A DNA stretch of 64,000 nt from Azolla caroliniana. Its lineage: Eukaryota > Plantae > Polypodiophyta. Below are positions 1 through 64,000 of the stretch, piece by piece. Position 1 is the first letter of the stretch; each line of letters opens with the position of its first letter. The position numbers were made by a program, and so were the translations under genes. The notes below the pieces were generated by a model that did no database searches, was not told the origin of the DNA, and was given only the letters and a program-made list of their open reading frames with translations. The stretch is from the NCBI GenBank assembly GCA_043228905.1, contig JBHGNT010000003.1, positions 19,034,001-19,098,000 on the forward strand, read 5' to 3'.

Positions 1-2790
1 ATGACAACTATACCTTGAAGATCAAGGAGCTGTGCGATGCCGTCAGGTCCATCAACGTCAACATCGACGACGATGAATGATGTAGATATGCCTCGGTTCA
101 ACGCGATAAGGTCGATCGTCCCTGCGAGGGAGAATCCTCCCTCATTCAATCTCCAAGTGATGCTACTGGTTGAAGAAAATCATGTTCGGACAAGAAGCAA
201 TGTGCAAGAAGGACACATGCTCTATTCGAATTTCGATGGAGGAAGAGGACAAGGTCGAGGAAGAAGATTCTGATTCGGCCAAGGTCGACACAACCAAGAA
301 CAACCTTGAGAACCCAACTTCTATTAGTCGCAAGACATGTCAATCGCGCGAGGCGGAGTGTCTGGTAGAAGGGCGAGCAATAATGTTGGACCCATCCAAC
401 AAAAAAATTCCATCCAGTGTGGATACTATGGCAAATTCAGCCACTATGAGGTAGAGTGTCGGAAGAAGAAGATCGAGTCTGCCTCCACAAGCCGACAACT
501 CACCAACTACGCCTCAAACTCCAACTACGATGATCGTGGTGGAATGTTCACGATGGAACACAGAACGAATTCGATGACGACATCATGTCCGACTAGTACC
601 TCCAACTCGGAAAATGTATGTTTTATCGATTCGGGTGCATCCAATCACATGACGTCTCATCGAGAGCTACGAAAGCCCGAACAATCCAGCTATGTGGAAA
701 CTGGTGATGACACAATTCACCCCATTCGGCATGTCGGAAACGTCCCTTTTGGCGAAGAGGGAAATCAAACATACATCAAGAATGTCTTGCATGTTCCAAC
801 TATAACGAAGAATCTAGTCTTGGTTGGCTAGATTGTGGAACACGGCATGCAAGTTCAATTCAATGACGGTGGTTGCTTCATCGAAAAGGAAGGCGAATTA
901 TCGCTCGCTGTCGAAGAGAAGGCCGAATGTTCATCCTTGATTCACACGAGATGAAATCGGCAATGTTTGACAAGGGTCACAAAGCCGATGCCGACATAGA
1001 GATGTGACACAAAAGAATCAGCCATATCAATCTCTAGAAGCTCAAAGGAATGCAGTCGAAAGGAGTCGTCATGGGACTCTCGACTTTTATCGAAAAGGAG
1101 ATTGCAGGCATATGCGGGAGTCTGCCAATTCAGCAAACAACATTGTCAACTATTTCCGAAAGAGAGGAACGTGAGCAAAGGGATCTTGGATGTAATACAT
1201 TCAGATGTATGGGCACCAACCCAAATGGCAACATTCGGTGGTTGCCGGTATTATGTGACGTTCATCGATGACTTCTCCAAGCACACTTGGATTTACCCTA
1301 TGCGGCAAAAGAATAAAGTGTTCGGACACTTTCAAAAATTTATAAACGAAGTCGAAAAGACAACCGATCGGCATGTCCGATGCCTTCGATTGGAAGATGG
1401 CAAGGAGTATTTCTCCGATGCCTTCACAACATACCTTTGACAAGAAGGAATTCGGCAGGAGTTCACCTGCCGACACACACCTCAGCAAAACAGAGTAGCC
1501 GAACGAAAGAACCAGAATATACTTGAGGTGGCAAGGGAAATGATGAACGAGAAACATCTGCCGAAATCATACTCGGCTGATACGGTGAACACAACCACCT
1601 ATCTAATGAATCGGTGCACAACATCTAGAGTGCACGATATCACTCCCCATGAGAAGAATCTATGGAAAGAAGCTAGATCTATCCCACATATGGATATTCG
1701 GTTCTATAGCGTTTGTATACATTCTTGATGAAAAGCGGCAAAAGCTCGATTCGAAATTGGAGACGTGTATCCTTGTTCGAACAAAAGGGGTATAAATGCT
1801 TCAATCCCTCTACCAAGAAGGTACGAGTGAATAGGGATGTCGTATTCGATGAGTTGGCATCTTGGTACACGGTTGACTCGGCTCTATCTTACCCAATCGA
1901 AACCGACTTCGATATAATCGACTTGGAGGAGAATGATCGACTAAGGCTCACAATAGAGGAAAGTCCAAATTTGTCAATAAGATTGAGTGGATTAGAGGAG
2001 CCACCAAGCGACCAAAGCAGGCCGAGTGTGAAGAAGAAAAGGCCAAAATGCATGAGTACGAAGACTCACATAGAAACCAATCGGACCACTCACCCGATAT
2101 CGAGTAGGGTGGATTAGATGTGCCTAGAATGAGAACATCGGAGGCACCACGTCGCTCCACTCGAGAGAAGAATGTAGTCAGCCGATTCGGCTATAATGAC
2201 TACATGGCATATCATATCCTTATGCATTCATGATGAAGGTGGCAACAGTCTGAAAGCCGGAAACTTTTTTCGAAGCCGTGAAGGACCTGCAATGGGTCAA
2301 AGAGATGAATGAGGAGAGGCAAGCACTCTCCAAAACGAGACATGGGATCTCTTTTCCTCTTCACCCCATCAAAAGGCAATCAGATGTTGATGGATATTCA
2401 AGGTGAAGCATAATGTCGACTGCATTGTCAACCGGTATAAGGCTCAGGTTGTTGTAAAAGGGTATGTGTAGACTCACGGGGTCGATTACGAAGAGACCTT
2501 TGCCTCGGTGGCAAAGATGACAACCATCCGAACCGTGATTGTGCTTGCAACAACAAAAAGGTGGCACCTCCACCAAATGGACGTGAAGAACGCCTTTCTC
2601 CAAGGTGAGTTAGAGGAGGAGGTGTACATGGTACAACCACCCGTATTCGAGTCAACTATGCATCTGACTGTTGTCTGCCAACTCAAAAAGCCTCTCTACG
2701 GCCTCCGCAAGCACCGAGAGCATGCCATTCGAAGATAACTCAATATCTTCACCAAATCAGCTTCAGAATGTCCAAGTCCGACAATTCCCC
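1..2790 (+). mobile_element. Degenerate Ty1/Copia retrotransposon internal region (gag, zinc knuckle, protease, integrase, partial RT); truncated by the window edge and at ~2790
   Basis: ORF fragments in Copia order: CGYYGKFSHYEVEC knuckle, FIDSGASNHMT protease, IHSDVW...YYVTFIDDFS integrase, KGYKC..VNRDVVFDE, and LHQMDVKNAFLQG RT. Many stops and frameshifts. Confidence 0.93.
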
Positions 2791-3250
2791 GTCACACCTC
2801 CAGATGCTACAATCTCAGGCTACTTCATGTATTTCACTAGTGTTTTCACCTCATCCTCATTACAACACCTCATCCATCTTCTCAACCTAGACTATCTCTT
2901 CTCTCCTCTTCTAACTTCTTTTCTCAAGTTACATCTCATTCACATAGCATTTTCATCCTAGAAGGAGAAGCTTCCATTTCCTCTCTTGGATGCTAGGACA
3001 ATGTTGTTTCGATTGCTGTTGTACCCGCAGAGGGGCAGATCTAGGCTTTGATACCATATAGAAAAATGAAAAAACACATTTATTCTCAAGAATATACATA
3101 TATGTCACCACAGGAGAGAGAAAATACAGAGATAACTTATATTACATGAGGAGATGGTTCCTCTTTATAAAGGCCAAGATGTGGTCATTGGGCTAAATAG
3201 CTATTGGGGGTTGACTAGTCGTTGGGTCATAACTTTAATCATTCTCAACA
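2790..3250 (-). mobile_element. 5' fragment of a second LTR retrotransposon: ~194-bp LTR (3057-3250) plus tRNA-iMet PBS (3045-3056)
   Basis: The minus strand reads TGTTGAGA at 3250, and TGGTATCAAAGC directly follows the short LTR (canonical iMet PBS TGGTATCAGAGC with one mismatch). Confidence 0.7.
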
Positions 3251-3617
3251 AATTGTAATACATAATAGCAACCAAGTTGATATGATCTGTAATAAACCGT
3301 GATCCTTATCTTGTGTTCCTCTAAAGGTTCATTGGTAAGCACTTATGACAGAATTGGCCATTTAATTAATAGGGTGGAGATTTCTTCGACAAAGAGGCGG
3401 TATGACCATATTCATAGTAGAGGGAGTGGAAAAAATGTTGAGGTTGCCCACACACTAATTGAATGGGCGATAAATTTGTTCTACAATGTGTCCAACATCA
3501 ACAAATATGATTTTCCATGGTGGTGTGTGAGAGGGTTTGGTATTTTATACTACTATCCATGAAATTCAAGTGGGTTAGCATCAAGCCACTTTTTCAGTTT
3601 ACGAATGCAAATTTGTG

Positions 3618-3697
3618 CCTATATAAATAAATCTACCAATTTGAGGCAAAAACCCATGCCTATATAAATAGATCCACCAATTTGAAGCAAAAACCCA
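3618..3697. repeat. ~40-bp tandem duplication
   Basis: gcctatataaata(a/g)at..accaatttga.gcaaaaacccat occurs twice head to tail. Confidence 0.8.
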
Positions 3698-3819
3698 TAC
3701 AACAGTGTTAGGATGAGGCATGTGTCACAAAAATCACTATCATATGATGGGGCAATATATTGGTGATCGGGACAATTGTGTTGCCTCTCACCTTACTCGA
3801 TTCTATAATGGCTATGCAC

Positions 3820-4095
3820 AGTTCATGATGAATCAGCAATGGCTCGGTTTTGACTTCATTGGTTTGGCCTTATCCAAGTCAAACTCACTAAGGCTTAGCG
3901 AGTTTAGAGTTTTCAAACCTAGTGAACCAAACTGATCCGAACGATGCCGATCCCTAAATTGGTTTGGGAACCGGTTTGGTATGGCTCACGTTGAACCGAA
4001 CTGCGCTCAAACTCGTTAAGGAAACCCAAGCTTGAACTGAGCCGAGCTGAAATGCCAAATTGTTTCAGCTTGACTCGAGTTGTTTTTGACTACTA
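3820..4095. mobile_element. Possible decayed hAT-type MITE
   Basis: Cluster of degenerate gaaccgaac/gagccgagc/ggtttgg subterminal-like motifs in both orientations. No clear TIR or TSD. Confidence 0.3.
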
Positions 4096-4896
4096 AAGAC
4101 TACCATATTTACAAAGATTGATAATCCAAATCAATGCATGTATCTATTAACACGTTAAGCAATTTATCATGGCAGTTTGACATTAAAACATATAAATTAA
4201 ATAAGTTACAAAACATACTATAATACTACATACATGTACATGGTCAAGATATTCTTTATACTCAAGTCCTTTATCGAATTCTAATATTTTGCCATCCTAA
4301 ATTAATGCAAACATAAAGTGTAAATTAAAACTTGCAAATAGGAGATTCAAGTTTCAAAACATGCACAATCCTACAAACATATTCATGGTAGAGGTATTTT
4401 CATATGCAACTCATTGATTAAACTCTAATATTTCACCCAAGGATAATAAACTAATACAAAGGTCCAAGTGATTTTGTCATGCCTCGCGACGTGCTATGGT
4501 TTCTTTACCTTCTATGCGACTTGGCCCTTAGCTCTCAATGTTTCAATCAATAAGGTAACATTAGGGTGGCACCTTGCCACGATTTGAACAAAAGACAAGT
4601 TAATGAAACACAGTGAGCAAAACTTGAGAAGCTTCTTGATTATACAGTCAAACAGACCCATGAAACATGCTGGTCGGCAGTTCAATGAATTGATATCCAC
4701 AATGGAAAACAAGAACTTGATCCAAGAAAATATACAAAAAACTAAAGAGCTACAAGATTCTCACCTCTTTCATAAAAGAAACTACTACATCGATCTTGAA
4801 TAGGGGTCTGCAGTTGCTTTAAAGAAGTAAAAACAAAGAGTTTATTACAACGGGAGTCTTAGTAGTTAAGGGTTTCCTATTAAAAAAAATTAAGGA

Positions 4897-5643
4897 CTAT
4901 TTGCCTCCCAATGTAGGGAATTGACTAATATCATGAATGGAAGGAGCTATTTCTGTTGCTCCAGAGTTATCGGAACCAGGGTTATTGTGACTACCTCCAT
5001 GACCTCGACCTCGACCTCCACGTCCCTGCCTACCCTTGAAATTGAAGTATCCTTCTCTATCCATAGGTTTCAAAAACTCATTGATGCTCACCGTCTAGAA
5101 AAAGCAAGGAAACAATGAGGAAGATCCAAATGAATCGTAATAGTAGTGAAAATTGAAGGAACTCCTAATGTACATAAACAGGATTAGAAAGCATTGACAT
5201 GAAGTAGTGAAAGCTGAGGAAGTCCCACATGTAAATGACTAAAGATACAACTGAAATTCACAATATGAGTTCTGAAAAAGTAAAGTAAAGAGAAGTGAGG
5301 AAAATCCACATGTACAGGAGCTAAGATGAAACAAAATACGAGTAGAATTTATGAGAAAGTAAAGAAAACCGAGGAAAGCCCACACATAAACTATTGGAGA
5401 TAAAACTGAAATTCCCAAGACAAGTTATAAAACAAAATGAAGGCAACCAAGAAAATAAAGAAGTATATATATATATAACTATTGAAGATAAAACTAAAAT
5501 CCCCAAGACAAGTTATAAAACAAAATGAAGGCAATCAAGAAAATAAAGAAGTATATATATATATATAACTATTGAAGATAAAACTAAAATTCCCAAGACA
5601 AGTTATAAAACAAATGAAGGCAACCAAGAAAATAAAGAAGTGA

Positions 5644-5675
<32 letters not shown>

Positions 5676-8600
5676 TCAAAACCCCCAATAGAACTTATGG
5701 AGACAAATGAAATTAAGGATAACCAAGTTGTAAATGAATGAAAATAGATGGTAAGAAACAAATTAAAGATACCTTTCGAGATTTGCCATCTCTCCCTGCT
5801 GTCTCCTTTTTCTTGCCTTTATCAATAACACTCTTAACAACACCATATAATGACGCGCATGAGCTGAAGAAACTAACTGATTCTCACAATGGAGTTGAAA
5901 TTAAAAAGTAGCATTTACCAGTTTCAGGAACACCTCATCTTCAATCTTTTTCTCTACCAGCTGCATTGATTGAAACTCCTTATCAAGCGTCACCTTTCTT
6001 TCCTCTGACTTTGAGGCTTCTAAGGCCTTCCTCTTTTCACTCAGCAACTTCTCATACTCCTCCAGAGTCATTTCCTGTTACGACCATACACATAATTATA
6101 CTGTCAGAAGTTACTTCCCGGTAGAGTAAGTCCATTAGCTTTACACAGGAATTTGTCTGTACACAATCCCGATGTGTGGCATAGACATAGATCTAGTGTT
6201 TGTGGACATAAAGGCCATACACAACTCTATATTATCAGTAGATACACTTAGCTAGAGTTTGTAGATATTGTTGAAAAAAAGGCAGTAAAAAACTAATCGA
6301 CAAGTACAGACAACAAAATAAAATCGTTTCTTTTTCCCTTTATTAGATATGGGAATGAAAATACACAGAAAACCCTATTGTATTTAGGGCACTCAAGTCT
6401 TACAAAATGATTAACAATGATAGGGAGATAGGTGCCCTTTTGCCCCTCTCTTCTCAGTTCTTATTACACTCTAATCTAAGAATCACCTCTATGCCAGTGG
6501 TAGTCTATGGCTTCATCATCAGCATTGTTCATACCATCAAACCAGAGGTGTTGGTTGAATAGACATTGCTCTGTATACTATTTACGAGGTCAGGGGTTTC
6601 ATTATTAGGCCGAGAGTTAGATAACTTCTATTTAAATGATCTCATGTAATTAGGAGTACGAGCATAACACATTGATGGATACTCTGAAGAAAACTGCCAC
6701 ATTGATGTAAACACTACCTTGTCATTCTCTACTTCTTTCATTTCCTCTATATTTTCAGCCTCTGGTTGTGAATCCTCTGGCTTCATAATTCTCTCAGATA
6801 TATCTGGCTTCTCATCTTCTAACTTGACAGCTTCAGGAATTTTCCTACTATAACAATTACGTTATATTTTAAACCAGAATATCAAGTCAAAATTACTTTC
6901 AACCGAATCCACACACACAAGGCAGTCACTTACTCTAGAACATTTTGGTCTATTTCAACACCCCAATTACCACGACCAGCCCCATCTTTCTTTACTCCAG
7001 TCCTGAATATAAAACATACCCTCAACACACAAAATTCAAGATATTGCAATTTTCCTTAGGCATTTAATAAACCTTGACAAAAAAAAGGAGCAATTTCTAT
7101 GAGAACGCCACATCTTCAATCTATTTGACAAATTTCTGCTCTTTTTGGAAGATCAGATTCATTAGAATTTGCGATTAATTAATCACGAATAATCACCATG
7201 CATGATCATATGCTACCAATCAATCCTTGCATTTCTCCATTTTTAACTAATTATTATGTGCCTGGTAAAGCGCTCCCACAGTAATGCGACCCTTTTCGGA
7301 CCAGATTGACGAGATTGAGAATAAATCTGTAACTGATTCATTATTGTGTATTTTTCTTATACCACATTGTAGAACATTCTTAATAGACACAAAAATGGGT
7401 GGCATTTTTGCAAACAGATATATGTGATGCATTTAGACTTTGTTAATAAACTGTGTAGCATTTTTTAAGATGTTTTCTATTATAAAAAGAAGAATACCCT
7501 CGCCCAGTTCCACTTCTTCGATCAAATTCTCGGTGTCTAGGATATTCCGATTCCTCTGCATCACCTGAGAAGCCATATCTACGACCACGGTCACGGTCAC
7601 GGCCACGACCACGGCTACTCCCACTATCGTTATATAGGTGCACACCTTCCTCTCGTATCATAACTGTTTTCTCTCCTACTCCCTCTCTTTGGTAATTGCT
7701 GAAACTTCGTTCTGTTTCCTCACGTAATTGGAACTTACTCTCTTGTATTGGGTGGTTGTAGTGTCCTCCAAAATCTCTTTCGCGATTCCTGAAGCCACCT
7801 TGACCCCGCCAGCTCTCTGCTTGGCCCACTCTTACTGTTGGAACACAACAAACATTCTCATACTGTTTATTGGACTAGTATCATTTGTCAACACAATTTG
7901 TTATCTTTCTATTCTTCAAGAAACCAGGTTGAATTAGCTGAGGTTGGCTTTCTAAAAGCCGCAAGGAGGCATAAACTCAGCAAATGCAATCAAGATTAAG
8001 GCTACTGTTGTTGTAGTGTTCATGACCAAAAGATTTTTAACATCCTCGGCGAAATCAAATATAACAAACTACAGTAAGCCTCTTCTGGCATACACAAGTT
8101 CAATTATGCAACCAAGTTAGATTAATTTTGCTAATCTATGTTTCATGATCACATTGGAAATATGTATCACCACAGAGAAACAATGGAAGACAAACAAATT
8201 ATTTTAATTGGAAAGTGACGAAGCATGATTGCAACAGAGGAATGAAATAATGCAGTTATACGCTCATGTGCCCCTAAAAGAGCAGATACCAATACGGCAC
8301 ATGAGTGGCTTGGAGTGCAGAACAAACAGTAGACTTCTCACAAAGATTCTTATCGGTAAAGCTGCAAACTCTTATCTAGTAAACTGTCTAGCGCACTAAC
8401 TTCTTGATCACTCTCTTCATTGATCATGTTTAGTTGGTGCTTGCCCGCATCAAAACTCCTCCACATCACTCATTCTCTTAGAATCCTGCTTCATCTTTTA
8501 TGTAGCATTATTCGATCGCCTGAATTCCCACATCATCCCCCTGTTTAGTTGGTGCTTGCTCACACCAGCATGCATTCACATTATCCAGTCTCCTAGACTT

Positions 8601-10958
8601 CTGCTTCATCTTTTATGTAGCATTGTTCGGTGACCTGAATTCCCACATCATTGTTTAGCACACATTCTGGCTCCCGATTAAAATAGCACATCCAGCCCAA
8701 TTTCCTGATGACAATGCAACTTTGGCTGTAGCATGCCATCTGGATCTCCAGCACAATTGGAATCACACCATTTGGCTAGCTTTGTCCTTTGTCCTTAAGT
8801 ACCCTAGAATATGCATCCAAGCTCGCCAATAACTCTTCTCCAGATCGGCTGTGAATACTGCCATCGACACTCCTACGCATAGCCTCTCAACCAGAGTCTA
8901 ATGTTCAGAATTGTTGTGATAGATGTACGTTGTGCAGCAATATAATACAGTGCATTTGTGATATTTTAAAACTTACATTGTATGATGCGACAAATACAAT
9001 GATAACAAATCCTGTTATTCAATTTAAGCATAAAAATATGCCAAACATTAAGTCGTTATGAACGTGTGACGCGGCAAAAATATGAAATGATACATTAACA
9101 TCTTCGAAATACCAAATAAGCTATGAGACCGAAAAATTACATCCAAAGACAGATTGGCAATGTACTATATTTTAAATACGATGACAAAAACTTCCTTTGA
9201 TGCACCCCTAATCTCAAACAGAAGAGTAGAAACCCAGATCCCTCGGCTTGATCCGACCAAATCATCTACATACAGCATTAAGATCACTATCTGCTCGTCT
9301 TTTTTAAGACATAGAGGGAAATATTATCTTAATAACCAATTGATATGTTTTTCATAGGCAACTACCTCACGTTTGATGATATAGAAAAGAAAAATATTAT
9401 TTGAAATGCATACAGATCATATGATAGGACTCGTTAAAAGCAAAAAATATTGCAAACTGTTAGGTAGAAAGACATAAAGATGTGATGTTTCAAGGTATCC
9501 CAAAACAAGCAATGGACGTGCTATTCATAGGCCTTGACATCACATCCAAAGACAGAGAAACGAGGAGTAATATATACAATATACATGAATATAATAGGAT
9601 TCGCTAATGGCAAAACATGAAGCAAAGCAAGAAATACATACACTTCCGACAAGAATCACACATACACCAAGCATTCAATAGACAAACAGAAAACAACGTA
9701 AATGCAAGGAAATTTATAGTTCCAGCATTAAATTCTTGCTTTGTAGCTGTTATTTTGCCTTTTGCACGGAAACATGCATTAAACCCCTTTGTTAACACTC
9801 TTCCCCAGTTATTTGTGGAGAAACAACATGATTCTAGAGCCAATCTAATGGATCTCCAAGATTAACTCAATGCTTCAACATTGCAATTCGAATACTAGTG
9901 GGGAAAGGGAAATAATTAAACCAATCGTAGAATATAATTCAAAAGAGTAACATGAAAGCCTTGTTATATTTTCCAGGAAACAGGAAAAGAACCAGACAAA
10001 TAAATGGTAAATACAAACACCATAATTTACAATATTCATTCCTCGCATTAAAACTGTGCTATTAACAAATGCATATTAAGAATTGAATCTTTCTTTTAAT
10101 GTCATTGATTTGCCAAGTCCACGAAAAACACGAAACATTTTGAATCAATCAATGAGTTCCCTTACAAAAGAAACATTTAATACATATAATTGGAAAGCTC
10201 TTACATAGTTAAGACGCAATACTGGACTAAACTCGTAATTAACATAAATGCACTGAATCCAACACCATATGATTCAAAACATTATCATAAACACACCGAA
10301 TCCATGTTTTGAACAGTTGAATTTAGATAATGTCACTGAGGAAAACAAACGTTCAGGATCAATCCATCAGTGACAAGAAATCTTCCAATGACACTCAAAT
10401 TCTTCTCTGATTGATCAGGAGAGGGAGGATTATGGTATCGATTGAAAGAGCAATATAAAAACAAGAATAAAAAAGAAACACACACCATCCAAAGAGCAGC
10501 GCAAACAAAAAAAAGTCTCAAATAATTCGAATATACAACAGTATGCGGCATTCAATCAATGTGCCACAAACCAAGAAACAGCCATTCAAGAATTCACACC
10601 TAATTCAAAGATTAAAATCACTGCTGTCTGAGGTTGGCGAACAAAATGTTAACACGAATTACAGGAACACTGATCAATATCAATTCCATGTCCTTCCTAT
10701 TAAGAGAAGAAACGGTTAAGAATGAGTAAGAAATCTTTAAAAGAAGCTCCATTTCTTACCTGGTTGAAAAGGAGGAGGAGGAGGTCTGCTAGGTAGCTTT
10801 GCAGGAAGAGACTCGGTCAATCGTTGCTTCTGATTGTTGTTCAGATCTTTTGAAGGAGGAACAATGGAAGGTTGAGATGTTGCTCGTGCAAGGACATCCG
10901 TCGGATCATCGTCGTTCTCGTCATCTCCAAGCAAAGCAAAGAAATTCTGCGTGGCCAT
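4897..10958 (-). CDS. RGGA: RGG-repeat RNA-binding protein (HABP4/PAI-RBP1/SERBP1 family, plant RGGA-like), 7 exons, 381 aa
   Basis: Exons 10958-10760, 7834-7498, 7002-6934, 6844-6718, 6074-5919, 5832-5773 and 5094-4897 join at GT-AG boundaries into a 1146-nt open frame. Motifs: MATQNFFALLGDD (Stm1-like N-terminus), REFDRRSGTGRG, KKDGAGRGNWG, EMTLEEYEK, SINEFLKP, an RGG box, and C-terminal QFPTLGGK. The family call is firm; exact orthology to RGGA is not established. Confidence 0.93.
5392..5670. repeat. Intronic ~90-bp tandem repeat x3, each unit ending in (TA)n
   Basis: ctattg.agataaaact.aaat.cccaagacaagttataaaacaaa(a)tgaaggcaa.caagaaaataaagaagt followed by (at)n occurs three times in the last intron. 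Confidence 0.9.
8400..8830 (-). mobile_element. Ancient Copia RT/RNase H remnant in intron 1, with a ~110-bp internal duplication
   Basis: Minus-strand fragments HILGYL.TKD, WCDSNCAGDPDG and TKH resemble Copia RILRYLKGT, DSDWAGD and RTKHID. Positions 8428-8535 are repeated at 8543-8650. Confidence 0.5.
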
Positions 10959-11032
10959 AGCCAAAATGAGGCGGAAAGGGAAGCGGAGAGAGGAGCAAAA
11001 GAAACAACAACAAAAAGTTGGGAGGAATTAAC

Positions 11033-11317
11033 GAAATATTGGCGTTCCCATGAAGAAGAAGAAGAAGAAGAAGAAGAAGGCAAAAGAAAGAAGAAAGAAG
11101 AAGAATAAAAATCGAGGAGGAAGAAGATTCAGAAGAATCTGAAGAAGAAGAAGATTAAAATTGAATAGGATGAAATATTGGAGTTCCCATGAAGAAGAAG
11201 AAGAAGAAGAAGAAGAAGAAGAAGGCAAAAGAAAGAAGAAAGAAGAAAATGGATAAAGGAAAGAAGGAGATTAAAAATCGAGGAGGAAGAAGAAGAAGAT
11301 TAAAATTGAATAGGATG
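11033..11317. repeat. ~140-bp tandem duplication containing (GAA)n microsatellites in the probable 5' UTR of the RGGA-like gene
   Basis: gaaatattgg.gttcccat(gaa)n ggcaaaagaaag...gattaaaattgaataggatg occurs at 11033-11172 and 11173-11317. It is pyrimidine-rich on the coding strand. Confidence 0.85.
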
Positions 11318-11576
11318 GATGAGTCTATGCGTGAAGCTTGAAGGCGATGGCGATGGCGATGGAGGTCTTTGTCTGTGTATGAAGGAAGGAGGAGGAGGAG
11401 AAAGAGAGAGAGAGAGAGAGAAAGTAGCATAAACCCCTGTGTGTGTGTGTGGGATCAATTTTACGAAATTCCCAAACATACCCCCCCACATTCCCATCGT
11501 TTTCCCAAGGAGCCCAAAAATTTAAAAACATACCCCTCCCTTTCACACGCGTTCGCCATAATAATAATAATAATAA

Positions 11577-11840
11577 GGGAAAAGTACCAGGATACCCCTA
11601 GAAGTTCGTCTATTTACCAGAATGCCCCTTAAAGTTCCAAATTTACCAAACTACCCCTATGTCCAAAAAATTACACTTTATAAAGCTTCCATCTTTGGTA
11701 AATAGAGCTTGTAGATTTGAGTGTATAATTACTTTATAAAGTGTAATTTTTTGGACATAGGGGTAGTTTGGTAAATTTGGAACTTACAGAGGCATTCTGG
11801 TAAATAGACGAACTTCCAGGGGTATCTTGGTACTTTTCCC
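11577..11840. mobile_element. Mutator-like MITE, 264 bp, ~108-bp TIRs
   Basis: Ends GGGAAAAGTACCA...TGGTACTTTTCCC. 11577-11685 is a near-perfect inverted repeat of 11732-11840. Flanked by 9-bp TAATAATAA on both sides within a (TAA)n run. Confidence 0.92.
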
Positions 11841-12399
11841 TAATAATAATGGTAATATATAATAATAATAAAATAATTATTATTATAATGGCAATGGTGG
11901 TTCTGGTGGTGGCCTCTTGTGTGTGTGTGTGCGCACCGCTTTCTACTCGTTTCTATATCCCCTGTTTACGGCATCAGAGTCGCAGATTCTCTCGCCTTTT
12001 ATTGTATAAAGTATTGTTAATCCCAGAAGTCTTGTAGGATGTGTTTATTGATTGTACATTTTACTTGTGTCATCAATAATTCCATGGGACATTAATCCAC
12101 AATTATAATTAAGTTAATGTGTCTGCAACTGGTCTTGAAAGGCCGATGGCATAAATATGTAACAACATAAGTGCATAATAGAAATGGCAATCTCAAGATT
12201 AAATTAAGAATAAAAAAGTCATGTAATTCTCGTCTCCAAACAACAAATTTTATGATGATGTTTTTGCCGATGAACACTTTCTTAATGATGTTTTGATCAA
12301 CAACATCCATTCCAATTGAACCTCCCTATTTGTTTGAGACAAAATCAAGATTAGTGGAGGAAAGTTTACTCTTATGAATACGTGCATGATAGTTGAAGT

Positions 12400-13800
12400 A
12401 CTATTTCTTTGTTCCTCGGATGTATGTGAAAAACTCACAAAACATTAGTGATGACATGATGTTAGGGCAACTTAAGGGCCTAGCGTGGGGAAAGTTGGCA
12501 CAAACATGGCTCCATTCTATAGGCGATTGGAGATGCATGGTGGCTCCAGGAGGAGCATAGGAGGACCCATTCCTTCCCCTCAAGGGAGCTATGAAAATGA
12601 GGAGATTGATAATAGAGGCCGTTGACAAGGTTTTGTTGGGGGATACGAGAGGAGATACATAGTTCGGTCTCTTTGATGAGGTTGGAACAATTAATTTGTT
12701 AAAGGGCTTGAGTGGATCTGGAGGAGCTAAATTATTTTAGGAGAGCCAGAGCAAGGGCACTTGGCACCCAATCCGAGTGGTGGTGTAGGCTAGTAACAAT
12801 TGGAAGACGGACCCTGATGTTGCTAAGGTGGAACCCCATTGGAAATTGTGGGTCTATGGTTGTTGCCCCCTCGTGGAACTAGAATGGGACCCAAGGGATT
12901 TCAAGCGGAAACACGACCGTGGAAGATTGCGCCACGTCTTCCATTATAGCACTAAATTTGGTCGAGCTATACAACTGCAATTGGACGATCACCTACGCTA
13001 TGACTGGCGGACATTGGGCATCACTGACAAGGTGCTCAGTACCTTTTGGAAGGGCCTCTAGCATCTCCACCAGCCTGAGAAGATCAAGCTATTTTGGTGG
13101 CAGATCAACCATAACATGGTCCCGTTGGCGAATGGCTCAGTAAACGTGGCAACCTAATTGCTTGCCCACTCTGTTCTTCACCTATTGAGACTCTGATACA
13201 CTATTTGTGGGATTACCCTCATCCTCTAGTTGTGGCTTGGATCAATCTTTCGTTTGATAGCTAGATGGACGCCTGCAATGCAGATAGTTGGTGATATGAA
13301 TGCATAAGTGGTAAACTCGTCAAGACCCAATTTGAAAGAGGCTATGCGATGTGGAAGGAACAACATCGTGGAGCGCAACGGCTTGGATCAATCTTTCGTT
13401 TGATAGCTGGATGGACATCTGCAATGCAGATAGTTGGTGCTATGAATGCACAAGAGGTAAACTCGTCAAGACACAATTTGAAAGAGGCTTGAAGACCGTA
13501 TCCCCTCAGTTATGGGAGATTTGGATGTTGATCACAGGGTTCACCTCGTGGTATGTATGGAAAGCACGTTGCCTAAAGGTCTTCCAAGGTCTCGTTCGCT
13601 CCTCGGAGGAATTGATCATGGATATATGGTTCGCGATTATCAGTTGCCTACAAGGGCCATTGGATGAGGTTCGCGGCCACTCTAACAACGTGGTCACTAC
13701 TCGTTTGCGCTTCTGGCAGAATTGGCAAAACATGTCAATGGTGATGCAAGGTGGAAATGGCCTGAGGTGGAACTACCACCCCCCATGCTAGTTGTTTCCT
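12400..13800 (+). mobile_element. Decayed LINE (L1-type) ORF2 3' part with zf-RVT domain
   Basis: Translation FWKGL..PEKIKLFWWQINH...CPLCSSPIETLIHYLW and W.VWKARC..VF. A ~110-bp internal duplication at ~13234-13344 and ~13380-13489. Boundaries are approximate. Confidence 0.75.
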
Positions 13801-15509
13801 ACTCACCTCCCACCCACCCTTCGTTGTAGGCCACAGGGTTCGACTCGTATTGGTTGGTGATGAAGGGCACTAGTTTATAGCTATAGGTACCTACTTACAT
13901 TAGATAGTCAATTTGAAAGGATATGTACATAGTCTTATATTATTGGACTCGGCCAGAGCGTGATTCCGTAATTTATGTATAAGCCACCTTGCATAGTCTT
14001 TATGTAATAACCTCTACTAGAACTACTGGGAAAGTAGCTTCTTTTTGGAAAATAAAAACTCACAAAACAACTATTTATTTGACATGCATTTTCTCCATTA
14101 TATATTGTTAGGAATGTTTGCATTTGTTTAGACATGCATAGAATAATTATGATAGTTAGGATTTACTCTTTTCTTTTTTTCAACCAGGAGACATCCACAT
14201 GGACATCACATTAATACATCAAGCTTTTGGACAATGAAACACACATACATTTCACTTCAGTTACTAATTAGTCTTGTTTTGAGCTAAAGCGCAAATTCTC
14301 TTTATGGTCTTGTATTGATGAATGAGAATACATTATGATTTTTCATAATTACCAATGCTCCATCCCAATCAAACCTTACTCTACTAAGTTGTAATGATAA
14401 CATTGCATAAGGAGTTGTTCTACAAATATTTTGGCCAAAAACAGTGTAAGATCTTAAAAGAAATAATATTCTTAAAGAGAGTCAATGTGAATCCTTAACG
14501 ACTTTAGATAGGCATACCACATATATTTTATATGCATTACTTCTTTTCTTTTTTATAAAACGATAATTCCCATTAGTTAGGTAGAGTATCTTTACACTCC
14601 AATATGTACAACAGAAATGCAATCATAGATATTCAACCACATTACCCCAATATGTGTTTATCATCCTGAAGTATGTAAAATTTCAGAAAAATACCATATA
14701 CCTTCCTGGTTGGACTGTCAAGGTGGATATAACCATTTTGGCGTGGTGTAACATGACCACTTTGGCATGCCATCTACATAATTCACCATGGGCGAATCTG
14801 ACCATGATTTTTGAAAGGAAAGTCTCGCAACTTCCCGTCTAAAGATCCTTCCAACTCTTCATATTCAGCTCATATATTCGTAATCAGATCATACCATAGA
14901 GTAGTAATTGTCTCTTTTGGTTGACTTTCTTCTCCCACTAAACCTTCTTTGTGTTACGGAAACACCATGGACTACGACGGAGCACAAATGACGAGGCTAC
15001 GATGAATAAGGCTACCAACATGGAAGTAGAAGTGGGAAGGCTAGGAACTCTAGAAGTTGGGAGTGATGAGACTATAAACTTAGGAAGGTTAAGATTAACC
15101 GGAGAGCATGAAGACAAAGATGAAAAAGGAGACAAGATGGAATGGAACAAGAATTCTAGATTGATGTGTCAATGACTAGTGTTGAATCCCTTGGAAGGGA
15201 CCAAGGAGGTAAGTACATATTAGAATATTCTAGAGAATATTCTAGAACCCTCTAGAACCTTCTAGTCGTAGAACTTTCTAGAGGTATGACTAGAGAGTAT
15301 TCCTAGATCAAGTACCTTATATACAAATACATGCTCGTATCAAGATGGTTGAGCATGACATCTTGTTGACGTGAGGTTGCAAGTTCAATCCTCACGAACT
15401 ATGTACTTTATGACACTGTATCATGATGACATTATCCTCCCCTTTACGACAGCCTTTTCGAAAGTGTGGTGTAGGGGTGAGCTAAAAGAGAAAACCAAAG
15501 TAGATTGAT

Positions 15510-15790
15510 GAGTGAGCGACCATGAGCAGTCCTCACCAAAAATAGGAACACGAGTGAACGTGAGCAACCATGTTTGGTCCTAACCGGGAATTCGAGCACC
15601 AATGGGCATGGCCAAGCAAGTGTGGTCCTCACCAAAGACTAGAACACCAACAGACATGAGAGACCATGTGGGGTTTAGGGTTTAGGGTTTAGGGAACGTG
15701 AGCAACCATGTGCGGTCCTCACAGGAAACCAGAACACCAACAAGCGTGAGCGACCATGTACGTTCCTCACTAGGAACTTGAACCCAAATA
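15510..15790. repeat. Degenerate tandem repeat (unit roughly 50 bp) interrupted by (TTTAGGG)3 at 15674-15694
   Basis: Recurring gagc.accatg...gtcctcac...gaacacc units. Three perfect plant telomere repeats replace part of one unit. Confidence 0.8.
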
Positions 15791-16299
15791 GGTGAAGGAG
15801 TGCAAGTGAAGTGGTCAACTCGACTTCTTCTATCATGAGAGGGTAAATAGTCGAGGCTAACCCAAAACACGACACAAATAGTAGCATTAGCGAGAAACCG
15901 ACATGATCCTCTCAAGGAAAGTGAGCAGTTGTGACCCCCACCAAAACTAGAAGGTGAACGATCGAAATCGATTCTCGTCAAAGGAAAGTGGACCAAAGTG
16001 AAAATGGAGTGCAAGTGAGAAATGATTCGATCCCCAATAGGAAAGTGAGTGGTTGTAACCCCCATTGGATTTGGGAAGGTGAGCGATCGAAATCAATCCT
16101 TGCTAAAAGCATGATTCAAAATGATACTTGTAGATAATGATGATACTAATTGACCAAGCAATGTAGTGTTGACGACAATGAAGGTTTGGTGAAGTAGCAT
16201 TGATGAAGACAACAAGAGGTGATAAAAATGATGATGTTGAAGACAAAACAATGAAGACAATGATGTTGAGGAAACATCTCTAGAAGCAACGATTTTGAC

Positions 16300-16790
16300 T
16301 ATGACAATGATGTAAACAGAGAAAGAGATGAAGAGGATAAGAAACACAGAGATTGACGCGTTGAGGATCAAGAGAAACACAAAGATAGATATACAGAGGA
16401 TGATAGAAAACGCAAAGATAGGGATGAAGAAGATAGGAAATGTAAAGAAAGGGACGACGATGATAAGAAACATAGAGATAGAGATGAAAATGGTAGGAAA
16501 CACAAGGACAAGGATGACAATGAAAAAAAATGCAGAGATAGGGATGTGAAAGATGATAAGAAACACAGAGATAGAGATGTGGAGGATGAGAGAAGAAACT
16601 AAAAGGCAGAAACAATTATGAGAAAAAACTAAGAGATAGAGATGTGGAGGATGAGAAGAAACTAAAAGACAGAGATGATGATGAGAATCAACTAAGAGAT
16701 AGAGATGTGGAGGATGAGAATAAATCTAAAAGACAGAGATGATGATGAGAAGAAACTGAGAGATAGAGATGTGGAGGATGAGAGAAAATG
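16300..16790. repeat. Purine-rich ~27/57-bp minisatellite
   Basis: Recurring agagatagagatgtggaggatgaga.gaaactaaaagacagagatgatgatgag units. Confidence 0.85.
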
Positions 16791-18129
16791 AAGGGATTCA
16801 AACTGTCACGGACACACCAACCATGGACTACGATAGAGCATGGATGACGAGGCTATGTTCCTCATTAGGCTACAAATGTGGAACTAGAAGTGACAAGGCT
16901 AGGAACTCTAGAAGTTGGGATGAGACTATAAACTTAGGGAGCTAGCATTAACCGGAGAGCATTTAGACAGAGATGAAAAAGGAGACAAGATGGAATGGAA
17001 CAAGCAGACTAGATTGATGTGTTAATGATTGGTGTTGAATCCCTTGAAAGGGACCAAGGAAGTAACAAGTATTTATATTATGAGTTGAAGTACATGCATT
17101 AGAAACACCGGGACATTTGAAATAGGTAATATGTTGTATTCTCATTTTCATGACCGGTTGAGTTGTTACGAATTGTCTAATTTTGTCAAACTTTTAAAGA
17201 AAGGTATGTGCATGATGGATTTCTTAAGTGTAACATTTCATGACAATAAAACCGGTAGTCTTATATTCAGTCAATCACGTTTTTCTACCCAATTCTTTAA
17301 TCGCTAATAACTGAAAATCCATGCAATATTAATTGGATGTATCCTCATTCTACATCTGTGAGTGCATTTCTAGAGGTTCCGAATATGAAAGACATTTAAA
17401 ACAAGGGTTTTTTCGGTTTAGTGTGAAACACATGACACATAACATTTTGTTAGAAACTCTCGCATTCTAGTCATTGTCCAAGCATTACAAACAAATGATT
17501 CCAAGAAAATTGAATGGAGATTAATATGTAAACTTGTTCATTTCTATTAAACTCAAAGTTGCACAACTTATACTTTATGTCTAAAGTCATACTATCTAAC
17601 ATTCCAAGAGAGTCTAAGATCATAAAGTTCCTCTAAATATACTTTTTGTCTAAAGTCACACTACTATCGAAGATTCTTAGAATGTCAAAGTTCAACAACT
17701 ATGATCAAGTCATAGTACTATCGAAGATTCCAAGAGTGACAAAGTTCAACAATTAATATGTAACAATATACATTTAGCAATGATTCAAACAATATATATA
17801 CAAGACTCCAAGAAAGGTTAACGTCAAGAACAGATACAATAAAGAATTGTAAATTTTGCCTTCCTATTGATAGAGTTATGCCTTCCTATTGATTGTTAAA
17901 CACAGACACTATAACATATGTACCAACAATTTATGCATTTATCAAACGATTGACTCATACATGTATCCATATAAAGTTAAGCAACAATATATATACTCTA
18001 GAAATATACGACACAACTTAAATTAACATCAAGCTCGACTATATATTCGAACAAAAGAGTTAAGTACACAAATCATAACTTGCATTACTTAAATCTATGA
18101 GTTCCAAATTCATCATGTTCAATTACATT

Positions 18130-21100
18130 AAGCCATATGCAATAAATTTATCAACAAGTCTAGAATGACGGGCTCTTCTGGACTAGTTGATTGTTGTAGG
18201 TAGTCCTCATTGGCATTTTCAATACACGTAGTCGAATTTAAGATTTGTTCAAACTCTGGTATGTCTTCCAAGTCAACAAGATCCCCTGTTCTTCATCAAT
18301 TGGCTGAACCATTGGTTCTCGGGATGCTCGTTGGAATCTTTTTGTTTCGTTTATATGCTTGGCTCCAACTTCTTGGTCTTGATCTGGACAATCCCATATA
18401 CCTTGGATCTACATTTTGATGAAGTTGACTTGTTCAGAGTCCTCTAGCGCATAGTTCTTGTACATCTTTAGCACACATGTTGTCGTAGTACTTGAAATCA
18501 TAAAGCATGTCTATATTCCCTAGCCTTTAACACAAACCACAATAACGTCCATATACTATAATCCAAACATGTCCATAAAGTTATACACTATACATTTGCT
18601 AGAGAACAAATCTAGCACCTAGTCATTTGGGTTGGAGAAGAGCTCGATCAAGTAGTTGATCAATCTTTGTGGTTTTTGGTAAGGGTTAACTAAACTCTTA
18701 TCGCCGGATATATGGCGCAACTTTTTTGTCATGGCGGGGCACATGATATAATTGACAACACTCCTTTCATTCACATGTGCCCGCACCTTCTTCTTTGTGA
18801 TTGAGTCGTAGTAACGAACACAAATATGCTCAACCGCACTAACCATCCATTCGCCCAGACTACGTGTAATATGTTTTAATCCTGTCAAATTAACACATTC
18901 AATGTTACCAATGTTCAATTCTAATGTTTTTGCAACATATTTAAACAATCTTAATACTATAACTTACCAATGCATATGTTCGGTAGCATGATAACACGAT
19001 TTCAATGCAGTTGTTACATATAAAGATTGACCCATGCTGTGAAACATCACAATTCGCCACAACGGGTGCAAGGGTCAACTCTGCGAAGTCTTTCACCATA
19101 TTTTCTATTTGAGGATATTTGAAAGGCATATCGTCATACATAGATCCCGTGATGCGTAATCCGTATGGAATGTCTATGATTAACAATGTGCAGTGCCTTT
19201 TCAGGAATATGCTAAGCATATTAGCCACTTCCCCGTTGAACACACTATAGTGCAATTGTCGGAAAGGGTCGGCCCTGTGCTAAAAACTTTTAACTACCTC
19301 TGAATCCTCAGGCACATCGAGCTCTTTCCCTTTCATCATCCTCTTCTCGTATTTAGCTCTTTCCAAGTGCGTGATAAACGAACTTGGAATGCCTTCATTT
19401 GTATCACCTGTTTTTCTTCAAACGAGGTGGCTTCTGCAATTATCAACTCTATTAGGAATATTATTATAACAAAAGCACTTAAAACAACACAATACCAAGT
19501 GTTACAACATATCTAAAACTACAATTACACTTACCCATTCTCCAAATACAGTAAATAATTCTTCCAAAGACTTGTACGATGATGTTACTCGGCATGCCTG
19601 TTCAACTTCTTCCCATGTTTGCAGGCATATCTTCTTCATCATCAACTCTTGGATTTTCATGTATACTTTGTCAGTGATGAAATGTATAATTAGTCAAACC
19701 AAGATGATTTCTAAAAAATACCTACTTTTGGAATTCTGTGACCATCTCATCTAACAAAAACTCTTTTGTAGCCACTCGAGAAAGCACATATATTAATAAT
19801 TTGTCATCCTTGATTCCTTGTAACGATTGCCATGGCAAGAGCTTCATATCTTCAAGCAACTCTTCAATAATCAAATCACTCTTCCGTGACTTTGCCTTAT
19901 CTCTACCTGAGGGTCTAATTTGGCCTTCTTTGCCCGTTGACCTTTTATTTCTTGTAAGTCCCAGACCTCGCCAGTTCAAAATGCCAATTGAAACCACGAT
20001 CGTACTTTCTTAAGCCTTCCAATTTCGTGCTTTCGTCGATAGATATCCCAACTTCAAGCAAACATTGTCCGCACAAACCAAGATGGAGCTTGGGACCTTA
20101 TCTTTTCAATGTATCAAGATATTCATAATGAAAGAATCAAATCCTTTCAATACATGACATCGTCTGTCAATAATCATTGTCATTGTTATGGTCCAACCCA
20201 ACAACTTGGCCTCTTCATGCGTAAGTCCGACGTAAACTTTGCATTCAACATACTTGAAGAATGGTGTTAGTGGATACTCCTTCACAAGTTGTCTCCTGGC
20301 TTCAGTTGAATGAGAACCTCCAATGACATAATTGGTGTAATTGTCTGTTGAACTATATTTGAAATCCACAACTGTTGGACATTGGTCAGGGTCGACCATA
20401 ACCAAAAGCACAATAGTTGTATGTGGATTAATTTTCATTTTACTCTTCAAGTTCTTGACGTGCACCGAATTCGGTTCTGTTATTTCAAGCGGTCTTCTCC
20501 ATGTTACGGGGTCTATAGGTGGGTGATGAATAGATGTGATGGGAAGATGGAAGAGTTGACCGTTCCGCACAAGCTTCGTCTTAACAATATTCTCTCAAAT
20601 TTTATTCTATTCAAAAGTACACCAGAGGAGATCTGACCACCTGGAGGGACAACCTCCAGTTCCTCTTCCTCCTCCTGTGAATATTCGAGAAGTTTGACTT
20701 CTTCCTCCTCAGGTTTTTGTCTTTTCTGGTATTTTTTCTGCTCCTGTTTAGATTTTCGAGACTGCTTTGGTGGCTTCTTGTCTTGTTTTGTTATCATTTC
20801 ACCGGTAATATAAGGTCGAAGAGCAACAATTAAATTACTCTTCGTTCGTAGATCTTTTTGAAGAATTTTTGGGTGCCTAAATTCTATAATGAGGTTCTCC
20901 GCCTCCACAAGTACACGCCATGTGCCACCTGAGCTCTCAAAGTCGATATGGATATTCGGTGAATCATTATCCTCATACTCGATATTGCAAACTTTTCCAT
21001 AGGTAAAAGATTTACCTGGCTCTTTCCTTTTCCTTCAGTCTTCGCAAATATGAGGAGTAGAGTTCCATCTTCTTTGACATATACCAAGATCCACTCCAAA

Positions 21101-21192
21101 CTTAAATAATTCTTTATTTTCTGCTCATTCCTCTTTTCTTCTGGAAGCATTATTTTCTTTCCCTTGGTGTTTCCGACGGAAGATTTCAACAT
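18130..21192 (-). pseudogene. Decayed multi-exon gene: ParB/Srx-like domain + helical linker + beta-class N4-cytosine/N6-adenine DNA methyltransferase (N6_N4_Mtase-like)
   Basis: ATG at 21192. ParB-like HVKNLK..M...YVIGGSHSTEARRQL...CKVYVGLTHEEAKLL (YVIGGSHS 20330-20307). MTase motif IV LLIIDIPYG (DIPY 19174-19163), W.K...VSAVEHI, NPYQKPQRLINYLIELFSNPND*VLDLFS (18690-18601), then after a probable intron TTTTCVLKM..N..LEDSEQVNFIKM*I. Several GT-AG introns, stops and frameshifts. The 3' end is approximate. Confidence 0.8.
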
Positions 21193-22005
21193 TTCGTCAC
21201 CTCACTCAAATAATGCTTTCCTCGACTTGTCTTTCAAATTACTCTCCATTTTGACATGCTTTTGCGGAGACTGAATCTTTAATTTGGAGGGAACTTTTTG
21301 TGTCTAAACAAATGTGTTGATAATAAATTACAAATAAATTCCATATGTTTTTTGTCTTTCTTCTATGAACAATTTGCTTCAAGGCAGATGTTAAAATGAG
21401 AAAGAGTTTTGTCCATTTTTAGTAACGTCTTTTTGTTTCTCGAGTGCTGCTTTTCAGATGTCTTTCCATTCAAGTAGAGCTTCTTTGTTTTCTGTTGACC
21501 CTTATGCCTTGTCTAGTAGCTCATATTTCTCAATCGAGGAGTACAATGTTCCAAGTCCAGTAAAGGGTTTGCTTGAATGATCAAATGTTGATAATGATTC
21601 TAGCTCTAACTCACTTTTCTCAATCGATCCTTATAGGAATGTGCCAAATACTGGTTTGCAATGTGCTAGTAGTGAGTTGAATGAATTAGGCATATTGTCA
21701 TTCATTCAAGGGACCTCATAATGGTAGAATCTATAACTTCCTATTAATGATGTAGTCACTCACATTTGTTGGGTATTTTAAAAATAAAATAAAACATTAG
21801 ATCATTATATTACAAGCATTAGCGATATCACCAATGACAACATGGCCATTTCATCACATTGACGAAATCGTACAATTGGTGTGGCATACATTAGATGGAA
21901 GTGGATGAGGATTTTATGATATGATGAATTAGGAGGGGTACTATATTCATTAGTGTAGGAAAGCAAGAATAGTATGTGAAAATCTATAATACATCAAACA
22001 AATCT

Positions 22006-22548
22006 TTAGTAGGGTCTCTGGCCAATGTAATTGCCTGGGGGGTTGTAATTGCAAATGACATATGTTGCACCACGGTTGGAGGCACAAGCACGAGCAACGC
22101 ATCCAACCCGACGTGTCTTGGCCCACACCACTTGGGTGTAGTGGCCACATTCTTTCCCCCAAGCACAAGTGTTTGTCCTATAATTGTAGTATTGCTTCTC
22201 AGATATCCATGATGCTAGAGCTTGGCCAGGTGTTGCTAAGGCTCTAGTGCTAGTCCAATACCAATAGAGGTTCTCACCATAGGGCCCATTGGAATGGCGC
22301 AGGTTACCAGAGCAACCAGCTCCAACCCTATCTTGGTTTGCGGCATATTTGGCGGCGAACGTTGCCAATGTGTTGTCCCATATTAGCAATGGAACACCTA
22401 ATCTTCGCCTCTCTACATTATGTGCGCTTAGGAACTTGTCTCTTTGTGTTTGAGCTATGCTATTGATGGAACAATTCATCAACACTAATGGCAGAATGAG
22501 AAGTGCATACTTAATTAAGTTATGTTGCAACATTTGGTTTGTCATCAT
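22006..22548 (-). CDS. PR1: Pathogenesis-related protein 1 (CAP/SCP domain), intronless, secreted
   Basis: Signal-peptide-like N-terminus, FLSAHNVER, LIWDNTLA, HSNGPYGENL, CGHYTQVVW, VGC, ICNYNPPGNYIGQRPY*. First ATG at 22548 (alternative at 22533); the ORF-track start at 22572 is a TTG. Confidence 0.95.
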   Translation of the reverse strand: MMTNQMLQHNLIKYALLILPLVLMNCSINSIAQTQRDKFLSAHNVERRRLGVPLLIWDNTLATFAAKYAANQDRVGAGCSGNLRHSNGPYGENLYWYWTSTRALATPGQALASWISEKQYYNYRTNTCAWGKECGHYTQVVWAKTRRVGCVARACASNRGATYVICNYNPPGNYIGQRPY

Positions 22549-22672
22549 ATTAAGTGGTTGTTCAGTATTCAACTAAAACTATAAGTGGATGCTACCAAGT
22601 GTATCTGATTACCTTCTGTGTGTAATGTGTATGTGTATGTGCGTTTGTTTGCCTTTGTGGATAGTATGGATC

Positions 22673-22716
22673 TATATATAATGTCATGAAAGTACATCAA
22701 TAGATTTTAAAGTCAA
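22673..22716 (-). promoter_or_regulatory. Putative PR-1 core promoter: TATA box (22681-22673) and W-box TTGACT (22716-22711)
   Basis: TTATATATA lies ~130 bp upstream of the ATG with a WRKY consensus 30 bp further upstream. These are short motifs, so chance occurrence is possible. Confidence 0.4.
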
Positions 22717-23669
22717 AGGTGGTCGATGCGACAATCAGACAAAATTGCATCCAATGCATTAAATTGCATGTCCAATAGATTATAATGCACATTCAGAAAG
22801 CCTTGCATATGCAATTATAGCATTAAGGGGGCCATGTTTTGCAATTATGGAGTAGCATTAATCCTAAAATCATGTGGCCACACGCTTTCTAACAAACACG
22901 ATGTCGCGTAATCATCATAATTGAAAATAGTATTTCTAAGTGTAAACACTTCATTATATTTTTAATTGAAGATTGAAAAAACATGGATAGAGAAAGTATA
23001 CATGGATAGGGAGGGATCTTAACATCAAATAAACATAATTTATTTCAACACACAATTTCACTTATAGTATATGTACTTCATTTATGATAATCCTCGTATG
23101 GTATTTATATCATATTTTTTATGCAATTTTTTTAATACACATTCTTTAGAATTTCCAATACATACTTCATTGGTGTTTTCAACGGCTCTTAAGAAAGAGG
23201 CTTTGGTTTGAGTGTAGGCAAACTTTTTTTTAATACTTTATTCAACATAAAAAGACCTTCCAATAAATATTAATGGTTCTAATGCAAGAAATAGTGAAGA
23301 CAACCTTATTGTATGTTTGCAATGGGATCCTGGAAATTCGGTTCACCCTTGAGCATTTGTCCTTATCTTCGGGCTTTGGCACTTGATTTTGGCCTTCGTG
23401 TGTCTACCCTCAATCACACACACAAGTTAGTGGTTGTCACAATACCTTTGCCAAATATTAATAGCTCTTCTCTATGTAGCTCTTCTATTTCTAGTGACTT
23501 GGGCATGCAAAGACATTAAACCATGACTCCATTTCAAGCCTATTGTAATTAAAATATTTCACTAAACTATACCATAATCATTGAATGGATCATGCATTTT
23601 ATCCCAAGGAAACATTTACTAATATAAGGTTTAGGGGTACGACAATTATAACTAAGCGCATGATTCCGG

Positions 23670-23980
23670 CCATCGCACATTTTTACTAAACCAAGGGATA
23701 CTCTATATTTAATGCAAGACATGCTATGAAGTCTATACATGGGTCACAAACCCACCTTGATTTATTGAATGATCTTAGACATGGCATGAAGCTTATATGT
23801 GGGTTGTGAACCTACCTTGATTCCAACCATCACACTTTGTAAAGCAAGGGCTACTCTATTTCTAGTGAAAAGACGTGCTACGAAGTCTATACATGGGTCA
23901 CAAACCTACTTTGATTTATCGAATGATCTTAGACGTGGCATGAAGTTTATACATGGGATGTGACCCTACCTTGACTTCTC
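23670..23980. repeat. ~155-bp tandem duplication built from ~60-bp subunits
   Basis: agac.tgcta.gaagtctatacatgggtcacaaacc.ac.ttgatttat.gaatgatcttagac.tggcatgaag occurs twice. Confidence 0.8.
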
Positions 23981-26239
23981 TAGTGATCTTATGGACTTTT
24001 AAAACAATGTCATGTAAAAAATTGCATAATTGCGGCATTTTGATTTTGAAACAAGATACTATAAGCTAAAACGGGATGTGCCTTATACATTTTCAATGGT
24101 AAGTACACAAAAATTTAAAAAATAAGTATAGATATACATATGGGTGTGTACACCATAGAGTATTCATATTCCACATGATCTTCGCTCCAATGGAGGAAAA
24201 AAGTGTGTATAGAGTAGGATGATTGTATGAAATATTGTACTTATATTAGATAAATGGTGAATCTACACATTTTATTATAATTTTATAAACATTTGGGGTA
24301 CATCCTCTAAAATTTATTAGAATATTTCATACAGAAAAAACAATTTTCCTTAGTATGTATTTTTTTTTCAAGAGTACGAAAACTCTATTGAAAACCACAT
24401 TGAAAGCATTATTCCTAGCAACACCATCTCCACATAAGACTCTTAGTTCATGATGTCTTTATTGAATCTTCCTATATAAAACATGTAGTGTTTAATTTAT
24501 ACACACCTGCTTAGTATTTCACCTCTTAGACTTGAAAACAATTGTGAGTCGTGACCCACGTATGATTGCAACACATCTCGTTTTATTTTTCCATTATATG
24601 AAATAATGATGAGAAATTATTAAAACCCCACGAAGGGTGGTATGATTGGAGGAGTTAAAAGATTTTCCTACGAGTCATTTTCTAGAATTTCAGTACTTTA
24701 ACTTGAGGTCCTTTTGTAGGAGTTTAATTGACGATAATTGGTTTGTACTCAAGCTTCAATCCGCGTTTGTCACCACATAATAACAACAATTAAATAAATC
24801 CCCAAAATAATAGTATGAAATAAATAACTAGATTCCATATTGGTGTTGAAACTTAATCATGAGTACAACTTTTCGTCACGCGCCACCATTATATCGCCAA
24901 TGATCATTGCCAAAAAAGTCCTTGAGTTTTGTATCAATAATATATGTATAAAAGAGAGGATTTATCATGCTTCCTATCAAAATGTTCCCAAAATGTAGCA
25001 TTTCATATGGAGACTTTTTACAAAATACATACTTTGGGCTCTCTCATCGACACTTAAGAAAACCACAATGTCAAGACTAAATGTCCCTTGAAATCAATAT
25101 AATCATCAACATTGATAAATTTGAGCACAATCGCATTGTTTTGTCTTTCTTCTAAAATGCTACAAGTCCTAAAAGCTATAGCTCCCATTGCATATTAAAT
25201 ACAAAGACCAAGGATACAACAACTTTGAGATGGTTAAAAAACAAAGTTTGCATTGATATCAATGTTTGCTTTACGGTAATATATTTTGAAAGGATTCAAA
25301 AACCTACTTACCTAAACCCTCAAACGTAAAAACATTGTCTTATAGATCATAGATGAGAGGTCATATATTTTGTATCTATTTTGGAAAAAAATAAAATATT
25401 TTGTATCTTATTCAACTTGAAAGATGCAATATGTTGATTCCATGCTAAAGCATGTTTTTTCTCCACACTAAAGTTGTTAGTTCAAGATTTGCATGATGTG
25501 TTTCATGTTCTATTTATTTTCGAAACTCTTCCTAAATTGAGCTTGATGTTGGAACTTGGCATTCACATGTCTTCTTCAAAATAAGGATCAATACCGTTAT
25601 GTTCACAAGATAAGGTTATCAAATTAGTGAGTATTGCATGGAGCTAAACCTACTTTGGCAACATATACCTTTGCCAAGGTTGCCAACTTCTTGTACTTCC
25701 CTCACCTGATCCTTGCCTCTTTGTCTAACGTCCTCCCTCTATAATTTTGTTATGTTGGTATATATAAATGGAGTAGACTTCCCACAATTAAGCTATACCT
25801 AAAGAAATACCTACTCTAATAACACTTACTTTCGAATATCCTAGAGAAATGAAGTGCACTATCGAAAAAATCAAATTGTTTGAAATTTCAAGAAAAATAG
25901 AAAACAAAGCTAATGTTTTAGGACATGTGGAGTTCATGAATAGAAGTTTATTGGTAACATTGAAGAACTAGAAAACCGTATCTGAAAAATGTTCAACACA
26001 CTAATGACTGTAATAATATCCGTACTCTATTTTCTAGTGACAAACTAAAAAACGAAAGTAATAAATACAGGCCACCAATACAAATCATACAAACATAGTT
26101 TATTTGCAATAGTTTGCATTGAACAAGTACTCTTCTAATATCTTAGGTTGACAGGAAGAACATAAAAGAGGCGGATGGGGTTTGGGTAGTCTGTGGACTG
26201 ACAAGGGTGAGATGGTGGATGCGAAAATTGAAGCATTTT

Positions 26240-26990
26240 CTGATTTTGGATAAGGATAAGTGATGATGGCGTTGAGGGTTGTAACATAATTTAATGAGAG
26301 ACAAGTAGAGTAATGTCATTTTTTTTTAGGTACACGATTTTGGTGGTAAATCAGTGAGAGTGAGGTGGTTGATGTGGATTATTGAAGCACAATTCATGTT
26401 TTTGATACGGATGAGTGATGGTGGTGTGGGGGCTGAAGCATAGTCTCTTTAGAAAACTAAGTTGTTTGTATGTACAAGATTGTGGCGGTAATCGGCGAGA
26501 AGTTTGATGTGGACTTGAGGAAGCAAAATGCATGTTTTTGATAAGGATGAGTGCTGGTGGTGTGGGGGTTGAAGCATAATCTATTCAGAAGACTAGACTC
26601 ATTTAGTTGTTTGTATGTACAGGTTTTGCCAGTAATATGTGAGAAGTTTATGTGGACAATGTATATGCGGGATTTTGGTGGTATTCAGCAAGATGGATGA
26701 CGTGGACTTAATCGCATAGAATTTATGTTTTAGATAAGGATGAGTGATGATGGTGGGGAGGTCGAAGCACATTCTCATGAGGAGATGAGGAATTTAGACA
26801 CATTTTATTGTTTGTGTGCAGGAATTTGGTGTATTCGGCGAGATGGTTGATGAGGACTTAACAAAGCAATTTTTATGTTTTTTGATAAGGATGAGTATGA
26901 TGGTGTGGGGGCCGCAAAATAAACTCATGAGGAGAGGAGGAAACCTGACTTAATTTGTTGTTGTATGTATAGGAATTTGGTGGTAATCCG
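26240..26990. repeat. Degenerate ~135-190-bp satellite-like array (~5 units)
   Basis: The motif ttttgataaggatgagtgatggtggtgtgggg...gaagca recurs near 26245, 26400, 26535, 26727 and 26879. Confidence 0.7.
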
Positions 26991-28417
26991 GCAAGATGGT
27001 TTATGGGGAAGGAGGATGCATAGTTGTTGACTTTACAACTACGAATGTGGAAAGTAGTTCTCTTGAAAAACCAAAGAACGTTGTCGTGAAGATTTTCGGC
27101 AACGGTGTGAAAATTGTGTGCAACGAACGAAATTGAGAAGGTGCAATGTGCACGTGTGAAAGGGGTGAAGGCCACACGCATATGCTAGCATGTTGTCAAT
27201 AGGATTGAAATGAGAATCATAAAAGAAAAGCTAGATGTAAAGTTAAAGATGTGCACATGTGTTGTGCGCTCAATTGTAAATATAAAAATAAGACTAAAGC
27301 CTAGTAGCATTTAAGTGCATACATAGGGGTGAAAGCAAGGCTTGAACCTTACACCTCCAAAATAGAAGACAAATTAACTTACCATTAAAGCTAATACTAA
27401 GTGCTTTAGAATTTGTATATTTTCTTTTCATATTCAGTATTTTGTAGGAAGCAAACATATAGAAACCATGGGCACAAAACCATGGTTTTAGCCCATGGGT
27501 TTAGCTGATGGGTTTTGCATGGAGAGACCTATAAAAGCCTATAGTTGGGCTTGTGTAGGGGAGGCAAGTGATGCAAGTAAAAAAAGAAACTTTTAATCAA
27601 AGATCTGAGTTGTCCTAATGGTGATGTATCTTGTTTCGTAAAACTGAAGTCAAGGGTTCAATCTCAATCTCTCTCTCTCTCTCTCTCTCTCTTTTCATCT
27701 ATCTATCTTCAATACTTTCTTGCTTACGCTGCTTGAAACATCGAATCCTTCCGGTCCAGGACCTCGGTGGTCCCGCTTCATTTTGTGAACAAGCGAGGAT
27801 TTCCTTAGACATCTTACTTGGTGAACTCGACGTGAAGAAGCGGTAGGAAGGATCAAGACGAGGATCGACCAATACTTGGAGATGGCATCCTCAAGCAATT
27901 AAGTGGGAGAGTTCGAAAGAATGATGATAATCTTCGAACAAATGATGAGATCTCGGGACAACGATGCGAGCTTGGAGAAGGTCATCAACCGTGTCGTGGA
28001 GGTTGAGGGTCAATTTGATGGAAGGAACTTTACGAAGTTCCTGGATGTATACAAAAGGGAGATGAATCAAAGGGACGTGTCTGAAGCACGTCAAATCTCG
28101 AGTTTCAAGCGAGTTGCGGCCAACTATGTCCAAAGGCGGGTCATTGAGCTTTAAGAAAGGAAGACAACGTGGTCAGAGTTTGAAAGAGAAATATTAGTGG
28201 AGTTTGTGATGGACGATTTGTTGAGGATAGAAAAGAAAAATAAGAAGATGAGCGCCTCGAGGGTATACGACGAGTTCGACTACATGTTTAGTCGTCTCCC
28301 TACGACAGACCAACTACTGCTTGAGGAGGACAAGACTTTGTACTTCCTGAAAGCTGTGGATATGAAGGATAGATGAGAATTGGGGGCTCTCCTTGAAGAT
28401 GATACCCAAGTGAATGG

Positions 28418-29220
28418 TGTCGTGAAGATCCGTCACTACACGCGGATCGTGAGGCAGAACCACCAGGGTCTTGGACCAGAAAGATTCAAAGTTTGCACTA
28501 ACTTTAGCGAGAAAGTATTTAAGATAGGTTGAGAGAGATTGATATGGCGAAAGAGAGATATTGAGATAAAGATTGAACATTTAACTTTTAGATTTAAGAG
28601 AGAAGATACATCAACAATAGGATTACAAGTTTCTTATTTTTCCCAAATTTTTCATTAGTTTCATTTGCTTGATTCCTCCACTCTTTTATAGATGCCCCCA
28701 TCTATATGGTGCATGTGAGGGTGCACGTAATGCATGCTTGCCATGTTATCATCTAACCTCTCATGTATAAGAATTTGCATGTAAAAGTATAATGATAAAA
28801 ATATAGCTTTTAAGGAAATGACTTATCTTAGTGGTAAGTATATTGCTTCCTATCTTGGAGGTGCAAGGTTCAAGCCTAGCTCACATCCCTTTTAAAACAC
28901 AAAGTAATAGATTTTGGCCTTGCTTATATACTCTGGGATCCTTATTTGTCCTGTCTATGTGGGATATCTCGTAGTTTTGTTTTTTTTCTCTTCTTCTTCG
29001 CAAACTTTATACCCACATAACTTGCCACTTAGTTGTCCGTTTCTTATGTGGTAAAGTGTATTCGAAAGCTCTTGAAAACCTCAATCTTTTTGTACTAAGA
29101 TATTAAAATAGTATAAAATAGTATCTTCACTATTATTGTTTTATGTTGCGTGTGAAGAACCACACTCGATTTTGTACATTCCATTCAATTTTCACACCGT
29201 TGGCGAAAATCTTTACGACA
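28418..29220 (-). mobile_element. Solo LTR related to element A, inserted in A gag
   Basis: The minus-strand start TGTCGTAAAGATTTTCGCCAACGGTGTGAAAATTG matches the A LTR start. Flanks ATGG/ACAG are consistent with an ancestral 4-bp ACGG after CpG deamination on opposite strands. Confidence 0.85.
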
Positions 29221-32200
29221 ACAGGGTTGTGGAAGACTGGGTTGCGGTGAAGAGAGCGTGCAACAAGATCGATAGGTGTCATCAATGGCTTGATGATATT
29301 GACTTGGTAAGGTCAAACATAGAAAACACAAGACCATCTAAAGAAGTCGAGCTGCCTAAACAAAGCAACCTACATGAAAAGAAGATTGATGATGACTTAA
29401 GGACAAAGAAGGCCACTTCGAGGGAGGATGAATGTTTTGGAACACATGTCATGTTCAAAACATCGGATGATGAAGGAGCAAGCCTAATCGAAGCTTGTGT
29501 CGATAGAGATAAAGAGTGCGAGGCTAACATAATTCAGGATCTAGCCGCTAAAGACGACGTCAAGGAGGTGACTATGAACAAGACAACAAGCGTCGACAAC
29601 GACCATGGCCAGATTTTCTCCACACTTGTTCCAAAGACTTGGGTAGTTGCATCCAAGAACCAACATGAGACCCAAGAGACGGAAGGTGTTGACGAGGAAC
29701 CGAAGGTCGAAACGAATACATGCGATGAAGAGAGAAGCATAATCGAAGCTTGCTCGATCAAGAGGGTCAATGGGTACGAGGCCCATGAGATTGAAGAGAT
29801 TGCCACGAAAAATGACATCGAGTCAAAGGTGGCTATGGAAGAATTAATGGTAGATGGCCGCATCGAGGATTCCTTTGACACAAGTTCCGGAGACTTGGGC
29901 AGTTATAGAGAGCCAACGTGAGACCCAAGAGATGGAAGGTGGTAGTAAGGGGAAGGACCAAGATGGTGTGCACAACATTGAGGCAAAGATAGATATGGAT
30001 GAGTCGATGGTGAATGATGGCAATGACAAGAGTTTCCCCACGCTGGTTCCAAAGACTTGGCTAGTTGCATCCGAGAACCAACATAAGACCCAAGAGACGA
30101 AAGGTGGCAACAAGGGGGAGTTCAAATCTGATGTGCAAGATGACATCAAGAAAAAGGTGTCGAAGGCAATTGACCAAAAACAAATGGATTCCTTCGCACA
30201 TGTTCTAGAGACTTGGGCAGTTGTGGTTCAAAGCCAACATAAGACCCAATAGACAAAAGATGATGGTGGGGAAGCGCAGGTCCAAGCTGCTGCAAATAAC
30301 GATGTTGGGGAGTTGTTAAGAGTCTATTACTAATCAATTGGCCAAAGTAAAGTAAAAGAAGGAAAATAGATTGGATAGAAGAACCCGTTCCACCCGACCA
30401 ATAACATCCCATACCGCCGGATATTAGGATGACTAATACCTTGGAAGAGATAAACATGATCGTCGAGACGAAAGCCTAGCCCACACCATTGGTGTCTAAG
30501 ACAACAGCCTTCCGACGTAATGTCCTTATGAGGGTAGCTAAGCCTCATATTTATACCTTTTCCTAGGCCCCTTGAATAGATGTGCCTTTCTAATTGGTTG
30601 CCCAAATCATGATAGTGCATGCACCTATCATTCCTTCTATCCAATCATTAGTCCCCTTTTTAACATTAGCGAACATACCCTTCACTAATGTAAATATTAG
30701 TGACCTACCCTCACCAACGTTATGTGTACATAACATACTCCCATACTTCAAAAGATTGCACCCTTGCAATATAAAGTGAGGAAATTGTGTGTTAAGAGTA
30801 TGCTCGCTTTCCCATGTGGCATCATCAATAGGTTTATCCATCCATTTGATCTTGAATAGCCGAATCTCTTTAGAACATAAACGTTTAGTACGAGAATCAA
30901 GAATTCGCTCAAGAACATGAGGTTTGTAAGAAAAATCCTCTAATGTTACAAGATCTTGGATTGTGATGGTGTTATCACCAGAGCCTAAAAATGGTTTTAG
31001 ACGACTGACGTGAAAAACAAGATGAATACCAACGTTACGGGGTAAGGCAAGATGATAAGCAAATGACCCAACCCACTTAAGGATTTCAAATGGGCCACAA
31101 TATCATGGGGCTAACTTAGCGCACTTGCCCGTAGACAATGACGTAGAGTCGGTAGGGACACGCAAAAAAACTTTTTGACCAATAGTAAATGCACGAGGAC
31201 TTCTATCCTGATCAGCATAAAATCGAGCACGACCTTGAGCCGTCTTGTCTCTTTGGCAATATGCAACATTTGGTTCATGTCTTGCAAAAAATTGCGTGTA
31301 TTATCTAATATATCACGATGAATCGTGACATCAACTGGGGCACGTGGCTGAAAACCATACATCAACATAAAAGGACTATATATCTAGTGCATGTATGTTT
31401 AGAGTTATTATAGGAAAATTCTAAGATAGGAAGGTATTGCTCCCACTTAGAAGGGGTTTTTGCTACATAAGCTTGAAGCATGTCCTCAATAATTTGATTA
31501 ACTCGTTCAGTTTGTCCATCAGACTGAGGATGATCTGCCGAACTCATGCTCAACGTAGTTTCTAATTTCTTAAAGACATGAGTCCAAAAGTCAATAGTAA
31601 ACTTGGAATCTCGATCACTAACAATATCCATCGGTAATCCATAAAAGAGAAATAACTCATCAACAAATTGATAAGCCAATTGCTGAGCGGTTACTATGGT
31701 TTTGGTAGGCATAAATCTAGCCAATTTTGTTAGTCTGTGAACGACAACCCAAATGGCATCATGACCCCTCGTACACCGAGGTAAACTAACAATAAAATCC
31801 ATCAAGATACTTTCCCATTTATTGTTGGGAATATCTAAGGGATGTAAAAGACCCGCAGCTTTAAGTCGTTCTGACTTATTAATCTGACATTGTGAGCATC
31901 AAGTTACTTATTTATGCACGTCAGAGCGCATCTTAGGCCAGAAAAAAGTACTCGAGATGAGAACGAGTGTGCGTTGTATTCCAGGATGACCAGCAGATGG
32001 TGCATCATGACATTCATGAAGAATTTTCTGTTTTACGTTTGGTAAATCTGGAACACAGACCTTTCCACTACGGTAGAGCAAACTGTTTGTAATGTGAAAG
32101 GTCGCCTTCAAGGGTAGGGTACTAGTATTGACATCTAAACCAGATTCGGCTTTCGTCCAGTATTTCGAAAAATAACTGTCATCAAGGTATTTCCCTCAAA

Positions 32201-32709
32201 GATGATCTAAAAGATCTGATTTTATTTCCGTGAAGCTAAGCATGTTAACTTCTTTAATGCGACTAAGAGCATTCGCAATAGTGTTCATAGAACCCTTGCG
32301 ATACCGTATGGAAAAATCAAAATCTTGCATAAGATCAGCCCAACGGCCTTTACGACCAACAAGATTTGGCTGGTCACAAAAATACTTCAATGATTGATGG
32401 TCTGTTGTAACCACAAATTTATTTCCATAGAGATAGTGCCTCGATGTTTTAAGTGCATGTATTACTACAAACAAGTCTTTCTTTTGAACTGAATACCGAG
32501 ATTGAGCAGCATCAAGCTTCTTACTTTCAAAAGCAATAGGGTGATTGCCTTGATAAAGAACGACACCAATAGCATAAACATTAGCATCGGTTTCAATTGA
32601 GAAAGGGTCCAGTAATAGAAGAGTGGGAGCCTAACAAACATGCTCTTTAAGTGTCTCAGATGAGTTGTCAAGTTGTTCATTCCATGCAATTGGTTTGACA
32701 GACTTACGT

Positions 32710-33434
32710 TGTCGTAGTGTAGTTTGCACACTACGTGAAAAATGTAAAAGTAATATATCCGATTTAAGTACATATATATAAATAAAGGAAAATATTTAAA
32801 TGTTCATTACATGTATAGGGTAAGATTCAAACCCTATACCTCCATGTAAATAAACTAGAACTTTACCATTTTATTAACTTATCATAAGTGTTATAAATAT
32901 ATAGTGAATACGTATAAGACTTTTATTTATGCCTACCTTTATTAAAAGGTAAATCATGCATTTCTAGAGTGCGTGAATACTTTATTTACAAGAAAAATAT
33001 AAACCAATAAAAAAAAAACTCGTGCACATCTAGCGTGCATGAGCACTATATTTAAGAAATAAAAGCATAGTCGAAAAGGCAACTCATGCACATTTAGTGT
33101 GCATGAACACTTTAGAAAAGGTAGGAGGCTATGATTAGTCTCTCCCATCCTTATATAAGGAGGAGAGAAAGATGTATATGGGGGTTCATTATTTTTGTAA
33201 GGATTGACCAATATAATATATTCGTGGGATTCACGAATTTGTCATCTAAATTGTCTCTTACTATCTAAATATTGATTAAATACACTAAACTCGTGGGATT
33301 CATGAGATTCATAACTTACCTCTCTTTCTACCTATTCATTACTAGCCTTATCTCATATTCTTCTTTCTCCTAGTCCAAAACCTCAGTGGTTCCCACCCGA
33401 CTCACGCAACGATCCGGAGCCGAAAGGCATGACA
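32710..33434 (+). mobile_element. Solo LTR inserted in pol of element B
   Basis: Ends TGTCGTAG...CATGACA. Perfect 4-bp TSD ACGT (32706-32709, 33435-33438). Orientation is inferred, not certain. Confidence 0.85.
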
Positions 33435-34910
33435 ACGTGGATGAGCTTTTAAAAGGTCAGTTAATGGCGTAGTCAATTTGGAATAGTTACGAATTGATTT
33501 TCGTAAAAATCCAACAAACCCTAAGAATGATCGTAGTTCACGAATATTACGAGGATGGGCCAAAGTTTAACCTTTTCAATATGAGAAGGTTCAATTTCAA
33601 CACCATTTCCCATAATGATATGACCTAGGTACACAATAGATTTTTAGAAAAAATCACATTTTGAATGTTTTGCATAGAAAGAGTTGTCACGCAACTTTTG
33701 CAAAACAAATCGAACATGTTGAACATGATCTTGTAAGGTACGACTATATATCAAAATATTATCCAAGAAGATGACAACAAAATCATCGAGTTGATCTCGG
33801 AAAACATCATTCATCACTTGTCGGAATGTGGCTGGAGCATTAGTCAACCCAAAAGGCATGACTAAAAACTCATAATGGCCATAGCGCGTACGAAAAGCGG
33901 TTTTAGGAATAACATCCTTGGCAATGCGAATCTGATGATAACCTGTTCGTAAGTCAATTTTCGTAAAATATTGAGCCCCATGCAAACGATCAATCAAATC
34001 ATCGGCATGAGGTAATGGATATGCATTTTTAATTGCCATTTTATTGAAACGACGATAATTGATACACATTCGGCATGAACCTTCCTTCTTCTTTACTAAT
34101 AGAACTGGCGCACCCCAAGGTGATTTTCTATACATAATGTGACCCATACTCAATTATTCCTTAAGTTGTTTAATGATCTCATCCTCTTCTAATCGACTAA
34201 GTCGGTAAGGTGGAATGCTCATAGGAGCAACACCGGGGATGAGTTCAATTTGATGGTCCACATTATGTTTTGGAGGTAAAGTAAGCGGCAATTTGTTAGG
34301 AAACACGTCTTGAAAATCATCTAAAATAGAGTCGAGTAATCGTTGTTCATAATGTTGTAATGGTGTGGCATCAATATTAAAATAATAAAATTGAAGCGCA
34401 GGATCAATTACACACGAATTAATTAATGAACTAGAATACTCACTTAGAGATTTAGAAGACACAAGTGAACGAGAAGGAAGTTTCGAACATTGAATAAAAT
34501 GTTTACAATTATTAAGTTCAAATGTGATTGATAGATTAACCCAATCAATGGACAAAGAAGGGTTTTTATTAAAAACCCAAGGGTATCCTAAAATGACATG
34601 TGCGGATTGTAGTTTCATAACATTGTAGAGAATATGCGGAAAAATGCTCAGCCACAACCAAGTCTTCAATCACTTCGTTGAGAATTACAAACACAACAAT
34701 GGGAATGTGGAGATAGATGAACGTATACACAAAACACTGAAAGTGAGTACACAGTATGTTTTCGTGGAAAACCCTAAATGGGAAAAACCACAAGAGTTCA
34801 CAAACTCCAACTATCACTATGTCGAGAGGAATACAACAGATAAACACAAAGGCAATGACCTCGTGCTCACACTCTTCGCCTAGTGGCGGTTACAATACAA
34901 ACTCACTCTG

Positions 34911-34950
<40 letters not shown>

Positions 34951-37900
34951 TCTGCTACGCTCTGTATAGCAGTTACACCAATAACTCTATACAAAATAAT
35001 GACAACACAATGATACACACACACACTTTGTTTTCCCTAGGTCATATTTATACTAATATGACTTTAGGACTATTTACAGATATAGCCCCAATGGGCTCTC
35101 AAAAAAACATATTTCCATATATGTCCCTTCATCTGGTGAGAGGTTCTCACCGGGCCTGCATCATTCGGTTTTCACCGGGTCTTCCTTGCTAGGTACTCAT
35201 CATCCGGTTCTCACCAGGTCTTCTTTGCCAAGTACTCATCATCCGGTTCTCAACGGGGTCTTCCTTGCTGAGTACTCATCATCCGGTTCTCACCGGGTCT
35301 ACGTTGCTGGGTACTCATATCCCATCCGGAGGGACCAAAATCCTAACAAACTCCCCCTTCACTCCGGCATGGGATGCCTCGTCAATCCGGTCCTCTTTCT
35401 GCATGCATCTAGCTTGTTGGATGTCAGCACTTTGGTCAGCATATCCAACCCGTTCTCCTCCGTGTGGATTTTAGTCAGCGCGAACTACCAATCTTCTACT
35501 CGCTCCCGGATCCAGTGATACCTGCGCTAGATGTGCTTCGTCCTGGAATGATATGCTGTGTTCTTTGCAAGGTGGATGACACTTTGACTATCGCAATAGA
35601 GCCGGTATTCCTCCTGCCAGATCCCTAGCTCTTCGATGAAGTCCTTCATCCATAGTATTTCCTTGCCGGCTTCCACAACTGCCATGTACTCCGCCTCCGT
35701 GGTTGACAATGCAACCGTCTTCTGCAGCCTCGACTGCCACGAAACAGCTCCCCCTGCATATGTCATAACATATCCCGATGTTGACCGGCTAGTATCTGCA
35801 TCAGCCGACATATCTGAGTCGGTAAAACCGTCAAGTTGGGGTTTACCGGAGCCGAATCGGAGACACATACTTGAGGTGCCTTTCAAGTATCGGAGTATCC
35901 ATTTTACCGCATTCCAGTGCTCCTTGCCGGGATTGCTCATGAACTGGCTCACCACTCCTATTGTGTATCCAATATCCGGTCGGGTACACACCATTATGTA
36001 CATCAAGCTACCGACAACAGAGGCATATGGTATCTTCATCATATCCACCTTCTCTGCCCTCGTCTTCCGGCTTTGCTTACCGGATAATCTGCAATTTGCC
36101 TGGAGTGTTGATCCGAATGGTTTCGCATCTGAAATGTTGAACCGTTGAAGCACCTTTGTCACGTATTTCTCCTGTGATAGCCACAATTGCTTCTTTGACC
36201 TGTCCGGATGATATGCATCCCCAATATCTGTCTTGCCTGACCCAAGTCTTTCATTGAGAAGGTCTGGTTCAGAGCCTTCTTCAGCATCCGTATTTTGACT
36301 TGGTCTCATCTGACGATCAACATGTCGTCCATGTACAGGAGAAGTATTAGGAAGTCTCCACCTTCAAACTTCTTCACAAATACGCAGTGATCGACCTGCG
36401 TCTTGTGGTACCCTTGATCGGTCATGAAGGAGTCGAACTTCCGGTACCATTGCCGGGGAGCCTGCTTCAAACCGTAGAGGCTCTTCTTCAACCAGCAAAC
36501 CAGGTGCTCCTTCCCTTTCTTCACAAATCCCTCCGGTTGCTGCATGTAGATCTCCTCTTCGAGGTCGTCGTGGAGGAACGTCGTCTTCACGTCTAACTAC
36601 TCTACCTCGAGGTTCATGCTTGCCGCTATGCTTAGCACCGTCCGGATGGAAGTCATCTTTACTACTGGGGCAAATATCTTGTTGAAGTCCACTCCCTTCT
36701 TCTGCTGGAACCCCTTCACCACGATCCTGGCTTTGTACCTTGGGGGGTTGCGGGCATCTCTCGATTTCAACTTTTACAACCACTTATTCCAGAGTGCTTG
36801 CTTTCCTTTCGGCAACTCCACCAGTTCATACGTGTGGTTCTCATGGCACTCAACCACTTGCGGTTGTGGGTGTCCTCCTTTGCTTCTTCGAAGCATTCCG
36901 GCTCCCCCTCATCGGTTTGCAGCACGTGCTCTGCATCTGGAAATCTCCGAGGGGCCCTTCTCTCTCTTAGAGGATATCTGCTTCCTTGGCTTTCGTCAAC
37001 CGGCTCCTCTGTTTGTTCTTCATCCGAATCTGATTCGGGGTCTTGGCCGGTTCCAGTTTCTGCTTCTTCTTCTTCTTCGGTCGGTTCGGTTTCCTCTCCG
37101 TAATCGGCCAGTTCTTCGAGTGTCAACCGGCTCTTAGCTGGGTAGGTCTGTATCTCATCGAACCGATCCTTACCAGTCGAATCAAAGTTCATTATCTTCT
37201 TCTCCGACTCCCAGTCAACAAGGGTCTTGTCCTCCATGAAGATAATATCTCGACTCTGGAAAACCGTCTTGTCGACCGGATCCCACACTTGGTAACCGAA
37301 CTCATCATCGCCGTATCCGAGGAATATGCAAGGCCGTGACTTTGGATCCAACTTTGCTCTCTAGTCCTTTGCAACATGCACGTAAGTGAGACACTCGAAC
37401 ACCTTTAGATGCCGGCAATACACTTCCTTACTGGTCCACACTCTCTGCGGCGTGTCTCCGTCCAAGGGCACTGACGGTGACCTGTTTATCACATACGTCG
37501 ATGTTGCCAACACCTCAGCCCAAAACGTCTTGGGTAACCTTGCAGGTGCCAGCATACTCCGGACCCTCTCCATTATGGTCTGGTTCATCCTCTCTGCCAA
37601 CCCGTTTAGTTCCGGCGTCGTCGGCACGGTAAATTCGAGCTAGATTCCCTTCGAGTGGCAATACTCCTCAAACTGCCCCTGGTATTCGCCTCCATTATAT
37701 GCTCGAACCGCCTTCAGCTTCCGGCTGGTTTCTCTTTCCACTCTTGCGTGGAGCTCCTTGTTATTCTCTGACCGGACAAGGCCTAACACAAGGTGTCACG
37801 GAGACACTTCACCAAAGGGTGATTACGGCATAGGATTAAGATTCAACGATTACACCGACTTACGTAGGTTACACGATTAGAGTGCTTTGGTAAATTACAC

Positions 37901-38229
37901 GCGTAAGATATCACAGTAACTACAGAACGGAAATCAACACAGAAGTATAAACACCATATGCTCTATTAATTATCCGCTGAGATTACAATGGGGTCCGGGC
38001 CTTTAAATAGGTTTCCAGCCCGTAGTACAAAACGGTGCCTATCGCACCTATTCGGGATCCGTCCGGATCTGGAACGGCATACCGTTTCCAGTCCGTCCGT
38101 CCACACTATGCTTATTTACAACCATACTAAATTAATTCCTTCACTCCGTATTTTGGACTCCTTGCCGGCCGGTAACACATGGCACGCCCGTGGGACAGTA
38201 CCTTGTACGTCGAACCCTTCTCGGCCCCT

Positions 38230-39516
38230 TCATTGTTCACCCAAATTGTCCAAAATACTTTGTTCCAGAGTTTCCACTTGTTCTTCCGGTTGTGGTTGCT
38301 GCGGCTGTGCTTGCTGCTGCTGCTGTGGTTGCGGTTGGGACTGAGGCTGCTCCGGCTGCTCTATAGGCGGCTGCTCCGTTTGTTTCTCTGACTCCGGCAT
38401 CTCCGTTTGACTGCTTCCGGTCCGGTCTCCTTCCAGTAACGGTTCCTCATCACTGAGGTTGACCGTAACCGGTTCTCGTGCTTTCTCTTCCCGGATCCGG
38501 GACCTCTCGTAGCTTTCAAACTGGATCTGCGCCTCCAGCCTGTCGTCGTCCAGCTGAGCTACAAGTTGCCGGACTTGCCCTAGTTGGTCCTCTGCCAAGG
38601 CTTGAAAGTCTTCGGCCAGCTCATCTCTTATGCCGGTGAAGTCTTCGGAAGTCAGCATATAGCAATCATCTCCCTCCTTCCGCCGGTTCTCTACGTCGGC
38701 CCGGAGCAATTGGAGTTCCGCCGCGTTCGTGGCCCACTTGGTCCACCATTTGACGGAACCGTTGTCAATCAAGCTCTTGGTCTGGTTCAACCAGGCCCGC
38801 ATGATATCCTGGATGCGACTTGCTCCCATTTGCGCTCTACTTTCCACAACTTGTCGTTCCTCCTTCAACTGCTTGATGAGATTCGCCGTATCCTCCGCCT
38901 GCTCTCTGTAGCGCGTCAGCTGCCCTTGATATGTTGTCTGCAGCCTCTGCAGTACCTCCGCCGCTCTTTCTTTTTCCGCCTGCTGTTGCCTGAGGAGCTC
39001 TGTCCGAACCTTCTCCGCCTCTTCCAACCGTCTTCTGGTTTCCGCTTGTTCATTAGCGTATGCCGTTGTGGTCCGATCAACTGCTTGCCGGAGCTCATCC
39101 GTCCGTTCCTTGTGCTCCGTTTGCAACCGTTTATACTCCCGGTGCAAGTGCTCAAATTCCTCCGTTTTTTGTTTGAGCTTGCCGTTGATCTGGCGATGGT
39201 TCCGGTCCTCCCGGTCCTTTAGCTGCCGGAGTTCCTCTTTCAGGCGCTCTATTTCTGTTTCGGCGTTTCTCCGGAGCCTGTCCTTCTCTTGCAGCATTTT
39301 CTCCTTTTCCTCCTTGAGCCGGTCGTACGCTTGGTGGCCTTTTCGTAAACTCTCCTCGGCCCGGCGTAGATTCTCAGCAGTCTTTTTGAGTTCTGCCTCC
39401 GCTGCCGTCTTCAACTCTCTTTCGCGGCTCCTCAGCGCTTCTTGGGCAGCTAGCTCATCCTTTAAGTCCGCAAGCTCTTGGGCTTGTGCCGCATTTCTCT
39501 CCGGAACGGTTTCCAT
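38230..39516 (-). CDS. Extra ORF of element D: ~428-aa coiled-coil protein of unknown function
   Basis: Uninterrupted ORF between integrase and the 3' LTR, same strand as pol. First ATG at 39516. E/K/R/Q-rich heptad pattern, VKWWTKW segment, Q/P/E-rich tail, no obvious transmembrane helix. Confidence 0.8.
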   Translation of the reverse strand: METVPERNAAQAQELADLKDELAAQEALRSRERELKTAAEAELKKTAENLRRAEESLRKGHQAYDRLKEEKEKMLQEKDRLRRNAETEIERLKEELRQLKDREDRNHRQINGKLKQKTEEFEHLHREYKRLQTEHKERTDELRQAVDRTTTAYANEQAETRRRLEEAEKVRTELLRQQQAEKERAAEVLQRLQTTYQGQLTRYREQAEDTANLIKQLKEERQVVESRAQMGASRIQDIMRAWLNQTKSLIDNGSVKWWTKWATNAAELQLLRADVENRRKEGDDCYMLTSEDFTGIRDELAEDFQALAEDQLGQVRQLVAQLDDDRLEAQIQFESYERSRIREEKAREPVTVNLSDEEPLLEGDRTGSSQTEMPESEKQTEQPPIEQPEQPQSQPQPQQQQQAQPQQPQPEEQVETLEQSILDNLGEQ

Positions 39517-39556
39517 TGCCGGGGTCTGATTGCTATGTACAGGTTGATCTGACGCT

Positions 39557-42297
39557 TTATTCTGTACATTGCCCGGAGTCACCGGTGCTTGGACTTGGCA
39601 TCGGTCCTTTATAGGGCTTTAGTCTAAATCCGTTGACCCACTTGCCTAGCACTTCACCGGCAAGTGTCCCTAACTGATAGGACCCGTTGTATTCCCGTGT
39701 CAGCCAATACGGGCCTGTCCATCTAAACCGGAGTTTACTCGGCATCTTGCCCATCCTCGTTTGGAATACTAGCACCGGCTTTCCGATTTCGAACATCTTT
39801 TCATTACCTTTCCGGTGACGGTCAACGAACGCTTTCTGTCGTCGTTGCTCCAGTTCCATGTGTAGGATGCTGGCCAGCCGTTGCTCCTCCAGTTCGCATA
39901 GTGTTGCTAGCCGCATTTCTTCCGACTCCTTTTCATTCAGCCGTTCCCGTAGTTGGATCCGTAAGCTTGGTACCTGAAATTCCACCGGCATGACCGCCTC
40001 TAAGCCGAACGCTAACCGGAACGGCGTTGTCCGAATACTTGTTTTGTATGCCGTCCGGTACGCCCATAGCGCGCTATGGAGCTTTGTATCCCAGTCCGTC
40101 CGGTTTTCATTGACGATTTTGCGGAGAATGTTCTGCAGCGTTTTGTTGGTGGACTCTGCTAACCCGTTCGCCTGTGGGTAGTACGGTGTGCTCCGTTTAT
40201 GGACCACGGCATAGAACGTTGTTAAGCTTTCAACTACCTGGCCGAGGAAGTGCCCTCCTTGGTCGCTGATTAATTCAATCGGACATCCATATCGGCACCA
40301 AATGTTCTCGTACAGGAATTTTGCTGTGGATGACGCGGTATTGTCTCTCAAGGCCTTAGCCTCCACCCATTTAGTGCAATAATCTGTTGCCACGATGACA
40401 TAACGATTACCTGTTCTCATTGCCGGTGGCTTGAACGGTCCGACAAAATCCAACCCCCACTTCTGGAATGGCTCTAGTGGAAGTACCGGTTGGTGTGGCA
40501 TCCGTGCTTGCTCCGTAGGCTGGCCCATTCGTTGGCATAGGTCACATTCCTTAGCATACTTGACGGCGTCTTTTAACGTCGTGGGCCACCATAAGCCGCT
40601 CTGCCATACTTTCCTTGCCGTCGCTTCCCTGGCATAGTGTCCTCCGGCAACCCCACAGTGTGCTTCCCGTAAGATTACTTGTTTCTCGTCACTACGGACT
40701 GCCCGTCTCCATATTCCATCTGCTCCTTTGTGGTAGAGAGTGTCCTGTAACAGACAGAAATTGCGGCTCTGCACCGCCAGTCGTTTCCTCTCGTCCCGGT
40801 TCATTTCCTCCGGTGGCAGGCCCGTGCTTAGGAACTGGTGCATGTTTGTCAGCCACCTATCTTCTGATGCCACCGTGTCGTCCGCTGCCGTTTCCGGGGT
40901 GATACAGAATAACTTTGCGTCCGGGAATTCATCCGCTACTCCGTCGCCTGATTCTCCGGACTCTAACCGGCTCAGATAGTCTGCTACGGCATGCTGGATA
41001 CCGGGCCGGTGGAAGATCTCGAATTCGAACTCCTGCAACAGCAAGGTCCAATGGGCCAACTTACCGGTCAGGGACGCCTTGGACACTAAGTACAGGAGCG
41101 CCGAGTGATCCACATGAAAGGAGAACTTCCTTCCCAATAGGTAATGACGAAACTTTGTGACACTGTAGATCATGCCTAGGGCCTCCCGTTCCGTCGTCGA
41201 ATAGTTCTTCTCCGCTTGGGACAGCTTCCGGCTGGCGTAATATACCGGCCGGTACCATTTAGGCTCCGTAAGTTGCATTAAGGCGCTGCCGATAGCGATA
41301 TCGGAAGCGTCAACGAACACATGAAATTCCTTGCTCCAATCCGGAGGCTGCACGACGGGTGCTTGCGACAAAAGTACCTTCAGGGCATTGTATGCCTTAT
41401 CCTCCGTATCCGTCCATTGAAACGGTGTCCGATGTACCGCGGTGTGTAATGGTGTAGCCAAGTCAGCCAAGTGACGGAGCATCCGGCTGTGCCACCGGAT
41501 CTGTCCTAAGAATCGGCTTAGTGCTTTGGCCGTTTTCGGCGCCGGTGCCCCTAGTATCGCGTTTACTTTGTCCGGGTCGACCGCAATGCCCTCCTTACTT
41601 ACAATGTGTCCCAGTAAGATTCCACTTGAAACTCCAAAGATGCATTTTGCTGGGTTTAAGCTTAGCCGGTATAACCTACACTTTTCAAGGCATAACCGTA
41701 GGTGCTGCAAATGGTCTTTTCCCCGGCTATAGACTGCAAAATCATCCAGGAAGACCTGCATGAAGGCAGGAATGTATTCGCCGAAGATCTCCATGATGAT
41801 TCGCTGGAAAGTTGCTGGTGCCGTTTTTAGGCCGAACATCATTACTTCGGCCACAAACACCCCCCATTCGGTGACGAACGCTGTCTTCTCCTGGTCGTCG
41901 GGGTGCATCCGGATTTGATTGTATCCGCTGAACCCGTCTAAAAAACTATAAACTTCATGGCCGACGACGGCATCCAATACTCCATCTGTGAACGGAAGAG
42001 GGAATGCATCCGTGATTGTGGCGGCATTTAGTTTCCTGTAATCTACACACACGCGGATTTTACCGTTCTTCTTGGGGACGACGACGATGGGGCTCAGCCA
42101 CGTCGCTTTCTTTACCGGCCGGATGAAGCCCACTCTTAGGAGTTTGTCGATTTCCTCCTTCACTTTGGCGGCGTAGTTGGGGTTCATTCGGTAACGTCTT
42201 TGCGCCACTGGTTTCGCGTCCTTGCCTAAGTGGATCTGATGCTGATATAATTGAGGGTCCAACCCTCGCATGTCTTCGTATGACCAGGCGAATACGT
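39557..42297 (-). CDS. Element D pol, RT-RNase H-integrase part (stop-free; separated from protease by element E)
   Basis: RVCVDYRKLN, FLDGFSGYNQI, VFLDDF, FVDASD, HCGVAGGH..CDLC, WGLDF, PYYPQANGLAE, WTGPY. Confidence 0.95.
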
Positions 42298-43164
42298 TGT
42301 CGAGATATTTCGCAAGTGCGTGTGGGAACGAGGCGGGACCGCGGGGGTCTCGAACCAAAGAGCAAGCGAGGGAGGAGAAAGAGAGAGAACCTGCTACGCA
42401 GGACCGGGGATACACAGGGACACGGCCCTTCAGCACGGAGAACGCGAACAGACACCGACACAGACAGATGCGAACGACTAAATACGTATATTAACAAAAT
42501 GGCTAACACAACTACAACCCTCGATGGGGCACAGGTTGGTTACAACCGAACAGGCCGGCGAACAGATGCCGATGCCTGTTCGCTTCGACGCAAAAAGGGG
42601 GGGGGTAGCAGGTCGGAGGTGCTGCCGGAAGCACTCGGGCGTTCCTCGAAACAGCGCGAGCCTCCTCGGAACCCTGCACAGAAAGCTATGGAGCTCAAGA
42701 AGGAAGGGAACAGAGAGAGAAGCGTCCAGAAACGGTCCGACAGCACTTCGTCCTCTCTGCGCGAGATGCCTGCAACAGCTCTTTCCTCCCCCTTATATAG
42801 GCCGACGAGCAGGCCGTCATGTCAGCTTTATTCCCTGTCCCTTTCGAACAGGGATCCGCTCCGTTCTTCACGCATCCGCGTAGTTACGCCGCCGACTCGT
42901 GCAGTTCCTTAGCTCGCGCGCGCGACCGAAAAGACTGTTCGCGCGGTCTTTGTCTCCACTTGTGTTAGGGCCCGTTCCTGCCGATTATCCTCCTAATTCG
43001 CTTCTATGTACAACTTGGAGCGTGCGCGCGTGAAGAACCGGTTCCCACACCTTGGTGCGCCGATTCCGCTTATGGACGGTTTTCTTCACGACATCCGCCC
43101 CCACCTAACCGCGCATCCTCCGGTATGCGCCAAGAGAGTTGGGACGGAGAAAACCGGCCCGTCT

Positions 43165-46100
43165 TCATTCCTCGCCCGTCGGTTCTTCTTCGTTTTCGGA
43201 TCGTTCGTCACTGCTGACTAGGAGAGCCGGGTCTGGCTCGTCGTCGTGTCGCTTCTTGAACGCTTTGATCCGCTTCCCTGCAACCGGTATCGCCATTCTC
43301 GTGCCGTCGAGTTCCGCCAGGTGATATGTCCCGTTGTCATTGGCGCTCCGTACCACGTAAGGCCCGAACCACCTTTGTGCGAACTTCCGTGTAGCTCGGT
43401 GCTGGTTGTCGAGGCTGCTGTCGTAGACAAGCACCCAGTCACCTTCTTCGATTTTCTTCGGTCGGAGCCGGTGCGTTCGGTCGAACCTGGCTTTGTTCTT
43501 CGTCCTCGCCACTCGGAGCTTCTCCGCAGCCAGTTCCACGTCCTCCGGTCTCCGCTCGAGCTGTCGTATACGCGCGGCCAACAAGTCCTCCCGGCTCATC
43601 TCGTCCCTCCAATCGACCGTTGCCCATGAGGAGATCGTCCGTTCCATCGGCATGATCGGCTTCTGGCCGAACATAAGCTCCGTCGGCATGTACCCGGTTA
43701 CCGAACTGTGCGTGGTCCGGTCTGCCCACAAAGCATAAGGTAGCAGCCGCGGCCAGTTACCGACTCGGCCTCCACATGCCCGAACCAACGCCTTGACGAT
43801 CGGTCCGTGTCCGCGCTCCACCTTTCCATTCGCCTCCGGATTGTACGCAGTGGTGAGCGAGAGCTTGACTCCCAGCCGGTCGAACAGCTCCGCGGCTTCT
43901 TCGGCGTCCAACTCCCCTCGGTCAGCCACGATCTTCCCGACGCACCCGTACCGGCATATCACGTCCTCGATTAGGAACCGACATACGGCCGCGGTCGTTT
44001 TGTTCGGAAGGGCCCGGCCTTCCACCTGGTTCGTCAGATCCTCCCGCGCTAGGACTAGGTACCGCATCTGTCCTACTCCCATTGGCATCGTTACCAGATC
44101 AACCATCCATTTGAAATGGATGGCCGGAGGGTACGTAGGGTGAAGCTCGTCTCGATGTCGGACTATGGAGTGCATCTGACAGCTCTCGCAAGTTGTCACG
44201 AACCGATGCACGTCCTGGTATTGCCCCGGCCACCAATACTTCCCCTTCAGTTTCTCAAACGTAGCCCATGTTCCACGGTGTCCAGCCCAAGGGCTGTCGT
44301 GGTAGGCCGCTAGCAGCTCCTCCCAATCTTCCTTCATTGCCACCACCCGGAGCGGGACGCCGTTCCTCTTCTTCGGGTGCTTCCACAAGTATCCATCCCG
44401 GAGAAAGAACCGGTATGCTTTCTTCCGGATCCGGTTGGCCTCGTCCTTCGTCCATGACGCATCGGGCGTCATTGTCTTCAAAAACCCACCGATCTGCAGC
44501 CACTCCCCGTCGTACTTGCTCGCGTCGAAGTCGCTAAGCGCCGGAGTGCTTGTTCCGTCGGTTGTTACATACGCAGTCTCGAAGAAGTCCACGCCGACCT
44601 CTTCGTCCTCCGAAACCATGCCGCCCTCGTCATCGAATCTCGCCCTTGAAAGCATGTCGGCTATGGCGTTGTCTTTCCCGGAAATGTGTCGTATTTCCGG
44701 GTCCAAGGACTTGATGTATGCTATCCACCTGAGCATTTCCAAGTCCGGCGTCGCGCATCCGGAAACCATGCCGAGAATCGGCATGCAATCCGTCTCTATG
44801 ATTACCTCTGTCCCGATCAGATAGTCCTTGTCGGCCTTCACCGCCGAAACGATACCCCAGAGTTCGCGTTTAACCTGGGCGTATCCTCGCTGCCGCTCAC
44901 TGAGGACCTTCGCGCCAAATCGGATCGGAAACCGATTGCCGTCCTCGTCTTATTGGTTGACGACCCACCCGATTCCGGTCGGACTCATGTCAACCGTTAT
45001 GTACACTGGGGTGCCCTTCCTGTAGACGGCCTTTCGGAGTGCCGGTGCTGCCGAAAGAGCCTCCTTCAGCTTCCGGACCAACTCCGTGTGCTTGTCTAGC
45101 CATTCGAATCTTCGCCCTTTCTTCAATAATCCGTATAGCGGCTCCGCAACGTGGGCGTAATGCGGGATCCATATGTGGTAGAATGCGCATGCCCCCAGGA
45201 ATCTCCGTACTTCCGTGACCGAGCTACAGTCGGGCTTCATCGCGGAGATGGCTTCTACCTTTGCCGGAGACGGTTTCCGGCCATATGGCCCACATAAGTG
45301 TCCGACCACCATGATTTCCGACTGCCCGAAGGCTGATTTCTCCCCCGAGAAGGTGAGCCTCGCATCCTCTAGCCTTTGCAGCACCTTCTCGCAGTCGTCG
45401 ATGTGCGTCATCACGAATCGCCGGCATCCGTCCGGCCCGATCGTCTCGTCCTTCTCTTCTACCGGGCATCCCTTGATCGGGATGTCGTCTAGAAACGGCA
45501 TGGTGATGTCCGGGATGCAGTCCCTCAGCACCTTGTTCATTGCATTCACCATGTGGGCCACCGAGTTGGTCCCTCCTTGCGGCAGCGTACACATCCGCAC
45601 TAGGCCGAGGGGAGTTCGCATCGTCGTAATGTCTCTACTCTCCACGGCTAGCTGGAACTGGTCGTCCCCTGAGTATAGATCACCGACCGAGTAAATCGAC
45701 CTTCCGGCGAAGGCCTCCGCGAATTCGTCTATGGTCGGTCCGATCCCTGCGTTCCGAATGGTCACTCTATTGACCGGCTGCAGGTCCTGAATGAAGCGCA
45801 ACGATCCGTTTTTCTTTGGTACGGTAAACCATCGGTTTGAATACGGGGCGCTCGACGGCTCGAGAATGCCCATATCAACTTTCTGCTTCAACAGCTCCAT
45901 CAACTTCGGGATGTGAGCTCTCGGAACCGGAATTGGCTTGAGATTCCACGGTACATGCGGTACCGTGAATATCACCATCGGCTCTACGATCGTCGGGTCT
46001 ACGCACCCGATTTCCTCCAGTGAGAATGCGAAGGCTTTCCCGTGCCTTCCGAGCATTCTCCGAAACTGGTCTTCCTCCGCCGGTAGTAGGAACCCGCCCC

Positions 46101-47400
46101 CACCGATTTTGAGCTCCCGGAGCGACTCATTGGTGAAGGTGTGTCCTATGCAGGCCGGATCTCGTAAGCTGGGGTCCGATGCAACCCCTTTGATTCGCGA
46201 CTCGCTGCCCTCCGGTAAGGGCGCCGCAACTGGCCTCACCTTCCGGTCCACAGTCTTGTACTTGGTGCTAACTCGGGCCGTCCGTTCCGACTCGAGCCCT
46301 CGACCGAAGTCTGCGATGACTTTGTACATTTCTTCGGAACATACCGGTATCGTCCGGTCTTCGTTAAGGTCTTCTTCGACTACCTTCCCCAGCATTCCCA
46401 AGGTGTCGTCGAAGGAGACTGCCTCCACGGCTCCGTTGATTTCTTCGTCAGGGCCGAGAACTCCGCACGCTCGAAGTCTCCCCTCCGTCTTTGTTTTCTC
46501 TCGGCCGGCGATGCCGACCATCGTACATGCTCCGCTGTCGGAGAAGCAAAATTTCCTACCTATTGTACACGGTTTTATCGTACAGATGTGGGGTTTTCCC
46601 GGAGCATCCGGACTGTCGCGGCCCCACGCCTTGGCAGTCCTCTCTAAAAATCCTCTCGGTTTTCGGAACCGAGGGAGTCGCGGTTACGTTCGTGGTTCGG
46701 CCGTACCGTCAGAAACTGGACCGAATGGCGCCCGTCTTGGCTTTTGACCCTCGCGTAGGCCGAACCATTGTCCAGCACCTTGGTCTCCATTCGCGCCGCC
46801 GTGATGTACGGCTCTCCCAGTATGACCGGATGCGAAGAAGTCTCCTACACGAAGAAGTGCTGGTCAATCTCGACGTCGCCGATCTTGACTCGCACATTCG
46901 GACAGGCCCCGTGCAGTTCCTCGGTGGCGCGTGTTGCTGCCCTTATTTTCCACCCGTGCTTGGTGTTGATCGGCCATTTGCCCTTCTTATAGAAGTCCAT
47001 GGACATCAAATTGATCTCCGATCCGTGGTCCACCAAAGCTATCACCGGTTCCTGGACATCGCCGATCTTCACCGGGGTTTCCGTGGTCGCTCGGGCCCAG
47101 TGTGGTCTCGAATAGTGGCTTTCCGCCCACTCGTCTCCCAGCGCCATGTCGTCTAGGTGCATCGTCCGCACTTCCACCGGTCTTTCCAGTTCTGTCTCCG
47201 TTGACAGCCTCTTCCGTTTCACCAAGTCCACGATGGAGTCGTGGAACTCCTTCTTGGCGATTCCCAGCACCTCTCGTAACGACAGCTCCACCTTGCTGTC
47301 GAGGATCCGTTCCTCCAGGACCTTTCGTAAGTCCGTGGTCCTTTCTATCTCCGTCCCCAGACGGTACCCGCCCTTCTGGTGTTTATCTTGTGTACCGGCC
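43165..47400 (-). pseudogene. Element E pol (protease, RT, RNase H, integrase) with premature stops and frameshifts
   Basis: ALVDHGSEINL protease, RFIQDLQPVN / PQGGTNSVAH / PFLDD RT, HDSPWAGH..CESC, AYNPEANGKVERGH and WFGPY integrase. Stops at 46845 and 44950. Confidence 0.92.
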
Positions 47401-48771
47401 CCGCCGGCTTCGTCCCGTCGTGGCCCGGACCGGGTCTCGTATCGTTGTGAGGGCCCGGTCGTCCCGGGTTTTCCCCACCCGCTTCTCTTCTACTAGAGCC
47501 TCGTAGTTCTGGCAAGCGGCTTCCACGAAGCCCGTCTTTTCCTCGACCGGGTCGCTCCACCCTGTCATCTCCCGTACCCGTTTCTCCGCACGGTCCGATT
47601 CCTCCCCTTTAAGCCTTGCACCGGCAAGGCCTTCCAGCATCGTCGGCCAGAATCCGGCTTTGCTTTCCCTTCGGGCCTCGCCGCCCCCGACTCGAATGCC
47701 GGCCGACGCCGAGTAGTGGACGGTTTCCGCGTGTCGGGCCGCCGCCTCTTCCATCAACCTTTTCATACCACCTCGCCCGTCGTTTCGGCTCAGTGCCCTT
47801 CGGGTGTCGCTGGCATGCACCCGTCCTTCCCACAGGTACACCACCCTGTTCCTCAACGCCTCCGCGAAGTCGCCGCAGTCCTTCCGAATGTGGCCGACTT
47901 CATCACACCACATGCACCTGTTTCCTGCCGCCGGCCGTCGGTCACGAGCCGGTTCGCCACCTTCCCTTTGGGCCTGCGCGATTTGGAGGTCCTTTATCGC
48001 CCTCGTCAATTCCTCCAGCGCCGCTCCTCCGGTTGAGCCTTTGACTACGCCGGTCGAAGCCGAACCGGTTTCCAACCACTCTCGGGTCTCTTCCTTTCGC
48101 ACCTGTGGCGCTGGTTCGAGCTTCCTTGCTGCGACCGAGCCCGACCCGGTTGCCTCGTTATCCGCCCATTCTCGCCGTTTGTCGAAACGGCCACAGACTT
48201 TCTTGACAGCCGCCCAGTCGGTAGTGAGCCCATCTTCGGTTTCCAGCAAGAGGCCCACTTGCTCCCGATCCCGCTCGTCGACCGACTTGACAAACAGCAA
48301 GACCCGGCTCGTGTCCAGGATGGTTCGGTCGAGCGCCGAAAGGCGCGCAAAGTTTTCCTCGAACTCCCGGAGGAGTGCCGACGCGTTCCTTCCCTTCCCC
48401 GGGGACTCCACCCATTCCATGAACCTTCGCTTCGAAAGCCGGAGCGCGTCGTCCAGCCCGTATTTCTCTAGGAGCCGACCTTCGAACTCCTCCCAGGTAC
48501 GGCTCTCCGCCCGCACCTCGAGCACCTCCGCATGGATGCTCGGCATCGCCACTCGGGGAAATCCGGCAAGACGCCTTTCTTCCGGAATGTCCCGCATCAG
48601 CATCTCTGCACCGTAGGACGCCAAATACTTCGTGGCATCCTTCCCATCGAACCGGCCGATCGTGCCGACGACCGCCTCAATAGCTCTGTCGAGGGCACCG
48701 GTGCCCTCGCGCGCGTTTACAATCCGATCCACGGCCGAAGCCATGGCCTCTGCAAGATCCGACCCCCTCAT
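47383..48771 (-). CDS. Element E gag
   Basis: First ATG after the PBS at 48771. GRFDGKDATKYL and a CMWCDEVGHIRKDC zinc knuckle. Confidence 0.88.
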   Translation of the reverse strand: MRGSDLAEAMASAVDRIVNAREGTGALDRAIEAVVGTIGRFDGKDATKYLASYGAEMLMRDIPEERRLAGFPRVAMPSIHAEVLEVRAESRTWEEFEGRLLEKYGLDDALRLSKRRFMEWVESPGKGRNASALLREFEENFARLSALDRTILDTSRVLLFVKSVDERDREQVGLLLETEDGLTTDWAAVKKVCGRFDKRREWADNEATGSGSVAARKLEPAPQVRKEETREWLETGSASTGVVKGSTGGAALEELTRAIKDLQIAQAQREGGEPARDRRPAAGNRCMWCDEVGHIRKDCGDFAEALRNRVVYLWEGRVHASDTRRALSRNDGRGGMKRLMEEAAARHAETVHYSASAGIRVGGGEARRESKAGFWPTMLEGLAGARLKGEESDRAEKRVREMTGWSDPVEEKTGFVEAACQNYEALVEEKRVGKTRDDRALTTIRDPVRATTGRSRRGRYTR

Positions 48772-49611
48772 CTTCTGCTCTTCTGCCGCCTCCTTCACGT
48801 CGGGTTCACCAAAGATGTCGAGATATTTCGCAAGTGCGTGTGGGAACGAGGCGGGACCGCGGGGGTCTCGAACCAAAGAGCAAGCGAGGGAGGAGAAAGA
48901 GAGAGAACCTGCTACGCAGGACCGGGGATACACAGGGACACGGCCCTTCAGCACGGAGAACGCGAACAGACACCGACACAGACAGATGCGAACGACTAAA
49001 TACGTATATTAACAAAATGGCTAACACAACTACAACCCTCGATGGGGCACAGGTTGGTTACAACCGAACAGGCCGGTGAACAGATGCCGATGCTTGTTCG
49101 CTTCGACGCAAAAAGGGGGGGGGTAGCAGGTCGGAGGTGCTGCCGGAAGCACTCGGGCGTTCCTCGAAACAGCGCGAGCCTCCTCGGAACCCTGCATAGA
49201 AAGCTATGGAGCTCAAGAAGGAAGGGAACAGAGAGAGAAGCGTCCAGAAACGGTCCGACAGCACTTCGTCCTCTTTGCGCGAGATGCCTGCAACAGCTCT
49301 TTCCTCCCCCTTATATAGGCCGACGAGCAGGCCGTCATGTCAGCTTTATTCCCTGTCCCTTTCGAACAGGGATCCGCTCCGTTCTTCACGCATCTGCGTA
49401 GTTACGCCGCCGACTCGTGCAGTTCCTTAGCTCGCGCGCGCGACCGAAAAGACTGTTCGCGCGGTCTTTGTCTCCACTTGTGTTAGGGCCCGTTCCTGCC
49501 GATTATCCTCCTAATTCGCTTCTATGTACAACTTGGAGCGTGCGCGCGTGAAGAACCGGTTCCCACGCCTTGGTGCGCCGATTCCGCTTATGGACGGTTT
49601 TCTTCACGACA

Positions 49612-52600
49612 ACGTCGCGAAACTCCGTGAGAAGTTTGATCATCGCCGCTTTATCTTCCGGCTTCATTTCTTTGGCGATGTGTACCGGCTTTGATTCGTC
49701 CTTGCTTCCTAGGTTCACTTCGTCGAGCTGGGATGCTTTTACCCGTTGGGACACGGCCATTTCCCGTTCCAACGCTTCCTGTGCTTGCCGTAATTCCCGA
49801 ATCGCATCTTTGTCTGGTTCGGCTTTGGTTTCGTCCCGCTGTGGCAAGTATGGCGCTACGGCTTCAGCTACGTCAATCTCGAAGAGTGGTACGATCTTCG
49901 GGTGTTCCTCCAAGTACTGGGCTTCTTCGTCGTCTGCCAACCCTTCAAGCATGTTCACGCATTCCGCATACAGCGGTGTGCATTCCTTACCGTTGCTCGT
50001 CCGTGGTTGTGTCGGTACCCGGACCTTGGCTTTTCCGCGCCGGAAGGTAATCATATTTTTCCGCCAATTTTGCTTGATGTGTGCTGTTTTCAACCATGGT
50101 CTGCCCAGCAACAGTGGGTACGCGGCTTGCGCCTGTAGCTGCAGCACTACAGCCAAGATGTGAAATGTGTGACCTCCTATGGTGACTTCCAATTTCCGTA
50201 TAAGCCCGTCGGCCGTACAGAGCTCGTATCCGCCATCCGTAGCCAGAACGGACATGGCTCCCATTCATGTATACCCAAGGCATCACACGTGCGGAGGCTT
50301 ATTACGTTCACCCCGGAACCTCCATCGATTACTGTGCCGGGAAGTTCGTGCCCTTTGACAATAGCTGTAATCACCGGACTACTAGTGTCCACCACCGTCG
50401 GTCCCTCCTCCGGATTCGAGAAGAGGACTGGTGCCGGTGGGGCTATACCGTCTGTCATGACCGTTTTTAGTCCTTCCGTAAATCGCGGCACGAGCTGCAA
50501 GAGTCTTCCTAATGGCAACGTGATCTGACATTCTTGCAGTGCTTGCCATGTCTCGTTTTCTGGGTGGCTACCGCCGGCACTCCCTATGGTATTCGCCTTT
50601 TGCCGTTCCACGTCCGCGACGTTCCTTTCATTGGCTTCCTTCACCCATTCCGTCGCCTGTTTTCGTATGGCCTCTTGTGTTTCCCACTCTTTGGCCATGC
50701 CTTTCGACCGTGTGGTTACTTGCTGTATATCCGCCACTTCCGGAACCACCATATTAACTGCTGGTCGTTTCTCGTAGCTCTTTACCGGGCACTGGTTACT
50801 GTAGTGGCCTTCCTGCCTGCAGTAGTAGCAGTACTCTTTACGGGTATTGCTGGATTCAGCATTGCTGGTAGCCGGAGTCGGTCCCGTAGTGAGTGGTGCG
50901 TTCTGTGCCGGTTGGATCCTTGGGGTTCCATGTTCCGGGTCCCTAGGGTGACCACCTTTCTTGAAATTACGTTTCTTATTATTCTTATTTTTATTTCGGT
51001 AGTCCGGTCGTGGTGGATCGTAAAATCGGCCGTAGTCCTCCTGGTGCTTCCGGTAACCAGGGGAATGGTCTCTGTCGTATTGCTCGTGTCGTCTGTTGGA
51101 CTCCCGATAACGGTCCGATCGCTCATACCGGTCGTAGTTATCATGCCGATTCCCGTACCAGCCATCATTCTCTTGTCTGTCTCCGTATCGGACATCCTGT
51201 GCCGGTCGGTACCGGTTCATTCTTTGCCAACGATCGTCATCTTCGTCTCGGCTGCTTCTTGGCTCGATCTGTCGGACGGGTGGTGCTTGTCGGTTTAACA
51301 GGTTATACTCGCACCGGTCCGTTGTATGACTCTTGGATTGACAAATCACACACTGGGTTCGCATGGTGCACTCCACTGCCGAGTGTCCGGCATTCAAGCA
51401 GATTGTGCATTGAATTGCCTGCCGGAACCGGAGATCTTCCTCGGTGGGTAACGCCCGTTGCAGTGTTCCCAGTGTAAGCCATGAGCTTGACTTTTCCATT
51501 TCTCTGACCCGGTCAATGACCTGGTCAATGGTGCCTCCTCGAAAGTCGATTACCGTACACACCGTGCGTAACGGTTCCCGGAGTGCGTTTAAAAATATCG
51601 TCCGTAATTCCTCCTCCGGGGGTGCACGGGCAAGCTGGCTATGCATTCGTTGGAAACGGATGACGAATTGGGGAATGCTTTCCCCTGCCTCCTGTCAGAT
51701 CGTATAAAACAGGCCCACCATTGTTGTCTGGTCGACCTCCTTGTGGAAAAAATGCAAGAATTTTGCTTTTAATTCTGCAAAGGTTGTGATGGTCGCCGGA
51801 TCCTGCGTCCGCCGCCATCGTGTCGCTGGTCCTTCCAATGTGACCCCGAATTCCGCTATCTTCGAGCGTTCTTCTTCCTCCGGTGTCATTCGCTGGGACG
51901 TGTGATTTGCTTACCATGTCTCCTCGAAGGCATTAACATGCGCTTCCGCGTCCGGATCATCGCGATACTTTGAGTATTGGAACGGCACGTCGTCGTCCAG
52001 TATTAGGCCGCGGTTTAGTGGCGTTTGTTGATATCTTTCCGGTTTTCTCTCCGGTTCCACTTCCGGTTCTTTTGCCGGTGCTTTTTCCGGTTCCTTTTCC
52101 GGTTCTTTTTCCGGTTCCTTCACCGGCTCTTCTTCCGGTACATTTGCCGGCTCTTTCGTTGGTGTCGGTGGCTTTGCTTCTTCCACTTCCGGTGTTGGTG
52201 GGTTGACGGCTTCCGTTTGCGGTTCCGGATAGCCCTGGTTGAGCGGTTCTGGTTCTGGAGTCGGCACGATATCCGACCCGTCGTCCTCCGGGCCGCCGGG
52301 GGTATCGTTGCTGCTCCGATAGTTCGTGTGCACGCTGTATCCCCCTTCGGAATCCGATTCGTAGGCTGAAAAGGCTTCTGCCTCATTTTCTCCGCTTGCC
52401 AGCGCCTCGAGGAGGCGTTCGGTTTCCCGGAGACTACTTAGACTGCTTCCGTCGTCCTGGTCGCGAGTTTGCTGTAACCGAAGAGATTCCTCCGCGACTC
52501 TCCGGATCTCGTTGGAGAACGAACGATCCGAGCGAATTTCGTGCGCTGCTTGCTGGAACGTCTCACGCCGTCTTTGCCGTTCGGCGAGGCGTCGAGCTCG

Positions 52601-52633
52601 GTCTGTAACCAGGTCGTGCGTTGGTCTCGTCAT
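49612..52633 (-). pseudogene. Element D gag-protease with two in-frame stops (51911, 51695) and a frameshift near 50200
   Basis: ORFs 52633-51911, 51889-51695 and 51646-50177 share one frame. Three Cys/His knuckles (CTICLNAGH, CVICQSKSH, CYYCRQEGH) and protease VIDGGSGVN. The frame rejoins pol across element E as EFRDV|FAWSY. Confidence 0.9.
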
Positions 52634-55600
52634 CCATTAAGCCGTCGTTCGCTGCGAGAAGGCAGGAATCGTGGTCGCCAAAACTGTGTTATTCTCTGAC
52701 CGGACAAGGCCTAACACAAGGTGTCACGGAGACACTTCACCAAAGGGTGATTACGGCATAGGATTAAGATTCAACGATTACACCGATTTACGTAGGTTAC
52801 ACGATTAGAGTGCTTTGGTAAATTACACGCGTAAGATATCACAGTAACTACAGAACGGAAATCAACACAGAAGTATAAACACCATATGCTCTATTAATTA
52901 TCCGCTGAGATTACAATGGGGTCCGGGCCTTTAAATAGGTTTCCGGCCCGTAGTACAAAACGGTGCCTATCGCACCTATTTGGGATCCGTCCGGATCTGG
53001 AACGGCATACCGTTTCCAGTCTGTCCGTCCACACTATGCTTATTTACAACCATACTAAATTAATTCCTTCACTCCGTATTTTGGACTCCTTGCCGGCCGG
53101 TAACACTCCTTGAAGACGGATAGCACCTGATCCTTCGTCTTCAACTGTGTGGCCCACAACTTCTGGCTGTGGTCATCTATGAACGTCATGAAGTATTGTG
53201 ATCTGGCATGTGACTTCGTGTCCACTTGACACACATCGGTATGCACCAGCTCTAGTGGTGCATTACATCTCATCAGTGGCCTTGATCGGAAGGAGGTCCG
53301 GTTTTGCTTACCGTCCAAGCAGTCGGTGCACCTCTCAAGATGCACATCCTTCACCGGAATGAGGTTGTCTTCGGCAAGCCTCTTCATCCCCTTCTCACTC
53401 ATGTGACACAGTCTTTTGTGCCACAGCTCACCGGCAGTGTCAGATGCTACGTTCACTTCTCCCCGACATATCCGGGCATTCATCAAGTACAGTGTGTTGA
53501 CCTTTTGGGCTCGAGCCACTATTAAGCTCCCTTTGCAGAACTTCATGACACCGTTCTGGATGCTACCGGTGTAGCCTTCATCATTGAGCCGACCGACTGA
53601 TAGTAGGTTCAGTCGAACCTCTAGAACATGTCAGACATGCTTCAACAGCAACTTGCATCCGGTTGATGTCGTCAACAACACATCTCCTATGCTGATAATT
53701 CGGCATGTCCCTTCATTCCCCATCCGGACACAACCGTGCTCACCGGCTGTGTAGGATGAGAAGTATTTCCGGTTCGGGGTAAGGTGGAACGACGCTCCGG
53801 AGTCGACAACCCACATTGTCTCGTCGACAGCAAGGTTCAACTCACTCTCCTCGGTGATGAGTATCAACTCCTCTTCACTTGCCGCGATTGCCATCGTTCC
53901 CTTCCGATCCAGTCCTCGCCAATCCGAACCATTTTGATCCGGTGACTTCTTCGAATCGGTACTGTCGATTCCTTTGTCTTTCCGGAAATGCCAATAGTTC
54001 TTCTGGAAGTGCCCCGGCATGCCGCAATAGAAGCAAGTGGGCCTCCCCCTTGAATTTGACCGTGTCCCCGACTTTTCCTGGTTCTGGGGACTCTGATTCC
54101 TTTGTCATCCGCGTTCCGATTCGGTAAGGAGCGCTTTGGAGTCGGAGCTCGTATCCTTGTCTTTCCAAAGCGCCTCCTCATCTAGCAAACTCGACTTGAC
54201 TCTTGCTAGGGATAACTGTTTTCCTTCCGGCCCGGCGTTGCCCAAAGTGACAAGTAATGTCTCCCAGCCATCCGAGAGGGAACCGAGCAGGAGTAGAGCA
54301 AGTACCTCATCGGCGAGAGGTACTTCCAATGAGGTTGCCCGGTGAATCAGCCCCTGGAAGGCATTCATGTGCTCCGCCATACTGGAGCCGTCATGGTACC
54401 GGAGCCTCACTAGCTTTTGAAATACCGAAACCTGATTAACAACATTTTTGTTCTGAAATATAATGTTGATCTTCTCCCAGAGTTCATGAGCCTTGCTCTC
54501 TTCATTGAAACCCTAAACCCTAGGTCATATTTATGCTAATATGACTTTAGGACTATTTACAGATATAGCCCCAATGGGCTCTCTAAAAAACATAATTCCA
54601 TATATGTCCCTTCATCCGGTGAGAGGTTCTCACTGGGCCTGCGTCATCCGGTTCTCACGGGTCTTCCTTGCTAGGTACTCATCATCCGGTTCTCACCGGG
54701 TCTTCTTTGTCAGGTACTCATCATCCGGTTCTCAGCGGGGTCTTCCTTGCCAAGTACTCATCATCCGGTTCTCACCGAGTCTGCGTTGCCGGGTACTCAT
54801 ATCCCATCCGGAGGGACCGAAATCCTAACATATATGAAAGTCAAACTTCTCCAAATAGGTATCTATTTGAATTGGCCATTGACAAAGAATGTCACTGATG
54901 TATTGAAGGCTTCCATTTGCCATGTGAATTGATAGATATGATTAGTTGCGTTTATGTGGAGTTCCATTTGCTGCACAAAGTGATCATTAAGAAAATTGTG
55001 AGAACTACCGGAATCAAACAAGAAATGTACTTATGTTCCATTGATATACTCGACTGCTTGGAGTAAATCATTAGGTCCAAGTAAATGTGAAGGAAAAGTG
55101 CATTCACATGAACTTAAGTGGTTGGTATGAACTTCAACAACATCAAAAGACTCACATGTGTGACTCGTAGATTTGTCTTGAGGAGGGGTGTTCATTGACT
55201 TCCTCTCAAGACGACGATAGGTATCCTTTGTGTGGCCCCGCTTCTTGCAATATGCACAGAAGAGGTTAGGTTTCTTGGAGTCGAATTCAAGAGTGTCATT
55301 GGATTGCATATTCCCAATGAAGTTGATATTTGGAGTTTTGGCGAACTCAGGTTTATTGTGGTCTTTCTTGGAAGTCCTATGGTACCGAAGTACAATGTTG
55401 ATGGCTACCTCGAAAGTTGTGGGGTCCTTGTCATGGACAATCCAATGGTAATCCCCATTGGGAATACCATTCAAAAAGCAAGAACCAAACCATTTCTCAC
55501 CCGTAAGTCCCGATTTTTGGATCTGGGTCCGAGCATGATGCACATAATCCTCGAGAGGGGTAAATGGCTTACTCGACAACGTGAGCAAGTGTTGCGCTTG

Positions 55601-58352
55601 TTCAGTTTGAGAAGGTGGTTGCAAAAACAATTTCTTAAAAACATCAACGAAACCTTCCGAAGTTTTGGGTAAGTTCTTTGCAATCCTTAGGCCTCGCCAC
55701 CAAGCAGCAGCTTGGCCACCTAACTCACGACAGACATAACCAATTTTTACAGCATCGGGCTTGTGGTGGAGCTCAAAGTGATACAAGCCAAGTGCTAATG
55801 GCCTCCTCGGTTCTTTCTTTCTTATCTCCCTTGAATGGTGTTATTACGAAAGAAGGTTCACCTTCTTTGTTGGACTCAATAGTCAATTCTTGACATCTCT
55901 TTTCCAATGCCATATTGGCTTGCCTCATTTCGGCCAATTTATTCAATTTAGTAGTGAGCAATTGCTCAATAGTGATCTCAGCTTGTGTGCGAGAAGCGGA
56001 TTGGAGTTGAGAGGTCTCGGTCGGAGAGATTGCTCCAACAACGTTTAAAACTTTTTCCATGATGCAAACTGTGGTTATGCAATATAAATGAGGTTCAGAA
56101 AATACACAAGCAAAATGAATGCTTGAAATTTTGATTGGAAGAACTTTACCAAGAAAGCATCTCACGTCTTTACCCCTCTAGACATATGAGATGTGATTCG
56201 AGATCCAATAACTATGGTAACACTATGGTTTTTTAAAAACCATGGGGGCAAACATAGCTAAGATGTCTTTCTCGGATCTCTATCTTGAGTAATCATGGTG
56301 GCTCCCCGAGGCTCAACCATGGTTCCAATATCAATGTAATTTCCTAATTAGCCTTATATTAATGCCAACCCACCATGTATTGATATGGTCGAGAAAGTGT
56401 ATTATATGAAAAAAAAAGTGCACTCGCAAGTAATATTCTAGTCTTGCGAGTAACAAGTAAATGTGATGATAAAAATGATAAAATAAGGCACTATCCATTG
56501 GAGGCAAGTAGTGATGAAAACAAGGGTAAAAAAACTCATGTGCTACCTACTAAAACAACAATGTCACAAATAAATGGGAGGTGCGAGGTATGCACATATA
56601 CATCCCAATATGATGGTTGTAATTTGCACAATTGTGACATAAGCCACAAATTGATACAAATGTCGGTGGTATTGTGCGCACAGATGTAGTACTCATTTAT
56701 GAGTAAAACATCAATAGGGAGATTCATATGATTTCACTTGAGTTCTAAGGCTCAATAATATGAGTTAAACCTAGATGATCCGTTGGAAATAATCGTTCAA
56801 AAAGAAGCATGATGCTTAGTCAATACGAAAGATAGTCTACACGTAAGCGTTATATCATAGGTAAACACACGTAAATACTTTAAACATGAAAAGGAAGGGG
56901 AAAAAGGAGAGTTAATTGTGGGTCATATTTAATGACAATTATGAGAAAATCATCAGAAAGTGAAAAGACATTTGTGTAATTAGAAAATAATTAGAATAAT
57001 AATCAATTAGGTGTATGAACATTAAGCATGCCTTAAGGTATGCAAACCTAAGGTAGTCGACATGCACCTCCTCAAGACCATCACATCTCCCTAGAATCGG
57101 CCAAGTGATGGCTCAATAAAGAGTAAAGTGGCATAGGTAAGCAACACATACCTCTTTAAGGCCACAACATCCGATAGAATTGGCCAAGTGATGGCTCAAT
57201 AGAGGGAAGAGTGGCATACTCAACATCATATGCAAAAGGGCCATGAGGTGAGCGTGTGCGATTAGGGCAAACATGCTCGACCCAATGCACAACAATAATT
57301 AATATCATAAGAGAAGGCTTAAGAGAGGGGAGCATAGGAAATACATCATAATATACAAAAGGGCCATGAGTTGAGCATGTGCAATTAGTGCAAGCACGCT
57401 TAGCCCGATGCACAATAATAATTAAAATCGTATTGTGGTAGAAAGAAGAAAGAAAAGAAAAGAAAACGTAATACAAATTTGATTCAACCAACAAGAACGC
57501 ATCATAGAAAGAAGAGAGATCGAGAAAGAAGAATACCGGGTTTAGAGTGTTGTTTTGATCCTGAGAAGAGCATGACGAGCCTTGTTAGATCCCCATCGCT
57601 CACACGCAAAACATATCAAAACAACAAAAAAAATTGTTAGTAAAAGCTTTGATACCACTGTTAAGAGTCTATTACTAATCAATAGACCAAAGTAAAGTAA
57701 AAGAAGGAAAATAGATTGGATAGAAGAACCCGTTCCACCCGACCACCCTGAGCTATGATCTAGACATTGTCAACCTACCACCGACGTCCCGTACCGCCGG
57801 ATATTAGGATGACTAATACCTTGGAAGAGATAAACACGATCGTCGAGACGAAAGCCTAGCCTGCACCACTGGTGTCTAAGACAACAACCTTTCGATGTAA
57901 TGTCCTTATGAGGGTAGCTAAGCCTCATATTTATACCTTTTCCTAGGCCCCTTGAATAGATGTGCCTTTCTAAAAGGCTCTCCATTCATTGGTTGTCCAA
58001 ATCATGATAATTCATGCACCTATCATTCCTTCTATCCAATCATTAGTCCCCTTTTTAACATTAGTGAACATACCCTTCACTAATGTAAATATTAGTGACC
58101 TACCCTCACCAACGTTATGTGTACATAATAGGAGATCCCCACTCGTTCTGGAGACTTGAGCATTAACCGATGTAAGACCCAAGAGAAGGACAATGATGCC
58201 GAAGAAGCAAGGGTTGAAACTTATGTATGGGAGGAAGGGGTCAAGCAAATCATAGAGACAAAAGCTGATGCGTAAAACAAAAAGTCTGAGCAAAGTATGA
58301 CAAGGGATGACGATGGCCAAGCGAGCCATCAGGATCCGAAGGATGTGATCAA

Positions 58353-59207
58353 TGTTGGGAATATGTCCCTCCAGTGGGAGGAAGAACCAACTGATCGGAA
58401 ATCCGACAGTCGATGACAACGAAGATCCGACTATTCGGAAAGCCAACAATCGAAAACAGTGAGTTGATTGTTTGAAGATTCGACTATTATTATTATAGTA
58501 ATAATAATAATGATGATGTTAGGAAACAGGTCGCTCAGATGGGGAGAGAGAGGAGCCGAGTTGATGAGGGACTCGGCCGAGGCCGAAACCGGAATCATGT
58601 ATATAGCCAACTTGGGAGACAATAATTGTAAATAGTCTAAGTGTGTGCCCCATGAGGGCTATGTATGTAAATAGCCAAAAAGTTGTGTAAGTATATATAC
58701 AACTAGGGCAAACTTTATGTTATGAACAGAGTTAGAACTGTAGAAGCACGAACGACTTAGAGAGAGAGAGAGAGAGAGAGAGAAGTGAGAGTTGCGCCAT
58801 AGCTGTGTGTGTAACAACAAACGTGAAGAGCCCTGTGCGGCTGATACACTCGACAGAGTGTTTGTAATCTTAGTTGCGCCATAGCTGTGTGTGTAACAGC
58901 AGAGGCGAAGAGCCCTGTGCGGCTGATACACTCAATAGAGTGTTTGTAATCTGAGCCGCGCCATAGTTGTGTGTGTAACAATAGACGCGTAGAGCCTTGT
59001 GCGGCTGATACACTCGACAGAGTGTTTGTAATCTTGTCTGTATTGTATATCCACTATCTGTTCAGCCGTAGTTTTTCCCCGTTTTAGGGTTTCCATGTAA
59101 ATCTCTTTGTACATCTGTTTATCTTGTCTTTTCTAGTGTATTCTTGTGATTCGTATTTCAGCGCGTAGTTCGTTTATTGTGATCTATTCCGCAACGATTT
59201 CTCAACA
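58353..59207 (+). mobile_element. Solo LTR (855 bp) inserted in element A, with ~81-bp tandem repeat x3
   Basis: TGTTGGGA...TCTCAACA ends. Perfect 5-bp TSD ATCAA. Repeat units at ~58790-59033. Orientation is inferred from the layout. Confidence 0.88.
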
Positions 59208-60277
59208 ATCAAAACATCTAGCAAAGACGCTAGTGTGAAGATTGTCAACTCTAACATGATATTGTATCATGAAACTGGACAAAGTGAGAAATATAGAGCA
59301 TGGTCACCTCAGGATCTCAAAGTGGGCATGCACTTGAAGGTACTACATGGGGTAATCAATGTGATTATTCAGATAAAGGCTTGGGGAGAAAGACACAAAA
59401 CAAAAATGTGTGATGGGTCAAAGTGCCTTGAGCAAGGAGACGACCGGGACAAAGGTGGAACATGCATAAAACCTAAACAATTATGTTCGGAAGGAGAACA
59501 AGGGGCCATGACAACTAGTCATGGTAAAACAAAGAATGAGCGAATGACATGCTCGAAATGGAGGCGAAAATGGTTCAAGTGAAGGGAATGGACATGCTCG
59601 AAATGGAGGAATCGTACTAATCACCGTAACCGAAATCTCACACTCTCTCTTCTTGGCACGTACCAGAGGATGTGCGGTTTGGTGGGGGTGGATGTTGTGA
59701 AGATTTTTGGCAATGGTGTAAAAATTGTGTGCAACGAACGAAATCGAGAAGCTGCAATGTGCACATGTGAAAGGGGTGAAGGCCACACACATATGCTAGC
59801 ATGTTGTAAATAGGATTGAAATGAGAATTGTAAAAGAAAAGCTAGATGTAAAGTTAAACATGTGCACGTGTGATGTGCGCTCAATTGTAAATATAAAAAT
59901 AAGACTAAAGCCTAGTAACATTTAAGTGCATACATAGGGTGGAAGCAAGGCTTGAACCTTGCACCTCAAAGATAGAAGACAAATTAACTTACCATTAAAG
60001 CTAATACTAAGTGCTTTAGAATGTGTATATTTTCTTTTCATATTTAGTAGTAGGAAGCAAACATATAGAAACTATGGGCACAAAACCATGGTTTTAGCCC
60101 ATGGTTTTAACCCGTGGGTTGAGCCCATGGGTTTTGCATGGCTAGACCTATAAAAGCGTATAGTTGGGCTTGTGTAAGGGAGGCAAGTGATGCAAGTAAA
60201 AAATGAAACTTTTAATCAAAGATTTGAGTTATCCTAATGGTGATATATCTTGTCTCGTAAAACTAAAGTCAAGGGTT

Positions 60278-60313
<36 letters not shown>

Positions 60314-62022
60314 ATCCATCTATCTATCTTCAATACTTTCTCGCTTACGCTGCTAAAAACATCAAATCCTTCCGGTCCAGGACCCCAGTGGTCCCGCTTC
60401 ATTTCGTGAACACGCGAGGATTTCCTCGACAACGTAGTTGATCACCTTCAAAGCCGAGATGTATAGGTTGAAGAAGTATTGAATGGCTCATAACTATGAC
60501 TTGAGAGGGTTTGTTTCCTAATAGAGCTACTTTCGTTGTTGCCTATGGATATGGATACCTTGCAATGTGTCTAGGGAATAGATTGTAATTGTTGGACTGT
60601 TTTCTCTATGTTGGAGTACATTGATTTGTTTCCTCAATCGTTGTCTACACAAGATGAGCTTGGGAAAATTTACTTTGTATGATGTAACCGTTATGACCTT
60701 TCTTTAAATATGGAAGGATAATTTGTTTTGAAAAATAAAAAACAAGTACTCTATTAAATATGGAATTCTTGTTTTCCAAACTTAGTGCTAACACATTTTT
60801 CTAGTGCCTTGGAATAGTGTAGGTGAACATATATTGATGCACTTGTTCTATGCCCAATATGTTTTCGAAACGGGGTTTCCCACATGGACATTGCATTGTA
60901 ACAACTCAGAATGTGGCAAACTGTCTAGATCATCAAATGTGTATGGAATTCAAATATGTAAAACAAATATGATTGTATATATAGAAATATACACATACCA
61001 TAACGATGACTTTTGAATATTATAATATATCCAAATACCAAAGAATTGACGTTGTGGCATTTGGAACGTGATAATCTTGCCCTTGAAAAGATTATAAATG
61101 TAATTGATGGTATATTATTCATTAAGAAGTTCACGTTTGTAAAACTGTGCTTTTTACCTTTGTAAGTTAATTTTTTGATACACACTTGCCTTGAATTTTC
61201 TTGGTGTTATTTTGAAACTTAGAGTAGTAGTATTATGAGGCACCCATGGCGATAGACTTTCTCAAAAACATCTTATCAAATGTCAAAAACAAAGTGAGAA
61301 TTGTGCACACTTTTATGTACAACATCAACAATGATGCTATGATGCCATATTATGCAAAATTTATCAGATCGACACTACTTAATGTAGATATATATTTTTA
61401 ACATTGACTACTTGTGATGGAAGAATCCATCGGTGAGTTCATAATGTGTTAATTATCTATGTTTATTTAGATTCTTCCATCACATTTTCTATTCGATAAT
61501 TAACATGTTTAGATATTTTTTATTCACTAAAAATATTTGTGACTTTACTACGTTTCAAAATGTGTTATACATATGCTAGGGTAAACCTTATGATTTCTTA
61601 TTGAATTAAGAGGAACATCTTATTGTTGCCTTGAGTGAAAGCTTGTCCATTTGTATTGTGGCAATGTTTATACATCAAGGATATAACATACTTCAATGTT
61701 AAACATATTAAGATGCACTTTGCAAAAGCCTCACATTCATTCCAATTATTTTTGTTAAGCAAAGGGACTACATTATATTTATTAGGGTGTGGTATTAATC
61801 CAAATAATTTGCAACCACGTACATACTCAAGACATTGGCTAATAATCATAATTGATGAGTCAATTCCTAAGAAAAACAAGCATTGTATATTATTTATTAG
61901 TGTAATCGAGGAAAACGTAGACGATGTTATTGAATATGTTCAACAAGTGTTGTAAGTATGATTGGCCCTTATGCATTTTTGTATTAAAGTTGTAGCCTAA
62001 TATGACGAGTAGCCTTTAAGCC

Positions 62023-62585
62023 TTGGCATGTGGGTCTTGAAGGTAGGGTCCTTGTGTTTGTCTACATGGGCCTAAACCTAGCTATTCGTGGTTTCTAACT
62101 ACTAAATTATTTAGCAAGAAAGAGGATTGTGCCAATTGGGTGGGTAAGGGGGAGAGGAAATCAATCCTAGAATTTTGTAGCCATGTACTTCATAATTGCC
62201 AAGCTATTGCGAATCAATGTAGTTATTGAGTCGACTTTGGCATGTGGGTCTTGAAGGTAGGGTCCTTGTGTTTGTCTACATGGGCCTAAACCTAGCTATT
62301 CGTGGTTTCTAACTGCTAAATTATTTAGCAAGAAAGAGGATTGTGCCAATTGGGTGGGTAAGGGGGAGAGGAAATCAATCCTAGAATTTTGTAGCCATGT
62401 ACTTCATAATTGCCAAGCTATTGCGAATCAATGTAATTATTGAGTCGACTTTCAACAAGAATAAACACCACATATTATTCATTAATAATTGAGTTAGTGT
62501 ACTTCATAATTGCCAAGCTATTGCGAATCAATGTAGTTATTGAGTCGACTTTCAACAAGAATAAACACCACATATTATTCATTAA
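62023..62585. repeat. Recent compound tandem duplication (~214 bp x2, then ~90-100 bp x2)
   Basis: 62023-62236 is nearly identical to 62237-62450. 62399-62485 is repeated at 62499-62585. Confidence 0.9.
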
Positions 62586-62889
62586 TTAAGGTGTTCATCG
62601 TTCTTTGTACTTTTATACTCTAACTCTTTGTAGTTTTTATTGGTCTACCACGGGTACAACCTTTATAAGGTTGTTAGTGCAATCATTTTGTCATGGATGT
62701 AGAAGTTCTACTAATGAAGAAGATGTTTTTTTGGTATAAAAAAAAACAAGACAGTCTTATCATAGATGTGCAAAAAACCATGATAAATATGATGGGCCTA
62801 TATGCCTAATTTGAGTTTACACATTTTACCTTTGTTCTAGGATTTTAGATATTAGGCTTGAAAAACCTTAAAATGTGTGGGCATTGGAG

Positions 62890-63200
62890 GCAAAGACCTT
62901 GTGATTTTTCTATCAAGGACTCTTTTGTGAACCCACATTGCTTGTTCAAGATGTTGAAGGGAAAGTTGGACTTGACAAACTACACATTGTAGAAGTTCAA
63001 GATGTCCATCACATGAGCTCTTGGATGTTTATCTAGTGGGACTAGGAGATCAAAAGATGTAGACACTATACATATATGGAATTTTCATAAGGACAACTAA
63101 ATCTTTGTTAATGTTGATTCCACACACATTACATTCAAGGTGCAAATGCCTAAAGGACATTTTCAAAGAGGAATGAAACCGTGATCCAGATTCCAAAACC
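62890..63200 (+). pseudogene. Possible highly decayed small heat-shock protein (alpha-crystallin domain) remnant
   Basis: Frame-shifted fragments GLDKLHIVEVQD, YGIFIRTTK and VNVDSTHITFK loosely follow the sHSP PGL.KE.IKVEVED / GKF.R.F.LP.NVD...I.A pattern. Confidence 0.28.
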
Positions 63201-63599
63201 AAGATAATCGATTAGCCTTTGAGAGGATGGGAAGGTGAATGAAATTACCATAAAGAAAAAACATCATTGAGATAAGATAACAATCATTGAATTAGAGAAA
63301 TGTGTATTTCTTTATCTCTGAAGTATAGTGATGGTCTAAACACAACACTTACCACGCAAGTGATAAATCAAATGTTGAATCCAAAATTTGTATTCTCTAC
63401 TAGATCAAATAGATTTAAGTCAGGATTTCAATCAAAAGTTCTTAGAAGATGCAAAATTATGGTAAACCAAGCCATATGGCTGAAGATTGTAATATTAAAC
63501 ACTAACAACTCGACACCTCTACTTTGGAGTTCACCAAGGGGGATTCTCTACATTTGGTTAAAACCAAAAGTTTGTTTATGTGTGGATGTATGAGGAGGT

Positions 63600-64000
63600 A
63601 GTTGGATCCTCGATAATAGATCAAGGTGGTACATGGATAGTCAAATGGACTCATTCTAGAACTTTAAAGACGGTAAAGATGCGTTCAAAAGTGCAAAAGA
63701 TGAAGGAAAATAGGGCGAAATATACTTTCCCAAACTAGTTTGTGTTTAAGACGTGCAAGGCTTGCATGTTGGGCAAGTTGCACTTAAATTCTTTTTTGCA
63801 AGATCTTAAGAGAGCAAAGCCTACTCCATAATAAGTCCTTGCAAACCTCTATAGAAAGATGGAAACAAAAACATGGGGTGGATCATCATACTATAATTGG
63901 ATGATGTGGGTATATTTCTCAAAAGGAAAGTTTGAGGCGCTTTGAAATTTCATAAAGTGGCAGTGTATTGTGAAGAAACAATTGGACGTGTTGCTTGATT
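63600..64000 (+). mobile_element. Decayed Copia pre-integrase/integrase remnant
   Basis: CKACMLGKLH..F, TWGGSSY, MWVYF..GKFEAL..F..W...V.KQ. Runs off the window end. Confidence 0.65.

Follow-up and report, generated by a model that had tools for sequence, protein, structure and literature searches.

A decayed Sola1-like transposon copy in Azolla caroliniana with a ParB-methyltransferase cargo gene, and a candidate palindromic target array in its intact relatives

The window, by which we mean the whole 64,000-nt stretch of Azolla caroliniana DNA analysed here, almost certainly contains the remains of a Sola1-like cut-and-paste transposon, a decayed copy with an internal deletion and a ParB-methyltransferase cargo, as judged from its sequence. 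The cargo gene is a five-exon pseudogene on the minus strand (21297–18131), in which a ParB/Srx-fold domain is joined to a beta-class amino-methyltransferase. The window copy is functionless, only a fossil; intact relatives exist, as a preliminary description of this DNA had suggested (for example, L001 and L006 among the 80 loci compared, all from one accession series), and between the divergent genes of such relatives lies a candidate array of the palindrome CGATRC-N3-GYATCG at multiples of 10.4 bp. On balance, we lean towards explaining these elements as Sola1-like transposons whose cargo protein probably recognises the array of its own element and probably deposits N6-methyladenine (6mA) there.

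The exon map of the window gene was made by alignment to the intact locus L006, with a nucleotide identity of 72–81% (Table 1). Relative to L006, the gene has nine in-frame stops and 12 frameshifting indels, a few of which may be alignment artefacts adjoining indels, in agreement with its earlier classification as a pseudogene. The peptides cited in the preliminary description (YVIGGSHS, VFNGEV...IIDIPYG, PYQKP, DLFS and TTTTCVLKMYKN) are collinear on the minus strand in the claimed order, while its GT-AG introns held up in part: all four donors are GT, but an AG acceptor is retained in just two of the four introns, intron 1 ending in AC and intron 4 in AA. An annotated Ceratopteris protein (P0019) matches the window gene across the exon 1–2 junction. 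When the ParB piece of the window was compared with 97 candidate proteins, 40 matched at E ≤ 0.001, the best with an E of 3e-51 and 83% identity, so this resemblance is not due to chance. PF01555 scores weakly on the window fragments (E 0.14). The sole Pfam match above cut-off on these fragments is the neighbouring CAP gene.

Table 1. Features of the transposon copy in the window; exon limits are approximate and follow the alignment to L006.
Feature	Position	Strand	Remarks
Terminal inverted repeat, cargo-gene end	17104–17140	+	Starts AACACCGG on the plus strand
3' untranslated and subterminal element region	17141–18130	−	blastn to L060
Exon 5	18131–18491	−	End of SAM-binding core (TT..C..K...N...LE), acidic tail; 1 stop, 2 frameshifts
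Intron 4	18492–18593	−	GT donor, mutated acceptor
Exon 4	18594–18881	−	Target-recognition region of methyltransferase, PYQKP, motif I; 1 stop, 1 frameshift
Motif I DLFS, in exon 4	from 18612	−	
PYQKP, in exon 4	18684–18670	−	
Intron 3	18882–18967	−	GT-AG
Exon 3	18968–19433	−	Linker and first methyltransferase half; 1 stop, 2 frameshifts
Motif IV DIPY, in exon 3	19174–19163	−	
Intron 2	19434–19534	−	GT-AG
Exon 2	19535–19673	−	Helical linker (KVYMKIQE...), lesion-free as far as found
Exon 1	19726–21297	−	N-terminal domain of unknown type, basic/acidic linker, ParB/Srx-fold domain, helical region; 6 stops, 7 frameshifts
ParB/Srx-fold domain, in exon 1	about 20560–20130	−	GGSHS at 20321–20307
Shortened intergenic region	21298–21454		Alignment to L001, L058, L060, L073, L006
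5' stub of DUF7869 transposase gene	21455–21631	+	Divergent from cargo gene

Carriage by a mobile element, which had been proposed for this gene, is borne out by a family terminal inverted repeat (TIR) and a transposase stub on either side of it. The TIR matches the ends of L001, L004, L006, L007, L009, L010, L027 and L060 by blastn and by profile (nhmmer E 1.9e-10), and blastn matches to L060 cover 17779–17104 at 71% and 18138–17959 at 83%. The stub matches the L001 transposase at 54% over 59 aa (tblastn within the window, E 1.7e-4), and its region also matches L001, L002 and L058 by blastn. The intergenic region between the two genes has lost the palindrome array, and little is left of the divergent promoter that intact copies have; neither a second TIR nor more transposase sequence beyond the stub was found in the 64,000-nt window.

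The intact element L001 measures 7.6 kb and contains a transposase gene (PF25273, E 1.7e-52) and a divergent cargo gene encoding a 935-aa protein, enclosed by 37-nt TIRs that are 97% identical. The DUF7869 transposase, which we take to be of the Sola type, has the conserved acidic motifs DGMD, QLDNT..ENKN and GHTHDxID. TIRs range from 34 to 37 bp across elements, and most ends found have the termini AACAC or AACAT, of the AAC type seen in Sola1-1_Ec32. A single gene containing both domains, enclosed by TIRs and running antiparallel to the transposase, is found in L001, L035, L037 and L062; more broadly, transposase and cargo are constantly paired, with a divergent transposase in 11 of 13 loci having at least 2.6 kb upstream and the methylase in 35 of 39 loci having at least 2 kb downstream (by the filter used). 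A target duplication was seen in one of the four two-ended contigs (L035, TGTT on both sides), where counting TGTT once lets the interrupted retrotransposon frame continue; in L001, L037 and L062 the two flanks differ, which may reflect assemblies that collapse copies. Transposase and cargo trees have deep clades in common (10 loci, Spearman 0.78). Lanisha was dropped as an identity for the transposase; it is grouped with EnSpm/CMC and has CA..TG termini.

The same four introns could be spliced through in 30 of the 44 loci attempted, and four annotated single proteins (P0043, P0048, P0084 and P0117) likewise place both domains in one gene, as had been claimed. Across the spliced loci, DIPY is present in 30/30 and DLFSGTGTT in 29/30, and the order DIPY, YQKP, DLFSGTG is found in 29/30 and is identical in the window, where motif I reads DLFSS as against DLFSG in intact copies. 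The cargo gene of the relatives is under strong purifying selection: the median dN/dS of the methylase is 0.031, a value resting on six unsaturated pairs because synonymous sites are saturated in 114 of 120 methylase pairs (and in 118 of 120 ParB pairs), and 16 families of 60–93% identity show no variation in QKP, DLFSGTGTT, LEKD or, within motif IV, the D, the second P and the Y. Relatives are also spliced and polyadenylated in sequencing runs that are probably RNA, as inferred from small shares, none being recorded as RNA: the intron 2 joint is present in all three probable RNA runs and absent from a fourth run, and one probable RNA run has a poly(A) loose end. These data do not show a single ParB-methylase transcript, because a clean junction across intron 1 is missing from the probable RNA runs, and one contig still contains this intron. 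Homologues were found in Chara, Riccia, the lycophyte Diphasiastrum, ferns (Ceratopteris, Adiantum) and Ginkgo; none of the 30 matches looked up carried a brown or red algal label, and neither query found relatives in viral contigs.

PF01555 is recovered above cut-off in L001 exon 4 (E 2.2e-9), P0043 (E 7.6e-18) and P0087, and the methyltransferase motifs run IV then I. A structure model of P0087, a Chara-like relative outside the window family (pLDDT 81.8), matches CcrM with a Z of 23.8 (rmsd 2.8, 220 aligned), and also PvuII (Z 20.1), N4CMT (Z 19.9) and, at Z 13–14, METTL3 and MTA1. These results uphold the beta-class assignment, with DNA beta-class enzymes scoring about 10 Z units above METTL3 and MTA1. 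Among 150 profile hits, motif IV could be read in 57, where the canonical (D/N/S)PP(Y/F) form is represented by DPPx in one; the others include DIPY (23), DAPY (6), DVPY (6), DIPH (5), DFPY (4), NIPY (4) and DLPR (3), the last without an aromatic residue. SPPY, described as typical of most N4C enzymes, as DPPY is of N6A ones (PMC8885841), occurs in none of the 150. DIPY retains the first and last motif IV residues together with the second proline, and could retain the contacts of the canonical motif, because the lost first proline contributes its main-chain carbonyl in N4CMT, with equivalent bonds made by CcrM (PMC10406627). The best matches among solved structures and NCBIfam models are adenine enzymes, all well short of the family cut-offs. 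Of the 4mC/6mA writer originally suggested, the beta-class character therefore stands, and methyl transfer is predicted; since the motif is DxPY and never SPPY, a 6mA product is likelier than N4-methylcytosine (4mC), and the motif of the family resembles that of 6mA writers more than that of the 4mC enzymes DN4MT1 and N4CMT.

The ParB domain went undetected by sequence profiles from Pfam, PHROGs, NCBIfam and PDB, so the expectation that profiles would recover both domains held for the methyltransferase of relatives, and the ParB/Srx fold was recovered from the structure model only. Residues about 86–240 of the P0087 model match PadC (Z 8.7, rmsd 3.3, 99 aligned), KorB (8.0), plasmid ParB-N (7.9), SerK (7.5), sulfiredoxin (7.1) and SbnI (6.4); in total, eight ParB/Srx-family chains at Z 8.7–5.8 rank directly above unrelated rows, in line with the fold originally proposed, Z-scores of 6–9 being middling. 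This region aligns with the window family at an hhalign probability of 99.7 (E 5e-26), and a 186-aa model of the ParB piece of L001, made from a shallow alignment, was unusable (pLDDT 50). In the helical region after the fold, the model aligns with that part of KorB which binds DNA; the ParB-type part is predicted to bind DNA. ParB CTPases have an arginine-containing GxxR motif. This motif is absent from fern-type, Chara-type and Ginkgo sequences, which have GGSHS, GGGH(S/T/C/Y) and GGCNS, respectively; the description of the module as nucleotide-binding is thus not supported, because GGSHS and GGGHS are without these arginines.

The palindromes of intact relatives are concentrated upstream of the cargo gene, with 165 sites in the 47.7-kb upstream zone versus 13 in 258.7 kb elsewhere. 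They occur in 23 of the 27 loci with enough upstream DNA, the other four having none, and the L001 assembly has just one. A scan of periods from 6 to 20 bp gave 10.4 bp as the best fit to their spacing, the spacings being non-independent through tandem duplication and shared descent. Palindrome letters vary by clade (TCCGATGC, CTCGATAC, GTCGATGC), and each palindrome contains two or more CpGs; the observed/expected CpG ratio is 1.07–1.49 in five arrays versus 0.58–0.76 elsewhere in the same contigs, raised partly because of how arrays are defined. The window has no exact palindrome, and its six matches with at most two mismatches compare with 4.86 expected. From these sequence patterns, the array is likely the binding site of the cargo protein.

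A self-targeted 6mA mechanism for the cargo protein of intact copies, which we hold to be marginally the more probable case, would begin with a dimer recognising the two-fold site, the 10.4-bp phasing aligning several dimers along one helix face, and the methylase modifying adenines within or near the palindromes. Binding and marking may then hold the shared promoter in an open state or protect it against cytosine methylation by the host, which would favour transposase expression. More tentatively, and at somewhat less than even confidence, an ancient streptophyte Sola1-like lineage from Chara to ferns and Ginkgo may use a ParB-derived dimer on a helically phased, parS-like array in its divergent promoter, stamped with 6mA by the fused bacterial-type enzyme, to evade host silencing. 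If true, land-plant genomes would contain a local source of 6mA provided by a transposon, with its target sequence named.

Several other readings of the same data were weighed. The methylase of this transposon may be weak or dead and the protein an array binder that regulates the promoter or organises transposition, in keeping with the nearly family-wide loss of the first motif IV proline, the lack of an aromatic residue in some members and the inactive N6A-MTase domains of DIRS1 retrotransposons (Iyer et al., PMC4738411). We consider this unlikely, given the invariant catalytic residues across the 16 families, dN/dS near 0.03 and the role of the lost proline, which in relatives of solved structure provides a main-chain carbonyl. 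Decidedly less probable is an active 4mC writer, whose targets might be the CpG cytosines within the palindromes, where it would block host 5mC: beta-class folds span both chemistries, as the PvuII and N4CMT matches illustrate, the arrays are CpG-rich (in part by definition), and the Ectocarpus paper leaves 4mC versus 6mA undecided in the text available (PMC12477816), but the absence of SPPY and the adenine enzymes among the closest matches, distant as these are, speak against it.

Activity of the methylase on RNA or on single-stranded DNA, for instance on the transcript of the element itself, is very improbable; METTL3 and MTA1 have the same permuted fold, and acquired N6A enzymes have repeatedly shifted to RNA (Iyer et al., PMC4738411), yet DNA beta-class enzymes score far higher, the fusion partner has a ParB fold and a double-stranded palindrome array adjoins the gene. 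We give hardly any credence to the view that this is the relic of a host gene, domesticated as an epigenetic writer in the manner of DN4MT1 and lying among repeats by chance. Introns, expression and a broad plant range would suit such a gene, and some homologues in other species could be domesticated; for the window copy, however, it is refuted because the family TIR and transposase stub bound it, and across loci the sequence beyond the TIR differs while many divergent families coexist.

The favoured reading, a Sola1-like element with a self-targeting cargo, has close precedents. A ParB-methyltransferase fusion on a Sola1 transposon is not new, nor is the self-marking hypothesis, since both are in print for Sola1-1_Ec32 of Ectocarpus, where a ParB-like and N4C/N6A methyltransferase accessory gene likewise lies opposite the transposase (PMC12477816). 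According to the same source, that brown algal element measures 21.5 kb with 282-bp imperfect TIRs, as against 7.6 kb (L001) and 34–37-bp TIRs in the streptophyte elements; its protein has 1104 aa versus 935 aa in L001, its termini are AACCG versus AACAC, both beginning AAC, and it has a 4-bp target duplication, for which L035 offers the one counterpart seen in the land-plant family. Its transposase best matches Sola1-1_PPa of Physcomitrella, its cargo is termed Ectocarpus-specific in the supplement, and no binding array is described in the text available; the Ectocarpus and land-plant proteins are likened here by layout and description, not by sequence. PAG2 and PAG3 of red algal Plavaka, Mutator and Zisupton elements are also described as transposon cargo that includes both a PF01555 methylase and a domain resembling ParB, with tandem inverted-repeat arrays beside the ParB gene as its proposed target, but in separate genes (methylase with SET; ParB with 2OG oxygenase) on EnSpm-type elements (bioRxiv 10.1101/2025.02.11.637652). 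No SET match was found in the 48 proteins of the present family that were scanned.

The bacterial N6A enzymes M.CcrMI, M.BceJIV, M.MboIIA and M.RsrI have the same fold, the IV-before-I order and the QKP segment, but share about 20% identity with the cargo and have DPPY rather than DxPY, whereas the cargo is ParB-fused and intron-bearing; the closest phage matches, at about 25% identity, cover the methylase part only. DN4MT1a/b of Marchantia and N4CMT of bdelloids are likewise prokaryotic-type beta-class enzymes in eukaryotes, but are described as 4mC writers encoded by host genes and bearing (T)SPPY, DN4MT1 without extra domains and N4CMT with a chromodomain, in contrast to the transposon-borne DxPY enzyme with its ParB part. 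VANC of Arabidopsis VANDAL elements, an element-encoded anti-silencing factor acting on its own sequence, resembles the role suggested for the cargo; it is an unrelated protein that induces hypomethylation and, in the accounts available, is not described as a methyltransferase.

No description of the land-plant family or of its phased candidate array was found in the literature searched, with Repbase Reports and subscription journals outside its coverage. Self-marking by transposon-borne amino-methyltransferases has been proposed for algae, in accounts that describe no test, and the family presented here makes such a test easier, offering intact elements of ~8 kb, a 935-aa protein, an explicit candidate target and expression in plants, with homologues in tractable species (Ceratopteris, Riccia and Chara). 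If confirmed, self-marking would counter silencing by enzymatic means, unlike VANC, and would give 6mA or 4mC a specific origin in plants, which had been regarded as poor in such enzymes.

Six-frame reading of the window recovered every peptide quoted in the preliminary description of a ParB/Srx-like and amino-methyltransferase fusion, on the minus strand and in the order given there, within plant DNA that is rich in repeats, including nested LTR retrotransposons. This copy is a dead fossil: compared with the related metagenome locus L006, its cargo gene carries 9 stops and 12 frameshifts, two of its splice acceptors are dead, FSS replaces FSG, and the promoter region is shortened to ~160 nt. 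The window retains one terminal inverted repeat (TIR) of the family together with the transposase's first 59 codons; the second TIR and the remaining transposase are absent from it. An intact PR-1/CAP gene lies ~370 nt past the transposase stub, occupying the place expected for the missing part of the transposon. Further away is a spliced host gene, presumably resembling SERBP1/hyaluronan-mRNA-binding proteins.

Features of the window and inverted repeats of the intact reference element L001
Feature	Position (nt)	Strand	Details
Window, spliced host gene	about 7400-11100	-	start MATQNFFALLGDDE, RG-rich exons
Window, purine-rich tandem repeats	16316-16788		30/63-bp units, few hundred bases outside TIR
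Window, family TIR	17104		profile match, E 1.9e-10
Window, transposase remnant	21455-21631	opposite cargo gene
Window, PR-1/CAP gene, intact	22006-22572	-	PF00188, E 8.8e-20
Window, nested LTR retrotransposons	about 30300-56200		Copia- and Gypsy-like frames, one within another; labels from ORF reading
Window, several repeat pairs of nested LTR zone	42298/48816, 37759/52687, 35035/54518, 30391/57771
L001, inverted repeats	180-216 and 7737-7773		37 nt, 97%

Of 97 candidate proteins for the ParB-like piece of the window, 40 matched at E<=0.001; most of these are metagenome-assembly proteins at 61–83% identity, and one is an annotated protein of the fern Ceratopteris (66%), a pattern that suggests a fern or comparable non-seed plant as host. 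Metagenomes searched with one related protein, P0002, contained 114 stretches that could be confirmed; the best 80 of these were retained as loci, and because a single accession series supplied them all they are not independent samples. L001, at 7870 nt, is complete, with both TIRs, a minus-strand, single-frame transposase (PF25273 DUF7869, E 1.7e-52) and a plus-strand cargo gene that becomes one 935-aa frame once four GT-AG introns are removed. Splicing was attempted on the 44 of 80 loci that passed the anchor filter: 30 share the same four intron positions and phases, and 14 end early, mostly at contig ends, with three clearly broken copies. DIPY is present in all 30 spliced loci and DLFSGTGTT in 29. 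Because annotated single proteins from Ginkgo (P0043), Chara (P0048 and P0117) and Adiantum (P0084) carry both halves, the fusion does not depend on our splicing reconstruction alone. The catalytic and SAM motifs are retained across sixteen families at 60–93% identity, and median dN/dS is 0.031 for the methylase, where 6 of 120 pairs are unsaturated, and 0.016 for ParB, where 2 of 120 are. The first ~140 residues of the fern-type cargo (L001, 3874 to about 4300) form a conserved domain (EW.L.Y ... YED.DS ... L.PYI.G), which has no Pfam match and is missing from the Chara types.

Pairing of transposase and cargo is fixed in these elements. A divergent transposase was seen in 11 of 13 loci having at least 2.6 kb upstream, and the methylase in 35 of 39 having at least 2 kb downstream by the filter used; of the four loci where the filter missed it, two (L009 and L010) splice fully and L047 has matches. 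Trees of the two proteins from 10 loci have the clades (L001,L002) and (L077,(L017,L020)) in common and differ within a third group, and their identity matrices correlate (Spearman 0.78, 10 loci), as shared descent alone would also yield. Termini are mostly AACAC or AACAT, and flanking DNA varies between loci. L035 sits inside a retrotransposon frame that is continuous if a 4-bp duplication, TGTT, is counted once; the remaining three two-ended contigs have no matching 4-bp duplication. At two loci, L045 (4033-6332) and L009 (near 3960-4052), one end of the element adjoins a truncated transposase from within the family, an arrangement that suggests insertion into its own kind.

Between transposase and cargo genes lie arrays of CGAT(A/G)C-NNN-G(C/T)ATCG, a candidate target, with exact matches in 38 of 80 loci. 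Allowing up to one mismatch, we counted 165 palindromes in 47.7 kb of upstream zone versus 13 in 258.7 kb elsewhere, an enrichment that is descriptive and no independent test, because the pattern was derived from the same loci. At least one site occurs in 23 of 27 loci having at least 1.7 kb upstream, with a maximum of 15, and outer bases track clades (TCCGATGC, CTCGATAC, GTCGATGC). Spacings cluster at 31–33, 40–43, 50–53, 63 and 72 nt, with a best period of 10.4 bp (6–20 scan, R 0.77); on 28 distinct spacings, which are not independent, R is 0.51 (nominal p 7e-4). The window holds no sites beyond chance. Past its TIR at 3280, L027 has a second, downstream array (5157-5584), probably a neighbouring copy's promoter.

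The methylase profile retrieved 513 representatives at E<=0.001. Named hosts among the 30 looked up were Chara braunii, Riccia sorocarpa, Diphasiastrum complanatum, Adiantum nelumboides and Ginkgo biloba, the others being metagenome or assembly proteins. The family has reached a seed plant, in Ginkgo P0043 (Gb_37443; variants DIPH and GGCNS) and P0174 (Gb_14868). The Chara braunii gene model P0048 (GBG86584.1, 1825 aa) holds two tandem ParB-methylase units, and that of Diphasiastrum P0081 (KAJ7514498.1) fuses a cytochrome P450 to a partial methylase of this family, probably an annotation running over an inserted copy. Phage matches are ~25% identical and cover the methylase part only, with no close donor among them.

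A structure model of the Chara-like full fusion P0087 (pLDDT 81.8), which hhalign connects with the window family (probability 99.7, 38% over 145 columns), matched CcrM in its C-terminal part (Z 23.8, rmsd 2.8, 220 aligned), followed by BceJIV (23.1), MboIIA (21.8), PvuII (20.1) and N4CMT (19.9), with METTL3 (13.9) well below these DNA enzymes. For residues about 86–240, eight consecutive ParB/Srx-family chains ranked above unrelated rows: PadC (Z 8.7), KorB (8.0), plasmid ParB (7.9), SerK (7.5), sulfiredoxins (7.1 and 6.2), SbnI (6.4) and Atu1540 (5.8). The KorB and plasmid ParB alignments extend into the helical middle at high rmsd (9.4 and 5.6). The Z values are middling, and their consistency across the family makes the modelled ParB/Srx assignment persuasive. 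In the ESM Atlas, P0002 residues 270–470 matched a ParB cluster at 0.92, ranked after unnamed clusters from sponges and molluscs and after fungal DUF3723; these look-alikes hint that mobile DNA of eukaryotes carries a wider ParB-like family. ParB CTPases carry arginines in the ParB motif; the cargo motif is without them, and we therefore claim no nucleotide hydrolysis for it.

As to the mark, 57 of the 150 methylase profile hits had a motif IV that could be read, as DIPY (23), DAPY (6), DVPY (6), DIPH (5), DFPY (4), NIPY (4), DLPR (3) and six further forms, once each; SPPY occurred in none of the 150. N4C enzymes typically have SPPY and N6A enzymes DPPY (PMC8885841). From the sequence, 6mA is thus the favoured prediction; a dead enzyme, or one writing 4mC, is less probable. 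In N4CMT, the first proline of motif IV contributes a main-chain carbonyl and the first residue its side chain, with a modelled stack for the tyrosine and equivalent bonds in CcrM (PMC10406627). Since that proline acts through its main chain, isoleucine in its place need not abolish activity.

Expression was assessed by comparing L001 with three probable RNA runs, their RNA nature being guessed, and one other run. The exact joint of the 68-nt intron 2 was present in all three and absent from the fourth; one run, at low depth, had the intron 3 joint, and one had a poly(A) loose end just 3' of the stop codon. The expression contigs are related copies from one study, many less than 95% identical. 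For intron 1 these runs contained no clean joint; it is retained in one contig, and such retention would give a ParB-only product.

The element in the window is real and belongs to a published kind. In the Ectocarpus transposon Sola1-1_Ec32, an 1104-aa ParB and N4C/N6A methyltransferase protein is encoded opposite the transposase, and self-binding and self-modification are proposed (PMC12477816); the supplement to that paper lists its termini as AACCG, its duplication as 4 bp and Physcomitrella Sola1 as its best match. Red algal Plavaka elements have methylase-SET and ParB-oxygenase genes adjoining inverted-repeat arrays (bioRxiv 2025.02.11.637652), and Iyer et al. list ParB-linked methylases in phage and algae, with few in land plants (PMC4738411). 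Within the limited coverage of the literature searched, we found no description of the land-plant family and its array. It is the intact relatives that make the family valuable, since they offer the proposed idea of self-marking a system that is compact and expressed and has a named candidate target.
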